From: a phage
Direction: 5' to 3' (one strand)
Length of the DNA: 64,000 nucleotides
Sequence record: PZ386967.1
Numbering within the stretch: the stretch's first letter is position 1; the number at the start of each line of letters is the position of its first letter. The notes beneath the pieces were generated by a model, which was not told where the DNA came from, ran no database searches, and was given only the letters and a program-made list of their open reading frames with translations. Shown here in pieces: positions 1 to 64,000 of this stretch. A program made the translations under genes and the position numbers.

Positions 1-174
1 ATCACCGAAGTCCGTGCCCTGAACAAGACACTGTCTAAAGTGGTGTATGGTATCGTTGCTGGCCACGGCTGGTTCACCGACCTCGACCTGGAAGAGTCCA
101 CCATGGAAGTTGAAGTGGATGGCGTGAAGTACAAGGTCACTGCCGAACTGACAGAGAAAGAAATCAAAATCTAA
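1..174 (+). CDS. 3-prime fragment of a CDS running in from upstream (hypothetical protein)
   Basis: Open frame from position 1 to TAA at 172-174; followed by a GC hairpin plus T-run. Confidence 0.4.
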   Translation: MTEVRALNKTLSKVVYGIVAGHGWFTDLDLEESTMEVEVDGVKYKVTAELTEKEIKI

Positions 175-182
175 TCCAACGG

Positions 183-206
183 GCGGGGCAACCCGCCTTT
201 CTTTGG
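183..206 (+). terminator. Putative rho-independent terminator
   Basis: GGGCGGGG-caa-CCCGCC stem-loop followed by TTTCTTT immediately after the upstream stop; coordinates approximate. Confidence 0.4.
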
Positions 207-216
207 GAGAAGTAGC

Positions 217-540
217 ATGAGCAGTAAACCAACATATGTTGAAGTCATGCGTCATCTGGCTCAGTACGCCACTGACAATCTGAACTTGGATCTGTGGCGT
301 GACGATGACAAGCGCAAATTGCTGGACGACGTGGCATCTCAGAACGAGGACGCCCTAGACAAGCTGGCTGGCCTCCGCACCAAGAAAGACCTCGGCGGTG
401 ATGAACTGGACGCTATCGAAATTGTAATGGACCTCGAAGAAGAGTTTCAGGTCGAAATCGACGATGGTTGGCTGGGCAGTAAAGGTGATGACCCGACCAT
501 GGGTGAACTCGCTGAACTCGTGGTTGCCCTGCGCAAATAA
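217..540 (+). CDS. Acidic acyl-carrier-protein-like protein; carrier Ser position is Glu
   Basis: Segment DLGGDELDAIEIVMDLEEEFQVEI closely matches the ACP phosphopantetheine-site helix ([20 protein letters not shown]) but has DEL instead of DSL. Confidence 0.5.
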   Translation: MSSKPTYVEVMRHLAQYATDNLNLDLWRDDDKRKLLDDVASQNEDALDKLAGLRTKKDLGGDELDAIEIVMDLEEEFQVEIDDGWLGSKGDDPTMGELAELVVALRK

Positions 541-545
541 CAGAA

Positions 546-611
546 GTCCCCAACAAACGTTGGGGATTTTTACTTTTAGGGGTTTACTTCTATAATGTAA
601 ATGCGTATTAT
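546..611 (+). promoter_or_regulatory. Terminator hairpin fused to early-type promoter (TTTACT-N17-TATTAT), repeat copy 1
   Basis: CCCCAACAAACGTTGGGG hairpin plus T-run, then TTTACT, 17 nt spacer, TATTAT; about 45 bp near-identical to 903-948. Confidence 0.5.
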
Positions 612-660
612 TGAATTCATAGAGCGGGGCGTTCCTGTTCATTGAAAGAAGGTATACATT

Positions 661-885
661 ATGTCTGCTATATCATGTGTTGTTGATCTCACCCCATTTT
701 GCCTGAACAATATTGCTAACCCTAAATTGGTCTTGTTTAAGGATCCCTCTAATTTCTGCTGGCTGGCAAGTTGTGATACCAACAACGGGCGTCGTGCTGT
801 TTGGGAGTTTCCCGCAACTGATGAAGGCAGAATTTCTGCTATAAGAAAATTAGAACTAGAAAATTCAAGCCGAGAAATTAAATAG
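661..885 (+). CDS. Hypothetical small protein
   Basis: ORF downstream of promoter copy 1. Confidence 0.35.
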   Translation: MSAISCVVDLTPFCLNNIANPKLVLFKDPSNFCWLASCDTNNGRRAVWEFPATDEGRISAIRKLELENSSREIK

Positions 886-902
886 GCATAACTTTTATTA
901 AA

Positions 903-968
903 TCCCCAACAAACGTTGGGGATTTTTAACTTTTAGGGGTTTACTTCCTTTAAGGAATGTCCTATTAT
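903..968 (+). promoter_or_regulatory. Terminator hairpin fused to early-type promoter, repeat copy 2
   Basis: Same hairpin and TTTACT-N17-TATTAT as 546-611. Confidence 0.5.
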
Positions 969-1019
969 TCAATAACTGGCGAACGATGGGTTCACCGGGT
1001 TGAAAGGTAAGATTATATC

Positions 1020-1259
1020 ATGAAGAACAAAATGGTCGAAACTTCAGTAGAGATTGATCGCAATTGGGGATTGCTCCGCGCTAAAGGGTTCCGTCGTGTG
1101 TATGCGACCAAAGAAGTCTACGCACAGCGCCGTGACGTTATCATCAGCAAGAAAGGCAAAGAGTGGGTTGCTGAAGAAGTTGATGTCGAGACAGGCATCG
1201 TAGGAAAGGTAAAGGCCAAGGCCGTGATCCTCTTCGCTCTTCTGAAGCACATCAGTTAA
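1020..1259 (+). CDS. Hypothetical protein
   Basis: ORF with ATG preceded by purine-rich stretch; downstream of promoter copy 2. Confidence 0.4.
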   Translation: MKNKMVETSVEIDRNWGLLRAKGFRRVYATKEVYAQRRDVIISKKGKEWVAEEVDVETGIVGKVKAKAVILFALLKHIS

Positions 1260-1318
1260 TTCTATAACTTTGGGCGGGGTATGATTACCCCGTCTATTTG
1301 AAATGCAGGAACTATACC

Positions 1319-1825
1319 ATGACCGATCAACAAATTCAAGATTTATTTTACCTCGTCCATGATAAGTCCCACATCATGCGCCCCGGTACTGTTTCCCCTG
1401 CCGTCCGTGATCTGGTGCAAGAATTGCGCGAACCACAGACGACCACACTTTATCGCGGGTTGCCTAAAGAGGACGTTGCGCGTTTAGAGATGATGTTTGA
1501 ACGAGGCGACATGTTCCAGACATGGGATTCTTGCCTTAGCTTCAGTGAACTGAAGCATGTGGCCAAAAAATTTTCTAAATCGTACGGAACCCAAGCTGTT
1601 GCCCGCATTTGTTACAAACATCGAAACAGACTCCCGGAGGGGCTTAATGTCTATGGTTCTCTAGAAAAATTTGTGAACAAAGGCGATGAATCAGAAATGG
1701 ATATGCTGGACTTGGCGTCCATGGAGAAAGAATGGATATTCTGCCAGCCTCGCGTCATACCAGTTTCAAGAAAAATGGCAACAGACGGCACGATGGTTTT
1801 TACCGTATCACTTGTTACCCTATAA
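1319..1825 (+). CDS. Hypothetical protein; possible ADP-ribosyltransferase-like (R, S-x-S, E-x-E motif order)
   Basis: Start trimmed to Met after AGGAACTATACC leader; motifs LYRG, WDSCLSFS, EKEW in the order of R-S-E class ARTs such as T4 ModA/ModB; weak. Confidence 0.45.
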   Translation: MTDQQIQDLFYLVHDKSHIMRPGTVSPAVRDLVQELREPQTTTLYRGLPKEDVARLEMMFERGDMFQTWDSCLSFSELKHVAKKFSKSYGTQAVARICYKHRNRLPEGLNVYGSLEKFVNKGDESEMDMLDLASMEKEWIFCQPRVIPVSRKMATDGTMVFTVSLVTL

Positions 1826-1877
1826 ACCCACGGCGGGGTATGATTACCCCGTCTATTTGAAACCAAGAGACTATATC

Positions 1878-2255
1878 ATGAAAAAGTTAATCCTCGCTGT
1901 TGCCCTGCTGGGCGCTTCCTTTGCTGCTGTTTCCGCCCCTCCTGTCATCACCGGAGTGTCTACCAACGGTGTTTATGCTTTCAAGGCGTATGGCCAAGAC
2001 CTCGTTCTGTATAAGAACGGGAAGATGATTGAGCGCTGCGTATCAGACGACGTGAATCGTGGGATCGACAATCAGGGTAGCCCATACGTCCTGGACATCT
2101 ATTCCTGCTCCAACGGGACGAAGTCCTTTGGCGTCAAGACCTTTGGCAACGTCGCCGACGGTGGCTGGGGCTTCATGTTCGAAACCCGCAACCACCACCC
2201 GGTCAAGACCATGCAAGAAGAGTTCTTGATCTCTGTCGGGGGTGGAACATTATGA
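1878..2255 (+). CDS. Secreted protein with N-terminal signal peptide
   Basis: Start trimmed to MKKLILAVALLGASFAAVSA after AGAGACTATATC leader. Confidence 0.5.
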   Translation: MKKLILAVALLGASFAAVSAPPVITGVSTNGVYAFKAYGQDLVLYKNGKMIERCVSDDVNRGIDNQGSPYVLDIYSCSNGTKSFGVKTFGNVADGGWGFMFETRNHHPVKTMQEEFLISVGGGTL

Positions 2256-2539
2256 CGCCTGAACAACGCCGTTCCGTGAAAGTCATGGTGAAAGGTAAGA
2301 CTCAGCTGAGTTATGTCCAGTCTGCCAATGTTGTCCGCCTGATGGAAGTCAAGAACGACATCGACAACTCCCGATTCCAATCGGCACTCTACGGGCTTCT
2401 CGAGTTCGTTCTTCGCCAGGCTGATCTTGGTCCTGTCTATACTCTTGATGATCTGACCAAGCTGTTGAACACGGGCGGGGAAGGTTTCGACACTGCTCGT
2501 ATCCTGATTGACGGTGGACCTAAAGAAGACGAGGTATAA
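2252..2539 (+). CDS. Hypothetical protein
   Basis: ORF with stop/start overlap to upstream gene. Confidence 0.4.
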   Translation: MTPEQRRSVKVMVKGKTQLSYVQSANVVRLMEVKNDIDNSRFQSALYGLLEFVLRQADLGPVYTLDDLTKLLNTGGEGFDTARILIDGGPKEDEV

Positions 2540-2699
2540 TTTGGATAAAGAATTGGTTTGGGAAATTGTGAAGGGTGTCCTAGTAATAATCGCGGTGGTT
2601 TTCATCTTGGGTGGAAACTTCTTCTATTGGTTATTCCGATCCGACCAGAAACGTCGCGAACGCAAGGAGAAAGAGAGAAAGGATCGATGGATGCGCTAA
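2508..2699 (+). CDS. Small membrane protein, start uncertain
   Basis: Hydrophobic segment VKGVLVIIAVVFILGG followed by a basic tail. Confidence 0.3.
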   Translation: MTVDLKKTRYNLDKELVWEIVKGVLVIIAVVFILGGNFFYWLFRSDQKRRERKEKERKDRWMR

Positions 2700-2731
2700 C
2701 TAAGGGATAACCCTATATCCCGAGGTGTGTC

Positions 2732-3181
2732 ATGTTCCTTACATCCTTTATTGACTGGTTGAACATCATTAACGGCCTGAGGATCCCTGTTGGGAACCTC
2801 GGGCTTTCTCGTTCTTCTATGCCGCAAATCGATGCCGACAAACAAGAAGATTTTCACAAATATCTTGAAGACAACGGCGTGTCCATAGATGCTGTGCAAG
2901 TGCCCATCAAAATGCTTCGTCTCACCCAGAACGAAATCAACAAGATGAAGGTCTGGAAGATCATGAAGCAGATCAGAAATAAGAAACCTATGGGTCGAGT
3001 TTGGGTGTCTTCTGACAATTACGTTGTTGACGGTTCTCACCGATTTGTCGCTGCGTTGAACATGGACGGCAAACAGCGCATGAAGGTCTACAAAGTTGAT
3101 TTGCCAGCGATGGAATTTGTTAAACTCGCTAAACAGTTTCAGGGTGTGCGATACAGAACGGTCAGCGATACCCGTTTCTGA
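2732..3181 (+). CDS. ParB/Srx-like nuclease domain protein
   Basis: Motif VVDGSHRFVAA resembles the ParB N-terminal DGxHR signature. Confidence 0.4.
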   Translation: MFLTSFIDWLNIINGLRIPVGNLGLSRSSMPQIDADKQEDFHKYLEDNGVSIDAVQVPIKMLRLTQNEINKMKVWKIMKQIRNKKPMGRVWVSSDNYVVDGSHRFVAALNMDGKQRMKVYKVDLPAMEFVKLAKQFQGVRYRTVSDTRF

Positions 3182-3260
3182 ATACGATAGTTTATTGAAA
3201 CCCTTTACTCATCATGGTGAGCCGCCTATCATTTCATCCAATGAAATAAGGAGAATCACC

Positions 3261-3947
3261 ATGAAACGTTTAATCCTCGGGGTCGTGCTGTCTGGTCTGG
3301 CATTACCCGCCGCTGCTAAGCTGAACCCCACAGGTGATAAACTGTGGTCCGACCTTTCCTATTGTGCTGGGTTCTCCCAGGCGGTTGCCATCGACAAGTC
3401 TGGTTCCATAGAGAACTTCGCTGAACTCTGGAACACAGGCAACGTCTCCACTGCTGTCGTCAATGCCGGAATTGAGTTCAACCGTTACAAACAGGGAGCC
3501 TATAACCTCAAGGGCTACCTCAATGACGACGAATTTAACCGTGGAGGCATGGAGGCTGGCGATTTGATCATGACTGGGCGTATGGGCACCCAAGGCCGAA
3601 TGACCGTAAGACAGTGCCGTTCGCTCCCTTCTCCGGCATTACAGAAGGGTGTGCAGGTTGGTCGCCGCCACCTGAACCTCATCAACGATGGCAACCAGTG
3701 CGTCAAAGTATTCGAATACAGCGCTACGCAGACCTCTGATCGCGTCCTGAAGAAGGAATGGCGCACCCGCGCTCTTGGTCTCAGAGCCTGGCTGGTTGAG
3801 AACGATTATTACTTTGAAGACAGGGTTCAGAACGGTCTGAAAGACCTGGCCACGAATCTGAGCGTGAACCTTGATGATCCTCGCATGTCGCGCGAACTCC
3901 AGCAGACTCGTGTTGACTGCGACAATATGATGAAGGAGAACGAGTGA
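3261..3947 (+). CDS. Secreted protein with signal peptide
   Basis: Start trimmed to MKRLILGVVLSGLALPAAA after AGGAGAATCACC. Confidence 0.5.
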   Translation: MKRLILGVVLSGLALPAAAKLNPTGDKLWSDLSYCAGFSQAVAIDKSGSIENFAELWNTGNVSTAVVNAGIEFNRYKQGAYNLKGYLNDDEFNRGGMEAGDLIMTGRMGTQGRMTVRQCRSLPSPALQKGVQVGRRHLNLINDGNQCVKVFEYSATQTSDRVLKKEWRTRALGLRAWLVENDYYFEDRVQNGLKDLATNLSVNLDDPRMSRELQQTRVDCDNMMKENE

Positions 3948-4273
3948 TGAAATGTAAAATCTTGCTCTTGTTGGTACTGATAGCCGGATGTGTAAACGCC
4001 GCGCCACCGTCCAAACTGAACACATGTGTGGCATGGATGGAGACGTATCAGCAGTTCCACCCAGATGACAAAGACACATCTATCCTCCTGTCTGACTTTG
4101 AGGGAGAGCTGAAGCGCCTTGATCTGTTCAGTGTTGATCAGATAGAGAATGCGCTGGATCTTCCCATGATGCTGACTGCGGCTGATAACAGTCCACAAAC
4201 GAAGAAAGACCTGATGTATTGTCGGGGGATTGCCCAGGACTTTGTCGGATTTCAAAATAAAGTTTCGGGTTAA
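3944..4273 (+). CDS. Putative lipoprotein
   Basis: N-terminus MMKCKILLLLVLIAGC has a lipobox-like LIAGC. Confidence 0.5.
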   Translation: MMKCKILLLLVLIAGCVNAAPPSKLNTCVAWMETYQQFHPDDKDTSILLSDFEGELKRLDLFSVDQIENALDLPMMLTAADNSPQTKKDLMYCRGIAQDFVGFQNKVSG

Positions 4274-4309
4274 AATTTAGCCCTACATTGTGAACTGAAG
4301 GAATACACT

Positions 4310-5179
4310 GTGATGCTCCTGACCAAAACAATCGCTGCGGCGATTATCGAAAAGAATAAGGCTTTTGCCCCCAACGTAGCCAAAGTTATGTTGGTACACG
4401 AAGACGCTCGCGTGATCTTCGCCGAGAAGTTCGAGATGGGCGCGAAGTTCTGGTATGCCGACAACTTACGTGAGAGCAAACTTCAGGGTATCATCCACAA
4501 ACTGACTCTGGTCGCCAAGCGTAATGACCAGGGTGACTGGGTCGGCGTTTCTGACTTCAGTACGAAGATCACCCCAAAGGCTCCGCTTTCTCGTCAAGAG
4601 CGCATTCTGGAAGCCCAGGAAAAGCTGCGTGCGGCTCGGAGTACCACAAAGGCGAAGCCAGATGCAAGCCCTGTCATCAAGCCAGCGGTTGTTCCTAAGT
4701 CCAAATACCTCCCGCCCGTGAGTCAAAAGTCTGTGGAGCAATTGGTTGAGAAGCGCAAGGGTGACGTTGTGATGAAGTCTGACTCTTCAGTGGAGTCGTT
4801 CAAGCCGGATCCAGCAGAAGTACAGGCGCTGGCAGAAAAGGTAAAGAATTCACAATTCATTTCCCTGCGCGAACTTGAACCGCCTACTCGCCGTCGTATC
4901 GCCAACGAGCTGTTTGTGTCGTTCAGGTCGGATGGCAAGATCGTCCTGTGCAAAGCCCTGCGCGATGCAATCCCTTGGACAACTCTGAACATGATGGTCA
5001 CTCGCGACTTCAAGCGTTTTGGTATCATGCAAGGCAAGGACTACAACGTCAACCAGAGCGGGACTTATGTTAATCGCGCCATGTGTGACAAACTGACCTT
5101 CCCAGAAGACACCGGAACGATCCGTGTCGTTCTGAATTGGGATGACAAGCTGAACATGTATGTTGGCGATTTCCAATAA
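4310..5179 (+). CDS. Hypothetical protein
   Basis: 289 aa ORF. Confidence 0.5.
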   Translation: MMLLTKTIAAAIIEKNKAFAPNVAKVMLVHEDARVIFAEKFEMGAKFWYADNLRESKLQGIIHKLTLVAKRNDQGDWVGVSDFSTKITPKAPLSRQERILEAQEKLRAARSTTKAKPDASPVIKPAVVPKSKYLPPVSQKSVEQLVEKRKGDVVMKSDSSVESFKPDPAEVQALAEKVKNSQFISLRELEPPTRRRIANELFVSFRSDGKIVLCKALRDAIPWTTLNMMVTRDFKRFGIMQGKDYNVNQSGTYVNRAMCDKLTFPEDTGTIRVVLNWDDKLNMYVGDFQ

Positions 5180-5235
5180 TCAATAACCTCGGGCGGCTTA
5201 TCATAAAGCTGCCCTTTCATTTGAGAGACTATATC

Positions 5236-5898
5236 ATGGAAAAACTTTATTCTATTATCGTCGGTCCTGATCCTGACGGATTATTCTTCGCCTCGTTGTC
5301 TTATATTGCCCACGCCCGTATCGGTAGCTATTACGCATATTGCACACGTGGCCACGACGGTTCCAATATCCTCCATTATAGCCGCCTGAACGATTTCCTG
5401 GCACTTCAACCAGAAGATGTTGTGCTGGCGCGTCGCGTGTTCATCGACTTCAACGCGATGCACAACAACGAAATCGACGCTCGCTACCATGCCATGCGTT
5501 CTATGGACGGGGGAGATTGCATTTATCGTATCGACCATTTTAGTGAGTTTACCGAATGTATTGATTGGTTTATCTCTGATAAAGTGATGGGTGAAAGAAT
5601 CGTCACAACTCCGTGGGCACATGCGGAACAACTTCGTGTGTCTACCGATGCGTACAAAGAAGTCGACAATCTGTGCAACAAGTTCCGCATCTCGGTGACC
5701 TGTAATCAAGACCTGGGCGAAGAGATACAATGGACAGCTGAGTCTCCTCATTTCAGTGGCCTGGTGATGACGGCCGAAACCCGTTCCCGTGCTGTTGTCC
5801 AGTTAGTACTCTGGGCGTTCTACCAGCGCACCCCGTTCTCGTACATGGGGCAGAAAGAGATTGATGAACTCCTGAAGTCTCACGCGGTGGAGGTGTAA
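5236..5898 (+). CDS. Hypothetical protein
   Basis: Start trimmed to MEKLY after GAGAGACTATATC leader; hairpin terminator upstream. Confidence 0.5.
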   Translation: MEKLYSIIVGPDPDGLFFASLSYIAHARIGSYYAYCTRGHDGSNILHYSRLNDFLALQPEDVVLARRVFIDFNAMHNNEIDARYHAMRSMDGGDCIYRIDHFSEFTECIDWFISDKVMGERIVTTPWAHAEQLRVSTDAYKEVDNLCNKFRISVTCNQDLGEEIQWTAESPHFSGLVMTAETRSRAVVQLVLWAFYQRTPFSYMGQKEIDELLKSHAVEV

Positions 5899-5899
5899 T

Positions 5900-6178
5900 A
5901 TGGCTGGCGTATGGTGTGATGTCTTGCTGGTTCGTTACAGCGTAAATGGGTGTGTCCAAGTGCGTTCCGCCTTCTATCCAGTACCGTTCTCTTCCGGTGG
6001 CCTGACGGTTCAGCGAGTTCTCGATATTGAGGCAGAACTGAACAAAAAGTCTTTTGGTGTACAAGTCCTGGGGTACGATCTTCTGAATGAAATGATGGTT
6101 GAAGAAGACAAAGTTGAGACTGTCATTGGTCGTCAGGAGATGGAATCGTTAATCTCCAAATCGGAGGTCAAATCATGA
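5900..6178 (+). CDS. Hypothetical protein
   Basis: ORF tightly packed after upstream gene. Confidence 0.4.
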   Translation: MAGVWCDVLLVRYSVNGCVQVRSAFYPVPFSSGGLTVQRVLDIEAELNKKSFGVQVLGYDLLNEMMVEEDKVETVIGRQEMESLISKSEVKS

Positions 6179-6426
6179 GTCCCAACATGGCAATAATCTG
6201 GGTTGGTGAATCGTCAATGCGTTGTCCTCACAAGACGATCACCTTCTTGGACGATGAGCGCCTGGCCGAACAACGGGTTGAAGTCCGCGAAATGCAGGTT
6301 TCTTCAAAGGTGGTGAACGTTCCTGTGACTAATATTCAGACTTTTAAGCCTTGCGTCAGAGTGATTTGTGAACGCTGTGGATGTTATGGCACGATGACGA
6401 CTGAAGACGTGGCGAAAGGCTATTAA
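6175..6426 (+). CDS. Hypothetical Cys-containing small protein
   Basis: ORF with overlapping stop/start. Confidence 0.4.
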   Translation: MSPNMAIIWVGESSMRCPHKTITFLDDERLAEQRVEVREMQVSSKVVNVPVTNIQTFKPCVRVICERCGCYGTMTTEDVAKGY

Positions 6427-6516
6427 TTCCGCTTTATTCAATAAAATTTGTTAGTTAAACTGTAGTCCTCTTGTAGTGAACATGAAAGTAAACATTAACC
6501 CAACGGAGAAATCCAG

Positions 6517-6795
6517 ATGAATCGTACTGAATTTGTTGCCCACATTGCTTCGACCCAGAACATCACCAAAGGCGAAGCGGAGAAAGTAGTGGCATCCTTT
6601 ATCAACGGTGTTAAGACTGCAGTTGCTGCAGGCGCATCTGTACAGCTGGTCGGCTTCGGTGCGTTCGAAGTGAAACACCAAGAAGCGCGTGAAGGCCGCA
6701 ACCCTCTGGACGGCCAGACCATTCAGATCGCGGCGAAAAACGTTGTGAAATTCAAAGTGGGCGAAGGTCTGAAGAACGCTGCCAACGGCAAGTAA
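6517..6795 (+). CDS. HU/IHF-family histone-like DNA-binding protein
   Basis: 92 aa; MNRTEFVAHIA, GFGAFEV, REGRNP, KFKVGEGLK are typical HU signatures. Confidence 0.85.
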   Translation: MNRTEFVAHIASTQNITKGEAEKVVASFINGVKTAVAAGASVQLVGFGAFEVKHQEAREGRNPLDGQTIQIAAKNVVKFKVGEGLKNAANGK

Positions 6796-6842
6796 TTCTA
6801 TCTGACGCGCGGCCAGGCTCTGCAATACAGGGCATGGCAAAG

Positions 6843-6876
6843 AGAAAGCCGGAGCATTGTACTCCGGCTTTTTCGT
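6843..6876 (+). terminator. Rho-independent terminator after HU gene
   Basis: AAGCCGGAG-cattgtact-CCGGCTTTTT; coordinates approximate. Confidence 0.5.
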
Positions 6877-6923
6877 TCTTGGGGATCGGGTAAACTATAG
6901 GCGAATCCCATAGGAGGAAGAAA

Positions 6924-8642
6924 GTGACAGCATTCAACCAATATACCAAGGCGCTTGACGGCGTCGGACCAGTCAGCATAGACCGCATCAAGTCTCTTGC
7001 CACTGAGTTCTTCCCGTATGACACCGCCAACCCCGGCCAGATGGAATGCATCGTTGAAGCCATTGATGCCCTTGTGAATAAGAAATTCAAACACGTGATC
7101 ATCGAGGCTCCGACTGGTGTAGGTAAATCCCTCATCGGCACTACCATCCATAATGTGCTTCGCCATTTGGTTCTTGAGCACAACCCGTATGGTCAGTTCC
7201 GCACGTCTATCACGACGCCGACCAAAGGTTTACAGGATCAGTATGCAGCAGAGAAAGCCGTGGCGATAGACATCCTGAAGGGCAAGAAGAACTACCGTTG
7301 CCACATCAGTCCCGACCTATACTACAACGCCATTCAGTGCCGTATGGCATGCCGTGATGGCCACTGTAGTAAGAATCGTTGCCCATATGTTCAGGCGCGT
7401 CGACAGTGGACCGACGTCTCCTCCCTGCGCTGCACCAACGCCGCCATGATGGTGGAGATGTGTACGACGATTTGTATGAAGCCGGAAAACCGTGCCGATA
7501 TGCTGATCCTTGACGAGTGTCATAAGATGCCCTCTACGCTCCTAGAGCATACTATCATGGAATACAACATAAAGGCTGTGGAAGGGTTGCTTACGATCCC
7601 CGAGGGAGTGCCTATCGTGGAGACCATCAAGGATATCATCATCCGCACAGAGAACTATGAATTGGGCAAGCTGTATTCCCTGTCTGGTGAGATGCATGCG
7701 ATATTTGATGAACTACACGGCAAGGTTGAAGCCCTGTTGGAAACTCTTGAAGAACTGGTAGAGGATGAGCGCCTGACTGAAGCCCAGGTGATGAAGCTGT
7801 CTGATATTATTGATAATCTTCACAACCTCAGTGACTACTGCGGTATCATGGGGCAGACCAACGCCAGCACTTTCATCGTACAGGAGAAGGACAAGGGTAT
7901 GATTCAGTTCAAGCCTGTCATCGCCTCTGATGTATCCCAGTTCGGTCTGTTCCGCAAGGGTGACTACCACGTTCACATGTCGGCGACCATCTGCGGGATT
8001 GACTCGTACGCCCGGTCACTGGGTATCCGCGAGGGTGAGTACCACAAGATACAGATCGGCAACCCTATCCCGATTGAGAACCGGAAAGTCAACTACATGC
8101 CCATCATGAAGATGACAGCGAACATGGGTGACTACGAGATGAAGAAGCTGGCTGAATACGTGGATGAAATTATCGCGTTCCACCCTGGGCAGTCTGGCAT
8201 CATTCACACAGTCAGTTATGACCGCGCCCTGGCTCTACAAAAGTTCAGTAAGTACCGGAATATGATTCACGTTCCTCGTACTCGTAAGGCTCTGATGGAC
8301 ATCATGGAAAACGCGTTCAGGACGAAGACGCCTTGTGTCATCGCCAGTCCGGCCATGGAAGAGGGGTATGACTTCAAAGGCGATTATAGTCGATTTCAGA
8401 TCTTGATCAAGGTGCCATACGATTACCTTGGTGATCCTCTGGTGGCCCACGTCAACAGTGTGGACCCATCGGCGTACTTCAGGATGGCGGTACTGCGTAT
8501 CGTTCAGATGTGTGGGCGTTCGGTCAGGGGTGTGAATGACTGGGCTGCGACGTACATCCTTGATTCTTCTTTTGAATCACTGATGATGCGCAACCCAGAG
8601 TTCTTCCCCGCTTGGTTCACTGATGCCGTGTTTGAGGTTTAG
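6924..8642 (+). CDS. SF2 DNA helicase, XPD/DinG (Rad3)-like with Cys cluster between Walker A and DECH box
   Basis: GTG start after AGGAGG; APTGVGKS Walker A, Cys-rich CHISPD..CRMACRDGHC..CPY insert, LILDECH box. Confidence 0.65.
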   Translation: MTAFNQYTKALDGVGPVSIDRIKSLATEFFPYDTANPGQMECIVEAIDALVNKKFKHVIIEAPTGVGKSLIGTTIHNVLRHLVLEHNPYGQFRTSITTPTKGLQDQYAAEKAVAIDILKGKKNYRCHISPDLYYNAIQCRMACRDGHCSKNRCPYVQARRQWTDVSSLRCTNAAMMVEMCTTICMKPENRADMLILDECHKMPSTLLEHTIMEYNIKAVEGLLTIPEGVPIVETIKDIIIRTENYELGKLYSLSGEMHAIFDELHGKVEALLETLEELVEDERLTEAQVMKLSDIIDNLHNLSDYCGIMGQTNASTFIVQEKDKGMIQFKPVIASDVSQFGLFRKGDYHVHMSATICGIDSYARSLGIREGEYHKIQIGNPIPIENRKVNYMPIMKMTANMGDYEMKKLAEYVDEIIAFHPGQSGIIHTVSYDRALALQKFSKYRNMIHVPRTRKALMDIMENAFRTKTPCVIASPAMEEGYDFKGDYSRFQILIKVPYDYLGDPLVAHVNSVDPSAYFRMAVLRIVQMCGRSVRGVNDWAATYILDSSFESLMMRNPEFFPAWFTDAVFEV

Positions 8643-9406
8643 TAACCCGCAACGAAGGACAGATGGCACTTGACATTCGGTTCCAACGACGTCACAGAAA
8701 CCGTCATATTGTCCGTATCTTGGCTGAAGTCAATGGTGGCGAGAGGTTTGGTCTGAATATGGTTGTAAACACTGTAGATCAGATCCTCGCCACGATACCC
8801 TACCTTCCCGTCGGTGTCTTGCCAATGACCCAGTGTCTCATCGTAGACATGCACTCTGAACTCGATCATATGGAAGAGTGCCTTGGGGATGTCCTTGAGT
8901 ACGCTGGTGCCAACCACGGGAATCTCTATGCTGGAATCATTGGAGTTCCCTTCATATACCGAAGCCCATGCAAAGGTGGGATCTCCCCCAGCAACAGGGG
9001 TTCGCTTCCAGTATTGGAATTCTGGGTTGCCTGAAGCGTTCTTCTGAAGTAGAATGACCTCACCACCTTTGAAGTTCGAAGTATCGATGTCGCCTCGCTG
9101 AAGTTCATCTGCTGGAGATCCAATAAATTTCCAGCCTTCGCGATCCAGTAAAGACTTATAATAGTCGGTGAACACGTTGCTGTCTTCTGCATCGTTGATG
9201 GCATCTTTGAGACCTTGGCCTGTCACCATCTCGTTGAGCTTCAACCACATGTTCTTGACAGCAGACGCTGCTGCGACTTGTCCAGCAGTCCCACCTGCAG
9301 CATAATCATAGATGATATCTTCTGACTTGATAGCATCATAGATAGAGAGGAGCAATTGCTCAATCTGCGGGGCGGTGAGACTGAAACGATATGCGCGGGG
9401 TGTCAT
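8639..9406 (-). CDS. Hypothetical late protein, possibly virion-associated
   Basis: Start trimmed to MTPRAY with GGAG-type RBS; TATAAATA late-promoter octamer on the minus strand about 35 nt upstream. Confidence 0.5.
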   Translation of the reverse strand: MTPRAYRFSLTAPQIEQLLLSIYDAIKSEDIIYDYAAGGTAGQVAAASAVKNMWLKLNEMVTGQGLKDAINDAEDSNVFTDYYKSLLDREGWKFIGSPADELQRGDIDTSNFKGGEVILLQKNASGNPEFQYWKRTPVAGGDPTFAWASVYEGNSNDSSIEIPVVGTSVLKDIPKALFHMIEFRVHVYDETLGHWQDTDGKVGYRGEDLIYSVYNHIQTKPLATIDFSQDTDNMTVSVTSLEPNVKCHLSFVAGY

Positions 9407-9441
9407 AGTTTCATTCCTCTTTCTATAAAACCAGTTTGGGA

Positions 9442-9449
9442 TATTTATA
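9442..9449 (-). promoter_or_regulatory. T4-type late promoter TATAAATA
   Basis: Exact octamer on the minus strand in the 45 bp gap between divergent genes; coordinates approximate. Confidence 0.45.
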
Positions 9450-9451
9450 TC

Positions 9452-9979
9452 ATGATAGAAATTTATTCTGACGGGGGTTCTAACCCGAAGACCAACCAGG
9501 CCGCAGGCTGGGCATTTGTCATCAGGCCAATAACGGGTATGCAATGGAAGGTGTTCTTCGGCCATCTACCTCCCCCGTCCACTAACAATATCGCCGAGTT
9601 GTTGGGTGTGACCAACGCATTGAAGCTACTGTGGGCATTCTCAGGAAAGGGTGAGCGCAGAATACCAAAGGCAACAATTTGGTCTGACAGCCAATATGCC
9701 ATCAAGAGTGTCACCGAATGGCGAGCGAAGTGGGAGTATCAGGGTTTCCCAGAAAAGAACGTTGAACTCATCAAAGATCTGTTCAGAATCTATGATCTCG
9801 TTTGTTCAATTTGTGATGTTGAACTAAAATGGGTTAAGGGTCATGCGGGGCACGAAGGCAACGAACTTGCCGATGACTGGGCCACAGCAGCCAAAAACGA
9901 CAGCAACTTCCTGATTGAGAATGACAAGATCTCAGTGAAGAAGGTTGTTGGATCTTTTGATGAATTTATCGGTATCTGA
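9452..9979 (+). CDS. rnhA: Ribonuclease HI (bacterial type)
   Basis: IYSDGGS, TNNIAELLG, IWSDSQYAI, WVKGHAGHEGNELADDWA match RNase H1 catalytic motifs. Confidence 0.85.
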   Translation: MIEIYSDGGSNPKTNQAAGWAFVIRPITGMQWKVFFGHLPPPSTNNIAELLGVTNALKLLWAFSGKGERRIPKATIWSDSQYAIKSVTEWRAKWEYQGFPEKNVELIKDLFRIYDLVCSICDVELKWVKGHAGHEGNELADDWATAAKNDSNFLIENDKISVKKVVGSFDEFIGI

Positions 9980-9990
9980 GGGCTTTCATA

Positions 9991-10782
9991 ATGGGAATGA
10001 ACTTCGTGGACAGAGGGGAGAATGTCGTCAAATATTTCACGGACGAAGACAACGAGCGTGTCATTAGTATCCTTCGTGATTGGATCCCCGCCCGCAAGAA
10101 AGCACTTGCTGAGGGCACCAGGCTTCCAAAGATCCCCAACTATGTTGCTCTGCAGGTCCAGCGCATCATCACCAAGATGAGTACCCGCTACAACTATCGC
10201 GACTATCCCTTCCGTGAAGACATGGTCTCTGAAGCAATAGTCAACATCCTGCGCTACCTCCACACCTTTGACGTCGAACACATTGGAAAGAAAGGGAAGA
10301 TCAACTTCTTCTCTTGGGTGACCATGTGCGCTGATCGATCATTCGCTCGTAAACTGAATATCGAAGAAGAACACACGTACATCAAATTGCGCTCATTTGA
10401 AGAGGCGGGTGGGTTCGCAGGCCTGGCAGACGATCCCGACTTCCAACAAGAGATCTTTGTTGACGCGACAGGGATTGGTATGGACTTCCGTGAGCGTATC
10501 GGTAACTTTGAGAACAAAAAGGACGCTCAAAGGCAGAAGGAGCGAGAGAAGGTGGAGGCGGCTCGTCTCGCAGAATCGAATAAAAAGATTGCGAAAGGCA
10601 TACTTCAATACATGGCGCAGGCTAAGAATACGGTAACAGCGCAGGCCGAAGACAATTCAGATCAGGACTTTGGCAAAACCCAATTCAATCTGGAAGATGA
10701 TATCTGTGCGATGGAACCAGATTGGGAAGCCCTCAAACAAAGATTAGAAGAACGGGAGAAAAAGAATAATGGCGATTGCTAA
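9991..10782 (+). CDS. 55: Late-transcription sigma factor, gp55-like
   Basis: Central region resembles T4 gp55 from memory; lies immediately upstream of gp47/gp46. Confidence 0.5.
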   Translation: MGMNFVDRGENVVKYFTDEDNERVISILRDWIPARKKALAEGTRLPKIPNYVALQVQRIITKMSTRYNYRDYPFREDMVSEAIVNILRYLHTFDVEHIGKKGKINFFSWVTMCADRSFARKLNIEEEHTYIKLRSFEEAGGFAGLADDPDFQQEIFVDATGIGMDFRERIGNFENKKDAQRQKEREKVEAARLAESNKKIAKGILQYMAQAKNTVTAQAEDNSDQDFGKTQFNLEDDICAMEPDWEALKQRLEEREKKNNGDC

Positions 10783-11884
10783 AATCGGCGATCTGCATAT
10801 CGGGAGCCGTAATGGTTCCCGATACGTTCGCGACTTCATCAAGAACTACCTCATCAATTATTTCATCCCTGAACTTGTCGCCTCCGACATCCATGAGGTC
10901 TGGCAGTTTGGTGACACATTTGACGTCCGCAAATTCATGTACGGGCGTGACAAGGACTGGTTGAAAGATGAGCTGACTCCGGCGCTGAAAGCTGCTGGGA
11001 TCAAGTGGAATGGTATTGTTGGCAACCACGACATCACCCTGGAAGAGTCTAACCGCATCAACTGGCCATCCTACCTGAACGAACTCGACCCAGATGTATA
11101 CTGCTATTATAGCGAACCGACCGAAGTGATGATCGAGGGTGTCAAGACTCTGCTCCTACCGTGGATCAACAAGGAGAACTATGATGCGTCTATTAAGGCG
11201 TTACAAGATACAGACGCCGAGTACTGTTTTGCGCATCTGGAGTTGGCAGGGTTCAAAATGTACCAGTCCTCTACTTGTGATCACGGTCAGATCGACGTTG
11301 CGTTGCTTTCCAAGTTTACCAGGGTCGACACGGGGCATTTCCATACCCGTTCGATGGAAGGTAACATTCAGTATCTTGGGACTCCGTATCACCTGAACTG
11401 GGAAGACTACAAAGATGGCACCAACCGTGGCTTCTATGTGGACGACATGCGCGGCGGTGAGGTATTCATTCCCAACAGCGAGCACCAGACGTTGTTCCGC
11501 TATGTGGAATATGATTACACCAAGTTGTCCTCAGACGATGAGGGTAACTGGATCGACCCGGAATGGTTGAACACAGGCTTGGGTATTGAAGGGCAAATCG
11601 TTAAGGTTATTGTACAGAATCGCGACAATGCTAAGCATTATGAAAAGTTCTGTGATGCAATGAAGCGATGCAAGTGTATTGACTACAACTTCATCGACCG
11701 GACTATTACCGTAGCGGCTGAGAAGGTTGAGGTCACCGAAGAGATGGTGGCAACCGACGCAGTGGAAGTCCTAAAGAAGGATATCCGCGCCGGGAACAAC
11801 ATCCAGCGCCCTGAAAACGTCTGCAAGCTAGCAGAGCACTTCTACAACGCTGCCCAACAACGCCTGAATACACTGGATGCATAA
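10769..11884 (+). CDS. 47: Mre11/SbcD-like recombination nuclease subunit (gp47)
   Basis: N-terminal GDLHIG and GNHD metallophosphoesterase motifs; adjacent to Rad50-like gene. Confidence 0.85.
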   Translation: MAIAKIGDLHIGSRNGSRYVRDFIKNYLINYFIPELVASDIHEVWQFGDTFDVRKFMYGRDKDWLKDELTPALKAAGIKWNGIVGNHDITLEESNRINWPSYLNELDPDVYCYYSEPTEVMIEGVKTLLLPWINKENYDASIKALQDTDAEYCFAHLELAGFKMYQSSTCDHGQIDVALLSKFTRVDTGHFHTRSMEGNIQYLGTPYHLNWEDYKDGTNRGFYVDDMRGGEVFIPNSEHQTLFRYVEYDYTKLSSDDEGNWIDPEWLNTGLGIEGQIVKVIVQNRDNAKHYEKFCDAMKRCKCIDYNFIDRTITVAAEKVEVTEEMVATDAVEVLKKDIRAGNNIQRPENVCKLAEHFYNAAQQRLNTLDA

Positions 11885-14222
11885 CATGACTCAAAGTACA
11901 GATATCCTGGCCAAATTTGGCAATCTTTTGAAGGAAGCTGACACCCCGGTAGAGGTGGAAGTCCCATTTGAAGTGCGTGATAACGTTACGCACAAACTGA
12001 CTTTCCGCAAAGGTCGCGCCAAGAACTTCCGCTCCATCGGCAATCAGTTCATGGAGATTGATTATCAGCGCAACCCAGCCACCCTTGTCACGTCTGATGA
12101 CAACGGCGCGGGTAAATCCACGATGTTGGTATGGCTGCTGTTCTTCGTACTGTACAACACCACGTACAGTAAGAAGGAGAAGAAGGCAGGCCTGGTTAAC
12201 TCACAAAGCCGCAAGGAATGTGTGGGTGAGGTAGAGTTTGCCTGTCGTGGTAGTGAATGGAAAGTTCGCCGGGGTATCAAGCCCGACTTTGTTGAAGTCT
12301 ACCAGATGGTGGACGGTAAGTGGTTGCAGATCGATAACGAAGCAGCCAAGGCCGACATGAACAAGTACATCGTGAACCTCATCGGTGTAGACCAGAAGAT
12401 GTTTGAGAACTCTCTGGTGCTGGGTAAAGAGAAGTTCATTCCGTTTACGGAGATGTACACTGCCGACCGTCGCGCCATGGTGGAGACAATTTGGGACTTG
12501 GGCTTCTTCAGCCTGATGAACGAAGATGTCAAGGCCGCCATCAAAAAGGCAAATACAACTCTGGACTCCATATCTAACGAATGCGCACTGAAGGTTATTG
12601 ACCACACCAACAAGAAGACGCAGCTTCAGCAGATCGAGCAATCCAACGCTCTGATCCAACAGCAGTCGGCCGATATCCTTGTACAGCAACAGGAAGCCCT
12701 GAATTCCCTGGATGCTGACATCGCTTCCCAGAACGAAGAGCGCAGCCGCCTCACTGCGGTTGAGTTCGAAGCCACCCAGGAAATGAAGACGGTAGAAAAT
12801 CGCCTGAATGATGAATCCATGGTGGAGATCGAGGCTATCAAGAAAGACTTTGATGCCAAGATCCAGGCGGTGAAGGATGCCGCTCAGGAAAAGGCCGATG
12901 ATTATGAGCGCATCGAAGTGTCTACTGCGGAGCATGAACTTCAGGTCTTGCGTGACCGTGCCTTTACAGTGGCCGAAAGCAAGAACACCCTGCTCACCGA
13001 GCGCAACACAAACCTGGACGCCCTGAACGCTGCTATTCAGCGCCGCCAGCAGGGTGAGAACTTCCGCATCAAGTTCCAGACCGAAATGGACGGACATCAG
13101 TCGGCCATCAAGCGCTTCCACGACATGGGGACTTGCCCTACCTGTACCCAACTGGTGTCTGATGACACCAAGGCGCGGATTGAGAGTGAGTACAATCCTC
13201 AGATCCAGGAACTACAGTCGAAGTTAGATCAACTAGACAAAGTTACCGCCGATATCAATGTCCTGATCGATGATCACAAGGCTCAGGATGATAAGTTGGT
13301 TGCTGACATTGCTGTGTTGGACACTGAACTGGATGCAATGCGCAAGCAGGCTGACGAAATCGTTGACAACATCAAGCAGCTGCGCCGTGATATTCAAGGT
13401 TTTCATGATGCTGCCACGATTGAGTGTAATTCACTGAACCGTGAATGTCAACAGAAGATCCTTGACATCCGTAAGGCACTGAACGTTCGTTTTGAAGACA
13501 TCACTGCGTCACTACAACAAACTCGAGAGAATGCCGTCAGCGGGATTAAAGCCGTCGATGATAAGATCGCCGAGCTGAAAGCCCGTCGTGCTCCTCTCGT
13601 GGCGTCTATTGCCGATCTGGAGCGTAAACTGGCTGTACAGCCAACACCTACCACCGACCTGGAGAACTCTATCGCTGCGTTGGAAGGTGAACTGGAGTCT
13701 CTGTATGAACTCCGTGAAGATGCAGATGAGGAACTCCAGGACTTACAGCACCTGCTGTTCTTCTTGAAAGATGACCAGACCAAGGCGCGTATCATCGCCC
13801 TGTATCTGCCATTCCTCAATAGCAAGATCAACGAGTATCTTGAAGCCCTCAACATGTTCTTGGATATCGTTGTTGACGATACCTTTGAGATCACCATGAG
13901 CGCAGCAGGCCGCAAGGGGCAGAGTATCTTCTCCCTGTCTACTGGCCAACGCAGTCGTCTGAACCTGGCTGTGACATTAGCTCTGCGCGATGTGGCTAAC
14001 CTCAAGGCATCGGTGCAATGTAACCTGTTTGTCCTGGATGAAATCCTTGAGAACATGAGCGAGCGCGGGGTGCAGGAATCGGTTGAGATGTTGAAGCATA
14101 AGTTCGGCGGGAACAACCTGTTTGTTATTAGCCAGCGCGAACAGGAGTTCCAAGAATACTTCCAACACAACATTCGCTACGGCCTGCGAAACGGCCTGAC
14201 TGAAGTTATCAAGAAGGATTGA
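11877..14222 (+). CDS. 46: Rad50/SbcC-like recombination ATPase subunit (gp46)
   Basis: Walker A GAGKST, long coiled-coil, zinc hook CPTC, C-terminal ABC signature region. Confidence 0.85.
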   Translation: MHNMTQSTDILAKFGNLLKEADTPVEVEVPFEVRDNVTHKLTFRKGRAKNFRSIGNQFMEIDYQRNPATLVTSDDNGAGKSTMLVWLLFFVLYNTTYSKKEKKAGLVNSQSRKECVGEVEFACRGSEWKVRRGIKPDFVEVYQMVDGKWLQIDNEAAKADMNKYIVNLIGVDQKMFENSLVLGKEKFIPFTEMYTADRRAMVETIWDLGFFSLMNEDVKAAIKKANTTLDSISNECALKVIDHTNKKTQLQQIEQSNALIQQQSADILVQQQEALNSLDADIASQNEERSRLTAVEFEATQEMKTVENRLNDESMVEIEAIKKDFDAKIQAVKDAAQEKADDYERIEVSTAEHELQVLRDRAFTVAESKNTLLTERNTNLDALNAAIQRRQQGENFRIKFQTEMDGHQSAIKRFHDMGTCPTCTQLVSDDTKARIESEYNPQIQELQSKLDQLDKVTADINVLIDDHKAQDDKLVADIAVLDTELDAMRKQADEIVDNIKQLRRDIQGFHDAATIECNSLNRECQQKILDIRKALNVRFEDITASLQQTRENAVSGIKAVDDKIAELKARRAPLVASIADLERKLAVQPTPTTDLENSIAALEGELESLYELREDADEELQDLQHLLFFLKDDQTKARIIALYLPFLNSKINEYLEALNMFLDIVVDDTFEITMSAAGRKGQSIFSLSTGQRSRLNLAVTLALRDVANLKASVQCNLFVLDEILENMSERGVQESVEMLKHKFGGNNLFVISQREQEFQEYFQHNIRYGLRNGLTEVIKKD

Positions 14223-14225
14223 TCA

Positions 14226-14387
14226 TGAACTACGAACAAATTAAACTCGCAATACTGATCTTTGCATGCATCATTGACATCGTTGCGTTTTCTCGTGAAG
14301 TCGAAAGGAAAAACTACCTGAAATCACTGGGGTATCTCGGGTTCTCTGTCTGGTTCTGTTATCTACTTGCAGGTCAAATCCTGAAAT
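14226..14387 (+). CDS. Putative 53-aa membrane peptide
   Basis: Short ORF below the track cutoff with hydrophobic core; ATGA overlap with next gene; coordinates by hand. Confidence 0.25.
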
Positions 14388-14715
14388 GAAAGTCGTCCAC
14401 TTCAAGAAGGAGCCATATGACGTCTACATTGGTCGGCCTGGTAAATGGGGGAACCCGTTTGAGGTCAAAGACCATGGACGAGGCGTCTGTATCGAGCTGT
14501 TTGAGGACGACCTGTATGTGCGCCTGGTTGAAGGGGATATCACTGAGGATGAACTCCTTGAGCTTGACGGGAAGGTATTGGGGTGCTGGTGTAAGCCACG
14601 CCCCTGCCACGGGGATGTTTACGTCAAAGTCATTGGTCGTATTAAACTATTCCGCAAGCTGGGTAAATCCTTTACTGAACACCTGAGACAAACATATGTC
14701 AGAATCAAAAGATGA
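14386..14715 (+). CDS. DUF4326-like protein
   Basis: Motifs GNPF and CWCKPRPCHGDV. Confidence 0.45.
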   Translation: MKVVHFKKEPYDVYIGRPGKWGNPFEVKDHGRGVCIELFEDDLYVRLVEGDITEDELLELDGKVLGCWCKPRPCHGDVYVKVIGRIKLFRKLGKSFTEHLRQTYVRIKR

Positions 14716-14980
14716 AATCCAAGACTCCTGTGACATTGCAGTTGAAACCTGGAACCGTCGGAACCCGCATTACCAGGTGACTGTCACTCCGAATCGTTAT
14801 CTTGAGCAGGGCGGCCTGATTGTGGTTGATGCTGTACTCGCTTTCAACAAGTACCAAGATATGCAGATCCTGGACGGCAACTTTACCGTCGCGACCAAGA
14901 CGGCATGGGATGACCCTCTACAGTTCGTCTACGGCTGGCTGGAGTGTATCGAGGAATCCTACCACCTCATCTACGAATGA
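14696..14980 (+). CDS. Hypothetical protein
   Basis: ORF overlapping end of upstream gene. Confidence 0.4.
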   Translation: MSESKDEIQDSCDIAVETWNRRNPHYQVTVTPNRYLEQGGLIVVDAVLAFNKYQDMQILDGNFTVATKTAWDDPLQFVYGWLECIEESYHLIYE

Positions 14981-15077
14981 GGCTGAAGGGCACTAAATAT
15001 CACGTGCCCTTTATCTTTTAACCCCTGTCAGGAGGCTCAAGCGAGCTGCAAGTCGACAAAACATAAGGAACGCCATC

Positions 15078-15692
15078 ATGACGATGACAACGTTGAAGGC
15101 CATGGCCTTGTCCGTGACCTTTACCATTGCCAGCGGGAATGTGCACGCTTCCCAAAGTACCACCCAATGTGATTATAATTTCTCCGAGCAACAACTCAAT
15201 ACACTGGCAACTGCCTACCATGTAGGCAAGACACAAGACCTTGGTTACACCCTGGCTGCAATATCCTGGCGAGAGAGCCGCGCTGGTGAAGATGTAGTGT
15301 CAATGCGATACGGCCTCAAGGCGGCCAACATGGGAGCCTTTCAGAACAAGGTGAAGACAGTTGGTGATCGCGAAGGTTGTAAGAATCGCAAGTGCTATGC
15401 CAATGTCGCCATAAAGTTGCTGACCGACCAAGAATATGCCGCGCAAGCCGCCCTCGATGAGATGCAGTTCTGGCTGACCTATCACAATCAGAATATCCGC
15501 AAATCCCTCTCCTCTTACAATGCTGGCTTCGCCCGTAATCCTGCATCGAACGCTTATGCTGCCGACGTCGTGAAGAAAGCTAAATATCTTCAGAAATGTG
15601 TGTCTTTCGAAGGCCGGACCATCTCCGAGGTAGATCCTCGGGTGATCGCCATGAACAAGCACACAATAGAGAAACTGAAGAGGACAAGATAA
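15078..15692 (+). CDS. Secreted lytic-transglycosylase-like (SLT domain) protein
   Basis: Signal peptide; AISWRESRAG (E-S catalytic motif) and YNAG motif typical of family 1 lytic transglycosylases. Confidence 0.5.
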   Translation: MTMTTLKAMALSVTFTIASGNVHASQSTTQCDYNFSEQQLNTLATAYHVGKTQDLGYTLAAISWRESRAGEDVVSMRYGLKAANMGAFQNKVKTVGDREGCKNRKCYANVAIKLLTDQEYAAQAALDEMQFWLTYHNQNIRKSLSSYNAGFARNPASNAYAADVVKKAKYLQKCVSFEGRTISEVDPRVIAMNKHTIEKLKRTR

Positions 15693-16330
15693 TGAACATC
15701 ACTCCATCTCAGGCCGGATATGAACATATCTTGGTCTTCATTGCTCTACAGGGTGCGAAGGAAGGCATCATCGTATCCGAGTACTCAGGCACGGTTCGCC
15801 TTGCCGATTATGTCGCACCAGAGGCATTTATCAAGAAGTGTATTGACGCATGGTGTCTCTATGCCCTCAGCACATACCCTGCTCCTCCTGAGGGTGAGCT
15901 GTTGTTTACTGTACCGACTCCGGCTGTTGGGGATACGGATGCCATCTTTGCCGATATGCTGGCGAAGGGGTATCTGGTGTATGACATCACCCACGATGTC
16001 TACTCTTTTACTTCGCTGAACACCGTGTTTGGATTCACCATCACATCTGAAGCCAACATCCCTGACTGGGGTATCTTGGCATGGGGTGTTGACGGCCTGG
16101 GTGCAACCTACGCATCGTCTGACGTCGGTGCAGTTCTGATTGATGAGGGTGTCACCATGGAGCAGTACCTTGCCCAGTTCCCTCAGCACAATATCACAGG
16201 CAGCGACATCATTTTGGTCCAGCCTGGCGCTATCGCTCTCCCCCGTTTGGTGGATGGATGGAATCCTCGGCTGAAGGGCATCATCGCAGGTATTCGATCC
16301 CACATTCCGATTGTGAATCCGACGCCGTAA
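15692..16330 (+). CDS. Hypothetical protein
   Basis: Start trimmed to MNITPSQ; ATGA overlap with upstream gene. Confidence 0.5.
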   Translation: MNITPSQAGYEHILVFIALQGAKEGIIVSEYSGTVRLADYVAPEAFIKKCIDAWCLYALSTYPAPPEGELLFTVPTPAVGDTDAIFADMLAKGYLVYDITHDVYSFTSLNTVFGFTITSEANIPDWGILAWGVDGLGATYASSDVGAVLIDEGVTMEQYLAQFPQHNITGSDIILVQPGAIALPRLVDGWNPRLKGIIAGIRSHIPIVNPTP

Positions 16331-16343
16331 AATAATTCAATAA

Positions 16344-16388
16344 AAGGGGCTTTTGCCCCTTTACTTCTTCAATATCCTTCCCTATACT
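16344..16388 (+). promoter_or_regulatory. Terminator hairpin plus early-type promoter TTTACT-N17-TATACT
   Basis: AGGGGC-tttt-GCCCCT hairpin then TTTACT, 17 nt, TATACT; coordinates approximate. Confidence 0.45.
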
Positions 16389-16436
16389 TCATTCCATAAG
16401 CAACACAACACCAACTTGAAAAGCAGGAACTACACC

Positions 16437-16712
16437 ATGAAAATTATCCTCGACGCATATATCCGCCACGGTCAGAAATACCTGATGGCCAAGGTTTACG
16501 ACGGCGAAGAATTGATCCACGCCCAGACCGCCCCAGCTGCCCAGCTGCGAGAAATCATGTCACGCGACTTCCCTGGTGTTGAAATGGTAGAGCCTACCAA
16601 CCAGGCCGAAGTAGACAAAGAGTGGGAGCGCGAATGGAGTCCAGCGGCTATCGCTCGGGCTGAAAAGAATTGGTCTAACCGCGAAAACGCAAACCGCCCT
16701 TTCCGCCGTTAA
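16437..16712 (+). CDS. Hypothetical protein
   Basis: Start trimmed to MKIILD after CAGGAACTACACC leader. Confidence 0.5.
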   Translation: MKIILDAYIRHGQKYLMAKVYDGEELIHAQTAPAAQLREIMSRDFPGVEMVEPTNQAEVDKEWEREWSPAAIARAEKNWSNRENANRPFRR

Positions 16713-16734
16713 TTTGAACCGAAGGAACTATATC

Positions 16735-17070
16735 ATGACACAACTCAAGAACTTCACCGCCGATGACATGTTTGCCTTCCAGGGTGCTGAGCACTTTGCT
16801 GACGGCTCCGTACCTCGCATCTACTACTTCTCCGACGAAGAAATGGAAGATTTCTTCGCCCTGATGGAAAAGGACTACGAACCAGACGACTTCGTTTATA
16901 TCATCCATCACGCCGAAGGACTGACATTGGGCTGGACGGCCAACAATGAACCAGAAGAAGTAAACTTCCCTGAAGGTATCATGTCAGAGCGCGTCGAATA
17001 TCTACTGGAAGCCCTGGACCCCCACACCCTCCCGCTCTGGGCGATGTCTGTAGCCCAAGTTCAAAAATAA
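16735..17070 (+). CDS. Hypothetical acidic protein
   Basis: Start trimmed to MTQLK after AAGGAACTATATC leader. Confidence 0.5.
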   Translation: MTQLKNFTADDMFAFQGAEHFADGSVPRIYYFSDEEMEDFFALMEKDYEPDDFVYIIHHAEGLTLGWTANNEPEEVNFPEGIMSERVEYLLEALDPHTLPLWAMSVAQVQK

Positions 17071-17145
17071 GATAAGGGGGCTGACGCTCCCTTTTGGTTT
17101 CGCTAATTAGAAGAAACCGCCGTTAATTCAATCAGGAGATATAAA

Positions 17146-20130
17146 ATGTCAAAGCCAAGTTTCCTCCAGTTCATGCAGGAAAGAGATCAGTTGGACGAAG
17201 CGTTCAACTCCGCTCCGTATGAGCTGACCATGGGTAAGAAGAACGCAGGCGATGTGTTCTTCACCTTCGTCGACGAAGATGATAAGGAATACCGCATTCA
17301 GTTCTATACTCCTCAGGGACTGGGCAAGAGCGTTCGTCAGGTTTTCATCGGCCAGAAGCGCGGCTCCGTCTATCCTGACGCCATCGCTCGCTTCAAGAAC
17401 CCAATGCGCGTTATTGCTTCCATGATCGAAGCGACCAAACAATTCATGGCGACTCCTCTGGGCAAAACTATCGATGGCTATGCTGTCAACTTCTCGAAGA
17501 AAGCGCTGGATCGCGGTATGACCCTGATTCCTAAGATCATCCGCCAGTCCGGTCTGAAGCAGAAACTGAATGTCATGGACCTGACCTACGCGCCTGTCCC
17601 TGACCGTGGTTATGTGTGGCTAGTTCGTAAGGGCAAAGATCCGGCTCAGGTATTCGACGGTCCGAAGATGCAGGGTATCACCTGGGATGATCCAGACAAG
17701 GTCGGTGACGTTCCGGTTCAGAACAATACTCCGGATGTGGGTGTGTCATCTTCTGTTGATAATTCCAACGGATGGAAATTAACTTCAAACGGGGATCAGC
17801 CCATGTTGATATGGGCTGGTAAGGAGAGAGGCCGCACGAATACGGCAAATATCGCTCCCCACTACAATGAGCCGGGCGTGTATGTTGGCGCATACATGAA
17901 TGAGAAACCTGTGCGTGGGCAAAGTGCTGATTTCATTGCTCGTCAGTTGAAATTACCACAAGTCCCTATCAGTATCCTGAATGATTTCACCACGGCGTCC
18001 ACAAAATTTTGGAAAGGTTCTCAACAGAAATCTGCGCCTGTTGTGCCGGCAGGTTCGGACAGAAATAACCCAGCCAACATTATCGGTTCTGGAACTGCTG
18101 TTATTGATGCCAAACGGCTTGGTGCTCAGGAAGTAAACGTGGAACGATTCAAAAACGGCGTTCGCATGCGTTCTCGAAACGGTGACGTCGACATCAGTAT
18201 TTCTGACCCAGACTTTTCAAATGCAGCAAGTGCGGCTGATGCTGCCACAGCCTCTGTTGTGGTCAAGAACGGGCGTTACGAAGGTGCCATCAATTCAAAG
18301 CGCAAGATTGCCCGCACCTCGAACGAGCAGGGTACTGAATGGGATATCATCGGTGTCAACGGGGAAACCCTTGTCTCTATCAAGTTGAACAAAGTGTCTA
18401 AATCCACATCAGATTCGACCGAGGGTGCAACCAGTGTTGATCAATTACGTGACAGCGGTTTCATCGCTCGTGTTCTGGGTATCATTGATACCAACGTTGG
18501 GCTGGACACTTCTATTCTTCCTGGTGAAAACATCCGTCGCGTGGGCGCTGGTCGTTACACGACGGCAGGCGGGTTGGTTATCGTTGTCAACTTCACAAAC
18601 GTCCTCGCTGGTTTCGTTCAATACTCAGTTTTCAGCGAAATTGCTGAAGAGGAGAACGTGGCCAAAGGTAGCGCCCGTGACGTCGCCAAGGCGGTAATTG
18701 CGTCCATCTTTGAGGTTGCTAAGACCCAGTACACTGGCAAATGGGAAATTAGCGCAGTGCCAACAAGCGCTCCATATCCTATCAAAGCCATTCGCCGTTC
18801 TCGGGGCTGGGGTTATGTGGAAACCGCAAACTGGACTCTGACAGTGTCCGACGCTGTCCTGAATCGTGTGAAGCCAGGGAACACTGCTCTACTGGAACTC
18901 ATCAAAGAACCTCCGCGTGGCAAGCACCCGCTGGAAATCATCCCAGAGAAGGGCGACAAGACCCTGATGCTGAAAGATCGTATCACCGGGGCCATCTATG
19001 GTTCTATCGACCTGAATGCCCAAGGCGCTGATCTGGTCAACTCTGGAACCCTGAAGATACCAAGCAACGCCATGGTGTTTGGTGAGACTGTCAACGGTAT
19101 GTCCATTCGGTGGGATGTCAATTTCCCCGAAACGGGAAAATACGCCGGTACTTCTATGATAACCAACGTGACCTATTACTACGACAAAGGTAAAGTTGCA
19201 TTCACCCCAATTGTCTCTCAGAAAGGGCGTACCCTGAACAATCCGAAGACATATGAACTTCCTTTAAACAAAGATATGGTCCAGAGTGTGATTGATGAGA
19301 TTTCATCAAAAATGGTATATCTTTCCAGAAACCTCCAACAGTTGAAAAGTCAGTCATACAACCCAAACCAGGTGTTCTTGAACGATATAACCATCACGGA
19401 TAAAGGTGAAGTGATTTGGAATGATTACAACTTGTCTGACGGCAAAGTTACACAAATTATGCTGTCCATGATAAGCGCAGAAAATAAACGCCTGGAGAAA
19501 GTAGCAAACACGCCGGATATCAATATCACATTGCCCAAGAAACAAGCTGAAGTGGTAGAATTTATAAACCGGATGATCGATGTCGATCTCACCCCTTATG
19601 TGAGAACCCCCAAAAAACGTGATGTGGTATTATTTGACTCTTCTGAATTGTCGATAAACCAACTCAACAACATAGAACGCCTGGGAAGAGAAACAGGAAA
19701 ATGGTCTCTTCAGCCAAACGGTGGTATGGGTCATGCACTACTTCTGAAAAGCACGTCGCACAATCCGAAGGACGACCTTGCGGCATACGCCGACTCCATT
19801 CGCGACAACGCACCAAAAGGTCGCGACCTGGATTGGCAGATCTATGCAAGCCGTGATGGTCAGACTCTGAACGTGGACTGGGATATCACCTTCCGCCGCA
19901 ACACAACTGAAGGGGCATATCGCGAGTTCAAAGCTCAGATTGACCGCGCCAACCAGTACCTGCAGACACTGTACCGGGATGCGAAGTCCAAGGGTTACAA
20001 CCCGACTGAACCAAACCTGATGACTCTGGATAGCGCCCAGCAGTCTGACCAGTGGGCACGAGACTACGGGGAAGGCGCATACAGCGAGTACGAGCAGTCC
20101 CTGGGTGGCAACATGCAGATTAAGATCTGA
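17146..20130 (+). CDS. Large hypothetical protein (994 aa)
   Basis: Long uninterrupted ORF; no recognisable catalytic motif. Confidence 0.6.
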   Translation: MSKPSFLQFMQERDQLDEAFNSAPYELTMGKKNAGDVFFTFVDEDDKEYRIQFYTPQGLGKSVRQVFIGQKRGSVYPDAIARFKNPMRVIASMIEATKQFMATPLGKTIDGYAVNFSKKALDRGMTLIPKIIRQSGLKQKLNVMDLTYAPVPDRGYVWLVRKGKDPAQVFDGPKMQGITWDDPDKVGDVPVQNNTPDVGVSSSVDNSNGWKLTSNGDQPMLIWAGKERGRTNTANIAPHYNEPGVYVGAYMNEKPVRGQSADFIARQLKLPQVPISILNDFTTASTKFWKGSQQKSAPVVPAGSDRNNPANIIGSGTAVIDAKRLGAQEVNVERFKNGVRMRSRNGDVDISISDPDFSNAASAADAATASVVVKNGRYEGAINSKRKIARTSNEQGTEWDIIGVNGETLVSIKLNKVSKSTSDSTEGATSVDQLRDSGFIARVLGIIDTNVGLDTSILPGENIRRVGAGRYTTAGGLVIVVNFTNVLAGFVQYSVFSEIAEEENVAKGSARDVAKAVIASIFEVAKTQYTGKWEISAVPTSAPYPIKAIRRSRGWGYVETANWTLTVSDAVLNRVKPGNTALLELIKEPPRGKHPLEIIPEKGDKTLMLKDRITGAIYGSIDLNAQGADLVNSGTLKIPSNAMVFGETVNGMSIRWDVNFPETGKYAGTSMITNVTYYYDKGKVAFTPIVSQKGRTLNNPKTYELPLNKDMVQSVIDEISSKMVYLSRNLQQLKSQSYNPNQVFLNDITITDKGEVIWNDYNLSDGKVTQIMLSMISAENKRLEKVANTPDINITLPKKQAEVVEFINRMIDVDLTPYVRTPKKRDVVLFDSSELSINQLNNIERLGRETGKWSLQPNGGMGHALLLKSTSHNPKDDLAAYADSIRDNAPKGRDLDWQIYASRDGQTLNVDWDITFRRNTTEGAYREFKAQIDRANQYLQTLYRDAKSKGYNPTEPNLMTLDSAQQSDQWARDYGEGAYSEYEQSLGGNMQIKI

Positions 20131-20154
20131 TCATTGAAAGCCCCTTCGGGGGCT

Positions 20155-20162
20155 TATAAATA
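20155..20162 (+). promoter_or_regulatory. T4-type late promoter TATAAATA
   Basis: Exact octamer about 25 nt upstream of ATG at 20188, after a hairpin terminator; coordinates approximate. Confidence 0.45.
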
Positions 20163-20187
20163 ACTGAAATCCCCGAGGAGAGATCCA

Positions 20188-20493
20188 ATGAAACCTTTTA
20201 TCGAATATTTTAAAGAACAAGCCGCTCAACCCCAGACCCATGCTGGTGTCCAGGGTAAGACCGTATCCATCACCAAGCAAGCTGACGGCACCCAGTGGTG
20301 TTCCGGCGCTACCGTGACCCAGATTACCCCTGACAATCAGGCGGATGTATATAACCTGGAGTTAACCAACGGCAACACTATCAAGGTGAAGCTGACCCCA
20401 GACCAGACTCACGGTATCTCCCAAGGTCAGGAAGTCGTTGCTGTTCATGACGGCTTCGAATTCTTCTTTGGCAAGTCTATCGACAAAGACTAA
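20188..20493 (+). CDS. Hypothetical late protein
   Basis: ORF with GAGGAG RBS downstream of the TATAAATA element. Confidence 0.5.
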   Translation: MKPFIEYFKEQAAQPQTHAGVQGKTVSITKQADGTQWCSGATVTQITPDNQADVYNLELTNGNTIKVKLTPDQTHGISQGQEVVAVHDGFEFFFGKSIDKD

Positions 20494-20578
20494 GTGAAAC
20501 CATCAAGATGACTCTTGTCAAGCCATGATCATAATCCCCCTTAAATACAGGGGGATTTCTTTTTCTGAGGACAACATC

Positions 20579-20932
20579 ATGGTCAATGCGAGTATTTTCA
20601 TCAACCGTGGACTGCTTGCTATAGCCCACTCTCATGCCTTGCACTTCGTTACAACATCCTATGCCAAGCACAAGGCACTCGGGGAGTTCTACGGGGAATT
20701 GGAGGGCTTGCTGGACACGTTTACCGAAGCATACATCGGTGCGGGTGGTCAGTATGTTCCATCATTCGAGAATATCAAATTGTACAACCCAGACCCTATC
20801 TCCTATATTAACAGTGTGGTGATAGACGTCGATGGCATCTACAAGCAGTGTGACTCCCACCTTCAGAGCACTCTTGACGATATCAAGACACTGTGCTACC
20901 AGACGATCTACAAACTGAAGCAGCTGTCGTAA
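20579..20932 (+). CDS. Hypothetical protein
   Basis: Start trimmed to MVNASIF. Confidence 0.4.
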   Translation: MVNASIFINRGLLAIAHSHALHFVTTSYAKHKALGEFYGELEGLLDTFTEAYIGAGGQYVPSFENIKLYNPDPISYINSVVIDVDGIYKQCDSHLQSTLDDIKTLCYQTIYKLKQLS

Positions 20933-21175
20933 GTCAATACGAAATAAAGGCATATAATTTTGCTCATTATTCGCCAAAAGGAAAGGACAATGAGCAAAAT
21001 CTTTACCCCGACACATGCGCAGCTACATGAATCTCTTGGACGGCTTCGCCCACTTCGAGCGCAACACGGCTGATAAACAGAATATATTGTATGGGGCTTG
21101 ACGACAACTGTGTATAGCTCAAAGTCGTGATGTAGACTATACTGTGACCGAAGTGTTCCAGAGGCAGAAGATCTA

Positions 21176-22237
21176 ATGAAATTTCTTGATGAACAATTCA
21201 TAAATTACGTTGCTCCTAGACTCGATAAATTCAAGTGGGAACGTGTTGGGTCTGTCGCAAATTTTAGATGCCCAATTTGTGGAGATTCTCTCAAAAGTGC
21301 TAACAAGCGACGCGGTTATTTTTTCTTCGATCGAGATAATGATTGCTTTCGGTTTAAATGTCATAATTGCCATAACATGAGTGGCTGGGCGTTTGAGTTC
21401 TGGTTGAAGAAGTTTGATGAACGCTTGTCCACTGAGTACAACATGGAGAAGTTCCGTCTGCTGGGTGATTCATCTTCCAAGCCGCTCCCGGCGCTGAAGC
21501 CTTTGCCAAAGCTGACACAATCAGCCCGTATCGGTTCAATGGAGGCTAAACGCGACGAGAGCCTCCTCGGCAATATGCTCCGGCTTGATCTGCTACCGCC
21601 TGACCATAAGGCTCGGCAGTACGTACAGGGCAGGGGAATGCCGGAGAGCACGTTGCCCCTCCTGTATTACACCCAACACTTCCGCCAGGATCTACTCCAG
21701 TTCGAAACGAATCCCGAGAAGCAGCTGAAAATCCCCGATGACGAGCGGCTGGTGATTCCGTTCTGGACTCAGGATGGTCGCATGAAGATCGTCCAGGGAC
21801 GTGCATTTGAAGTGCGTGATGGGGTACTGCGTTACTCTACTGTCAAGCCGCGCGATGAAGACACTAAGGTCTATGGTGAAGACCGGGTGAACTTTCACAA
21901 GACCAAGCTGGTTGTGGAAGGTCCGATTGACAGCCTGTTCCTACCCAACTGTCTTGCATCAGCCGACGCCGATCTACTGAGTGTGAAGGGTGACATCTAT
22001 ATCCCCGACAACCAGTACCGAAACCCGCAGGTATGTGATGGCATTCAGAAGATGATAGATAAAGGTGTCAAGGTCGTCCTCTTCCCGCCGAACATTCCGT
22101 GGAAGGACATCAATGATATGGTCATGCCTTCGAAGGGTAACATGGCCATACGAGACCTCCTGAAGCTGATTGCACAGAACGTCTACCAGGGGATGGCCGC
22201 ATCACTGCAATTTGCTGAACTGAGGAAAGTGAGATGA
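21176..22237 (+). CDS. 61: DNA primase, gp61-like (zinc ribbon plus TOPRIM)
   Basis: CPICGD..CHNCHN zinc-binding motif near N-terminus; VVEGPIDSLFL TOPRIM-like motif. Confidence 0.75.
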   Translation: MKFLDEQFINYVAPRLDKFKWERVGSVANFRCPICGDSLKSANKRRGYFFFDRDNDCFRFKCHNCHNMSGWAFEFWLKKFDERLSTEYNMEKFRLLGDSSSKPLPALKPLPKLTQSARIGSMEAKRDESLLGNMLRLDLLPPDHKARQYVQGRGMPESTLPLLYYTQHFRQDLLQFETNPEKQLKIPDDERLVIPFWTQDGRMKIVQGRAFEVRDGVLRYSTVKPRDEDTKVYGEDRVNFHKTKLVVEGPIDSLFLPNCLASADADLLSVKGDIYIPDNQYRNPQVCDGIQKMIDKGVKVVLFPPNIPWKDINDMVMPSKGNMAIRDLLKLIAQNVYQGMAASLQFAELRKVR

Positions 22238-22440
22238 CATTAGAAGAACTGAACAAACTGGACGACGGAGAGATCTTGCGGGGGTACTTGAAATCTCGTG
22301 AGGGATATGTCCTATCTGGGGAAGAGTCTCCGAGTTTCATCCACGGCTGGAAGAATGGTCAGGTGGACTTCCATGGGGTTCCCATCAGTGCTGAGCAAGC
22401 CGAATTGGCTCGCGAGTTTGTAAGATTTCGCCCGAACTAA
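22234..22440 (+). CDS. Hypothetical small protein
   Basis: ATGA overlap with primase gene. Confidence 0.4.
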   Translation: MTLEELNKLDDGEILRGYLKSREGYVLSGEESPSFIHGWKNGQVDFHGVPISAEQAELAREFVRFRPN

Positions 22441-22467
22441 AACTTTTTACTTCACATTACTTCCATC

Positions 22468-22563
22468 CAGGCCTCATTCGACGAGGCCTTTTAAAATACT
22501 TCAAAAATAATTTTAAAAAATTATTGAAAAAGACTTTACTCTTCAATAATGATGCACTATTAT
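22468..22563 (+). promoter_or_regulatory. Terminator hairpin plus early-type promoter TTTACT-N17-TATTAT
   Basis: AGGCCTC-attcgac-GAGGCCT hairpin with T-run, AT-rich tract, then promoter; coordinates approximate. Confidence 0.45.
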
Positions 22564-22636
22564 AGTTCACATAGGGCGGTAACACACCGCCGAATGAAAA
22601 GTGAAATGAACCAACTACATTATGAGGAATTACATC

Positions 22637-23125
22637 ATGGCTACCACCAAAACTCTGATCACCAACGGCACCATCTCTTTCGAACTGAACACCGAAGTTG
22701 CTAAAGTTGAAATGTTCCGCATCGCTCAGGCAGCTGGCTTCACTGGTGGCAAAACTTCCTTCATGAACCTGCTGAACGGTAAAGTGAAAGCGACTAACGG
22801 CTTCACCCTGGTAGAGCAGGTTGTGGTTGATAAAGCTGTGGTTGCTAAGACTGCCGACAAAGTTGGTATGCTGAAAAACCTGGGTCACGACATCCACATT
22901 GTCGAAGCAAGCACCGAAACTTACGGCACCATCGTAGTCGGTAAAGGTCGCATCCAGCTGAACCCGCTGAACAACGGTTCCTTCTCTGTGATGGTCTTCC
23001 CTAAGAAGGGGTACGACAACACCGACATCGTGAAAGCTGTTGGCGGCGAAGCAAAAGCTCAGTACGTCAAAATGGGTAAACTGAGCGCCGACGCAGTTGA
23101 AGCTCTGGTGAACAAACTGGCTTAA
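22637..23125 (+). CDS. Hypothetical protein, likely highly expressed
   Basis: Start trimmed to MATTKT after GAGGAATTACATC leader; codon usage biased to CTG/AAA/GGT/GAA. Confidence 0.55.
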   Translation: MATTKTLITNGTISFELNTEVAKVEMFRIAQAAGFTGGKTSFMNLLNGKVKATNGFTLVEQVVVDKAVVAKTADKVGMLKNLGHDIHIVEASTETYGTIVVGKGRIQLNPLNNGSFSVMVFPKKGYDNTDIVKAVGGEAKAQYVKMGKLSADAVEALVNKLA

Positions 23126-23307
23126 TCCAGACGTGTAACATAGGGGAGGCAACTCCCCCTATCAGGTCTTTGGAGGAGATCGCAGTCATTCAATCCTCTT
23201 TGGTGCTCTCTGGGTTGCTGACACATCCAGAACAAAGTCTCCCCCAGCTCCTCGAGTAGTTCACTTTCACTTTAAATACCTCTGCATTCATTGTGGAGGT
23301 ATTTCTT

Positions 23308-24102
23308 ATGGCCATTCTAAAACTTGGCAACCGTGGCACTGAAGTGAAGGCACTTCAGAATAGCCTCAACAAAATCGGCTTCACCCTCGTCGCTGATGGT
23401 ATCTTTGGCAAGGCAACAGAGAACGCCGTCAAGACTGTTCAGGCGGGTGCGGGGCTTGTCATTGATGGTATCGTGGGTCCAAAGACCTCCTATGCTATTC
23501 GCAACGCCGGAGACGCCCATCAGGATCATCTAACTGAGTCAGACCTGATTGATGCTGCTAACGATCTGGGTGTTGACCTCGCCTCTGTCAAGGCGGTGAA
23601 TCAGGTTGAGTCGCGCGGCACGGGCTTCACCAAGTCAGGTAAGATCAAGACATTATTTGAGCGCCACATCATGTATAAGAAGCTGATGGCGAAGTTCGGA
23701 CAGGCTCGAGCGAATGCCATGGGACATATGTACCCGACGTTGGTCAGTCCTTCCGCAGGCGGGTACACGGGAGGCGACGCGGAGTTGGATCGACTTCATG
23801 CGGCCATCAACATCGATGAGGATTGTGCGTACGAGAGCGCCTCTTACGGTCTCTTCCAGATCATGGGATTCAACTGCCAGATCTGTGGATATGCCAACGC
23901 CAAGGAGATGTTCAACGACTTCCTGACAGGAGAACGTGCTCATTTGATGGCATTCGTGAAGTTCATCAAGGCTGACGCCAAGCTCTGGCAGGCTCTGAAG
24001 GACAAGAACTGGTCTGAATTTGCACGGCGCTATAATGGTCCGGCGTATGCCAAGAACCAGTACGACAAGAAGCTCGCAGCAGCATACAAGAGTTTCAGTT
24101 AA
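23308..24102 (+). CDS. Endolysin: peptidoglycan-binding domain plus muramidase-like domain
   Basis: N-terminal PG_binding_1-like LKLGNRGTEVKALQNSL..GIFGKATENAV; C-terminal NWSEFARRYNGPAYAKNQYDKKL typical of phage muramidase (DUF3380-type) endolysins. Confidence 0.75.
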   Translation: MAILKLGNRGTEVKALQNSLNKIGFTLVADGIFGKATENAVKTVQAGAGLVIDGIVGPKTSYAIRNAGDAHQDHLTESDLIDAANDLGVDLASVKAVNQVESRGTGFTKSGKIKTLFERHIMYKKLMAKFGQARANAMGHMYPTLVSPSAGGYTGGDAELDRLHAAINIDEDCAYESASYGLFQIMGFNCQICGYANAKEMFNDFLTGERAHLMAFVKFIKADAKLWQALKDKNWSEFARRYNGPAYAKNQYDKKLAAAYKSFS

Positions 24103-24204
24103 CTCAAAGGCCGGAAACGGCCTTTTCTTTATCCAATCCTCAGGTATGCTGGGGTTGTCACCTTAATTAGAGGTGATGACACCCTGAGATATAGGAAGGT
24201 TCCC

Positions 24205-25047
24205 ATGCAATCTGCCACCAAAGTTGTAAGTAAGAAGCCAGCGGGTAAGACCAAGTCAGCACGTAAGAAAGAGACAATTCAGAAAGAAGATGACTGGATG
24301 AAGTTCTCTAAAGGTGACTTCAGAATCGCTCCATTCAATGGCCTCTCAGAAAATCAGAACCTCGCGTATCAATCTGCTCTTGAAGAAAACCTCACCATCG
24401 CAATCGGTCCGGCAGGCACAGGTAAATCGTATTGTGGTGCCTCAGCCGCCGCCAAGCTCCTGATCGATAAAGTGGTCAGCAAGATCGTCATCACGCGCTC
24501 TCCGCTGCCAACAGGCCAGACTGCAGGCTTCCGCCCTGGCGACACATACGAAAAACTGATGCCATATCTGATGCCCCTGATTCAGACGCTGAAGAAGGTG
24601 CTGAAGACTGACACAGGTAGCGACGGTTTCTTCAACTATCTGTGGGAGAAGCGGATCATTGAGATCCAGGATCTGGAGACCATCAAGGGGATGACCTTCG
24701 ACGACACCTTCCTGATCATTGAAGAAGCGCAGGAATGTGATATGGAGCAGCTGAAGAACCTACTGACCCGCGCATCCGACTCGACTTATATCTTTGTCAA
24801 CGGTGACATCAAACAGTCCAACAAGCGCCTGCGCGACAGCGCCCTTGAAAAGTACGTCAGTTCCTTCCGCGACTTCAACGCCAAGCTGGAGGCCGGAACC
24901 CTGAAGATCGATGGTATTGACGTCGGTGATGAGTACCCTGAATGGGTTCAGCCGTTCAGTATCATCGAGTTCGACAAGTCTGACCGCAACGGGCGCGGCG
25001 ACTTCACCCGCCTGATGCTGGAAGTCAACGATCTGTACGACATTTAA
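24205..25047 (+). CDS. phoH: PhoH-like ATPase
   Basis: Walker A GPAGTGKS and overall PhoH-family layout. Confidence 0.8.
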   Translation: MQSATKVVSKKPAGKTKSARKKETIQKEDDWMKFSKGDFRIAPFNGLSENQNLAYQSALEENLTIAIGPAGTGKSYCGASAAAKLLIDKVVSKIVITRSPLPTGQTAGFRPGDTYEKLMPYLMPLIQTLKKVLKTDTGSDGFFNYLWEKRIIEIQDLETIKGMTFDDTFLIIEEAQECDMEQLKNLLTRASDSTYIFVNGDIKQSNKRLRDSALEKYVSSFRDFNAKLEAGTLKIDGIDVGDEYPEWVQPFSIIEFDKSDRNGRGDFTRLMLEVNDLYDI

Positions 25048-25130
25048 GTAACTCGCCAACCCTCCCCGCCGCCTTCAATCTACGAGGGCGGCGTATAATA
25101 AAACCTGCGTAAACAAACCCGAGGAACACC

Positions 25131-27413
25131 ATGATTAACGTTATAAAACGTGACGGATCTTCTGTCCCATTTGATATTGAGAAACTACACGCAGTCGTAG
25201 ACCGCGCATGTGATGGCCTGTCTGGTGTGTCAATGTCAGAGGTGATCGCTGCATCGAAGATTCAGTTCACCGACAACATGAGAACAGATCGCATTCAGGA
25301 TATCCTCATCCAGGCTGCGGCTTCACTGATCTCTGTAGAGAAACCCAACTACCAGTATGTGGCCGCTCGCCTGAAGTCATATGATCTGCGCAAGGCTGTC
25401 TATGGCCAGTACAAGCCGCCTCACCTGCTGGACATCTTCGTCAAGAACATCAAACAGCGCGTGTATGATCGTGAGTTCCTTGATCTCTACACGACCGAAG
25501 AGTTCAACGAGCTGAACGATGTTATTAACCACAAACGTGACAAGAACTTCACGTGGGCGGCCATGGGCCAGCTGACAGAGAAGTATCTGCTGCGCGACCG
25601 TTCCAAGAAAGACAGCAAGATCTTCTATGAAACTCCACAGGTCATGTACATGGGCATCGCCATGGCGTTGTTCTCCAACTGGGACAAAGCCAGCCGCCTG
25701 GAGATGGTGAAAAAGTTCTATGAATATGCCAGCACAGGCAAGTTCAGTCTTCCCACCCCGATTATGGCAGGTGTTCGTACTCCTACCCGTCAGTTCAGTT
25801 CCTGTGTGTTAATCAAGACGGATGACACCCTGAACTCTATCAACGCAACAGCCAAGACCATCGTTGACTATGTGTCCAAACGTGCGGGTATCGGCTTCGA
25901 TGTCGGGGCAATCCGTGGGATTGGTAGTCCTATTCGCGGCGGAGAGATGGTTCACACAGGCCTGATCCCGTTCATCAAGTATCTCACTGGGGCACTCAAA
26001 TCGTGCTCTCAGGGCGGCATTCGTGGTGGTGCAGCAACAGCGTACATCCCTCTGTGGCATTACCAGTTCGATGACGTCGTTGTTCTGAAGAACAACCGTG
26101 GTACTGAAGAAAACCGCGAACGCCGTATCGACTATGGCATTCAGATCAACCGCGTGATGTTTGAGCGCCTGGTTGCCAAGCAGCCTCTGTATCTGTTCGA
26201 CCCGAAAGACAACCGCGAAATGTATGAAGCATACTTCGCTGACGTTGACAAGTTCCGTACTCTGTATGAGAACATGATCAAGGCCGCTGATGCTGGTTTG
26301 GTTCGTGCTAAAAAGTTGCAGGCAGAAGAGGTGTTCCAGATGCTGTTAGACCAGCGTTCAGACACAGGCCGCATCTACATCGCATTTGTCGATCACATGA
26401 ATGAATACAGTCCATTCAACCTAGACACGATTTATTCTTCAAATCTTTGTTTAGAAATCGCCCTGCCGACCCGTGAGTTTGAGCAGTACAACGATGAAAA
26501 CGGGCGCGTGGCTCTGTGCACCCTGGCTTCCTTCAACCTGACAGCGTTCGAAGATCCTACGGAAATGGAAGACGTGGCGTTCGTGTTGGTGTCTGCGCTG
26601 GACATGCTGTTGGAATATCAGGACTATCCAGCGATTCAGGCTCGCAAGGCTGTTGAAGACTATCGTCCTCTGGGTGTTGGTATCGTGAACGTGGCTCACT
26701 TCCTGGCCAAGAACTTCACGGGCTATGGCTCACCAGCTGGTCTTGAAATGCTGGATGCGTGGATGGCACACCTGCACTTCTATCTGGTCAAGGCGTCCAA
26801 CCGTCTGGCCATGAAGTTCGGGGCGTGTAAACGCAGAACCATCCACAATAATGGGCAGGTCACCGCCGACCTTCAGCCGCTTCCACTTGATATCCTACCA
26901 AATGGCAAGAAGCCAGAAGGGATGGCATACGGGCTGGATTGGGATGAGTTGAAGGATAATCTGAAGACCTATGGTATCCGCAACGCCACTCTGCTGGCAG
27001 TAGCCCCTACCGAAAGCTCCTCACAGGTCCTCAACGCAACGAACGGCATTGAGCCACCGAAGGGCTTGGTGAGCATCAAGGGTAGCAAGGACGGCACTTA
27101 TAAGCAGGTCGTCCCGGACGTTGAGACCCTTGGACCGATGTATGACCTCAAGTGGGACCTGGACTGTATTGAGTACCTGAAGACCGCTGCTGTCATCCAG
27201 CGCTGGGTTGACCAGTCCATCAGTACCAACACGTGGTATGACCCAGAGAAGTACCCTGACAGCAAGATCCCTCGCGCCAAGATGATGCAGGATATCCTGT
27301 CGTTCTATATGTGGGGTGGCAAGACTCTGTATTACAACACAAACAAGGACGCCAAGGAAGACGAAGAGCTGAAGCAGGCTGAGGAAACTCAGTGCGATAG
27401 CTGTGTTGTATAA
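25131..27413 (+). CDS. nrdA: Ribonucleoside-diphosphate reductase alpha subunit (class Ia) with ATP-cone
   Basis: N-terminal VIKRDGS ATP-cone; 760 aa; C-terminal Cys pair CDSCVV. Confidence 0.9.
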   Translation: MINVIKRDGSSVPFDIEKLHAVVDRACDGLSGVSMSEVIAASKIQFTDNMRTDRIQDILIQAAASLISVEKPNYQYVAARLKSYDLRKAVYGQYKPPHLLDIFVKNIKQRVYDREFLDLYTTEEFNELNDVINHKRDKNFTWAAMGQLTEKYLLRDRSKKDSKIFYETPQVMYMGIAMALFSNWDKASRLEMVKKFYEYASTGKFSLPTPIMAGVRTPTRQFSSCVLIKTDDTLNSINATAKTIVDYVSKRAGIGFDVGAIRGIGSPIRGGEMVHTGLIPFIKYLTGALKSCSQGGIRGGAATAYIPLWHYQFDDVVVLKNNRGTEENRERRIDYGIQINRVMFERLVAKQPLYLFDPKDNREMYEAYFADVDKFRTLYENMIKAADAGLVRAKKLQAEEVFQMLLDQRSDTGRIYIAFVDHMNEYSPFNLDTIYSSNLCLEIALPTREFEQYNDENGRVALCTLASFNLTAFEDPTEMEDVAFVLVSALDMLLEYQDYPAIQARKAVEDYRPLGVGIVNVAHFLAKNFTGYGSPAGLEMLDAWMAHLHFYLVKASNRLAMKFGACKRRTIHNNGQVTADLQPLPLDILPNGKKPEGMAYGLDWDELKDNLKTYGIRNATLLAVAPTESSSQVLNATNGIEPPKGLVSIKGSKDGTYKQVVPDVETLGPMYDLKWDLDCIEYLKTAAVIQRWVDQSISTNTWYDPEKYPDSKIPRAKMMQDILSFYMWGGKTLYYNTNKDAKEDEELKQAEETQCDSCVV

Positions 27414-27482
27414 ATTGGTCTAAACCTACTACCGTTATATCATCAGGGGTGAGAGATCACCCCTATTCATCAGGAGTTCTAT

Positions 27483-27776
27483 ATGTTCCAAACGTTATTG
27501 TTAGTCCCTGGCCAACCAGGTATCTTGCTCGAACACAACAGCAAAATGGAAGCGGAGAATGTTCTGCGCAACGTGAAGGTGGCCACTGCTTGGCACAACG
27601 GCGGCGAAGTCACGGCTATCCCGTTGAACTACACGGATCCAATGGATACTGTGAACCGTACTCACATCCTTCTAGACCTCAGCAAATTACCTGCAGACAA
27701 ACGCCGGGATTTTGTTGTTAACATCAAGAATTACATTACCACCGAACAGATCAAACTCCACGAAGGCAAGGCATAA
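27483..27776 (+). CDS. Hypothetical small protein between nrdA and nrdB
   Basis: 97 aa ORF, partly overlapped by the nrdB N-terminal extension frame. Confidence 0.35.
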   Translation: MFQTLLLVPGQPGILLEHNSKMEAENVLRNVKVATAWHNGGEVTAIPLNYTDPMDTVNRTHILLDLSKLPADKRRDFVVNIKNYITTEQIKLHEGKA

Positions 27777-27777
27777 C

Positions 27778-28881
27778 ATGAGCGAACAGAAACAATTCTC
27801 CGTATTCGACCCAAGCTCCGATAACACTGGTCTGCCGTTCTTCGGTGACCCAGTGAGCATTCAGCGTTACGATGTCGTGGCCTGGCCATTCGTACAGAAG
27901 TGGTATGAGAAAGGTCTCAGTCAATTCTGGCGTCCTGAAGAGGTGGACATCACCAAGGACAAGGCAGACTTCGCTACTCTGAACGAAGCAGAGAAACATG
28001 TCTACTTCAGCAACCTGAAGCGCCAGACCATGCTGGACTCTATCCAGGGTGCGGCTCCGTTCGAGGCGTTTGGTCCATGGGCGTCTACCCCTGAAATGCA
28101 GTTTGCTGTCCTTGAATGGACGCGCCAGGAAGCCATTCACTCTTTATCTTACACCCACATTTTGCGCAATACTGTGAACGATCCAGGTATTGTGTTTGAC
28201 CACGTACTGGATGTTGTGGAGATCGTGGACTGTGCTCACCAGATCAGTGTGTACTACGATGACATGGTACAGTACAGTGGCATGCGTATGGCCGGACGCA
28301 TCTTCACCCGAGAAGATCTGATGAATGCCAAACGCGCATTCTGGCGTGCTCTGTTTGCTGCCAACACACTGGAAGGCATCCGCTTCTACGTGTCCTTTGC
28401 ATGCTCTTGGGCATTCACACAGTTCCAGAAGAAGATGGAAGGCAATGCCAAAATCATTCGACAGATCGCCCGTGATGAGCAGGATCACCTGATCCTGACC
28501 CAGACGCTGCTAAACCGCCTGCCTGGTATGGACCCTGACTTTGCAATCATCCGTGAGGAACTGCGTGGTGAGATGACCCAGATGTTCCTGGACGTGGTTC
28601 ATCAAGAGAAGGAGTGGGCGAACTACCTATTCAAAGACGGTTCCATCCTGGGGCTGAACGCCAAGATCCTTCATCAGATGGTAGACTGGCTGGCAACCCA
28701 CCGAATGGGCGCTATCGGGCATCCATATCCCGGTGAACCTCGCAAGGAGAACCCAGTCCCATGGATTAATGACTGGCTAGATAATAAGGCAATGCAGTAC
28801 GCGTTGCAGGAAGCGGAAGCTCCTGATTATCTGATGGGTGTACTGACTGGTTCGGTATCCGATGGCCTCAAATTCGCTTAA
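27778..28881 (+). CDS. nrdB: Ribonucleoside-diphosphate reductase beta subunit
   Basis: Start trimmed to MSEQKQFSVF; ferritin-like di-iron motifs (EAIHS, EGIRFY). Confidence 0.9.
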   Translation: MSEQKQFSVFDPSSDNTGLPFFGDPVSIQRYDVVAWPFVQKWYEKGLSQFWRPEEVDITKDKADFATLNEAEKHVYFSNLKRQTMLDSIQGAAPFEAFGPWASTPEMQFAVLEWTRQEAIHSLSYTHILRNTVNDPGIVFDHVLDVVEIVDCAHQISVYYDDMVQYSGMRMAGRIFTREDLMNAKRAFWRALFAANTLEGIRFYVSFACSWAFTQFQKKMEGNAKIIRQIARDEQDHLILTQTLLNRLPGMDPDFAIIREELRGEMTQMFLDVVHQEKEWANYLFKDGSILGLNAKILHQMVDWLATHRMGAIGHPYPGEPRKENPVPWINDWLDNKAMQYALQEAEAPDYLMGVLTGSVSDGLKFA

Positions 28882-28890
28882 AGGTGAGAA

Positions 28891-29115
28891 ATGATTACTA
28901 TCTATTCCAAACAAGGTTGCGCTCAGTGTGTAACAGCCGAAAATCTGTGCAAAATGAAAGGGCTGGAACACAAGATCCTCAAGCTGGACAAAGATTACCG
29001 GCTGGAAGAACTTCAGCAGTTGACGGGTAAGCCGCGCGTGTCGATGCCTGTAATCGTCCTCGCTGACCAGACCGTGACCGACGTTAATGGACTCGCCGCC
29101 AGCCTTAAACGCTGA
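28891..29115 (+). CDS. Glutaredoxin-like redoxin (NrdH/NrdC-type)
   Basis: 74 aa with CAQC active-site motif immediately after nrdB. Confidence 0.7.
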   Translation: MITIYSKQGCAQCVTAENLCKMKGLEHKILKLDKDYRLEELQQLTGKPRVSMPVIVLADQTVTDVNGLAASLKR

Positions 29116-29122
29116 CAAGCCA

Positions 29123-29170
29123 AAGCCCCTCAATGAGGGGCTTTACTTCTATAATCCCTGCGCTTATACT
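29123..29170 (+). promoter_or_regulatory. Terminator hairpin plus early-type promoter TTTACT-N17-TATACT
   Basis: AGCCCCTC-aat-GAGGGGCT hairpin then promoter; coordinates approximate. Confidence 0.45.
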
Positions 29171-29221
29171 TCCCAGTAATTCATTGGCATTCGCCACAAA
29201 TTGAACAGCAGGAACTATATC

Positions 29222-29461
29222 ATGACCGACTCTGAAGTCTACGACACCTCAATGAAATACCACGCCATGACAGCCAAACGCGGCTGTGCTGCTAACAAGG
29301 CATATTGGATAGGTGAACTCAGAACCCTCCGCGCCGTGGTCAACCACGAAATCATTATGAATCACGACAACAACGGTCAAGGTAAAGACCGAGAAGAATT
29401 GAAGGTTGCTCGTGAACGTCTTCGCTTTGGTCTGACCAAAGCCCTTGAATATGTGAAATAA
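29222..29461 (+). CDS. Hypothetical protein
   Basis: Start trimmed to MTDSEV after CAGGAACTATATC leader. Confidence 0.5.
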   Translation: MTDSEVYDTSMKYHAMTAKRGCAANKAYWIGELRTLRAVVNHEIIMNHDNNGQGKDREELKVARERLRFGLTKALEYVK

Positions 29462-29472
29462 GGAACTATATC

Positions 29473-29934
29473 ATGACAAACAAAGTACTCACCAACCCAC
29501 TGCACAACTTCGGTTACATTCAACTCCCTCTGGTGATCGACACCCTGTACGCCGACGACAAAGAAGAGATCTGCTGGTCACCCACCGCACTGATTGAACG
29601 CGAAATCTTCAAGTCTGTTGTTGATGTCATGTTCCGTATCGGTCGCAATGGACCTCTGGTCTACCTCGGCAAGGTGACTGAGTTGAAGACAAGCCACAAC
29701 GAACGCTTCCTTCGTATCGATACAACGGGGTGCTCTCATCAGGACTTCAACACATTGCGCAATTATGTTCTGGTCAACCGCCCGGTCAGTCAACACCGCC
29801 CGTATCTGACGTCAATGCACATCGACAATTTCATCACCGACGTACACCTCCGCGCCGAAACCCTCCATGAAGAGGAAACAGGCCGAGCTATCGACACAGT
29901 CTTAAATATGGTTGTGATCACCCTGGCGGAGTAG
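29473..29934 (+). CDS. Hypothetical protein
   Basis: ATG preceded by AAGGAACTATATC leader. Confidence 0.5.
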   Translation: MTNKVLTNPLHNFGYIQLPLVIDTLYADDKEEICWSPTALIEREIFKSVVDVMFRIGRNGPLVYLGKVTELKTSHNERFLRIDTTGCSHQDFNTLRNYVLVNRPVSQHRPYLTSMHIDNFITDVHLRAETLHEEETGRAIDTVLNMVVITLAE

Positions 29935-29939
29935 TCCTC

Positions 29940-30290
29940 ATGCAAGATTACAAAGAGTTGAGAATGCAGCTGGCAGTCCCCATACCAGACAAAGGTTTAT
30001 ACCAGAACCTGCATCATCTGATGTCTGAAGGGCATATGCTGCCCTTGCGGTCTGAGGATGGATCTCAGATCGGTTATGCCACCAGTTGCGTGGTCTACGA
30101 CAAACCAGGAGACGAAGAGCGCGGAAAGGTCAGTGTGGGTTCCAGATTTGTGTTGAACAAGAAGCTGGAGGGATCAGTGGTTGACGTCAGGCCGATGATT
30201 ATCCTCTACCAATTCAACGGCAAAGAAATGTTCAGGTTATTGAGCCACTTCATGTTAGTCGTGGCTCCGGCATTCAGGACGAAATTCTAA
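29940..30290 (+). CDS. Hypothetical protein
   Basis: ORF close-packed after upstream gene. Confidence 0.4.
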   Translation: MQDYKELRMQLAVPIPDKGLYQNLHHLMSEGHMLPLRSEDGSQIGYATSCVVYDKPGDEERGKVSVGSRFVLNKKLEGSVVDVRPMIILYQFNGKEMFRLLSHFMLVVAPAFRTKF

Positions 30291-30667
30291 TTCGTCCTTT
30301 TCAACCACACGGTGTCTGTTATTGGATCTGGATTGTTGACCACATAGAATGTGATGGTCACGCCCAGAGAGTGGTAATCCTCTGACAGACTCACCGTGAC
30401 TTCTTCTACCTCTGCTCTGGGTTCATACAGGGCGATGGCGTCCTCTACTTTGTTCTTCACATCTACCTGGATAGTCGGTGTCGTGTTTTCACCCAGCAGC
30501 CCATAAAGTCCCGCGCCGATCCCAGGATAAGTGGGCCAGTCCCCGACTGAAGACATGACGATATTCCGCACGGATTGTAAGACAGCATACACACCTGATT
30601 TCATGGTGACATCTTTGGTCACCGGATGCATGCCGAACTTCAGATCGACATCTTTATACTCTTTCAT
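30287..30667 (-). CDS. 25: Baseplate wedge protein gp25-like
   Basis: YEPRAEVEEV and VNNPDPI match T4 gp25 YEPRI and IDNPDDI regions from memory. Confidence 0.7.
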   Translation of the reverse strand: MKEYKDVDLKFGMHPVTKDVTMKSGVYAVLQSVRNIVMSSVGDWPTYPGIGAGLYGLLGENTTPTIQVDVKNKVEDAIALYEPRAEVEEVTVSLSEDYHSLGVTITFYVVNNPDPITDTVWLKRTN

Positions 30668-30740
30668 TTCGCGATCCTCTCAGGATGCCTATAAGGAGCA
30701 GAGAGACGTGCTGTCCCTCTGCCACTAAACTTATACCAAC

Positions 30741-32351
30741 TTACTCTTTGGTGCCGAAATTACCACCATTGTCTTTTAATTCTGCCTTGATGTCAATCTC
30801 ACCCGGACCCGTAGGGGATGCAGGGGTTGCACCTGACAGAGAAGAAGCGCGACCAGCACCTTCGGCATATATGATGTTACCATTGATCGTCTGAGCGACA
30901 GTCAGTTTGTCAGCGATTATCTCAGTCGTTAGAATCTTAGGAACCTTCAATGTCCCACCGACCTCCAGAGTCTCGCAGATAATGCGCAGAATATTCTGCG
31001 CTTGCATTTCCGCTAGGTCACTGAATTTCATCAGCGCTGTGCCCGCAACCACGTTGGAGTAATTGTTGGAATGCAAATGATAGACCTCACCTGTCTTGCG
31101 CTGAACTTCAGTTCCTTTGACCGTCAGGTTGTGGTCCCCGCCGACATAATAACGCTTGTTGAACATCGTCAGGTCATAGTGGTCTTTGACGGACTTGTTG
31201 ACCACATCACCATCCGGCAACATTTGCTTGTAAGACCCAGACTTATGCATCCAGTGAAGACGTTCACCACCAGGGGTGTCGTCCACTTCCATAATATGCC
31301 CAGCTCGGGACACCATGACGTTATTGTACGGGTATTTAGATCCACCCGCAGCCGGAACCATGGTTTCTCCAGTGTTGTCAATATCCTGTACTCGCCCAGT
31401 AGGAGCCGGAGTCGGTTGTTCCTTTGGGGTACGATCTGGGATAGGTTCTGACCATTTACCATTCTGCTGCGCAGGCGCGGCTGTGGCTGTGTTAGCAGGA
31501 CCAGGCCAACGATATCCCAAGACCGAAGAACGTCTGAAACGACTGACCTTCACTGAATCGGATTGGTTGCCACCAATACACCAGACATAGTTTGCATCGA
31601 ACTTCTGCACAAACGCTACGTGTCCAAATGTGGGGTTGTTACCACGCCGGAAGACTACGATAGCGCCATATTGTGGTGCTGACAGTGCAGTACCCCATGT
31701 AAGGTAAGATCGGGCAAGAGCGGAGCGTGTAGACGTGTATCCAGCCTGTATCATAACCCAACCCACGAACGCCGCACACCACGACACTTCATCTTCAGAA
31801 GCACCAAGGGAGGTTGTCTTGTGATATTCTATAATGCGCGGGTTGTTGTTGAACTTTCCGGCATACTCCTTGATACCTAATTCGCCACGAGCGATTGTCA
31901 TCCACTTCTCTGGATCATACCCACCAACAGGTGGTTGTGGATCTGGTTGTGGTTCGTCTTCTTGTTTCACAGGAACGTCAGTGACAGCGTTGTACGCCTG
32001 ACGTTCTACAGATTGAACGACCTGCCCGAGAGCCAGTGGGTTTGTGTCGGCGCCATCAGTAGGACTTGAACCAGTCCAAGTCCAGGTGATGCGTAAATTC
32101 TGGTATGCTTCGTCAAGGGCGAACCCCATAACCTCAGTACCAGGAATGATACCCGTTGGAGACCAACCTAAACCAGCAGAGGAGGCGTTAGAAGCAGGCA
32201 TCAGTACCTTCGCCCACGGGAGTTTGTCTGTAGGCAGGAGGACGGGATCGTCGGTGTGTACGCCATAGATGCGGACGGCGACGCGCCCGTTTTGGTCTGG
32301 ATCGTTGACATCTTCAACGGTGCCGTAAAACCATCTCATATTGTCTAACAT
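30741..32351 (-). CDS. 5: Baseplate central spike gp5-like with CHAP peptidase domain
   Basis: N-terminal OB-fold spike motif (VEDVNDPDQNGRVAVRIYG); central CHAP-like Cys/His pair (SWCAAFVGWV and GHVAFV). Confidence 0.7.
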   Translation of the reverse strand: MLDNMRWFYGTVEDVNDPDQNGRVAVRIYGVHTDDPVLLPTDKLPWAKVLMPASNASSAGLGWSPTGIIPGTEVMGFALDEAYQNLRITWTWTGSSPTDGADTNPLALGQVVQSVERQAYNAVTDVPVKQEDEPQPDPQPPVGGYDPEKWMTIARGELGIKEYAGKFNNNPRIIEYHKTTSLGASEDEVSWCAAFVGWVMIQAGYTSTRSALARSYLTWGTALSAPQYGAIVVFRRGNNPTFGHVAFVQKFDANYVWCIGGNQSDSVKVSRFRRSSVLGYRWPGPANTATAAPAQQNGKWSEPIPDRTPKEQPTPAPTGRVQDIDNTGETMVPAAGGSKYPYNNVMVSRAGHIMEVDDTPGGERLHWMHKSGSYKQMLPDGDVVNKSVKDHYDLTMFNKRYYVGGDHNLTVKGTEVQRKTGEVYHLHSNNYSNVVAGTALMKFSDLAEMQAQNILRIICETLEVGGTLKVPKILTTEIIADKLTVAQTINGNIIYAEGAGRASSLSGATPASPTGPGEIDIKAELKDNGGNFGTKE

Positions 32352-32685
32352 ATTGAGTTCCGGTTGTCAAACAAGGATTTGAAGGTATTTATGCGCAGCT
32401 GATTTTGCCTTATATACTATAGGAAGCTCTGCTTCCGTTCATTTTATTTGTTTTATTCGATCCTATTCGCTTCGCTCATCAAACCGCCCTATGCGGGCAG
32501 CACCATTCCAATGCCATGGAGGCATAAGGGCGAGGCAATAACTGTACACCCCAGAACACTCCTTGAAAAATGGTATTTTACTGACAATCTGATTCAAAAC
32601 AGACAAACACCAACAAATGACTCGGGAACAAGCCCATTATAGCAATTTCAGGTAAAAAGAGCGCGTGTTAACCGATTTTACAGTT

Positions 32686-32716
32686 AAGCCAATAAAAATC
32701 CCGCCGAAGCGGGATT
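32686..32716 (-). terminator. Rho-independent terminator for the minus-strand gene ending at 32864
   Basis: AATCCCGC-ttcg-GCGGGATT followed by TTTTTATT on the minus strand; coordinates approximate. Confidence 0.5.
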
Positions 32717-32863
32717 ACTGTTTCTTAGACAACCTGACCTTGAGGGCTTCGGTTAACAAGTCAAGATGCCATGGCATCGACTCGTTGATTTCAAATATGC
32801 TATAGCCGTGTAACTTCAATTCATCACACATCACGAAGTAGGATAATAAATCAGTTTCAAACA

Positions 32864-33670
32864 TTAAATGAAAATTTCATTAATACTATTGAATTCGATT
32901 TTGTGCTCCTTACCACATTTCGGACACTTGATCGAACTCTTGTAGTGGATGCGCGGTATTTTATGGAAGAAGTTCTTCGTAATGCTGTCAATAACATCTG
33001 ATTCGATGTTATCCTTCACCCACTCAACAAACGCTTCTTTCACACGGCGGCGCTCAGTAGCCTCTTCCGGAGTGATTCCGATTTCTTCAGGATTCTCAAC
33101 CTTCCACACCTGACCGTCATCATCGTACAGACAGTCGATAAAGGTGGCCAGCATCATCTCAACGCTTGCAGCATCAGACAGTGCCGTAGCGTCCGAGAAG
33201 GAAGGTTGGCGCATCTTGAGGTGATATCCACCTGGCAGGTCAAACGTCTCCCGGAAGCCGTCCTGAGCAATGCATTTGACGTTGTTCAACGGGATAGGTA
33301 GAGTCAGTTCCTGCTCACAGGGAACCATCTGGTGCTTTTCTTGACCATCTCCCAGATCGATCGTTTCTTCAATCTGATTATTGCACTTATAACGAATCTT
33401 CATCAATTCACCGATGGAGATCATGCGCATGCGGATGAACACTTCCTCAACAACGCCGATTGGCAGTTTACTGAAAGGTGCGCCTGCATTTACACACTCG
33501 CTAAAGAGACTCTCCATCATGGCCGCGCGTTCTTCAATCGGCGTTTGCGGATCTGACACCTGAAGTAATAAAGTTTGTTGCCCCGCAGTAAAGGCGCGAT
33601 ATTTGATCACAGTAGGCCAAAAGTCGCTTTTATATGTCTTTTCTGTTCTGGGCAATGATGGTAAATTCAT
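32864..33670 (-). CDS. Hypothetical protein with C-terminal CxxC motif; possible baseplate-associated by position
   Basis: Start trimmed to MNLPSLPRT with GGAG RBS; C-terminal KCPKCGKEHK. Confidence 0.5.
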   Translation of the reverse strand: MNLPSLPRTEKTYKSDFWPTVIKYRAFTAGQQTLLLQVSDPQTPIEERAAMMESLFSECVNAGAPFSKLPIGVVEEVFIRMRMISIGELMKIRYKCNNQIEETIDLGDGQEKHQMVPCEQELTLPIPLNNVKCIAQDGFRETFDLPGGYHLKMRQPSFSDATALSDAASVEMMLATFIDCLYDDDGQVWKVENPEEIGITPEEATERRRVKEAFVEWVKDNIESDVIDSITKNFFHKIPRIHYKSSIKCPKCGKEHKIEFNSINEIFI

Positions 33671-33713
33671 AATGTATCTCCACGGTATATTGTAAGAGTA
33701 ATTATAACGAGGA

Positions 33714-34244
33714 ATGAAAATGCGCGGATTTTGTTTTAGTGAAATAGGCAAAGAACTGTCTATACAATATCCCGATCCCAACACAGACTTCTTTATCTTC
33801 CTGACTGATTATGCCAAGAAAGAGAATATCCTCCATGTGGCAATGAAACACGAAGATTATAAGTTCTGTCGGCTGGGTGTCAAAGACCTGCTGCGTTATG
33901 GTCTACAAGTGGTCATTGTAGACCCATACTACAGCCCTATCGACGATGAAGAAGTTCTACCCGTATATGTTCACCGCAACATCAATACATTGGAAAAGCA
34001 TTATCCAGATTGTATTGTCATCGGCGAACTCATCTCGTATTATCATCGTGTGCGAAAGCTGGAACAGATTAAAAGTTATTTTCAAGAGGGTGTTGGTCAA
34101 TATAAGATGAATGCCCTTAGTAGTGGATGGATGGTGCTGTCTTCAGCAGGCAGTGCTGACTATATTAAGATGCGTGTCTACCAATACGTTGTGGAGCGCG
34201 ATTATGAACTGGAGAAAAGTAATGCAAAACGAAAAACCCGTTGA
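33714..34244 (+). CDS. Hypothetical protein
   Basis: Divergent from the minus-strand gene across a 43 bp gap. Confidence 0.45.
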   Translation: MKMRGFCFSEIGKELSIQYPDPNTDFFIFLTDYAKKENILHVAMKHEDYKFCRLGVKDLLRYGLQVVIVDPYYSPIDDEEVLPVYVHRNINTLEKHYPDCIVIGELISYYHRVRKLEQIKSYFQEGVGQYKMNALSSGWMVLSSAGSADYIKMRVYQYVVERDYELEKSNAKRKTR

Positions 34245-34713
34245 ACGTGCTCCGATTGAGGAAGTACAACAACACGTCCTGGACCTTATGAAACACACAG
34301 TTTCTGATGCCGAAGGTAAAGTGCCGGATGAGTTCATCGGTGCGTTCGATCAGGTGGCTTTCGATACAGAGGGAGTTCCTTTGATCCAGACGATCGCTGG
34401 TATGGTTTTGTTTGAACCAAAAGCAGTAGAAAATGGCGTAATCGTCTACTCAGCCAACATCGGTGTGGACGGTGAGTCCCTGTCTCTCGAAGTTAGCAAC
34501 ATTGCTAAGTACCTGATCAAGTGTGGTTATGATCTGCAGGTTGTGACAGCCCACTACATCGATCCTCAGGGACAGATCTCCTACGGTGATGAAGCGCGCA
34601 AAGTGAAACGCCACATCGACACTACCGTGATCCTGCAGAGTATCCAACAGATGCAGAAGAACCTGGACCACCCTGGTCTGATCCTACCTGATAGCAAAAT
34701 CATCACCCGTTAA
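34222..34713 (+). CDS. Hypothetical protein
   Basis: Start trimmed to MQNEKP with GGAGAAAAG RBS. Confidence 0.45.
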   Translation: MQNEKPVERAPIEEVQQHVLDLMKHTVSDAEGKVPDEFIGAFDQVAFDTEGVPLIQTIAGMVLFEPKAVENGVIVYSANIGVDGESLSLEVSNIAKYLIKCGYDLQVVTAHYIDPQGQISYGDEARKVKRHIDTTVILQSIQQMQKNLDHPGLILPDSKIITR

Positions 34714-34764
34714 CCCGGCGTAAATAGCCCATACACCAATGAAACTTCGTTATGGGCTATTTAC

Positions 34765-35355
34765 ATGAAATATTGCGGAATCGACTACTCCTATGGCTGT
34801 CCATCCCTGTGCTTCTGGGATGACAAAGACCCTCTTGATTTTGATCATCTGCGCTTCTACGCATATTATACTGTGGAGAAGTACTGCACTCAGATTCGTC
34901 AGAATATCCTTATCATGAAGCAACCGAAGTGGGAGACCCCAGAAGAACGCTTCTATAACATCTGTAAATGGGCTGAGGCTGTCCTGTTGACTGAGAAGCC
35001 GGATGTGATCACTCTTGAAGGGTATGCTATGGGCAACTCTAAGAACTCCAACAACATATGCCAGACCGCAGAGAATACCTCACTGTTGAAGCAAGCCCTG
35101 CGCCGTAACAATTTCGACTTCCAGATCGTGACGCCATCCCATGTGAAGAAGATGTTCACCGACAAGGGCAACGCGGATAAACACGCCATGATCGCTCACT
35201 TCGAGTCGCTGTTCAATGTTAATATGCGCGGTATAATGGATATGTTGGAAGTTAAGGATCCTAAGCCAATCGATGACCTCGTGGATTCGTTTGCGATAAT
35301 GGCTTGTGGCTCTTACTTCATTGAGAATAATCCAGACTTCAACAGAGGTATATGA
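34765..35355 (+). CDS. Putative RuvC-like Holliday junction resolvase
   Basis: N-terminal GIDYS, mid TLEGYAMG and C-terminal DSFAIMA follow the RuvC D/E/D acidic-residue layout. Confidence 0.4.
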   Translation: MKYCGIDYSYGCPSLCFWDDKDPLDFDHLRFYAYYTVEKYCTQIRQNILIMKQPKWETPEERFYNICKWAEAVLLTEKPDVITLEGYAMGNSKNSNNICQTAENTSLLKQALRRNNFDFQIVTPSHVKKMFTDKGNADKHAMIAHFESLFNVNMRGIMDMLEVKDPKPIDDLVDSFAIMACGSYFIENNPDFNRGI

Positions 35356-35666
35356 TGGTCGATTATTGGTTGTTGGCGAACTTCCTGACGTTCGCTTTGT
35401 TGTTAGTGGTTGTCTTGGTCTGGGTGAAGTCGTTCTTCACTCTGGTTCATGCGTATGTGTACCAGATCAACTTCTACACGCTGTCCCCACATCGTGACAC
35501 GAACGTTCGTGCCGATCAACAGGCCGAGGCTATCCTCTCATATCAGTTCATCCACATGCGCGATAAAATGATCAAGCGTGTAGTGTTTTCTACAGTGATG
35601 TTGCTGGTTATCATTATGGTGCGTTTCGTACTGACAACCGTGGGGGTGTTCCATGCCGCTGTATGA
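35352..35666 (+). CDS. Membrane protein (two predicted TM segments)
   Basis: Hydrophobic stretches LLANFLTFALLLVVVLVWV and VVFSTVMLLVIIMV. Confidence 0.45.
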   Translation: MMVDYWLLANFLTFALLLVVVLVWVKSFFTLVHAYVYQINFYTLSPHRDTNVRADQQAEAILSYQFIHMRDKMIKRVVFSTVMLLVIIMVRFVLTTVGVFHAAV

Positions 35667-35898
35667 TTATCAATGCAAGGGCTGTGGTAACGCGATGACA
35701 CTGCGTAAATCTATTGCAGATCGCCATGAGCCTGAATCCAACCCTTGCACTGAGTGCGGAGGGGAGATTAAAATGATCGTGGGTGCTCCCAAGATTGTCT
35801 CTGGGGTGAAGGGACCACAATCAGCTCCAGACGGCTTCAAGGACGTCTTGCGTACGATAAAGAAGGGTTCGGGTAAGGGGAACACAATCGATGTCTGA
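35653..35898 (+). CDS. FmdB-family zinc-ribbon protein
   Basis: MPLYDYQCKGCG ... CTECGG matches the FmdB regulatory zinc-ribbon signature. Confidence 0.5.
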   Translation: MPLYDYQCKGCGNAMTLRKSIADRHEPESNPCTECGGEIKMIVGAPKIVSGVKGPQSAPDGFKDVLRTIKKGSGKGNTIDV

Positions 35899-36136
35899 CG
35901 AAAAACAGCCAGCGCTTGTGATGACACCAGAATTATTTTCTGAAATCGTCCTACTACGCGCCGCCCAAACCAAGGATAGTATCCTTGAGACTCTGGCAGC
36001 TGTCTGTGAAGAGAACGACATAGACGAGACCAAAGTCAAAAAGATGATTACAGCACCATTGTTGTCACGACTGACAGCTGAGTGCTCCGATGCGCGCCTG
36101 ATCAAAGACGCGCTAAAGTCTAAGAAATTAGTGTAG
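35891..36136 (+). CDS. Hypothetical protein
   Basis: ORF overlapping upstream stop. Confidence 0.4.
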   Translation: MSDEKQPALVMTPELFSEIVLLRAAQTKDSILETLAAVCEENDIDETKVKKMITAPLLSRLTAECSDARLIKDALKSKKLV

Positions 36137-36143
36137 GTCTATT

Positions 36144-36383
36144 ATGAGCAAAGAATCAATTTACAGCGCAATGAAAGCCTCCGAATTCCTTCCTGGCTCT
36201 ATGCGCTGGCGTGTGGGTAGCCTGAACGAGCATGCCGACCAGACGGATCGTATTCGTTACGTTACCCCTGATGGTCGCTCATATGTCGTTGAGTATCACA
36301 CGCACGACGAAGGCAAGAAGACGTTTTCGGACGTGTTCGACATTATTGAAATTGACCCAGCAAATCAAGTGCTTAAAGGTTAA
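36144..36383 (+). CDS. Hypothetical protein
   Basis: 79 aa ORF. Confidence 0.4.
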   Translation: MSKESIYSAMKASEFLPGSMRWRVGSLNEHADQTDRIRYVTPDGRSYVVEYHTHDEGKKTFSDVFDIIEIDPANQVLKG

Positions 36384-36481
36384 TTCAATGTAAGATCGGG
36401 GTATAATTACCCCGCTTTGTAGCAAACTGAAATACATGTAACAGAATAGCCCTGAGGGGCGGAAACAGAGGAAATTAAGAA

Positions 36482-37492
36482 ATGGGTAATTTATTCGATC
36501 GTCTGAAAGCATCTCGTGGCCAGCAAACTGAAGCAATGCAGGCGCGTCTTGCACAGCAAGGCCAGAAGTCCGGTTTCCAGAAGGATCCTCGCATCTGGAA
36601 ATGGACTTGGAACAAAGATGGTATCTCCGAGAATATCATCCGCTTCCTGCCAGTCCCGCTGGTAGACCTCAAGGCACAGGAAGAAGGGACGATCGATAAA
36701 GATCAGATCCTCACCCCTTGTGCCATGATCATGAAGCATCAGTTCCAAGGACCTGGTGGTTGGTACATTGAGAACTCACCTCAGACGTTCGGCAACGACG
36801 ATCCGGTGCGCGACCATGACCGTCCGCTGTGGGCGCAGCAGAAAGAAACGAACGACGAAAAGCTGAAGGACATCCTGAAGAAACGTCTACCCAACACCGA
36901 TTACTACGCTAACATTCTGGTGATCAAAGATGTCAACGTACCGGAAAACAACGGCAAGGTCTTCCTGTTGAAATTTGGTAACGCCATCAAGAAAATCCTG
37001 GATCAGGCGCAGAATCCTAAGTTCCCAACCGACCCTAAATTCGATCCGTTCGATCTGTGGGAAGGTGCCAACCTGAACCTGAAGCTCTTTGGCGAGCAGA
37101 AGAAGTTTGGGAACTGGGAAGGTCTGGTGGCAAACTTCAGTAAGGTGGTGTGGGAGAACCCTGCCCCGCTGAGTGATGACGAAGCGTATATGGAAGACGT
37201 CTGGTCTCGTGAGCATAGCCTGTTTGAATTCTTCAATCCGGCTAACTTCAAAGACTACGACACCCTGGAAAAGCGCCTGCGCAAAGTTCTGGCAATTCCT
37301 GATGACCAGCCTCTGGTTGAAGGTGGTGCAGCCACGATGGCTCATGCTCCTAGCACCCAGACTACACATCAGCCAACTGCTCAAGACAGCCTGAAACAGC
37401 AACAGGCCGCGCCGTCGCAGGCTCAGACTCAACCGGATGCCAGAAACACGGCTACCATTGATGAATTCGAGCAGTATCTCAAGTCTAACTGA
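36482..37492 (+). CDS. 32: Single-stranded DNA-binding protein gp32
   Basis: IRFLP, YYANILVIKDVNVPENNGKVF and WEGANLNLK match T4 gp32 (IRFLP, [30 protein letters not shown]); acidic Q/A/P-rich C-terminal tail. Confidence 0.85.
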   Translation: MGNLFDRLKASRGQQTEAMQARLAQQGQKSGFQKDPRIWKWTWNKDGISENIIRFLPVPLVDLKAQEEGTIDKDQILTPCAMIMKHQFQGPGGWYIENSPQTFGNDDPVRDHDRPLWAQQKETNDEKLKDILKKRLPNTDYYANILVIKDVNVPENNGKVFLLKFGNAIKKILDQAQNPKFPTDPKFDPFDLWEGANLNLKLFGEQKKFGNWEGLVANFSKVVWENPAPLSDDEAYMEDVWSREHSLFEFFNPANFKDYDTLEKRLRKVLAIPDDQPLVEGGAATMAHAPSTQTTHQPTAQDSLKQQQAAPSQAQTQPDARNTATIDEFEQYLKSN

Positions 37493-37519
37493 TCAAACAA
37501 GCCATCTTCGGATGGCTTT

Positions 37520-38464
37520 TTATTTTCCCATCACGTCTTTCAATATCCCCAACAGGCTTGTCTTCTCCGCCGCCGTCAGGTTATCGTTGCCCATGATGTC
37601 ACGAGAGATACCTACCGAGATGCGCTCGAAGTCCTGTATGCTTATCCCAGCCAGGTTGTTTACAAGTTGGTCAAGCTGTTTGTAAGCCAGGAGAGCCTCT
37701 CCTGTGAAGTTCCCTTCTTTCACCTTGCGATAAAGCTGTCCGGCTTTTGAGGCCGCAGTTTCCCAGTCACCACTGGTAAGAGCGTCAGCAATACCGAGAG
37801 GAAGAAAATCGCTGGAAAGGCTGCGTGTTTCATATTCTGTCTCCGAAAGCACTTTGTTGTAAGAGAAAGAAATGTTGTACTGGTTGAACTGGTCTGTGGC
37901 ACCTTTATCCAGCTCAATAGAACTGAAATTTATTGGGTGAGCCTCGACGATGTAGACGCGGTGGACCACTTGATCTTCGGTGTCAAGCTGTTCAATGCAT
38001 ATGTCAGTCACGAAGTCTTCGTAATATCCCATTTTGGTGGTGTGTGGATCAAAGATCAGACTCTTCCACTTGTCCATCACAGACTTCTCATAATAGTCAT
38101 TGGCTAATAAGAATGACAAGTCGAGGTCGACGTTGGACTTGTTGTTCGGCATCTTGATGTGATTACCGTTGCTTGTCATTGGAGTGGTGTCGATACCAAC
38201 CCCTGGCAATGAGGCAACCATACACATCATCTGAAGGGAACGGGACGTCTGGTTTGTCCCTCCAAAGAAAGCGTTTACAATACGGGCTGACTGCTTAAAC
38301 AAGTCACCGAAAGATGAATTGGTTCTGTACGCCTTTCCGTCATTAGCCAGAGTGGCATTGGAGTCAAAGATCCCTGGTGGTAGAGGGATGGTCACTCTGA
38401 AGCGGTTCTTGCGCGACAAGCCCCGCTGTAATATCTGTGTGATAAAATTGCGATAGTCTTCCAC
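37520..38464 (-). CDS. Late structural protein, possibly baseplate/tail-tube associated (gp48/gp54-like); assignment uncertain
   Basis: TATAAATA octamer on the minus strand about 35 nt upstream. Confidence 0.45.
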   Translation of the reverse strand: MEDYRNFITQILQRGLSRKNRFRVTIPLPPGIFDSNATLANDGKAYRTNSSFGDLFKQSARIVNAFFGGTNQTSRSLQMMCMVASLPGVGIDTTPMTSNGNHIKMPNNKSNVDLDLSFLLANDYYEKSVMDKWKSLIFDPHTTKMGYYEDFVTDICIEQLDTEDQVVHRVYIVEAHPINFSSIELDKGATDQFNQYNISFSYNKVLSETEYETRSLSSDFLPLGIADALTSGDWETAASKAGQLYRKVKEGNFTGEALLAYKQLDQLVNNLAGISIQDFERISVGISRDIMGNDNLTAAEKTSLLGILKDVMGK

Positions 38465-38498
38465 GGTGAGGACTCCACTTAAATAAAATAACTGTTAT

Positions 38499-38506
38499 TA
38501 TTTATA
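38499..38506 (-). promoter_or_regulatory. T4-type late promoter TATAAATA
   Basis: Plus strand reads TATTTATA upstream of minus gene start at 38464; coordinates approximate. Confidence 0.45.
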
Positions 38507-38517
38507 GGAGTTGACAA

Positions 38518-39222
38518 ATGGCAAAGAATGCAGCTGGCGAAGAAGATCCGTTGCTGTTTCCGGCCGAGATGGACGCCCCCGAGCTGGTCAAGCGTTACAT
38601 CCGCAAGTACCGTCAACACTTCGGTCCAGAGGCGAAGCGTAACATCCGCCGTTCGCATGTGTGGTTCATGGAGCGTGTGTCTAAGGACGCCAACCTGAAT
38701 CCCAACCATATGAAACAGGCGTTTGCTGATCACAAACGTCCGGTACAAGGTGTGCGGTATATAGTCGGGCGTATGTTCTATTTCAAATATGATGCTCTGA
38801 CGAAGAATGAACTACCCTACTGGGATATGTACCCTCTGGTGTTCTTCTTCAACTTTGTCAAGGGTGATGGTATCACCTTTGGAGAGAAGGGTGTGACATA
38901 CCTCTGGGGACTCAACATGCACTACCTGCCACCGAAGCTCAGGCTGTTGGTGTTTGAGGATCTGATTAAGTTGCGTAACGAACGGGCATACCGCTCAAAG
39001 ACGCGTCTGAAGCTCACCTGGGAAGCCCTGAAGCGCTTCGCCAACCATCCGCTGTACAATCACTGTGTGAAGCTGTACCGCGCCGATCAGTTCCGTTCAC
39101 AGCTTTACGAGATTGAACCACAGTACTGGGAGATCGTTCTCTTCATGCGCACGGCTCGCTTCCAGAAACAGAGCCAGATGTCTGTGTGGAAAGATGCACG
39201 TCGTATGCATAAGAAGAAATAG
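38518..39222 (+). CDS. Hypothetical protein
   Basis: 234 aa ORF with GGAG RBS. Confidence 0.5.
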   Translation: MAKNAAGEEDPLLFPAEMDAPELVKRYIRKYRQHFGPEAKRNIRRSHVWFMERVSKDANLNPNHMKQAFADHKRPVQGVRYIVGRMFYFKYDALTKNELPYWDMYPLVFFFNFVKGDGITFGEKGVTYLWGLNMHYLPPKLRLLVFEDLIKLRNERAYRSKTRLKLTWEALKRFANHPLYNHCVKLYRADQFRSQLYEIEPQYWEIVLFMRTARFQKQSQMSVWKDARRMHKKK

Positions 39223-39285
39223 TTCTATAACCTGTTCCGAGGGATAATTCGTGAACGGGTAATCCTTCAACAATGAGGCTATAAC

Positions 39286-40035
39286 ATGTCACAAATGTAT
39301 CGTTTGTTCGGTCTGGAGTTTACGCCAGCCCGTCTTGAAATGAAACTCCCAAACTTTGAAAAGAGCGGGTTCGAAGTCGGTTGCGTCCTGGGGTTCGATC
39401 GCAATGGCAGATCTGTCCGTGAACACAATATCTTCGACGCGCTGGGTCTGAAAGAAGACAGCGAAACCGCAATTCAGTTCAGCGAAGACATTCGTTTTGG
39501 TCATGCCGACCTGTACGATTATGTCCGTGATGTGATCGCTGGATATGAACATGCCAAAGCGCATATGAAGATGGCGACAGAGGCTTGCCTGAAGCTGGCG
39601 CATTGTCTATACTTCTTTGGTCGCAAGCGTCAGAATCTCGATATGGTATTCCCATCGGAACTGCTTGAACGCTTCTCTGAAACCGAATTCCTGCTGAAGC
39701 AAGCTGACGGAGTTGCTGTCAAATCTAGTGAAGTATTCAAACACCCGATAAATCTGGTGTCTGGGCATCTGCTGGTAGGGCGTGATCAGGTCGACCTGGC
39801 GATTCATCCGGATATGGAGTATGATCAGAACTCCTGTCGTGCCATCCACAACTACGTAGGTGCCATTCTAGAAAACTTGTACTCAGCCATGGAAGAAGTG
39901 ATGGCAGCAGAACAACAGGAAGAAGTGATTCGTCGTATCCGCGAAGATATCGAAGGGAAGGTGAAACAGGATGTTCTGGTGGGATATCTACCAGAGCATT
40001 TCCCTGAAGTTCCAAACTTCTACCTGTCCAAATAA
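39286..40035 (+). CDS. Hypothetical protein
   Basis: 249 aa ORF. Confidence 0.5.
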   Translation: MSQMYRLFGLEFTPARLEMKLPNFEKSGFEVGCVLGFDRNGRSVREHNIFDALGLKEDSETAIQFSEDIRFGHADLYDYVRDVIAGYEHAKAHMKMATEACLKLAHCLYFFGRKRQNLDMVFPSELLERFSETEFLLKQADGVAVKSSEVFKHPINLVSGHLLVGRDQVDLAIHPDMEYDQNSCRAIHNYVGAILENLYSAMEEVMAAEQQEEVIRRIREDIEGKVKQDVLVGYLPEHFPEVPNFYLSK

Positions 40036-40049
40036 CTCCACTGTGAGAG

Positions 40050-40331
40050 GTGTGTATGAAACGTTATCTGAAGCTGACGACTGTCCTTGAGTCGATCATA
40101 GAGTATTTCATCATGCAACACCTCCGCGCCGACAACATGCATTTAGACGGTTGCCTGACGTATGACCACAAGATCATTGTCCATTCTGTTGAAGTGGTGG
40201 ATGATGATCTGATGATTGCAAATGTAGAACACTGTCTGTTTGATGAGTCGGTTGATGCGTACTGCCAACCACGGTTCGCAAAAGTCGAGCTAACAAATTG
40301 TTGGCCGCCGGAAATGGTTTTTCTATATTGA
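40050..40331 (+). CDS. Hypothetical protein
   Basis: 93 aa ORF. Confidence 0.4.
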   Translation: MCMKRYLKLTTVLESIIEYFIMQHLRADNMHLDGCLTYDHKIIVHSVEVVDDDLMIANVEHCLFDESVDAYCQPRFAKVELTNCWPPEMVFLY

Positions 40332-40423
40332 CGTAGAAAGTTAATATTCACGCAAGTTCGCGCTCCACTTGGTCGCGCACCTTATAACACTAAGGTGTTA
40401 ACTTTCTTTTCAATAAAAAGTAG

Positions 40424-40452
40424 TTTACATCTATGAAAATGCAGTATATTAT
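40424..40452 (+). promoter_or_regulatory. Early-type promoter TTTACA-N17-TATTAT
   Basis: Near-consensus sigma70-like hexamers with 17 nt spacing upstream of 40521; coordinates approximate. Confidence 0.5.
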
Positions 40453-40520
40453 GTTCTCACTACACAGTCAGAACAACAATATGCCGCGGATACGGTCTTA
40501 ATAACGAAAGGGTTTTTATT

Positions 40521-41360
40521 ATGTCATATATTCTTCATGTGGATTCTGGAACCAAAATTGAAATTGAAGGCAAAGACGTTGCTGCTATTCAGGCTGAAAT
40601 CAAAGAAGCAGGTCTGATCATCGGAAACGTTACCCTGCGCCGTATGGTTGAAGGTGTTCTTCAGGCTGCCAACGGCTTCGAACTGATTGAAGGTCTGAGC
40701 GCCGAAGAGAAGGAAGAAACTCAGCAGGCTCTGGCGCAAGCCCAAGAGCAAGCCCAAGCTGAAGTATCCCTGAAAGTCGCTGAAACCGTTGATGCTGAAG
40801 CACCGATCTCTGCCGATGCATGTGAAGCCCCAGTGTCCGACGCCCCGGTAGACGCGGTTGAAGATGCAGTCAACGCGGCGCTGGAAGAAGGCAATCAGCC
40901 GTCCGACGCGAAAATCGGTTCCTTAGCGTCTTCTATGCTGAAAGAAGCATCGAAGGGTAAGACCCTGACCCCGCAGGCAGCGCTGGTAGAGCGTAAACGC
41001 CGTCACACCAAACGTGAGGAAATGGTTGACTTGGCTCGCGCTTCTAATCACGGTCCGGTCTTGGCGGCGATTGAAGCTGGTGTTGTCCCCGGCGTGTTCC
41101 TGAGCTACGTGAACCCAGACATGCGTTGGTTCCAGTTCCCGGTCACCGAACTGGCTAACCCTGAAAACCTTCACGCCCGCACCAATACGTATGTCGACGT
41201 TGCGCCTATCGTTTCCGGTGGCTGGGGCTTCAGTCTGTACGTGAACGGCAAGTCCTTCACCAAACGTCAGAAGATCAAAGAGTCTGATGCTGAGTCTCTG
41301 GTTAAGGCGATCAATGAATGGCTTCCACAGGCTCTGGCTGAAGCGAAAGCTGCTGCGTAA
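40521..41360 (+). CDS. Hypothetical protein with acidic Q/A/E-rich linker
   Basis: 279 aa ORF after strong promoter. Confidence 0.5.
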   Translation: MSYILHVDSGTKIEIEGKDVAAIQAEIKEAGLIIGNVTLRRMVEGVLQAANGFELIEGLSAEEKEETQQALAQAQEQAQAEVSLKVAETVDAEAPISADACEAPVSDAPVDAVEDAVNAALEEGNQPSDAKIGSLASSMLKEASKGKTLTPQAALVERKRRHTKREEMVDLARASNHGPVLAAIEAGVVPGVFLSYVNPDMRWFQFPVTELANPENLHARTNTYVDVAPIVSGGWGFSLYVNGKSFTKRQKIKESDAESLVKAINEWLPQALAEAKAAA

Positions 41361-41434
41361 TTTAAGTTCAGAAACTGTTCAAAAGATGAAGGGGCTGCTA
41401 TAATAGCAGCTCCTTTTGTTTATTGGAGCAGTTT

Positions 41435-42094
41435 ATGTCCTACTCCCTGAAGGGGTTGATGAAGCGCCCCGTCCACACATTCTTTAAACCACCCGTCGTA
41501 AAGGGGATCTACCCAGCACGAGGGCAAATCTACTACGTCAAAGGCTCCAATGGTAGCGGTAAATCCACTGTGCCGTCTCAGCTGGCGGAGAGGGATCCTC
41601 AGGCGTATGTCGTGACCCATAATGGCAAGGTCATGCTGACTGTCTGTCCTTCGTTCAACGTGGTCTGTATCGGTAAATATGACAAGTCGAAGTCCAAGGG
41701 GGTTGATTCCCTGAAGGACACTGAGCAGATGTTGTTCGCGTTGTCTATTGCTGACCAACCAGAATACTTGAAATATGATGTGATTTTCGAAGGTATCATT
41801 CCATCCACATTATTGAGTTCTTGGATCCCCCGTCTGACACGCCCACCACGTGAATTGGTTGTGCTCTTTATGGACACTCCTCTTGAAACGTGTATCACCC
41901 GCGTTAAATCACGTAACGGCGGTGTGGACTTCAATGAAAGTCTGGTGGTCGAGAAGTGGGAGAGAGTTCATGACCATCGTCAACGACATAAAGACTTGTT
42001 CCCTACGGTAGCTGCGGGTATGATGAAGTCTCACGGCCTAACGGTAGACCAGGCTGTGATGGCATTCCTCTGTCGTGATTTTGGGAGTATCTGA
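41435..42094 (+). CDS. P-loop kinase of unknown substrate (candidate nucleotide or DNA-base kinase)
   Basis: Start trimmed to MSYSL; Walker A GSNGSGKST; first gene of a translationally coupled nucleotide-metabolism operon. Confidence 0.5.
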   Translation: MSYSLKGLMKRPVHTFFKPPVVKGIYPARGQIYYVKGSNGSGKSTVPSQLAERDPQAYVVTHNGKVMLTVCPSFNVVCIGKYDKSKSKGVDSLKDTEQMLFALSIADQPEYLKYDVIFEGIIPSTLLSSWIPRLTRPPRELVVLFMDTPLETCITRVKSRNGGVDFNESLVVEKWERVHDHRQRHKDLFPTVAAGMMKSHGLTVDQAVMAFLCRDFGSI

Positions 42095-43140
42095 TGGAAA
42101 TCAAAGCAATTAACAACAATGACATGCTGAAGCAGGCTGTCTTGGCTATCCGTGAATTCGGGATCGAATCTGATCCTGGTAATGCTGAAATCAATACTGA
42201 TAGCACCCGCTTCCTTGATGGTGTGACTATCACTGTTTCCGATATTCGTGACCGCTGGCTCTCCGTTGAAGGTCGCAACTCATCGGCTATCGCTGCCATC
42301 GGCGAGACCTTCTGGGTGTTGTCAGGTCGCAACGACATAAAGTTCCTGTCACGCGTATTGCCTCGCGCTGCTAACTTTTCGGATGATGGGGTAACATGGC
42401 GAGCTGCTTATGGTCCGCGTCTGTACGCCCATGGCCAGCTGGATAGCGTTATCAACCGCCTGCGCAAGAACCCAAACACTCGTCAGGCGTACCTCACCAT
42501 CTATGACCCGGCTCTAGATTCGGATGCTGGTCTGGCGAAGTTCAGCGAGAGCGGCGAAGCAAAGACTAAAGACATGGTGTGTAACCTGGCTCTGTTGTTC
42601 GCCATCGTTGAAGGTCGTCTGAACCTGACGGTCATCAATCGCTCACAGGATGTTCTGTGGGGGATGAGTTCAATCAACTTCATTGAGTTCTCTATTCTTC
42701 AGGAAGTGATTGCTCGGGTGTTAGATGTTGATGTCGGTCAGTACAAGCTCTTCTCCAACAATCTTCATTACTACAACAATGAAGTCAGCCAGAAGCAGCT
42801 GGGAAAGATCACGAAGGACACCAAAGTAGAAGCTGGGTTCATCAACACCATGATTCACTTCACGAACGTGACCAACCAGAACCATATCCGCAATCTGTTC
42901 ACTGGTGTGCTTCATCACTGTGATATCGGTAGCCCGTGGGAAACTGTGGTTGCTCACCTGAAGGAATACGATGCGGATCGCGGCCTGATTGTACAGATGG
43001 CGTACTGTCTGCACTGCAAACTGAACGAAAAGCTCATTAACCTGGACCTGATTCAGGATCATGGCTTGAACACCGCGCTCACCCATTCTCCGGTTGACCG
43101 CAAGATCGTTGATCCTAAGTTCCTGGAAGGTGTAGTATGA
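42094..43140 (+). CDS. Thymidylate-synthase-family pyrimidine hydroxymethylase-like enzyme (dUMP or dCMP hydroxymethylase candidate)
   Basis: Catalytic-Cys region DMVCNLALLF and NRSQDVLWG align to T4 gp42 (FMCTNT, MRSNDVVFG) and TS (PCH, QRSCDVFLG); lacks canonical TS WNP and PCH motifs; about 100 aa C-terminal extension. Confidence 0.6.
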   Translation: MEIKAINNNDMLKQAVLAIREFGIESDPGNAEINTDSTRFLDGVTITVSDIRDRWLSVEGRNSSAIAAIGETFWVLSGRNDIKFLSRVLPRAANFSDDGVTWRAAYGPRLYAHGQLDSVINRLRKNPNTRQAYLTIYDPALDSDAGLAKFSESGEAKTKDMVCNLALLFAIVEGRLNLTVINRSQDVLWGMSSINFIEFSILQEVIARVLDVDVGQYKLFSNNLHYYNNEVSQKQLGKITKDTKVEAGFINTMIHFTNVTNQNHIRNLFTGVLHHCDIGSPWETVVAHLKEYDADRGLIVQMAYCLHCKLNEKLINLDLIQDHGLNTALTHSPVDRKIVDPKFLEGVV

Positions 43141-43706
43141 TGTACCCAAATCTTGAATTCTTTACGGGGCGCAAACGCTCCGGTAAGGACTTCTGTTTGG
43201 AGTCCCTCATCAGCTATCACCAACTACAGGGTGATATGGACATCCAGCGCCTTTCGTTCTCAGATGAACTGCGCCGTGTGGCCAACTACATCTACCCATG
43301 GCTGCCAGCGGAGGTAGAGGATGCCGTGAAGGACGTTCCTTACGTGCACCCTGATAACCCCAAGGGCTTAACTCCACGGCAGATCTGGCTTCATCTGGGC
43401 AGCGATACGGGCTTGCGTTACGTACAGCCTGATCTGTTCCTGGCATTCTTCAAGCGCTTCCAGCTTCCTCTGGTAGAGCAGAACCCCCACGTCCATTATA
43501 TCGTGAGTGATCTGCGTACCCCTCAGGAATATGAATGGGCGCTGAGTACGAAATGTCCTATCACCCGTATTTCAAAGGCCGACCGTGCTGGTATCATAGA
43601 GGACGATATAGAGGCTTTCATTGACCAAATGAAAGTGGACTACGAATTCCTCAATCCATTTGATGGTTGGGAACCGTTCGTTAAATTCTACGGAGAACGT
43701 AAATGA
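43137..43706 (+). CDS. 1: Deoxynucleoside monophosphate kinase, gp1-like
   Basis: FTGRKRSGKDF matches T4 gp1 LSGVKRSGKDT; VSDLRTPQEYE resembles gp1 VPDTRQDHEMD. Confidence 0.65.
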   Translation: MMYPNLEFFTGRKRSGKDFCLESLISYHQLQGDMDIQRLSFSDELRRVANYIYPWLPAEVEDAVKDVPYVHPDNPKGLTPRQIWLHLGSDTGLRYVQPDLFLAFFKRFQLPLVEQNPHVHYIVSDLRTPQEYEWALSTKCPITRISKADRAGIIEDDIEAFIDQMKVDYEFLNPFDGWEPFVKFYGERK

Positions 43707-44257
43707 TCACAGCAGGACATATCAAAAGCCTGCTCGAACTCCAAAAGGCCACCAACGTGGCCTATTTTGGGGAAGAGTGGAAGAATGTATGGAGTCAGAA
43801 CGCAGTCATCAACTCTATCTATCGTGAGTGGGCAGAGTTCCTTGATGAAACCACCCGTGACTGGAAGGTCTATGGCAACGACATCAGGTTTGACCATACG
43901 AACGCAGTTTATGAACTGGTGGACGTGGTACACTTCATGTTGTGCTTCATCCTTGTGGACCGCACCAAAGGTGAGATCGAAGAAGAATTTGAAGTCCTTA
44001 GCAATCGCGAATTCACCCCATCTGCTTTGGGTGTTGTAGGGCATCGCAATGTTACGTACCGCCTTGGGCAATTCATGAACGATCCTTGCGTTGAGACTCT
44101 CATGTTCTTCCTGTCGTCTGCGTGTTCTTATATGGAGATCGACATTGAGACTTACATGCTGGCACACAAACGCAAGAACGATCGCAATCGTCTGCGTGCT
44201 TCTGGTGGTGTGGATTACGACAAGTCCGCAGAAACCCCTCTGACCCTGGAGTTCTAA
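43703..44257 (+). CDS. 56: All-alpha NTP pyrophosphatase, gp56 dCTPase/dUTPase-like
   Basis: YELVDVVHFMLCF matches T4 gp56 FELVDIFHFVLNMF. Confidence 0.6.
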   Translation: MITAGHIKSLLELQKATNVAYFGEEWKNVWSQNAVINSIYREWAEFLDETTRDWKVYGNDIRFDHTNAVYELVDVVHFMLCFILVDRTKGEIEEEFEVLSNREFTPSALGVVGHRNVTYRLGQFMNDPCVETLMFFLSSACSYMEIDIETYMLAHKRKNDRNRLRASGGVDYDKSAETPLTLEF

Positions 44258-44799
44258 TGTTTACAGTCGTCGTTTCATACCATGCGGAGAACGCTGCTCA
44301 GGCATCCTCCAAATTCGCCGAGCACATCATCGGCGGCGGCCATAATGTATTCCTTACCGAATACAACAGGCCTGTTAAACCGGGCGACGGTCTTTCGGCG
44401 ACTGTTACGCATAAGATCGCCAGCGAGCAACCAGAGTCTCTGTTCAGAATGATCGAAGAGTATGCCAGTGGTGGCATCAAGATACCAGATGAACTGGTAG
44501 ACGTCTATTTCGAAGGCTCGATCTATTACATCCACGCTATGCCAAAGGATATAACCATTGAACAGATGATGTATATCCTGAATATAGCACTGAACACTGC
44601 GTGCATCAACCGCACGAACTACAACAATCTGCGCAATATGTACCTAACCGACCGGCATAATGACGCATCGTCACTTGTTGAGACAATGTCCCTGAAGAGC
44701 ATCCAAGAGGCGGTTAACATTTTGTCCCAGAAGGTTATGGGTGTAGACTTACTAACGACGATTAACAACAAAGAGGAAGTGAAATGGCCAGTTCATTAA
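44257..44799 (+). CDS. Hypothetical protein within the nucleotide-metabolism operon
   Basis: 180 aa ORF, start overlaps upstream stop. Confidence 0.5.
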   Translation: MFTVVVSYHAENAAQASSKFAEHIIGGGHNVFLTEYNRPVKPGDGLSATVTHKIASEQPESLFRMIEEYASGGIKIPDELVDVYFEGSIYYIHAMPKDITIEQMMYILNIALNTACINRTNYNNLRNMYLTDRHNDASSLVETMSLKSIQEAVNILSQKVMGVDLLTTINNKEEVKWPVH

Positions 44800-45869
44800 T
44801 GGACCGCATGCTGAAGGTTGCTAAGAAACACGATGACCAGGCTTCAGTGCTGTCCCAATCAGACGCTCTGGAACCGTCTATCATCTGTTCTACTGGTATT
44901 CCCCTGATCGACATCGCATGGTCTGGGCGTATTGACGGCGGTCTGATCTCCGGTATCAAGATGATGGTGGGTGATTCCCGTACCTTCAAAACGATGTTCG
45001 GCCTGGTCGATGTCAAGGCGTACATGGACAAGTTCCCTGATGCTATCTGCGTCTTTGCGGACTCAGAAAAGGGTGCCAACGCAGATTACTGGACCTCTAT
45101 GGATATTGACATGGACCGCGTCCTGTACGTACCGATCGACAACGTTGAACAGACCAAGATCCGCTTGCTACAGATCCTACAGGAAGTCAAGAAAGGCGAC
45201 CATGTTATTGTCTTCATCGACTCTATCAGCCAACTTCCCTCCACCAAGGAAGTTGAAGATGCGATCAAAGGGAACGACACTCAAGACATGACCCGCGCCC
45301 GTGCCCTCAACAGCTTCTGGCGTGTCATGACTCCTGAAATCAACAGCAAAAATCTCGTGTGTGTTTGGATCAACTCCTATTACGATGAGATCGGCAACCA
45401 GTATGCCGAGCCCAACATCAAAGGCGGCAAGCAGGGCTTCTTATCCTCCAACTTGATCTGGTTTATCACCCGTTCTCAGGTGAAGGAAGACAAAGATCTG
45501 CTGGGCTGGAACTTCAACATAAGCATCATGAAAGGTCGCCATGTCAAAGAGAAAGCCAAGCTCCCTGTGACGGTACTGTACAACGGTGGTATTGATCGCT
45601 GGAGCGGCCTGCTTGAGATCGCTCGTGCTCTGGGTTATGTTGATATGCCGTCTTCCGGCTGGTATGTGCGTACAGCCAAGGGTGGTTTCGATCCTGAGAA
45701 GGAAAAGAAATATCAGAAGCGTCAGATGGGTGATGATTTCTGGTATCCGCTGCTGGAGAATGTCAACTTCGCCGATGACGTGAAGAAAATGTTCGGTGTT
45801 TCTAACGGTACTGTTATGCCTGCTAACATGCTGGAGCAAATGGACCATGTTATTAACACAAGCGAATAA
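44784..45869 (+). CDS. uvsX: UvsX RecA-like recombinase
   Basis: Extensive similarity to T4 UvsX from memory (DAVCLFYDSE versus DAICVFADSE; VVFIDSL; DMTRAK; GGIDPYSGLL). Confidence 0.85.
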   Translation: MASSLMDRMLKVAKKHDDQASVLSQSDALEPSIICSTGIPLIDIAWSGRIDGGLISGIKMMVGDSRTFKTMFGLVDVKAYMDKFPDAICVFADSEKGANADYWTSMDIDMDRVLYVPIDNVEQTKIRLLQILQEVKKGDHVIVFIDSISQLPSTKEVEDAIKGNDTQDMTRARALNSFWRVMTPEINSKNLVCVWINSYYDEIGNQYAEPNIKGGKQGFLSSNLIWFITRSQVKEDKDLLGWNFNISIMKGRHVKEKAKLPVTVLYNGGIDRWSGLLEIARALGYVDMPSSGWYVRTAKGGFDPEKEKKYQKRQMGDDFWYPLLENVNFADDVKKMFGVSNGTVMPANMLEQMDHVINTSE

Positions 45870-46176
45870 TAGTGGAGGGGGAGGAGACTCCCCCAATAAC
45901 TACACAATCATCGACCCTGGTGCTGATCAGCTGGCGATCATCAAGATCACTTCTGGCAAATTCCGTGGTGTTCAATTCCGGTTCGGCAAGGTGGCTATTA
46001 ACGAAGTGGACGGCGAACCCCGCCTGTCTTTCGTGACTGATATATTGAAGAAACCATTGCGTCTGATGTTTGTGAATTTGAAAGAAAATGACTTGTTCAC
46101 TGAGGTATCAGGGGATATCCTTGTAGACCTCATGCAGCGTAATGCTCAGGAATATAATAAATTTTTGGTGGGGTAG
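45847..46176 (+). CDS. Hypothetical protein between uvsX and gene 41
   Basis: Start trimmed to MLLTQ; overlaps end of uvsX. Confidence 0.4.
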   Translation: MLLTQANNSGGGGDSPNNYTIIDPGADQLAIIKITSGKFRGVQFRFGKVAINEVDGEPRLSFVTDILKKPLRLMFVNLKENDLFTEVSGDILVDLMQRNAQEYNKFLVG

Positions 46177-46182
46177 TGGCCA

Positions 46183-47607
46183 ATGTTACTCGAATCTGTC
46201 GTGCTTTCACAGTTGATTTACAATGAAGATTACCAAAGAAAGATCCTGCCGTACCTGAAAGCCGATTATTTTGACAACGAAGGCGAAAAGGTCATCTTTG
46301 GCCTGATTGACAGTTATACCTCAGAGTACAATGCCCGCCCGTCTGTCGAAGCACTATCTATCATTCTTGAACGGACAAAGTTGAACGAATATGTGTTTGA
46401 CCAGGCAGTGACTGCCCTGGAGAACATCAACGACAACACCTTCAATGAAGAGTGGCTGGCGAAGGAAACCGAGGCTTGGGCGCGGCAAAAAGCCGTACAC
46501 AACGCAATCAAGACCGCCGTCAACATCTACGGTGACGAGAAGCGCAAGGACGAGATGAACAACATCCCGACCATGTTGCAGGAAGCCCTGGCTATCCGGT
46601 TTGATTCATACCTCGGTCACATCTATTGGGAGATGGCGGCAGAGCAGTATGACCACATGAACTCCAACGAGGCCAAGATCCCGTTCGCAGTTGAGATCTT
46701 CAATAAGGCGACACGTGGTGGCGTTGGTAAGAAGACACTGAACATCGTAACAGGTGCGATCAACGCAGGTAAGACCACAACGCTGATTGACCTGACCGCA
46801 GGGTACTCGGAGCAGGGGCTGAACGTCTTTGTCTTCACCCTTGAAGTGGCCGAGAACGTCTGGCGACACCGTCTTGATGCCCGTATCATGCGTCGCGACT
46901 TTGAGTCTTTAGAGAAACTCACAAGGCACGAGTATATTGCAACGATAGAGAAGCTCCGCAGTCGCCAAGATGGTGCGCCCAAGGGTGATATCGTCATCAA
47001 GGAATATCCTTCTGGTACTGGACACACGGGTTTATTCCGCCGCGATATCCTTGAGTACATCCAGGCAACAGGTCGTGCTCCTGATGTTATCGTTATTGAC
47101 TATCTTGGCGAAGCTGCTTCCTCGCGCCTGCCTTCCCACCTGATGCAGAACACGAACGTCTATTACACGTCTGTGGCTCGTGAGTTTCGTGCGCTGGGAT
47201 TTGAGTTTGATGTCCCTGTATGGACTGGTATGCAGTTCAATCGTGAGAATCAGAATAGCACTGATGGTGGAATCAGTGATCTGGCAGATGCTATCGGTAT
47301 TCCGAAGGTGGCCGACTTCATCATGGCATTCTATGCTCCTGACGAACTGGCGGCGGTCAAGAAAGCCCGAGCCTCAATACTCAAGAACCGTTATGCCAAC
47401 AAGCAGAAGCTGAAGTCATTCCTGTTTGGTATGGACCAAGACAAACAGATCCTGTTTGACCTGGACTGGAACGAAGTTAAGAAGGATCTGACTGAGGCTG
47501 AGGCCAAATATGTCGAAAACGTACACATCAAACATGACCTCAACAAGTCCGGGGCTGCTGCCAGCGATGAGCAGAAAGCCCAAACAGTCAATAATTGGAA
47601 ATTCTAG
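46183..47607 (+). CDS. 41: Replicative DnaB-like helicase gp41
   Basis: Walker A GAINAGKTT; strong collinearity with T4 gp41 including C-terminal NWKF/ELKF ending. Confidence 0.85.
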   Translation: MLLESVVLSQLIYNEDYQRKILPYLKADYFDNEGEKVIFGLIDSYTSEYNARPSVEALSIILERTKLNEYVFDQAVTALENINDNTFNEEWLAKETEAWARQKAVHNAIKTAVNIYGDEKRKDEMNNIPTMLQEALAIRFDSYLGHIYWEMAAEQYDHMNSNEAKIPFAVEIFNKATRGGVGKKTLNIVTGAINAGKTTTLIDLTAGYSEQGLNVFVFTLEVAENVWRHRLDARIMRRDFESLEKLTRHEYIATIEKLRSRQDGAPKGDIVIKEYPSGTGHTGLFRRDILEYIQATGRAPDVIVIDYLGEAASSRLPSHLMQNTNVYYTSVAREFRALGFEFDVPVWTGMQFNRENQNSTDGGISDLADAIGIPKVADFIMAFYAPDELAAVKKARASILKNRYANKQKLKSFLFGMDQDKQILFDLDWNEVKKDLTEAEAKYVENVHIKHDLNKSGAAASDEQKAQTVNNWKF

Positions 47608-47671
47608 GCAATTCAATAAAGCGGGTCATAGGGTATAATTCTATGATCTGAATGTAAACCAGGAGCACATC

Positions 47672-48007
47672 ATGTCACACAATGATTTTATGGCTGGCCT
47701 GGTGCAGGCCGCCAAACAGGTGTGCCACACCAAACAAGCGATTGAGCTGAGTCCGGAGCAGACTCTGGAGTTCTTCAACAATCGTAAAATCTGGGAGGAA
47801 TATGGAATTGGTATGATATGCCAAGAGGGTGAACTCGTACAGCTGGATCTGCCGTCATTCCCCCTTCCAGTGCGCACTAACACAGTGGAATGGTATACGA
47901 CGGAAGATGGTGTAGAGATCATCCCGAAGTTCCAGTATCACTCCATCGTAAACTTCTTTTTACGCCGTTGCGGGACTAATCTGATCCCACAAGGTATGAG
48001 ATCCTAA
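47672..48007 (+). CDS. Hypothetical protein
   Basis: 111 aa ORF. Confidence 0.4.
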   Translation: MSHNDFMAGLVQAAKQVCHTKQAIELSPEQTLEFFNNRKIWEEYGIGMICQEGELVQLDLPSFPLPVRTNTVEWYTTEDGVEIIPKFQYHSIVNFFLRRCGTNLIPQGMRS

Positions 48008-48022
48008 CAAGAGGAACACCAA

Positions 48023-48337
48023 ATGTCTGTAGAACAAATCGGTTTTTATGTACTACCTTCTGATCCTGAATCCCGTCGCAAGCTGATAGGTGCGATTGAA
48101 AACTGTCGTGCCGCCCAGGTCCGCATCAAGTCGGAACAGACTTTCATTACTGAGACTCTGGCCGAGCTGGCGAAAGAGACGGGCATCAAGGCCAGCGACC
48201 TGCGCAAGGTTGTATCCGACCGCGCCAATGGAACTTACCATAAGACGATCGAAACGAGCGAGAAATATCAAGACTTGTACGAGTCTCTATTCCCGAACGC
48301 CAAGCCCGATCGAGATCCGAATGCCAGTGGCGAATAA
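48023..48337 (+). CDS. Hypothetical protein
   Basis: 104 aa ORF. Confidence 0.4.
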   Translation: MSVEQIGFYVLPSDPESRRKLIGAIENCRAAQVRIKSEQTFITETLAELAKETGIKASDLRKVVSDRANGTYHKTIETSEKYQDLYESLFPNAKPDRDPNASGE

Positions 48338-48344
48338 GTCAATA

Positions 48345-48420
48345 GAACACCAAGAAGCCCAGTCAAGTACTGGGCTTTTTAACTTCAATAACTTTACTTT
48401 CAAGAAATAATCGCCTAATA
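48345..48420 (+). promoter_or_regulatory. Terminator hairpin plus early-type promoter TTTACT-N17-TAATAT
   Basis: GCCCAGT-caagt-ACTGGGC hairpin with T-run then promoter; coordinates approximate. Confidence 0.45.
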
Positions 48421-48452
48421 TTTAATCTGTATTGAAGAGTTACAACTACATC

Positions 48453-49658
48453 ATGAGGCTGGAAATGAACGTCAAAACATTCAATATTCCGATCGACAAT
48501 GAAGGGTTGGTAGTTGAGCGACTGAAGAAGCTCGAGCGCACTGCCGAAAGGTTGGGTGTTCCGTTTCCGACTGTGACTTATGGTGAACCCTTCAAAACCC
48601 ACACCCGCGACTTCACTGGTGAGATCCTTACTCACTGGTGGAAACCTGTTACTCTCGAAGGCGAAGGCATTGACCGCCCCGTCTCTTATGGTGGCTGGAA
48701 GATCATCGGTCAGTTCAATCACGAATATCCAAAGGTTATTCTTAACCGCCTGTCCGACAACATCAATCCTGACTTCATCCGTCACTTCGAGACAGAGAAC
48801 GTCTCTTGGTGTCAGCATTGCAATCTAGTCATCCGTCGCAAGAACACGTATGTGATTGAAAATGAGGAAACGCATACCCAGATGCTGATTGGTAGCACCT
48901 GTATGCATCATTATGTGCCTCATCAGAAGTCCCTTGACGCGATTATGTCTTACTATCTGGAAATCCAAGAGTTCTTCATGCCAGACGAGGACGACCCAGA
49001 GGGTATATATCGCGTCCAAAATGAGCGCTTCGTCGACACCCACAGTTTCCTGCGCGCATGCTTCCAGGTGATGCTAGCAGGCGTGGATATCAAGTCTGAA
49101 CTGTTTGACAAAGTACTGGGCTATGTCCGGTCTCATCAGAAACCAAAAGCAGGTTCCGATGAAGAGTATTTCGTAAACAAGGCACACGAATACCGTGAAG
49201 ATGCCGAGTCGGAAATGTACCATATGAAGCTTTTCATCAGTGCGCTGTCCGAATCTAATGAGTTCAATGTTCGCCTGAAACGCATGTGTGAACCCGGCTA
49301 TCACCTCATCAAGGATAACAACACAGTCCGCTGGGGTGCCAAGAAGTATTACGATTACATCCATCGTCCTCGTACTGACCGCAAGGCGGAGAACAAATGG
49401 GTGGGTGAAGTCGGTGAAATGCTGGAAGTGCAAGTCAGGTTCGACAAGCGCACCTTCCTCTTCTCCAATGAATATGGTGATAGCTACCTGTTTACTTTCA
49501 AAACAGCAGAAGGCAATACAATTACCTGGAAGACCTCTTATATGGATACAGAGTTCTTGCAGGGTGATATGATCATCCGTGGTCGTGTTAAAGAACTGAC
49601 TGAGTACAACGGCGTTAAACAAACTCAGGTCACCAGAGCTAAATTGAGGAAGTTATGA
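48453..49658 (+). CDS. Hypothetical protein (402 aa) with Cys/His cluster
   Basis: Start trimmed to MRLEMNVK; CQHCN ... CMHH region suggests metal binding. Confidence 0.5.
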   Translation: MRLEMNVKTFNIPIDNEGLVVERLKKLERTAERLGVPFPTVTYGEPFKTHTRDFTGEILTHWWKPVTLEGEGIDRPVSYGGWKIIGQFNHEYPKVILNRLSDNINPDFIRHFETENVSWCQHCNLVIRRKNTYVIENEETHTQMLIGSTCMHHYVPHQKSLDAIMSYYLEIQEFFMPDEDDPEGIYRVQNERFVDTHSFLRACFQVMLAGVDIKSELFDKVLGYVRSHQKPKAGSDEEYFVNKAHEYREDAESEMYHMKLFISALSESNEFNVRLKRMCEPGYHLIKDNNTVRWGAKKYYDYIHRPRTDRKAENKWVGEVGEMLEVQVRFDKRTFLFSNEYGDSYLFTFKTAEGNTITWKTSYMDTEFLQGDMIIRGRVKELTEYNGVKQTQVTRAKLRKL

Positions 49659-49770
49659 ATTTGATTGAGTTTGTTCTGAAGTCGTTCGCCTTCGGTCTGA
49701 TAGCATGTGGGATGATTACAGCTATGCTTCTCATCATAGCCCTGGTCATCCCCTTTAAGAGGAAACGTTG

Positions 49771-49983
49771 ATGGAATGTTCATGCGGAGGGCAGGGCACA
49801 AGTGCTTACCTGCCATTCACCACTGTGAAGGAAGCCGAAGCCGCTGGATTTGCCGTGGACAAGGCTCCCTGTGTAATCGCCACGAAGGATTGCCCGTGCT
49901 GTAAGAGGCACTCTCAGGACGTCTTCTACGCTCCTGATGCGCGTCCGGCTACGGTCAACCTACTCTCATTGATGAGGAAGTGA
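49771..49983 (+). CDS. Cys-rich small protein
   Basis: MECSCGG ... CPCC, 8 Cys in 70 aa. Confidence 0.4.
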   Translation: MECSCGGQGTSAYLPFTTVKEAEAAGFAVDKAPCVIATKDCPCCKRHSQDVFYAPDARPATVNLLSLMRK

Positions 49984-50213
49984 CATGCGCAAGTATTTCA
50001 ACTGGCTGTTGGCAAGCCCCTGAGCACCGAAATCCGTTGTCTGATAGATGCGATCGATGTTGAAATGGAATGGCGAGCGCCGGATTAATCGCACAAAGGC
50101 TCAGGCCGAAATTAAAATCGTGAAGAAGTCCACAAGGCTCTGGGTTTCATAACAAATAATTCAATAAACTATTCACCCATATAATACATGGGAACTTACA
50201 GAAGGAACAGACC

Positions 50214-50555
50214 ATGACTACACTCGTAGAAACATTATTCCCAGGCTGCGTGCTTGGGCGCGGTGGATCCGAAGCCAACGGGCTACCGATTGACGTCGAA
50301 CCTCAGAACTGTGTTATTGTTGACAAGTTTCACGACAACCACTATGCCCTGAACAATCGTCGTGACCACTATCTTGTTTCCGTAGGAGATTCTTTGGTCA
50401 GTCTGCGCATCTGCAAGGCTATGCCAGGATCCGGCTATGGAGCATTCGCCTATATTCACAGCGTGTCAAATGACAAGCTGGGTAAAGAAGCCCTGGTTGA
50501 AAAATTCAAGAGTTGGAAGGATTCTTTCACCTCAATTGAACCCCCGAAGAAATAA
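50214..50555 (+). CDS. Hypothetical protein
   Basis: 113 aa ORF. Confidence 0.45.
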   Translation: MTTLVETLFPGCVLGRGGSEANGLPIDVEPQNCVIVDKFHDNHYALNNRRDHYLVSVGDSLVSLRICKAMPGSGYGAFAYIHSVSNDKLGKEALVEKFKSWKDSFTSIEPPKK

Positions 50556-50572
50556 CTGAGGACTACACACTG

Positions 50573-51181
50573 ATGTCACTGAAAAACTTACTGAAACGCA
50601 TCTTCACCACTGTTGAAGCTAACGTCACCGCAGGTCTGGATAAACTGACCGACACCGAAAAGCGCCTGAACCTGGCTGCTCGCAAGCTGTCTGACGAAAT
50701 CCGTCGCCTGGAGGAAGCCCGTGTCACCAACGTCCGCAACGGCGTCAAGCTGAAGAAGACCGCAGAACAGAACCTAAGTGAAGCCGCCAAGCGCGAAGAA
50801 GTTCTGAAGGACGCCATCGCTCGTGGTGTCACACCAACCCGCGCCGACGCCCTGATTATTCTGCATCGCCGCCGTATCGGTGAAGCCCTGTTGGCTCAGG
50901 TGAAGGACATCGAAGCAAGCAGCGACAAACTGAACGGTGCGATCATCCAGCTGGGTGACAAACTGGACGAAGTCAAGTCCAATCTCGAGCTGGTTCGTGT
51001 TCAGAAAGAGACGAACGACCTGGGTCTGGTGCTCCCTGAAGATATCGATTATGCCGCTGGTATGACCACCATCGATATCGATGCCATCCTGCGCGAAACC
51101 GAAATCGCTGATTCGAGCTACTCCGCCAACAGCCCGTCGTCTATCGAAGCCGACAACTACCTCGCCAGCCTGAGCAAATAA
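50573..51181 (+). CDS. PspA/IM30 (phage shock protein A)-like coiled-coil protein
   Basis: N-terminus LKRIFTTVEANVTAGLDKLTDTEK parallels PspA [24 protein letters not shown]; all-helical coiled-coil composition. Confidence 0.5.
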   Translation: MSLKNLLKRIFTTVEANVTAGLDKLTDTEKRLNLAARKLSDEIRRLEEARVTNVRNGVKLKKTAEQNLSEAAKREEVLKDAIARGVTPTRADALIILHRRRIGEALLAQVKDIEASSDKLNGAIIQLGDKLDEVKSNLELVRVQKETNDLGLVLPEDIDYAAGMTTIDIDAILRETEIADSSYSANSPSSIEADNYLASLSK

Positions 51182-51195
51182 CATCAGAGGGGCTT

Positions 51196-51756
51196 ATGCC
51201 CCTCTATCACTTCGGGGATCTTATGAACATTATTGATTCTTTCAACATACTCACTGGTGCTACTGCTTTCGTTCTTTTGTGTATTGGCAGTGCCTGGCTG
51301 AGAGGTCGACTGAAGAAACGGGAAGTCTTGAAGCGAGACCGTATTGACATCCACAAAATAATGCTGGATAGAACTTGCAAACATGGCCCCAGCGGTGACT
51401 TCCGTTTGTATTATTTGTCGGATGAAGTCACCCCTTCGGAATTCTTCAATTATGCGATGGCTGGGTTGCGATGGCCGGAGATAAACGGCGTTGTTCAGAA
51501 AACTGATTACGTGTACGTGAATATGGCTTCCCTGAACAAGCACGGGGAACGCGACGATCTGCGGATGTGGTTCTTTGGAGGAGAGGAACAAGAAGAGTTT
51601 GTAAAAGAACTTGCTCTCTTGCTTAACACGTACGAAAAGGCTGGTTGCCCACCACTCGAGGTGGAAGAATCAGTAGAATCTATCGTGGCTCGCGCTCGTG
51701 GTGAAACCGTGGATCTACTGAACAAATACGGCTTTGTCTGGGCGGAGGGTTCATGA
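51196..51756 (+). CDS. Membrane-anchored protein (N-terminal TM), holin-like topology
   Basis: Single N-terminal hydrophobic segment then soluble domain; hairpin terminator between it and the PspA-like gene. Confidence 0.45.
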   Translation: MPLYHFGDLMNIIDSFNILTGATAFVLLCIGSAWLRGRLKKREVLKRDRIDIHKIMLDRTCKHGPSGDFRLYYLSDEVTPSEFFNYAMAGLRWPEINGVVQKTDYVYVNMASLNKHGERDDLRMWFFGGEEQEEFVKELALLLNTYEKAGCPPLEVEESVESIVARARGETVDLLNKYGFVWAEGS

Positions 51757-51811
51757 TGGATACAGAAGTCATTATCAGCCAAGCAAGATCCCACACCCGC
51801 CAATAATCTAT

Positions 51812-51844
51812 TGAAGTCCCCAGGGTTATAATAGCAGCACATAT
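51812..51844 (+). promoter_or_regulatory. Perfect 11-bp inverted repeat containing TATAAT upstream of ligase gene
   Basis: CCAGGGTTATA-atagcagcaca-TATAACCCTGG; coordinates approximate. Confidence 0.4.
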
Positions 51845-51861
51845 AACCCTGGAGACACCGC

Positions 51862-53292
51862 ATGATCCCTATCCTTGAAACAGTCCGCCGACTTCGCGAA
51901 ACCAAAGGCAGCAATGCGAAGAAAGCCGTGCTGACCGAAGCATTCAAGAACAACCCAGACTTGGCAGACTTCCTGCAGTATGTCTATGACCCAATGACGT
52001 CGTTCTATCGGACTGAGTTGAAGCTCAGCGCGTACCCTCGCATGCTCGTCCGTGAGAAGACTGATGACATTAGCGAAGTCTATGGCGTCCTCGACCAGAT
52101 GGCGCAGCGCCTTGTCGGTGGCCAAAAGGCTGATGCCCTGTTGGCCTCTGTCGCCCTGAAGATGGATCCCCAATACCACGAACTCATTCAGATGATCCTA
52201 GACCGTGATATCAAGGCGGGTATCGCTGAGAAGGGCATCAATGCAGCGTTCAAAGCAGCGGGTGGCACAGGCCGACTGATCAACATCCTTCCGTATCATC
52301 GTTATGACAACATGACGATTGACCTGCTGAAGAAGATGGACTTCAAGCGTGGTGTCTACAGCCAGCTGAAGTCAGACGGTATGTTCGCCAACATCATATG
52401 TCGGTACAATAAAGAGCCTGAGATTCGCTCTCGATCCGGTTCCCTTATCGCAGGCGGTTCGGTTGACAACCTGTCACTGGTGTTCAAGGACATCATCTAC
52501 GATGCGGGGATTGGTGAGAGTGTGTTCCATGGTGAACTTCTCGTTGTTGACCTCAAGTCGAATACCATCCTGCCTCGTGCTGTCGGTAACGGTAAACTCA
52601 ACAGCGTGATTCAGACAGGAGAACCCCTAGAAGATCGTTATCGGGTGATCTACCGGGTGTGGGATGTTATCCCGTACGACAACTGGTTCAACGCCCAGCG
52701 CGTGGACACCCCGTATGAAACCCGCTTCGACATGATCATGCAAATGTTTTGTGAAGACGACGGTCTGGTTCAGGTTCAAGAAACCCGTGTTGTTCACTCA
52801 TTTGCCGAAGCCGTCGACCACTTCAAAGACGCGCTGGCTCGCAAAGAAGAAGGCACGATATGTAAGGCCGCAGACATGCCGTGGGAAGATGGTACTTCTT
52901 CTGAAGGTCTGAAGCTGAAGATGGAGGTTGAGTGTGACCTTGAAATCGTGGGCTTCAACGAGGCTGACAAGAAGGGTAAACACGCCAAGACTTTTGGCTC
53001 ACTGATTTGTAAAACTTCCGATGGCCTGCTTGTTGTTGGCGTATCAGGGATCTCAGATGAGCTGAGACGCCATATGTGGGAGAACCAGGGCGATTACATT
53101 GGCAAGATCGCCGCAGTGCTCTCCAATGGCGTACAGGACAAGACAGACGATGCGATGAAGTCTTTGTTCCTACCTCGCCTTGTAGAAGTCCGCATTGACA
53201 AGAAAGTGGCCAACACACTGGATGAAGTCTATGCGATACAGAAAGCGTACATCGAAAACATCGCATTCCTGTTGGAGAAGGGTAATGGGTGA
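51862..53292 (+). CDS. 30: ATP-dependent DNA ligase
   Basis: Adenylation motif KSDGM (KxDG); size and layout of phage ATP-dependent ligase. Confidence 0.75.
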   Translation: MIPILETVRRLRETKGSNAKKAVLTEAFKNNPDLADFLQYVYDPMTSFYRTELKLSAYPRMLVREKTDDISEVYGVLDQMAQRLVGGQKADALLASVALKMDPQYHELIQMILDRDIKAGIAEKGINAAFKAAGGTGRLINILPYHRYDNMTIDLLKKMDFKRGVYSQLKSDGMFANIICRYNKEPEIRSRSGSLIAGGSVDNLSLVFKDIIYDAGIGESVFHGELLVVDLKSNTILPRAVGNGKLNSVIQTGEPLEDRYRVIYRVWDVIPYDNWFNAQRVDTPYETRFDMIMQMFCEDDGLVQVQETRVVHSFAEAVDHFKDALARKEEGTICKAADMPWEDGTSSEGLKLKMEVECDLEIVGFNEADKKGKHAKTFGSLICKTSDGLLVVGVSGISDELRRHMWENQGDYIGKIAAVLSNGVQDKTDDAMKSLFLPRLVEVRIDKKVANTLDEVYAIQKAYIENIAFLLEKGNG

Positions 53293-53518
53293 GTATATGA
53301 GTTTCTGGTGGGCGAAGTTCTTGGTTGAACTTCAGATATCCGGCATCGTCTTCTTGATCGCCTTGATCCCAGTTGCCCGTTCGGCGTTCAAGCAATGGCG
53401 CTGCAAACACAGCACCTATCGTGAGAACCATGCTTGCCATGCTATCTGCACCCATTGTGGGAAGGATCTTGGGTTTGTGGGCACTGTCCGCAAGATGAAG
53501 AATCACAAAGAGGTGTGA
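53285..53518 (+). CDS. Small membrane protein with Cys/His cluster
   Basis: Start trimmed; TM segment then CKH..C..C..HC. Confidence 0.35.
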   Translation: MGEYMSFWWAKFLVELQISGIVFLIALIPVARSAFKQWRCKHSTYRENHACHAICTHCGKDLGFVGTVRKMKNHKEV

Positions 53519-53522
53519 TCTG

Positions 53523-53780
53523 ATGGACGAGCTATTCGCATTGGTGATTGCATTAACGTTCTTACTGTCCTTGATTATCAGCTCGCTTGTGTTGTTGCTG
53601 GTGTGGATAGCTATTCCCGAGATCAATAACCACAAGGCGCTCGTTGTCGTGATTATCCTAGGTCTGAGTGCTTCCCTTACTCTTCACTATTCCAAACAGG
53701 AGTATAATCCTAACAAATATTACAAGACATTAGCGGACAAGTATCATGAGTTTAAGAATGAAAGAGCTTCCGGTAAATGA
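53523..53780 (+). CDS. Small membrane protein (two TM segments)
   Basis: Two hydrophobic helices. Confidence 0.4.
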   Translation: MDELFALVIALTFLLSLIISSLVLLLVWIAIPEINNHKALVVVIILGLSASLTLHYSKQEYNPNKYYKTLADKYHEFKNERASGK

Positions 53781-54000
53781 CAAGAAGTACATGTACAAGG
53801 TTCTGCTGAGCCTCGGGGTGTCACAATCTGGGCTGGCTCGTTTATTGGATTGTTCTAATGTTGTGAACTACTGGGCGAAGGGATATCGTGTTGTCCCCCG
53901 CTCCTTCCGTCGCTTCATCCTGGTGTTACAGTTCATCAAGAAGAAAGGGCTGATGGAAGAGTTATTGCAATTTATTAAAGAAGAGGAACGCAAATGCTAA
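53746..54000 (+). CDS. Helix-turn-helix DNA-binding protein
   Basis: VLLSLGVSQSGLARLLDCSNVVNYW resembles an XRE-type HTH. Confidence 0.45.
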   Translation: MSLRMKELPVNDKKYMYKVLLSLGVSQSGLARLLDCSNVVNYWAKGYRVVPRSFRRFILVLQFIKKKGLMEELLQFIKEEERKC

Positions 54001-54653
54001 CAGAGTGGCAGAAGATGGAGTTCGAGCGGGCGTTCAACGTTTACTGTGTCTTCATGGCGATCAAGCTGCACTTCACCACTAAGGACTTCGATTACAGCTT
54101 GTATGGGCCGATGAATTACAAGTTCGAGACGTTCTTGGCGAAGGAGGCCGTGTGCAAACAGTTTGCTCGCCTTGCCCGTCGGTTCGAGTCATCACAGGGT
54201 GAAGTGGTAGAGAACTACATCATTGCCAACTTCATCAAATCACCCAAGACCTGGGTGACGACATTGCTTACACGCCAGGCTCAGGCCAATTATGATGAAT
54301 ACCGTAAGCTGTACGAGAACTTCACATATAACTTCCTTGAGGAGTTCGAGCGGGAGATGATCCCTGCCATAAGGGAGCGCAACTGCACCTTCATTGAGTA
54401 CATCAAGGGGACGGGTACAGGCCATCCACCGTTGCTGACAGACATCATCATCAAGAAGTTCCCGATTTGGTTCCTTGTCGGTCTGAACAAGATCGTTGGT
54501 TTCATTCATCTATACGATACGATTCTGCGTGATGACATCTATTGGAACTCGGAGGCGTTCTTGCTCAGGAAGACGAATGCTGTGGTTCCGGATGAGGATA
54601 CCACATATTCAAAACAGAGACTCCGTGAGCTAATACAAGCCCACGGAATTTGA
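53994..54653 (+). CDS. Hypothetical protein; weak resemblance to gp59 helicase loader
   Basis: 219 aa, size and basic/aromatic composition comparable to T4 gp59; similarity not firm. Confidence 0.35.
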   Translation: MLTEWQKMEFERAFNVYCVFMAIKLHFTTKDFDYSLYGPMNYKFETFLAKEAVCKQFARLARRFESSQGEVVENYIIANFIKSPKTWVTTLLTRQAQANYDEYRKLYENFTYNFLEEFEREMIPAIRERNCTFIEYIKGTGTGHPPLLTDIIIKKFPIWFLVGLNKIVGFIHLYDTILRDDIYWNSEAFLLRKTNAVVPDEDTTYSKQRLRELIQAHGI

Positions 54654-56600
54654 TTACCATTCCCACAGGATGCGGGAATTATCTGTTTTGTTCTCAGGCT
54701 CAAGATATGAGCTGTTGAAGTTATTGGTCGTGTTGATCCTCTTAGAAGCATCCACATTCTGCTGTACTGGCATCACGACGCTGGCTGGAGGCGGTGAATA
54801 GCCGCCTTGTACTTGCTCAATATTAGACAGCGCCCTCCCTTGTGTTGGCATGGCCCCGCCCAGAGTACCACCCCCGATAGAACCATACGCAGCTTTCAGC
54901 TGAGAGGTGCGGTCATTAGTCATATTCTTGTCATCCGAAGACGCACCAGAAGGTATTGGAGTCAGCGTTTGTGGATCGATGTTCGGTTGTGCTGGCTTCT
55001 GTGGCTGCTGGGTCTCTGTCACATTAGGAGACGGATTCTCATCAGTGTCAATCAGCATAGACTGGCGAGCCTCATCCATCTTCTGCTTCGCAGCCTGTCC
55101 ACCCAGAGCGTCAGGGATGATGCTGACGAACTTGTCAACGATATCGAACATCGCATTGGTGATTGTGTTCAGCATGTTGAAGAAAGGTTTCTTCACATTT
55201 TCGGCAAATCCCTTCTTGATATCGTCAATGACCTTGTTGGCCACACCCATGCCCTCGTCGATCACACTACTGATACCCCCTGTGATCCAGTCTACCAGCT
55301 TTATCAACTCGGACTGTAGGTTGTCTGCTAACTTGCCAGGGATATCCGTAAGAGACGTGTCTCTCCCGATCCCTGCAAACAAGTCGTTGCTAATCCAGTC
55401 GATAATACCATTCAGCCAACGAGCGGGAGCCTCAGTGATCATGAGGGTGTATTTGCGCAGGGTTTCACCCGCCTCGGTATCAAAGCCAAAGATCTTGGAC
55501 ACCCAGTCAAATAGATCACCAAATCCACCAACCAGTTCTGATATCCCCGCCCGTACTCGGTCAACTATCGTGACAGCACCTTTACCCAGGATCTCCTTCG
55601 CATCAATGAAGCCTTTACCGAAGTCCCAGATCATAGACAGGAGAGCCAGTGGGCCGACTTTCAGGAACTTAAACACCTTCCCAAATGGACCCAGAAGTTT
55701 GGTGATACCTTCTCCCAGCTTGGAGAACATGCCGAGGAAAGTCCCGACAACACCACCGATGATCTTGAACGGCTTGAGCAAGAAGCCCTTCAGTGCATTC
55801 AGGCCAAGCATGGCCGCCACCGCCGCCCCGATACCGGAGGAATCGTCTTTCTGGTCATCGTCTTTGGGTATAACAGAACCCGCCTGAGGATGACCACCCG
55901 TTTCTTTGTCGGTTTCCCCACGGCGCATCTCGTCCTTCTCACGCCACTTCTGGTCTTCATCAAAGATGCGTGTCAACACTCCAACGATATGACCACCCGT
56001 GCGCCCAATCTTGTTTTCAATGCTAGACAAGCGAGTAAGGGTGTCATCGGAGTTCTTTTTCAGTTCAGCAACATCGTCACGAACCTCGATCATCACTCCG
56101 TCGATCATGTTCAAGAATGATCCCACGCGGACCAGAGACACACTCTGCTCGTCCATGCGCTTGAGGGTGTCATCATTGGCAGACTTCAGCTGGTCTGAGA
56201 TCAGGTTAAGATACTCCAGGGACGTGTCATCTGTTGGCATGCGGGTGATCTCACCGAGGCGGTCAATCTTGCCTGCGATATTCTCCAGTTCCCGATTGCC
56301 TTCGTTACCCACATCGACAGTATCCTTCATCCATACGCTGAAGTCGCGGGTGAAGATCGGAGACATGCGAGCGAATCCCATGACGATCTCATTGACTGTC
56401 GGGATACGGATTTCAAATGGCTTGGACTCGGCCTTGGTGCCCTGTTTAGTGGCAGATTCCAGCTTGGCCAGATTCTTGTTCATCCGGTCAAGCTGTCTGT
56501 TGGTTTCATTCTGAGCGCGGAGTTGTTTGCGCTGCATCATCTCCGCCTTGATCTTGTCTAGAACTTTGACAACATCATTGTTCGTTGCTTCCTGTGCCAT
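54654..56600 (-). CDS. 29: Tail tape-measure / baseplate hub protein gp29-like
   Basis: 648 aa with central Gly-rich hydrophobic repeats and N-terminal coiled coil; downstream of hub gene on same strand. Confidence 0.6.
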   Translation of the reverse strand: MAQEATNNDVVKVLDKIKAEMMQRKQLRAQNETNRQLDRMNKNLAKLESATKQGTKAESKPFEIRIPTVNEIVMGFARMSPIFTRDFSVWMKDTVDVGNEGNRELENIAGKIDRLGEITRMPTDDTSLEYLNLISDQLKSANDDTLKRMDEQSVSLVRVGSFLNMIDGVMIEVRDDVAELKKNSDDTLTRLSSIENKIGRTGGHIVGVLTRIFDEDQKWREKDEMRRGETDKETGGHPQAGSVIPKDDDQKDDSSGIGAAVAAMLGLNALKGFLLKPFKIIGGVVGTFLGMFSKLGEGITKLLGPFGKVFKFLKVGPLALLSMIWDFGKGFIDAKEILGKGAVTIVDRVRAGISELVGGFGDLFDWVSKIFGFDTEAGETLRKYTLMITEAPARWLNGIIDWISNDLFAGIGRDTSLTDIPGKLADNLQSELIKLVDWITGGISSVIDEGMGVANKVIDDIKKGFAENVKKPFFNMLNTITNAMFDIVDKFVSIIPDALGGQAAKQKMDEARQSMLIDTDENPSPNVTETQQPQKPAQPNIDPQTLTPIPSGASSDDKNMTNDRTSQLKAAYGSIGGGTLGGAMPTQGRALSNIEQVQGGYSPPPASVVMPVQQNVDASKRINTTNNFNSSYLEPENKTDNSRILWEW

Positions 56601-56611
56601 GGGTCACCTCG

Positions 56612-58000
56612 TTAAACCTTCTGTGCTTGGCCTTTCTCAATCGCCTGAGGAGTAGTGGTGGAAGCAGTTGTCTGATTGGTCTGAGGTGGAAGCACCTGCT
56701 CCAGCAAACTGTCCTTGGCAATCTCAGCGATGCACTGATAATCTTTGGTCAGGCGGGAAATTTTGTGACGCACTTTGGTCACGATATAGTGGCCTGTCGA
56801 TAGCTTACTTAACTCTGCCAGGTTTTCGTTCTTCTTAGGACGGTTGGACTGGTCTTCGACGTAGAACACCTGACCGACGTTCAGGCGGTTATCACCAACG
56901 AGCAACACGCGCATCACAGTGCTGGCAAGACTGAAGTTGATAACACGACGAGCATAATCAATCTGCTCCGCTCCATCCGGCTGGGCTTCAATGTAACGGA
57001 CGTTCTGACGATTGAATTCATCTGAGAACATCGGGAACGGATCAAGGTGAGCCGTCTCTGCAAACCACTCAGTATAGATGCGCTGTGTTGGGGTGACTGT
57101 CTTGGTCTCAAAGTCGTAGACGCGCTCGTTCACCGCCAGGACATCGCGGTAGTTTGCCATAAATTGGTCACGCGTCAGCTTCTTCTCTGCCTTGATGATC
57201 GTGCGCATAAAGCGCTCAGAGTTGAAGTTGTTATCCTGCATGAGCGGTGCGTCCTGAGGATCACGGAATAACTTGTTCTGCTGAGCCAGTTCCTGCTTCT
57301 CTTCTGCCGTCAATGACTGGCTGCCCTGGTTGAACAACGTCGTCAGGCTCTTGAAGTGATAGCCATTGAAGTCTTCATAGAAAACGAATGGCATGAACAA
57401 TTCGTCATAAGAACGGCTCGCCATATAATCAATAGATCGCAGCACAGGCCAGAGCGGGGTGGCGAACCGCTCTTGAATTCCATACGACGGGTCGATGTCT
57501 TCGAACTTGGTGCGCGACTCCAACTGATTGAAGATTGCCTTCGCCATGTCAGAATACGAACCGTCGAGACCGAGGGAGCATCGGATCATGCTGTCCTTAT
57601 AGGCATCGGTGGTCACCATGTGCAACCAGAATGCTTTCTTGGACGAGCTGTTGGACTCATCAGCTACGCGCCCAACACGCGCTACGCGCAGGGAGAGAGT
57701 GGTGTATTCCGAGGCCGCCGGACTCTTGAATGACACCACAACTTCTTCACCACCCAAGATAGGCATTGTGTCAAGAATGTCCCACCCTTCTTTTATCAAG
57801 ACATTGGCTGTAAGTGATGGAGATGACTTCCCTTCAAGACCCAGATCCTGGAATACGTTGAACTCCTCAAACAACGCCGTCAGGTCATATGGCGTTGGTG
57901 ATCCGCCCTGGGGTGTATGAGGGAGTATCGCCATATACTTCAGGTCAAATGTTGTTGACGGTGTTACAATACCGTCTTGGGTCTCTCTGTTTTCGATCAT
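56612..58000 (-). CDS. 27: Baseplate hub subunit gp27-like
   Basis: Position immediately upstream of the tape-measure gene; assignment by context. Confidence 0.45.
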   Translation of the reverse strand: MIENRETQDGIVTPSTTFDLKYMAILPHTPQGGSPTPYDLTALFEEFNVFQDLGLEGKSSPSLTANVLIKEGWDILDTMPILGGEEVVVSFKSPAASEYTTLSLRVARVGRVADESNSSSKKAFWLHMVTTDAYKDSMIRCSLGLDGSYSDMAKAIFNQLESRTKFEDIDPSYGIQERFATPLWPVLRSIDYMASRSYDELFMPFVFYEDFNGYHFKSLTTLFNQGSQSLTAEEKQELAQQNKLFRDPQDAPLMQDNNFNSERFMRTIIKAEKKLTRDQFMANYRDVLAVNERVYDFETKTVTPTQRIYTEWFAETAHLDPFPMFSDEFNRQNVRYIEAQPDGAEQIDYARRVINFSLASTVMRVLLVGDNRLNVGQVFYVEDQSNRPKKNENLAELSKLSTGHYIVTKVRHKISRLTKDYQCIAEIAKDSLLEQVLPPQTNQTTASTTTPQAIEKGQAQKV

Positions 58001-58551
58001 TTCGCCAACTCCTGCTCCAGCTGATTGACAAACGAAGACACATAATCTGGGTCGAGTACTTGGATGTTCCGTTTGGCTTCATTCTTACTGATTGCATCAT
58101 CATGGTATGAAACTGCCGTCAGACCATAGTTAGCAATTATGGACGGCTCATCTAGGTCTAGGTTATATGCAAATTTGATAGCACGGGCGTCGGTCACATT
58201 GTTGAACTGGTCGACATAATAGGCTGTATCCCACATACCATCGATGCCGTAATCTGCAGTCAGTTCTTCAACAATACGGCGTTCCGGTTTCGGCCAGTCC
58301 TTATTGATGTCCATGATGCCGTTTATCAGACAAGGTATCCAAAACAACTCGAAGGATCCGTAAACGCGTTCTGCGAAAGACCTTGGGGTTTCCCCATCTT
58401 GGATCGTATACGGCAGGAGAAGTCCTTCGATGTCCTTAATTTTCTGTAAGATCATCACCCGGCGCGTTAAGTTCTGTAACAGCACCTGATCATTCTCTTG
58501 GACATCTTGCAATTGATGCCAAACAAGTGGAAACTTCTCAAAATATTTCAT
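57997..58551 (-). CDS. Baseplate hub-associated protein (gp51/gp28-like by position)
   Basis: Overlapping start/stop with flanking hub genes. Confidence 0.4.
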   Translation of the reverse strand: MKYFEKFPLVWHQLQDVQENDQVLLQNLTRRVMILQKIKDIEGLLLPYTIQDGETPRSFAERVYGSFELFWIPCLINGIMDINKDWPKPERRIVEELTADYGIDGMWDTAYYVDQFNNVTDARAIKFAYNLDLDEPSIIANYGLTAVSYHDDAISKNEAKRNIQVLDPDYVSSFVNQLEQELAK

Positions 58552-58562
58552 GGCATCCTCTC

Positions 58563-59531
58563 TTAGAAGCTATCGCCTTCGGTTTCAAAGCGCCCTTTGT
58601 GTAGAGGCTCCAGTTCGATGAAGGTCATGTCAACCTGCGTGGACACGATACCATCATCTTTGTGAACCGCGTATGAACTGTCCGGCGTCTCGTTGACGAA
58701 CATGTTGGAAAGTACACAAGTGGAGATGCGGTGCAGCCACTGGTTACGCTCCCCATTGACCATGAACGTAATGTCGAATGTTGAAGGATGCAAGTAAAAC
58801 GCGCTGGAATTCTTGTTGTACTTGTACTCTGGGTACATATGCATCTTGAACATGCGGATGATCTCACGGACCATCTTGGCTTCCTTCTGAGATCGCGGCG
58901 TGAATTTGAATGTAAATGGAATCTCACGGTTGCGAACACCCTGGAAGATCATCTCCACATATGGGTTGGTCATGGTGCCTGTGAACAACTCAAGGGTGTC
59001 ATGAGCGTTAATGCTCGGCAGGAATGGAATAGCCTCCGACGCAGATTGGATAGCCTTGGTGGCAGCGAATCGCCCCATCTCCTTCCCGACGTTGAGCGCA
59101 TCACCCAGTTTAAACTGAGTCATGTCTTGGGCGGCGCGGGAAAGGAACTGTGCCCCCATACCAGCCAGCCCCAGCTCGCTACCGTTCCAGCCAACACCAT
59201 AGTTGGTTGTAATGGACTCCGGCATACACAGAACAATAGATTCGTTCGAACGAACGTGACGCGCCCATGCATATTTGGTGATGGAACCAGACTTGGACCC
59301 ATAGACCACAGGAGTATTCCCCAGAGGGTTCTGTATTGGGTTCTCGATAGTCTGAGTAGCCGTGTTGCCATAAGATGAACCGGAGATGCGGTTGATGTTG
59401 AATAGGACATAGTGTCCCAAGGTCTTACCCCCAGTAACGTCTAGGGGATAAGACAATTGCTTCTGAGCCTGGGACAATCCCTTCGTGTTCAGAACCTTGA
59501 TCTTATCGATTGTCTTCTTGAAGTCGGCCAT
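58563..59531 (-). CDS. Late structural protein, baseplate/tail-tube junction candidate (gp48/gp54-like)
   Basis: First gene of the minus-strand late operon after divergent promoter region. Confidence 0.45.
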   Translation of the reverse strand: MADFKKTIDKIKVLNTKGLSQAQKQLSYPLDVTGGKTLGHYVLFNINRISGSSYGNTATQTIENPIQNPLGNTPVVYGSKSGSITKYAWARHVRSNESIVLCMPESITTNYGVGWNGSELGLAGMGAQFLSRAAQDMTQFKLGDALNVGKEMGRFAATKAIQSASEAIPFLPSINAHDTLELFTGTMTNPYVEMIFQGVRNREIPFTFKFTPRSQKEAKMVREIIRMFKMHMYPEYKYNKNSSAFYLHPSTFDITFMVNGERNQWLHRISTCVLSNMFVNETPDSSYAVHKDDGIVSTQVDMTFIELEPLHKGRFETEGDSF

Positions 59532-59581
59532 GGTCTCAGCCCTTAAATAGATAGAGTGTTATGGCTATTTAGGACTAGATT
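59532..59581. promoter_or_regulatory. Divergent late promoter region with TAAATAG inverted repeat
   Basis: 50 bp gap containing TAAATAG ... CTATTTA, close to the TATAAATA late-promoter octamer on each strand. Confidence 0.4.
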
Positions 59582-60196
59582 ATGAGCAACTATCTTCAGG
59601 GGAAGTACACCCCGGTTAATCCCAAGAAGTATCAGGGGAATGTGAATAACATCATCTTCCGCTCTTCGCTGGAGTTGGTGGCTTTCAAGTTCTGTGATAT
59701 GAACTCCGCGATAGTGAAGTGGTCTAGTGAGGAGACCGTAATCCCTTACATTTCCCCAGTCGACGGGCGCACCCATCGTTACTTCATGGACCTCAAGGTC
59801 TGGACGCGCCGTGAAGGGCAAGAGGAACTACAGGTCACCCTCATTGAGATCAAGCCCAAAGACCAGATCAAGCAGCCGAAGAAGACTCCGAACATGAAGG
59901 AGTCGACATTCAACAATGCGATGCGAACCTGGTTGGTCAATTCTGCCAAGTGGGAGGCCACCCGCGAACTGTGTGCCAAGAAGAACTGGAAGTTCATTAT
60001 CTGGACCGAAGAGCATCTTGTTCCAGGTGAAGATCCGGATGTTCGTAAACAGTTTGAGCTGAAGTCGAAAAAGAAACGGGATATGGAGATGCAAGATCGC
60101 CGACATGCCGAACGTGTCAGGGTGCTGAAGGAACAGATGCGGAAGGAGATTAAACCCGCCCCAACGGAGCGGGATGATGGACTTCTATTACCTTAA
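59582..60196 (+). CDS. Hypothetical late protein with PD-(D/E)XK-like motif; possible head-completion nuclease-like
   Basis: FMDLKVW ... LIEIKPK resembles D ... ExK nuclease core; basic C-terminal tail. Confidence 0.4.
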   Translation: MSNYLQGKYTPVNPKKYQGNVNNIIFRSSLELVAFKFCDMNSAIVKWSSEETVIPYISPVDGRTHRYFMDLKVWTRREGQEELQVTLIEIKPKDQIKQPKKTPNMKESTFNNAMRTWLVNSAKWEATRELCAKKNWKFIIWTEEHLVPGEDPDVRKQFELKSKKKRDMEMQDRRHAERVRVLKEQMRKEIKPAPTERDDGLLLP

Positions 60197-60201
60197 CTAC
60201 C

Positions 60202-60414
60202 TTAACTTCTTTTGTGGCCAGGGGCGTAGCAGGTATGCCTGTCGCGCCCGATTTGCCAGCCGTCTGCTCGCGCCTGTTTGACACAATCACCCCAAGTCTC
60301 ACCAGTGTATTGTTTGAACCCGCACTTGGGGTGATGCTCTTCCCAAGCCCAACTGCATGCCTTGCAATCTGAGCATTCACAATAAAGATCGATGGTGTAA
60401 CCTGAAATGATCAT
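60202..60414 (-). CDS. Cys-rich small protein
   Basis: 8 Cys in 70 aa. Confidence 0.4.
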   Translation of the reverse strand: MIISGYTIDLYCECSDCKACSWAWEEHHPKCGFKQYTGETWGDCVKQARADGWQIGRDRHTCYAPGHKRS

Positions 60415-60416
60415 AA

Positions 60417-60824
60417 TCAGTCTTCTAGGTGATCGTAGATCTTCTGACGGAACGCATTACCACCAGCACAACCCTTGGCCAGCAGGTGGGTGCCGCCCGT
60501 ACCGATCACGCTGATTGTTGAGAAGCCCAAGATACGGCCTGTGATGGACTGATCAACCTTCACTGTCTCCACCTTACCGATGCGCAACTCATCAGCATCA
60601 CGACGGATGAAACCACGTTTGACGATGACACGCTTATTAGTCACAGCGAATTCAGTTGTCAATACATTTAAAATTGTTGGTATCAGAAATAACAAGCTGA
60701 ATCCAAATGTTGGGATAAACGTTAAAATAACCAGAACGTAAATCCAAAAACCGCTCCACCAGGTCGGGCGGGTGAAGGCAATAACGTGCTCGTCTTTGCC
60801 GAGCATACGATCTACATAACGCAT
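60417..60824 (-). CDS. Bacterial PH-domain (YdbT/DUF304-like) membrane protein
   Basis: N-terminal TM hairpin followed by FAVTNKRVIVKRGFIRRD, characteristic of bPH_2 proteins. Confidence 0.5.
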   Translation of the reverse strand: MRYVDRMLGKDEHVIAFTRPTWWSGFWIYVLVILTFIPTFGFSLLFLIPTILNVLTTEFAVTNKRVIVKRGFIRRDADELRIGKVETVKVDQSITGRILGFSTISVIGTGGTHLLAKGCAGGNAFRQKIYDHLED

Positions 60825-60834
60825 GATAAATTCC

Positions 60835-61344
60835 TTATTTGTCAGGGTTCACTAAAACAGGGGTGGATACCAGTTCGCCGTTCTTCACAGAATGCTGGAC
60901 TACAACAAACTGATCGACCATGCGATATACTTCAATTCCAGCAGCCAGCATGTCAATAATGCCGTCTATGATACGATATGGTCGGTCATAGAACACTTTA
61001 GCGATCTTGCCACTGTCGATAATACGACGGGTGCACTCTGGGCATGGACTATGAGTGACAAACATCACTAGGCCACAACAGTCTTCAGTGTGCTGGGGGA
61101 GTTTGCTCAGAGCATTCTCCTCGGCGTGGATAACACCCACCGATACCAGTTGACCGTCTACTTCCTTCTCACAGACATTAGGAGCGCCAGGAGCAGTCCC
61201 GTTCCAACCGATAGACAGGGGCTGGTCAACACGCGGGTCAACGATAACACAGCCGACCTTCAGGCGCTGGGCATAGCTGGACAGGGCGTATGCATGAGCC
61301 GAGCGCATATGCGCAAATAACATACGGGGTTTGATAGCCATCAC
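60835..61344 (-). CDS. cd: dCMP deaminase
   Basis: Zinc-binding HAEENAL and SPCPEC motifs. Confidence 0.8.
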   Translation of the reverse strand: MMAIKPRMLFAHMRSAHAYALSSYAQRLKVGCVIVDPRVDQPLSIGWNGTAPGAPNVCEKEVDGQLVSVGVIHAEENALSKLPQHTEDCCGLVMFVTHSPCPECTRRIIDSGKIAKVFYDRPYRIIDGIIDMLAAGIEVYRMVDQFVVVQHSVKNGELVSTPVLVNPDK

Positions 61345-61655
61345 ATCACCAGTTTCTTTTCAAGGAGGAAGATCATGTCGTCTTGGTCTGCACGACCAAA
61401 GATCTGACCCATGGCGACCATCTGGTGGACTTCCCTGACAATGATTTCTTTACCAGGAGTAACTTCATCCAGGTCCATGATAGTGCTGACGCGGTCTACC
61501 ATGCGCGGCGGGTGATTAATGTAGCGCTGCAGGTACTTCTCGCGAGTGGCAATCAGGTTGTTCAGCTCGGAGATTTCAGACTCTTCTTCTGAGAAGCGCT
61601 TTTCCTTCGCCTGCAGTTCAGCCAGGCGCTCATACATTTCTTTTAATGGGGTCAT
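61341..61655 (-). CDS. Hypothetical protein
   Basis: Stop/start overlap with dCMP deaminase gene. Confidence 0.45.
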   Translation of the reverse strand: MTPLKEMYERLAELQAKEKRFSEEESEISELNNLIATREKYLQRYINHPPRMVDRVSTIMDLDEVTPGKEIIVREVHQMVAMGQIFGRADQDDMIFLLEKKLVM

Positions 61656-61724
61656 TTCCGGTTCCTCTTAATAAACGAAGGGAAGTATATACTCCCCCTT
61701 CTTCAATAACCGCTGAATCTTTAT

Positions 61725-62054
61725 TCAGAGATAAGATTTACCGAGTTCGGTCAGGCGATAGAACGTCACCTCAGTGTTCGGCCAGTTCACGTAAGAACCG
61801 TCATGAACCATTGAGCCAGCTGGTTCGATCAACCCCTTGGCGAGCAGGGAAGCCCCAGTGCGGGGGTTGCCTTTGACGGAGGTGAAACCACCAGCGTTCG
61901 GGCATACCTGGAACGTCCAGACGGTGTTGCCCTTGTCATTGGTCCAGGATTTGGGATGAAAGTACCATTCACCATAACGGTAATGACCTTTCTCAAAGTT
62001 CAACATTCCTAAAAGGACGCAGAGTTGATGTCCTGTGATGCGCGGCTTTTTCAT
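61725..62054 (-). CDS. Hypothetical protein
   Basis: Start trimmed to MKKPRITGH. Confidence 0.45.
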   Translation of the reverse strand: MKKPRITGHQLCVLLGMLNFEKGHYRYGEWYFHPKSWTNDKGNTVWTFQVCPNAGGFTSVKGNPRTGASLLAKGLIEPAGSMVHDGSYVNWPNTEVTFYRLTELGKSYL

Positions 62055-62368
62055 GACAATACTCCTTTCAGAGCTAAAACGGAAAGCACACCAATAATCA
62101 ACCATGTCGGGATAATTGGCTTGCAGTTCATGTGGGTTTCTCCACCTTCGATGTTCGGGCTTCCTTGTATAAGAACGTGTTCACAGGAAGCTCTGAACGT
62201 CATTACACAGCCCATCAACACAATTGGCCTGATATAATAACCCGTTTTAGTTTGCTTCACGATACATGGAGAGGAGAAGCGCAGATATGGATCCCCTTTC
62301 CGGTAGCCTGTGATTGTGACCTTCTGCACTTCAGAAGGCACTTTTTGGCCAGGAAAATAAATTTTCAT
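62051..62368 (-). CDS. Hypothetical protein with C-terminal TM anchor
   Basis: C-terminal hydrophobic tail [15 protein letters not shown]. Confidence 0.45.
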
Positions 62369-62925
62369 ATTTCAATCCCCAGATTGGTGTATAACAACTC
62401 AGACAGGGTTACAGGACGCTTGAATTGTTCCCAGCTGCAGTTCAGGTATTCGCGCTCTTCACGCATTTCACCGTGAAGATGGCCATGGATATTATACGCC
62501 CAGCGGTCTAATTGATAAGGAACGTGAGTGGTCAGCACACGACCAACCGGAGTATCACGCTCATACATCGCACCAAAGGAGCTAATCCATCCCTCTTGAT
62601 ACAGCTGCATCAACATCTTGAATTTGTCATGGTTGCCTTGCGCCACCCTGATGATAAAGTTCGGTCGCCAGTCATCAGGGACGGGGCGGCGCTTGAACTC
62701 ATCAATATTCCGCTTGGCACCCTCGCGCATCAGGCGAATGAACCCCTCAGCCCCGATGAAGCAGATGTCCCCAGCCAGTTCAAGGACGTCTCGGGACTTC
62801 AGCCCCTGAAAGATACTGTCGATAACTGCAGCATCATGTGCCTCTTGGGTATCGAACCCACGGGGCTTGAAGATCTTCTTGTGTCCGAGGTGAGTGTCGC
62901 CCAGATACTTTACAATTCCTGCCAT
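62365..62925 (-). CDS. Calcineurin-like metallophosphoesterase
   Basis: GDTHLGH, GNHD and HGHLH motifs; start trimmed to [10 protein letters not shown]. Confidence 0.7.
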
Positions 62926-63353
62926 TATGGTCTCCTCAACCATTCTAAAATCGGTACGTTCACAAACCCTTTATGCCAGCGATGGGGTTTATGGCCTCTG
63001 TTGTGTTCGAGCAAACACGTATCCGGTGGGACACTGAAGTGGATGCCTTCGATGTCGTAGTAATGCCCATCAATCAGAGTATACACATGACCTTCGGTCT
63101 GACTGTAATGGATCTCTGCTTGGGGATACACGTGCTTCAGAAGTAGAGCAACCTGGTAACACTTCCCGTTCTTCCCCACGTACTCGACATCCACCTGTTG
63201 TGGAAACACATCTTTGATAAGGTTTATCAATCTCGTGATGTCATTTACGACAACCGAACGTTTCATATCACCTCTCCCGAGGATTCGTTGGTGAACCAAT
63301 GATACTCTATCCCGGATATAGAAAAGCCCCTCACGGGGCTTGATCGTCTTCAT
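62925..63353 (-). CDS. Hypothetical protein
   Basis: 142 aa ORF; start uncertain. Confidence 0.4.
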
Positions 63354-63633
63354 CAGGGAATATACGCCATCGACCTATTCCATACCACTCACCGATAGAG
63401 TTCCATGTCCTTTCCCCAGGCCAGCCGCCGACCGAGTAGTAATGCGTCACCAGCCGCCAGTAAGGAAGAGAGGCCGTGTTCACGCCGCCGTCGGCCTTTA
63501 GGCAGGCCAAGTACCAATTCGTGAGACTGAACGCCTGAAATAACGGATGAAGGAACATGAAGTACAGGTAGCCCAATATGGCTGTGAATACCCCAGCTGT
63601 TACGATCACACCGATGACAGTGAATACAATCAT
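63331..63633 (-). CDS. Membrane protein
   Basis: N-terminal hydrophobic segments. Confidence 0.4.
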   Translation of the reverse strand: MIVFTVIGVIVTAGVFTAILGYLYFMFLHPLFQAFSLTNWYLACLKADGGVNTASLPYWRLVTHYYSVGGWPGERTWNSIGEWYGIGRWRIFPDEDDQAP

Positions 63634-63962
63634 CCCACAACCTCCAGACCCATCAGATCTTCCATGGTCTTCTGAATACGCAGCCAGTCAAGCGCAGCGT
63701 CATAACGAGGGTCATGATAGACCATACCTTCCAGTTCCCACGCCTTGATACCAGCATACCGATCCTGCTGTCCAACACCCTTCAGCCAACTCACGATGTC
63801 GAAGGTGTGGTGGTAGTCCCAAGGCTCGTTGGAGTCCTGCTTACATGTCACCTCAATGATGTGCTGAGCCTTGCGCAGATCAAACAGGTTGCGATCACAC
63901 CAGTCGACCGAGCGCGGGTCTACCCCAAGACGATGACAACCCTTGCGGATTTCATCGGCCAA
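63630..63962 (-). CDS. Hypothetical protein
   Basis: 110 aa ORF with overlapping stop/start to downstream gene. Confidence 0.4.
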   Translation of the reverse strand: MADEIRKGCHRLGVDPRSVDWCDRNLFDLRKAQHIIEVTCKQDSNEPWDYHHTFDIVSWLKGVGQQDRYAGIKAWELEGMVYHDPRYDAALDWLRIQKTMEDLMGLEVVG

Positions 63963-64000
63963 TTGGAAGATAGAGATGTCATCTTCCTTGGGGTACAGAC

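Follow-up and report, generated by a model that had tools for sequence, protein, structure and literature searches.

A PspA/Vipp1-like protein of the T4 e.6 family and an adjoining membrane protein encoded by an optional cassette of Ackermannviridae phages

In bacteria, the ESCRT-III membrane-repair machinery is represented by PspA and Vipp1, and 'phage shock protein' owes its name to the response that phage elicits in the host. The known PSP systems commonly couple PspA with transmembrane (TM) proteins, and one such small membrane protein, LiaI, spans the membrane with four TM helices (PMC11237479). A relative of PspA carried by a phage has also been described: a 2022 study of the Kuttervirus SeF3a reported the PspA homology of phrog_1203 and advanced the hypothesis that its product counters abortive infection (PMC9409062). 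The HHpred-type result given there supports the homology independently of the analyses presented below, so that the PspA resemblance of phrog_1203 is already known as an in-silico annotation (PMC9409062; 'shock protein A' in GenBank). The same study viewed the SeF3a gene as special to that phage and as bacteria-derived, and it makes no mention of T4 e.6, of a membrane partner or of a cassette structure (PMC9409062). In the searchable literature we found neither the family identity with T4 e.6, nor the breadth of phrog_1203 across T4-like and Vi01-like phages, nor a cassette that pairs it with a cytoplasm-facing membrane protein, nor any experiment on the two protein families described here. 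For the function of T4 e.6 itself, literature searches gave nothing beyond an expression class, i.e. an early RNA and a middle-phase protein in supplementary files 4 and 6 of PMC9697503.

Here, we describe a member of this family, gene A, and the gene that follows it, gene B, in a 64,000-nucleotide stretch of phage DNA (hereafter, the window). The source phage, a myovirus of the Vi01 type, falls within the family Ackermannviridae (Aglimvirinae); the 2 kb around the locus show 96.7% identity to Escherichia phage vB_EcoM-ZQ1, another member of the Aglimvirinae, and ~94% to Shigella phage Ag3. The two genes lie in a + strand run that encodes, in order, the gp41 helicase, a DsbA-like regulator, phrog_2319, phrog_4789, phrog_5022, A, B, DNA ligase and the gp59 helicase loader, and they are flanked by replication genes on their own strand. 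The combination of a PspA-like protein and an adjoining membrane protein had been picked out by a sequence-only reading of this DNA; that part of its interpretation stands, and the holin or lysis-timing role that it attached to the pair is set aside here in favour of membrane maintenance, for reasons developed below.

Gene A and the PspA/Vipp1 family

Gene A (50573-51181, + strand) codes for 202 aa and is preceded by a ribosome-binding site (RBS), GAGGA, read directly from the sequence at 50558-50562 on the + strand, 10 nt 5' of the ATG. The upstream gene, which belongs to phrog_5022 (50214-50555, + strand) and is retained in phages that lack A and B, ends close by; the gap between its stop and gene A, in which the RBS lies, is only 17 nt, and A is therefore probably co-transcribed with the upstream genes.

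Assignment of A to the PspA/Vipp1 branch within the ESCRT-III superfamily, as well as to the family formed by phrog_1203 and T4 e.6, draws on Pfam, PHROGs, profile searches of the PDB, and AlphaFold2/Foldseek. The PspA N-terminal pattern that had been noticed in the 202-aa protein is borne out by a match to Pfam PF04012 (PspA_IM30) with E = 4.9e-11 and 43.1 bits, against a curated cut-off of 33.9 bits, which runs from residue 5 to residue 147 of the protein and takes up positions 1-144 of the 220 in the profile. Single sequences of the family rarely reach this level: the Vi01 copy of A scores 30.0 bits and falls under the cut-off, only 9 of 40 diverse family members match PF04012 singly (E < 0.01), and T4 e.6 alone does not match the Pfam PspA model. 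A PDB search with the single sequence of A likewise returned only noise, with PspA at E = 8, and was uninformative, so that profiles were needed. When a profile of 24 close relatives was compared with the PDB, the best matches were Nostoc Vipp1/PspA over residues 3-142 (best E 0.005), and the hairpin-tip signature of the phage proteins, ...ARG..P.R..AL..L.RRR, aligned with ...LQKGDENLARQALERKK of Vipp1. With a 40-sequence profile that included T4 e.6, the top nine matches were all Vipp1/PspA (E 8.6e-6 to 5.9e-4), E. coli PspA among them, with alignment over residues 1-147, and the next, unrelated match followed at E 0.008. A profile comparison with PspA/Vipp1 is the check that the sequence-only reading had itself named, and it came out on the side of homology.

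Structure prediction agrees with the profiles. The AlphaFold2 model of A (mean pLDDT 77.7) is a helical hairpin with helices at residues 28-83 and 90-149, both modelled with pLDDT 86-97, and in a Foldseek search of the PDB its nine best matches were all Vipp1 (probability 1.00, TM-score 0.5-0.59). The protein is accordingly predicted to consist of a basic amphipathic N-terminal helix (~2-23), the hairpin (28-83/90-149) and a family-specific C-terminal region (150-202). Residues 1-25 have pLDDT < 50 and this segment of the model is unreliable. In the sequences, residues 1-22 align with Vipp1 helix 0 in the 40-sequence profile, the first 22 residues carry a net charge of +1 to +5 in 40 of 40 family members, and their mean hydrophobic moment is 0.53 vs 0.37 in shuffled controls. 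Such charge and amphipathicity are as expected for a membrane-binding helix 0, which suggests that A may bind membranes in the same way.

Other features set A apart from PspA proper. PspA helices 4 and 5 have no counterpart in A, and every profile and PDB alignment ends near residue 147; the C-terminal 55 residues belong to the better-conserved stretches of the family and carry motifs of their own (LG[IL], ED[IV], [IV]D[IV]D and Y[LI]xSL) that PspA does not share. Against the NCBIfam PspA equivalog TIGR02977, A reaches only 13.2 bits vs a cut-off of 243, and NCBIfam offered no usable match for either A or B. A Pfam search found no PspB or PspC among the genes neighbouring A. Finally, no bacterial PspA was among the 41 significant matches to the A family in 1.84 billion representative sequences, which shows the relationship between A and PspA to be remote. 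A is thus homologous to PspA/Vipp1 and represents a distant, phage-specific branch of that family rather than a PspA orthologue.

The same searches established that A is homologous to T4 e.6, of which we take it to be the orthologue. A matches phrog_1203 over residues 4-201 with E = 1.3e-66, and T4 e.6 (NP_049742) does so with E = 8.1e-88, the best score among the members tested; since both belong to phrog_1203, Ackermannviridae and T4-like phages alike have members of this family. The two proteins align end to end (196 residues, 23% identity), and the Ag3 and phiAS4 records already name their copies of A 'e.6', and one relative carries the NCBI name 'PspA/IM30 family protein'. At E < 0.001, the family comprises 41 clusters among the 1.84 billion representatives, mostly full-length proteins of ~200 aa together with some fragments of lesser length and a single spurious match. 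This last, P0077, is a 3868-aa protein that matched A residues 145-190 17 times through an adhesin-type repeat, NTxLGLTAPTDVDTAVGTLTIKV, and was rejected as a chance motif match. Members occur in 228 phage records, from the Ackermannviridae and the T4-like Straboviridae, whose hosts span several orders (Aeromonas, Enterobacterales). That the family reaches across both T4-like and Vi01-like phages speaks against its having been captured recently from a host.

Resemblance to a host protein raises the possibility that A acts as a mimic, silencing or hijacking the Psp response through PspF, PspBC or co-polymerisation, or serving as an immune decoy. A aligns with PspA helices 1-3, the region that in E. 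coli PspA contacts PspF. Moreover, an extended-data legend of one report names host PspA as a target to which a CBASS cyclase is conjugated (PMC11153139), which suggests that PspA can be wired into phage immunity. The degree of divergence speaks against mimicry: identity to Vipp1 chains is ~20% in the Foldseek alignments and the equivalog score lies far under its cut-off, and the family's hosts belong to orders in which Psp regulators differ. We therefore consider host interference very unlikely.

Gene B and the hairpin that precedes it

Gene B (51223-51756, + strand) encodes a 177-aa, single-pass membrane protein of phrog_11433 ('membrane protein'), as judged from its PHROG match (E = 2.7e-76, residues 1-177), hydropathy and a family alignment; its counterpart in phage Vi01, Vi01_045c, matches the same PHROG with E = 6.9e-86. 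The earlier delimitation of B was right as to its end at 51756 and, most likely, wrong as to its start. The ATG at 51196 that it had adopted falls within a hairpin, whereas the ATG at 51223 follows an RBS, GGGGA (51214-51218, + strand), whose equivalent, GGGGGA or GGAGGG, precedes the B start codon in Ag3, Vi01, May and IME250, and gives an N-terminus in line with those of all homologues (MIILD, MVIID, MIIID).

As had been proposed, the protein encoded after the hairpin consists of one N-terminal TM helix and a soluble domain. A single hydrophobic segment lies at approximately residues 3-26 (Kyte-Doolittle 19-residue maximum 1.88), and Phobius and TMHMM both annotate one TM helix in the Ag3 homologue. 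The soluble part comprises an alpha/beta domain at ~59-140, followed by a conserved C-terminal motif, ESIVARARG...KYGFVW. The AlphaFold2 model has a mean pLDDT of 67.3; B matched no Pfam or NCBIfam family and no known fold. In three homologues, 0-1 Lys/Arg residues precede the TM helix and 5-8 fall within the 15 residues after it, and the positive-inside rule thus predicts a cytoplasmic position for the 130-residue domain and an N-terminus that lies outside.

This orientation bears on the role that the sequence-only reading had assigned to the locus, namely a lysis-timing module in which B, with a T-holin-like topology, serves as holin or antiholin and A senses or buffers the loss of proton motive force. 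There are some grounds for it: B is a small single-pass membrane protein that adjoins a member of a membrane-stress family and, like T4 holin T (gp t) and the antiholin RI, has one TM helix near its N-terminus and a larger soluble domain. In T4 holin T, the N-terminus is cytoplasmic and the large domain periplasmic, the reverse of what is predicted for B, and B matches no holin family or fold in sequence or structure. In T4, which has e.6 and no B-like gene, t, rI and rIII already account for the control of lysis. Nor does the surrounding DNA resemble a lysis locus. The window endolysin lies 27 kb from the cassette at ~23293-24102, the neighbourhood of A and B is of early/middle character, as is the expression of T4 e.6, and unlike holin T, B is dispensable, for A221, Se_AO1 and most Kuttervirus records represent viable relatives that lack it along with A. 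One further point in its favour is that predicted endolysin and spanin genes have been named for Kuttervirus without a holin (PMC9409062), so that the holin slot may be open. Overall, the holin-like topology is not supported, nothing positively supports the module, and we regard a lysis-timing role as highly improbable.

The hairpin itself, which had been noted previously and is readily confirmed, begins 5 nt past the stop of A (51186-51205, + strand). It is a G+C-rich stem of 8 bp, AGAGGGGC-TTAT-GCCCCTCT, in which 51186-51193 pair with 51198-51205 around the loop TTAT. No U-tract follows it in the window phage, and a canonical + strand terminator between A and B was rejected on that ground; simple terminator and promoter scans of the window performed at chance level, and no Rfam family matches the region or the hairpin. 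Comparison across lineages showed a G+C-rich hairpin 3' of the stop of the e.6-like gene in 13 of 13, including T4, with stem sequences that differ. As comparable hairpins are frequent in the window (18 per 64 kb), it is the position that is conserved and not the element. The hairpin likely acts as a stabiliser of the transcript 3' end or as a partial terminator, either of which would uncouple the expression levels of A and B. Codon usage differs between the two genes as well: the fraction of E. coli-preferred codons is 0.68 in A, the highest of the 81 ORFs in the window (gp32 and UvsX, 0.60), and 0.49-0.51 in B depending on the start chosen (rank 52 of 81).

A and B as one accessory cassette

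The B family is restricted to the Ackermannviridae, and a profile search for further relatives added only three sequences. Homologues with ~30-35% identity stand directly after A in Vi01 (Vi01_045c), Klebsiella phage May, Serratia phage IME250, in which the gene is present and unannotated, and a metagenomic lineage whose A protein is 42% identical; B-family genes follow A in Agtrevirus, Kuttervirus, Taipeivirus and one metagenomic lineage. A 171-aa TM protein 3' of A in Erwinia phage Ea2809 was also tried as a member, but its match to the B profile dropped to E = 0.29 once the protein itself was removed from the profile, and its membership is therefore positional only.

In tblastn searches, B and A (the latter at >= 60% identity) each turned up in 86 phage records, with identical counts by genus of the host (Salmonella 43, Klebsiella 30, Escherichia 6, Shigella 5, Enterobacter 2). 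B lies directly 3' of A in all 19 records listed for both searches, and among the tblastn records B was never seen without A. Set against the ~228 Ackermannviridae records that hold the upstream gene phrog_5022, 86 records place the cassette in roughly 40% of the family. Its extent is defined by phage A221, where the flanks are ~97% identical to those of the window and exactly the stretch from 50573 to ~51767 is absent; the A+B accessory cassette accordingly extends over 50573-51767 on the + strand. Set beside Vi01, the Kuttervirus Se_AO1 is likewise without A and B, and without a small TM gene too, with breakpoints unlike those of A221. A and B thus behave as one optional accessory cassette in Ackermannviridae, and since most Kuttervirus phages thrive without it, any benefit that it confers must be conditional.

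The dependence within the cassette is one-sided. T4-like phages carry A alone: the neighbours of e.6 in T4 (e.5 and e.7), phiAS4, RB43 and CC2 are unrelated to B or to the upstream gene, are devoid of TM helices and include no B-like gene, and B is consequently dispensable for the core activity of A. This raises the question of whether A and B are functionally unrelated neighbours, with A acting on its own as in T4 and B being one of many fast-evolving small membrane proteins encoded before the ligase gene. The interval between A and ligase does contain a variable number of small TM proteins across the Ackermannviridae, phiMAM1 has only a weak, TM-less relative of B, and the hairpin separates A from B. 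The strict adjacency of the two genes, the dependence of B on the presence of A, and the two independent indels that remove both together weigh on the other side, as does the retention of B in its position across at least three genera, down to ~30% identity. The two genes could co-occur simply because they adjoin one another in genomes that are close relatives, only two independent losses being documented. On balance, we judge a purely incidental pairing unlikely. A further feature that B has in common with the small TM proteins of the interval is an end peptide, [IVLM][IV]xxA[RKQ]xR (e.g. ESIVARARG).

Carriage of the cassette also varies with the host, as it is found in 30 of 31 Klebsiella-phage records vs 43 of 159 Salmonella-phage records. 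Host-dependent patchiness of this kind is typical of counter-defence genes, and A might then neutralise abortive-infection or other immune effectors that depolarise or perforate the inner membrane. The accessory nature of the cassette fits such a function, as does the PHROGs category of B ('moron, auxiliary metabolic gene and host takeover'), and it is the hypothesis already published for phrog_1203 in SeF3a (PMC9409062). No known target system can be named, and defence or anti-defence annotations did not turn up; e.6, moreover, is widespread rather than patchy among T4-like phages, for which a general physiological role is the better fit. We deem a dedicated counter-defence function unlikely, while noting that it would itself be one particular form of membrane protection.

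A proposed role in membrane maintenance and the comparison with known systems

The best reading of the locus is one of membrane maintenance rather than of a lysis-timing module: A would be a membrane-maintenance protein and B its lineage-specific membrane partner. We hold this reading tentatively, at a probability of about 0.45. According to this model, A is made abundantly in early to mid infection, binds the cytoplasmic face of the inner membrane via its basic amphipathic N-terminal helix, and polymerises via the helical hairpin. The abundance is suggested by the codon usage of A and by the conserved hairpin after its stop, the timing by the expression of T4 e.6 and by the replication genes on either side. 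The polymer would keep the membrane tight and energised, i.e. would preserve the proton motive force, until programmed lysis, and the membrane stress that it counters would come from the phage and from any counter-measures of the host. B, for its part, may serve as an anchor, recruiter or regulator of A, with its cytoplasmic domain or C-terminal motif making the contact; such a role would be comparable to those of PspB/PspC or LiaI, from which B differs in sequence. The homology of A to PspA/Vipp1 and to T4 e.6, the TM helix of B, the joint presence and loss of the two genes, the intervening hairpin and the codon bias of A are shown, and membrane binding, polymerisation, protection, the orientation of B and any contact of B with A are inferred.

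A phage-encoded branch of the PspA/Vipp1 family would imply that large lytic phages take an active part in keeping the host membrane intact and energised during infection. Its conservation extends from T4 to phages of the Vi01 type, and its member in the window is, of all genes in the 64 kb, the one most strongly codon-optimised. With T4 e.6 in the family, the hypothesis is open to a direct test in the phage whose genetics are best developed. For therapeutic phages of Salmonella, E. coli and Klebsiella, the patchy distribution of the cassette could also influence which strains with membrane-targeting defences fall within the host range. It is also enticing to speculate, on what we consider quite long odds, that large virulent phages including T4 encode an ESCRT-III-like polymer of their own, the e.6 family, to which the Ackermannviridae add phage-made membrane adaptors. 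The adaptors could be B and the variable small TM proteins, with the shared end peptide, cytoplasmic in this scheme, docking the polymer. A polymer with adaptors would amount to a self-contained viral system for membrane repair or remodelling, for which T4 e.6 would supply a ready genetic model.

How closely does the locus resemble the systems already described? With Vipp1/IM30 and PspA (PDB 6zvr, 7o3w, 8qbr, 4whe, 7abk), the N-terminal 145 residues of A align from residue 1, and A is predicted to share the basic amphipathic N-terminal helix, the hairpin of helix 1 with helix 2-3 and the Gly-containing tip motif. Unlike these proteins, to which it is ~20% identical in the Foldseek alignments, A is 202 rather than 220-270 aa in length and ends in 55 residues that do not match helices 4-5; and unlike host PspA, it is encoded by virulent phages without pspF, pspB or pspC. 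T4 e.6 resembles A more closely, being of the same PHROG and size and having the same C-terminal motifs and a G+C-rich hairpin 3' of the gene; it differs in its 23% identity and in its unrelated, TM-less neighbours e.5 and e.7. Closest in organisation is Salmonella phage SeF3a (ON809763), whose Gp_125 ('shock protein A') and Gp_126 ('membrane protein') correspond to phrog_1203 and phrog_11433 and are followed by ligase in the same order. SeF3a is a Kuttervirus, whereas the window phage belongs to the Aglimvirinae, with ZQ1 and Ag3 its closest relatives, and between the two phages A is ~82% and B ~34% identical. Among cellular systems, the nearest parallels to the pair are PspB/PspC-PspA of E. 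coli and LiaI-LiaH of B. subtilis. B has no similarity in sequence or fold to PspB, PspC or LiaI, and the four TM helices of LiaI stand against one TM helix and a 130-residue domain in B; any likeness would be one of role, in that these systems, too, set a PspA-family gene beside a gene for a small membrane protein.

The gene B-like domain and its C-terminal motif

Gene B, the single-pass membrane protein gene just 3' of the PspA/Vipp1-like gene A (window 51223-51756), has probable weak relatives that lack a membrane anchor. In some lineages the PspA-like gene is followed by TM-less proteins that retain, in weak form, the G[LF]x[WYF]P and IVxRAR motifs of gene B and match the gene B profile with E-values of about 1e-4 to 2e-5; these are encoded at 3179-4122 of the phiMAM1 locus (gp159 and gp160), 3687-4433 of the phiEa2809 locus and 4247-4666 of locus L015. 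Retention of these motifs suggests that the gene B-like domain represents a diversifying paralogous family, some members of which would be membrane-anchored and others not.

A C-terminal motif, [IVLM][IV]xxA[RKQ]xR, is common to gene B, where it reads ESIVARARG (window 51676-51702), and to the variable small membrane proteins encoded between the PspA-like gene and the DNA ligase gene in different Ackermannviridae, with further examples including QIVDKARKR, SIIKQARSR and RIVARARYE. Motif-bearing proteins of this kind are encoded in the loci of Ag3 (5671-5874 and 6035-6187), Vi01 (5230-5397), May (3699-3881), IME250 (3664-3834) and phiEa2809 (4476-4688), as well as in L015 (4247-5293) and L016 (5236-6234). 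The strict form, [IVLM][IV]xxAR within the last 35 residues, was found in only 2 of 576 window ORFs. The shared motif may be a common docking peptide.

The public records of this region contain three annotation gaps or errors. The gene B homologue of Serratia phage IME250 (3146-3679 of its locus) is left unannotated in RefSeq record NC_042047, the record of Erwinia phage phiEa2809 (KP037007) shows 1.8 kb without an annotated gene 3' of its e.6-like gene (locus 3131-4936), and the annotated start of the SeF3a_126 membrane protein (locus 2351-3073) produces a 113-nt overlap with the PspA-like gene.

Matches and genes outside the cassette

The e.6 family profile matches P0077, a giant adhesin-like protein of 3868 aa from the representative library, at 17 places through its residues 145-190. 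The matching unit is a repeat, NTxLGLTAPTDVDTAVGTLTIKV, which resembles the e.6-family motif LGLxLPEDIDYxAGMxxIDVD, and the similarity was judged a chance one, amplified by repetition.

The putative endolysin gene (window 23293-24102), whose product carries an N-terminal peptidoglycan-binding-like region and is termed 'putative endolysin' in the ZQ1 annotation, adjoins the PhoH and ribonucleotide reductase genes, and no obvious holin or spanin gene lies beside it.

Expression signals around gene A

In its share of E. coli-preferred codons, gene A (window 50573-51181) ranks first among 81 non-overlapping window ORFs of at least 90 aa, at 0.68 against 0.60 for gp32 and UvsX. Its GC3 is also raised (0.66), and together these codon features suggest very high expression.

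Immediately 5' of the DNA ligase start, the right border region of the gene A-gene B cassette is a stem-loop with 15-nt arms and TATAAT inside (window 51816-51856), conserved whether or not a phage carries the cassette, with counterparts in Vi01, A221 and Se_AO1. A separate hairpin, CGGGGTATGATTACCCCG, recurs at window 1275-1292 and 1834-1851, with a TATAAT variant at 36397-36414. All of these elements may serve in regulation, as promoters or as stem-loops.

A G+C-rich hairpin also lies a few bases 3' of the gene A stop codon (window 51186-51205). Its stem sequence varies between lineages; a U-tract accompanies it in RB43, phiAS4, CC2, IME250, phiMAM1, phiEa2809, L015 and L016, and is absent in the window, Ag3, Vi01, May and T4. 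Such a hairpin follows every e.6/PspA-like gene, at a distance of a few bases from the stop codon, in these 13 of 13 lineages examined, from the Vi01-type phages to T4, where it occupies the e.6/e.5 gap.
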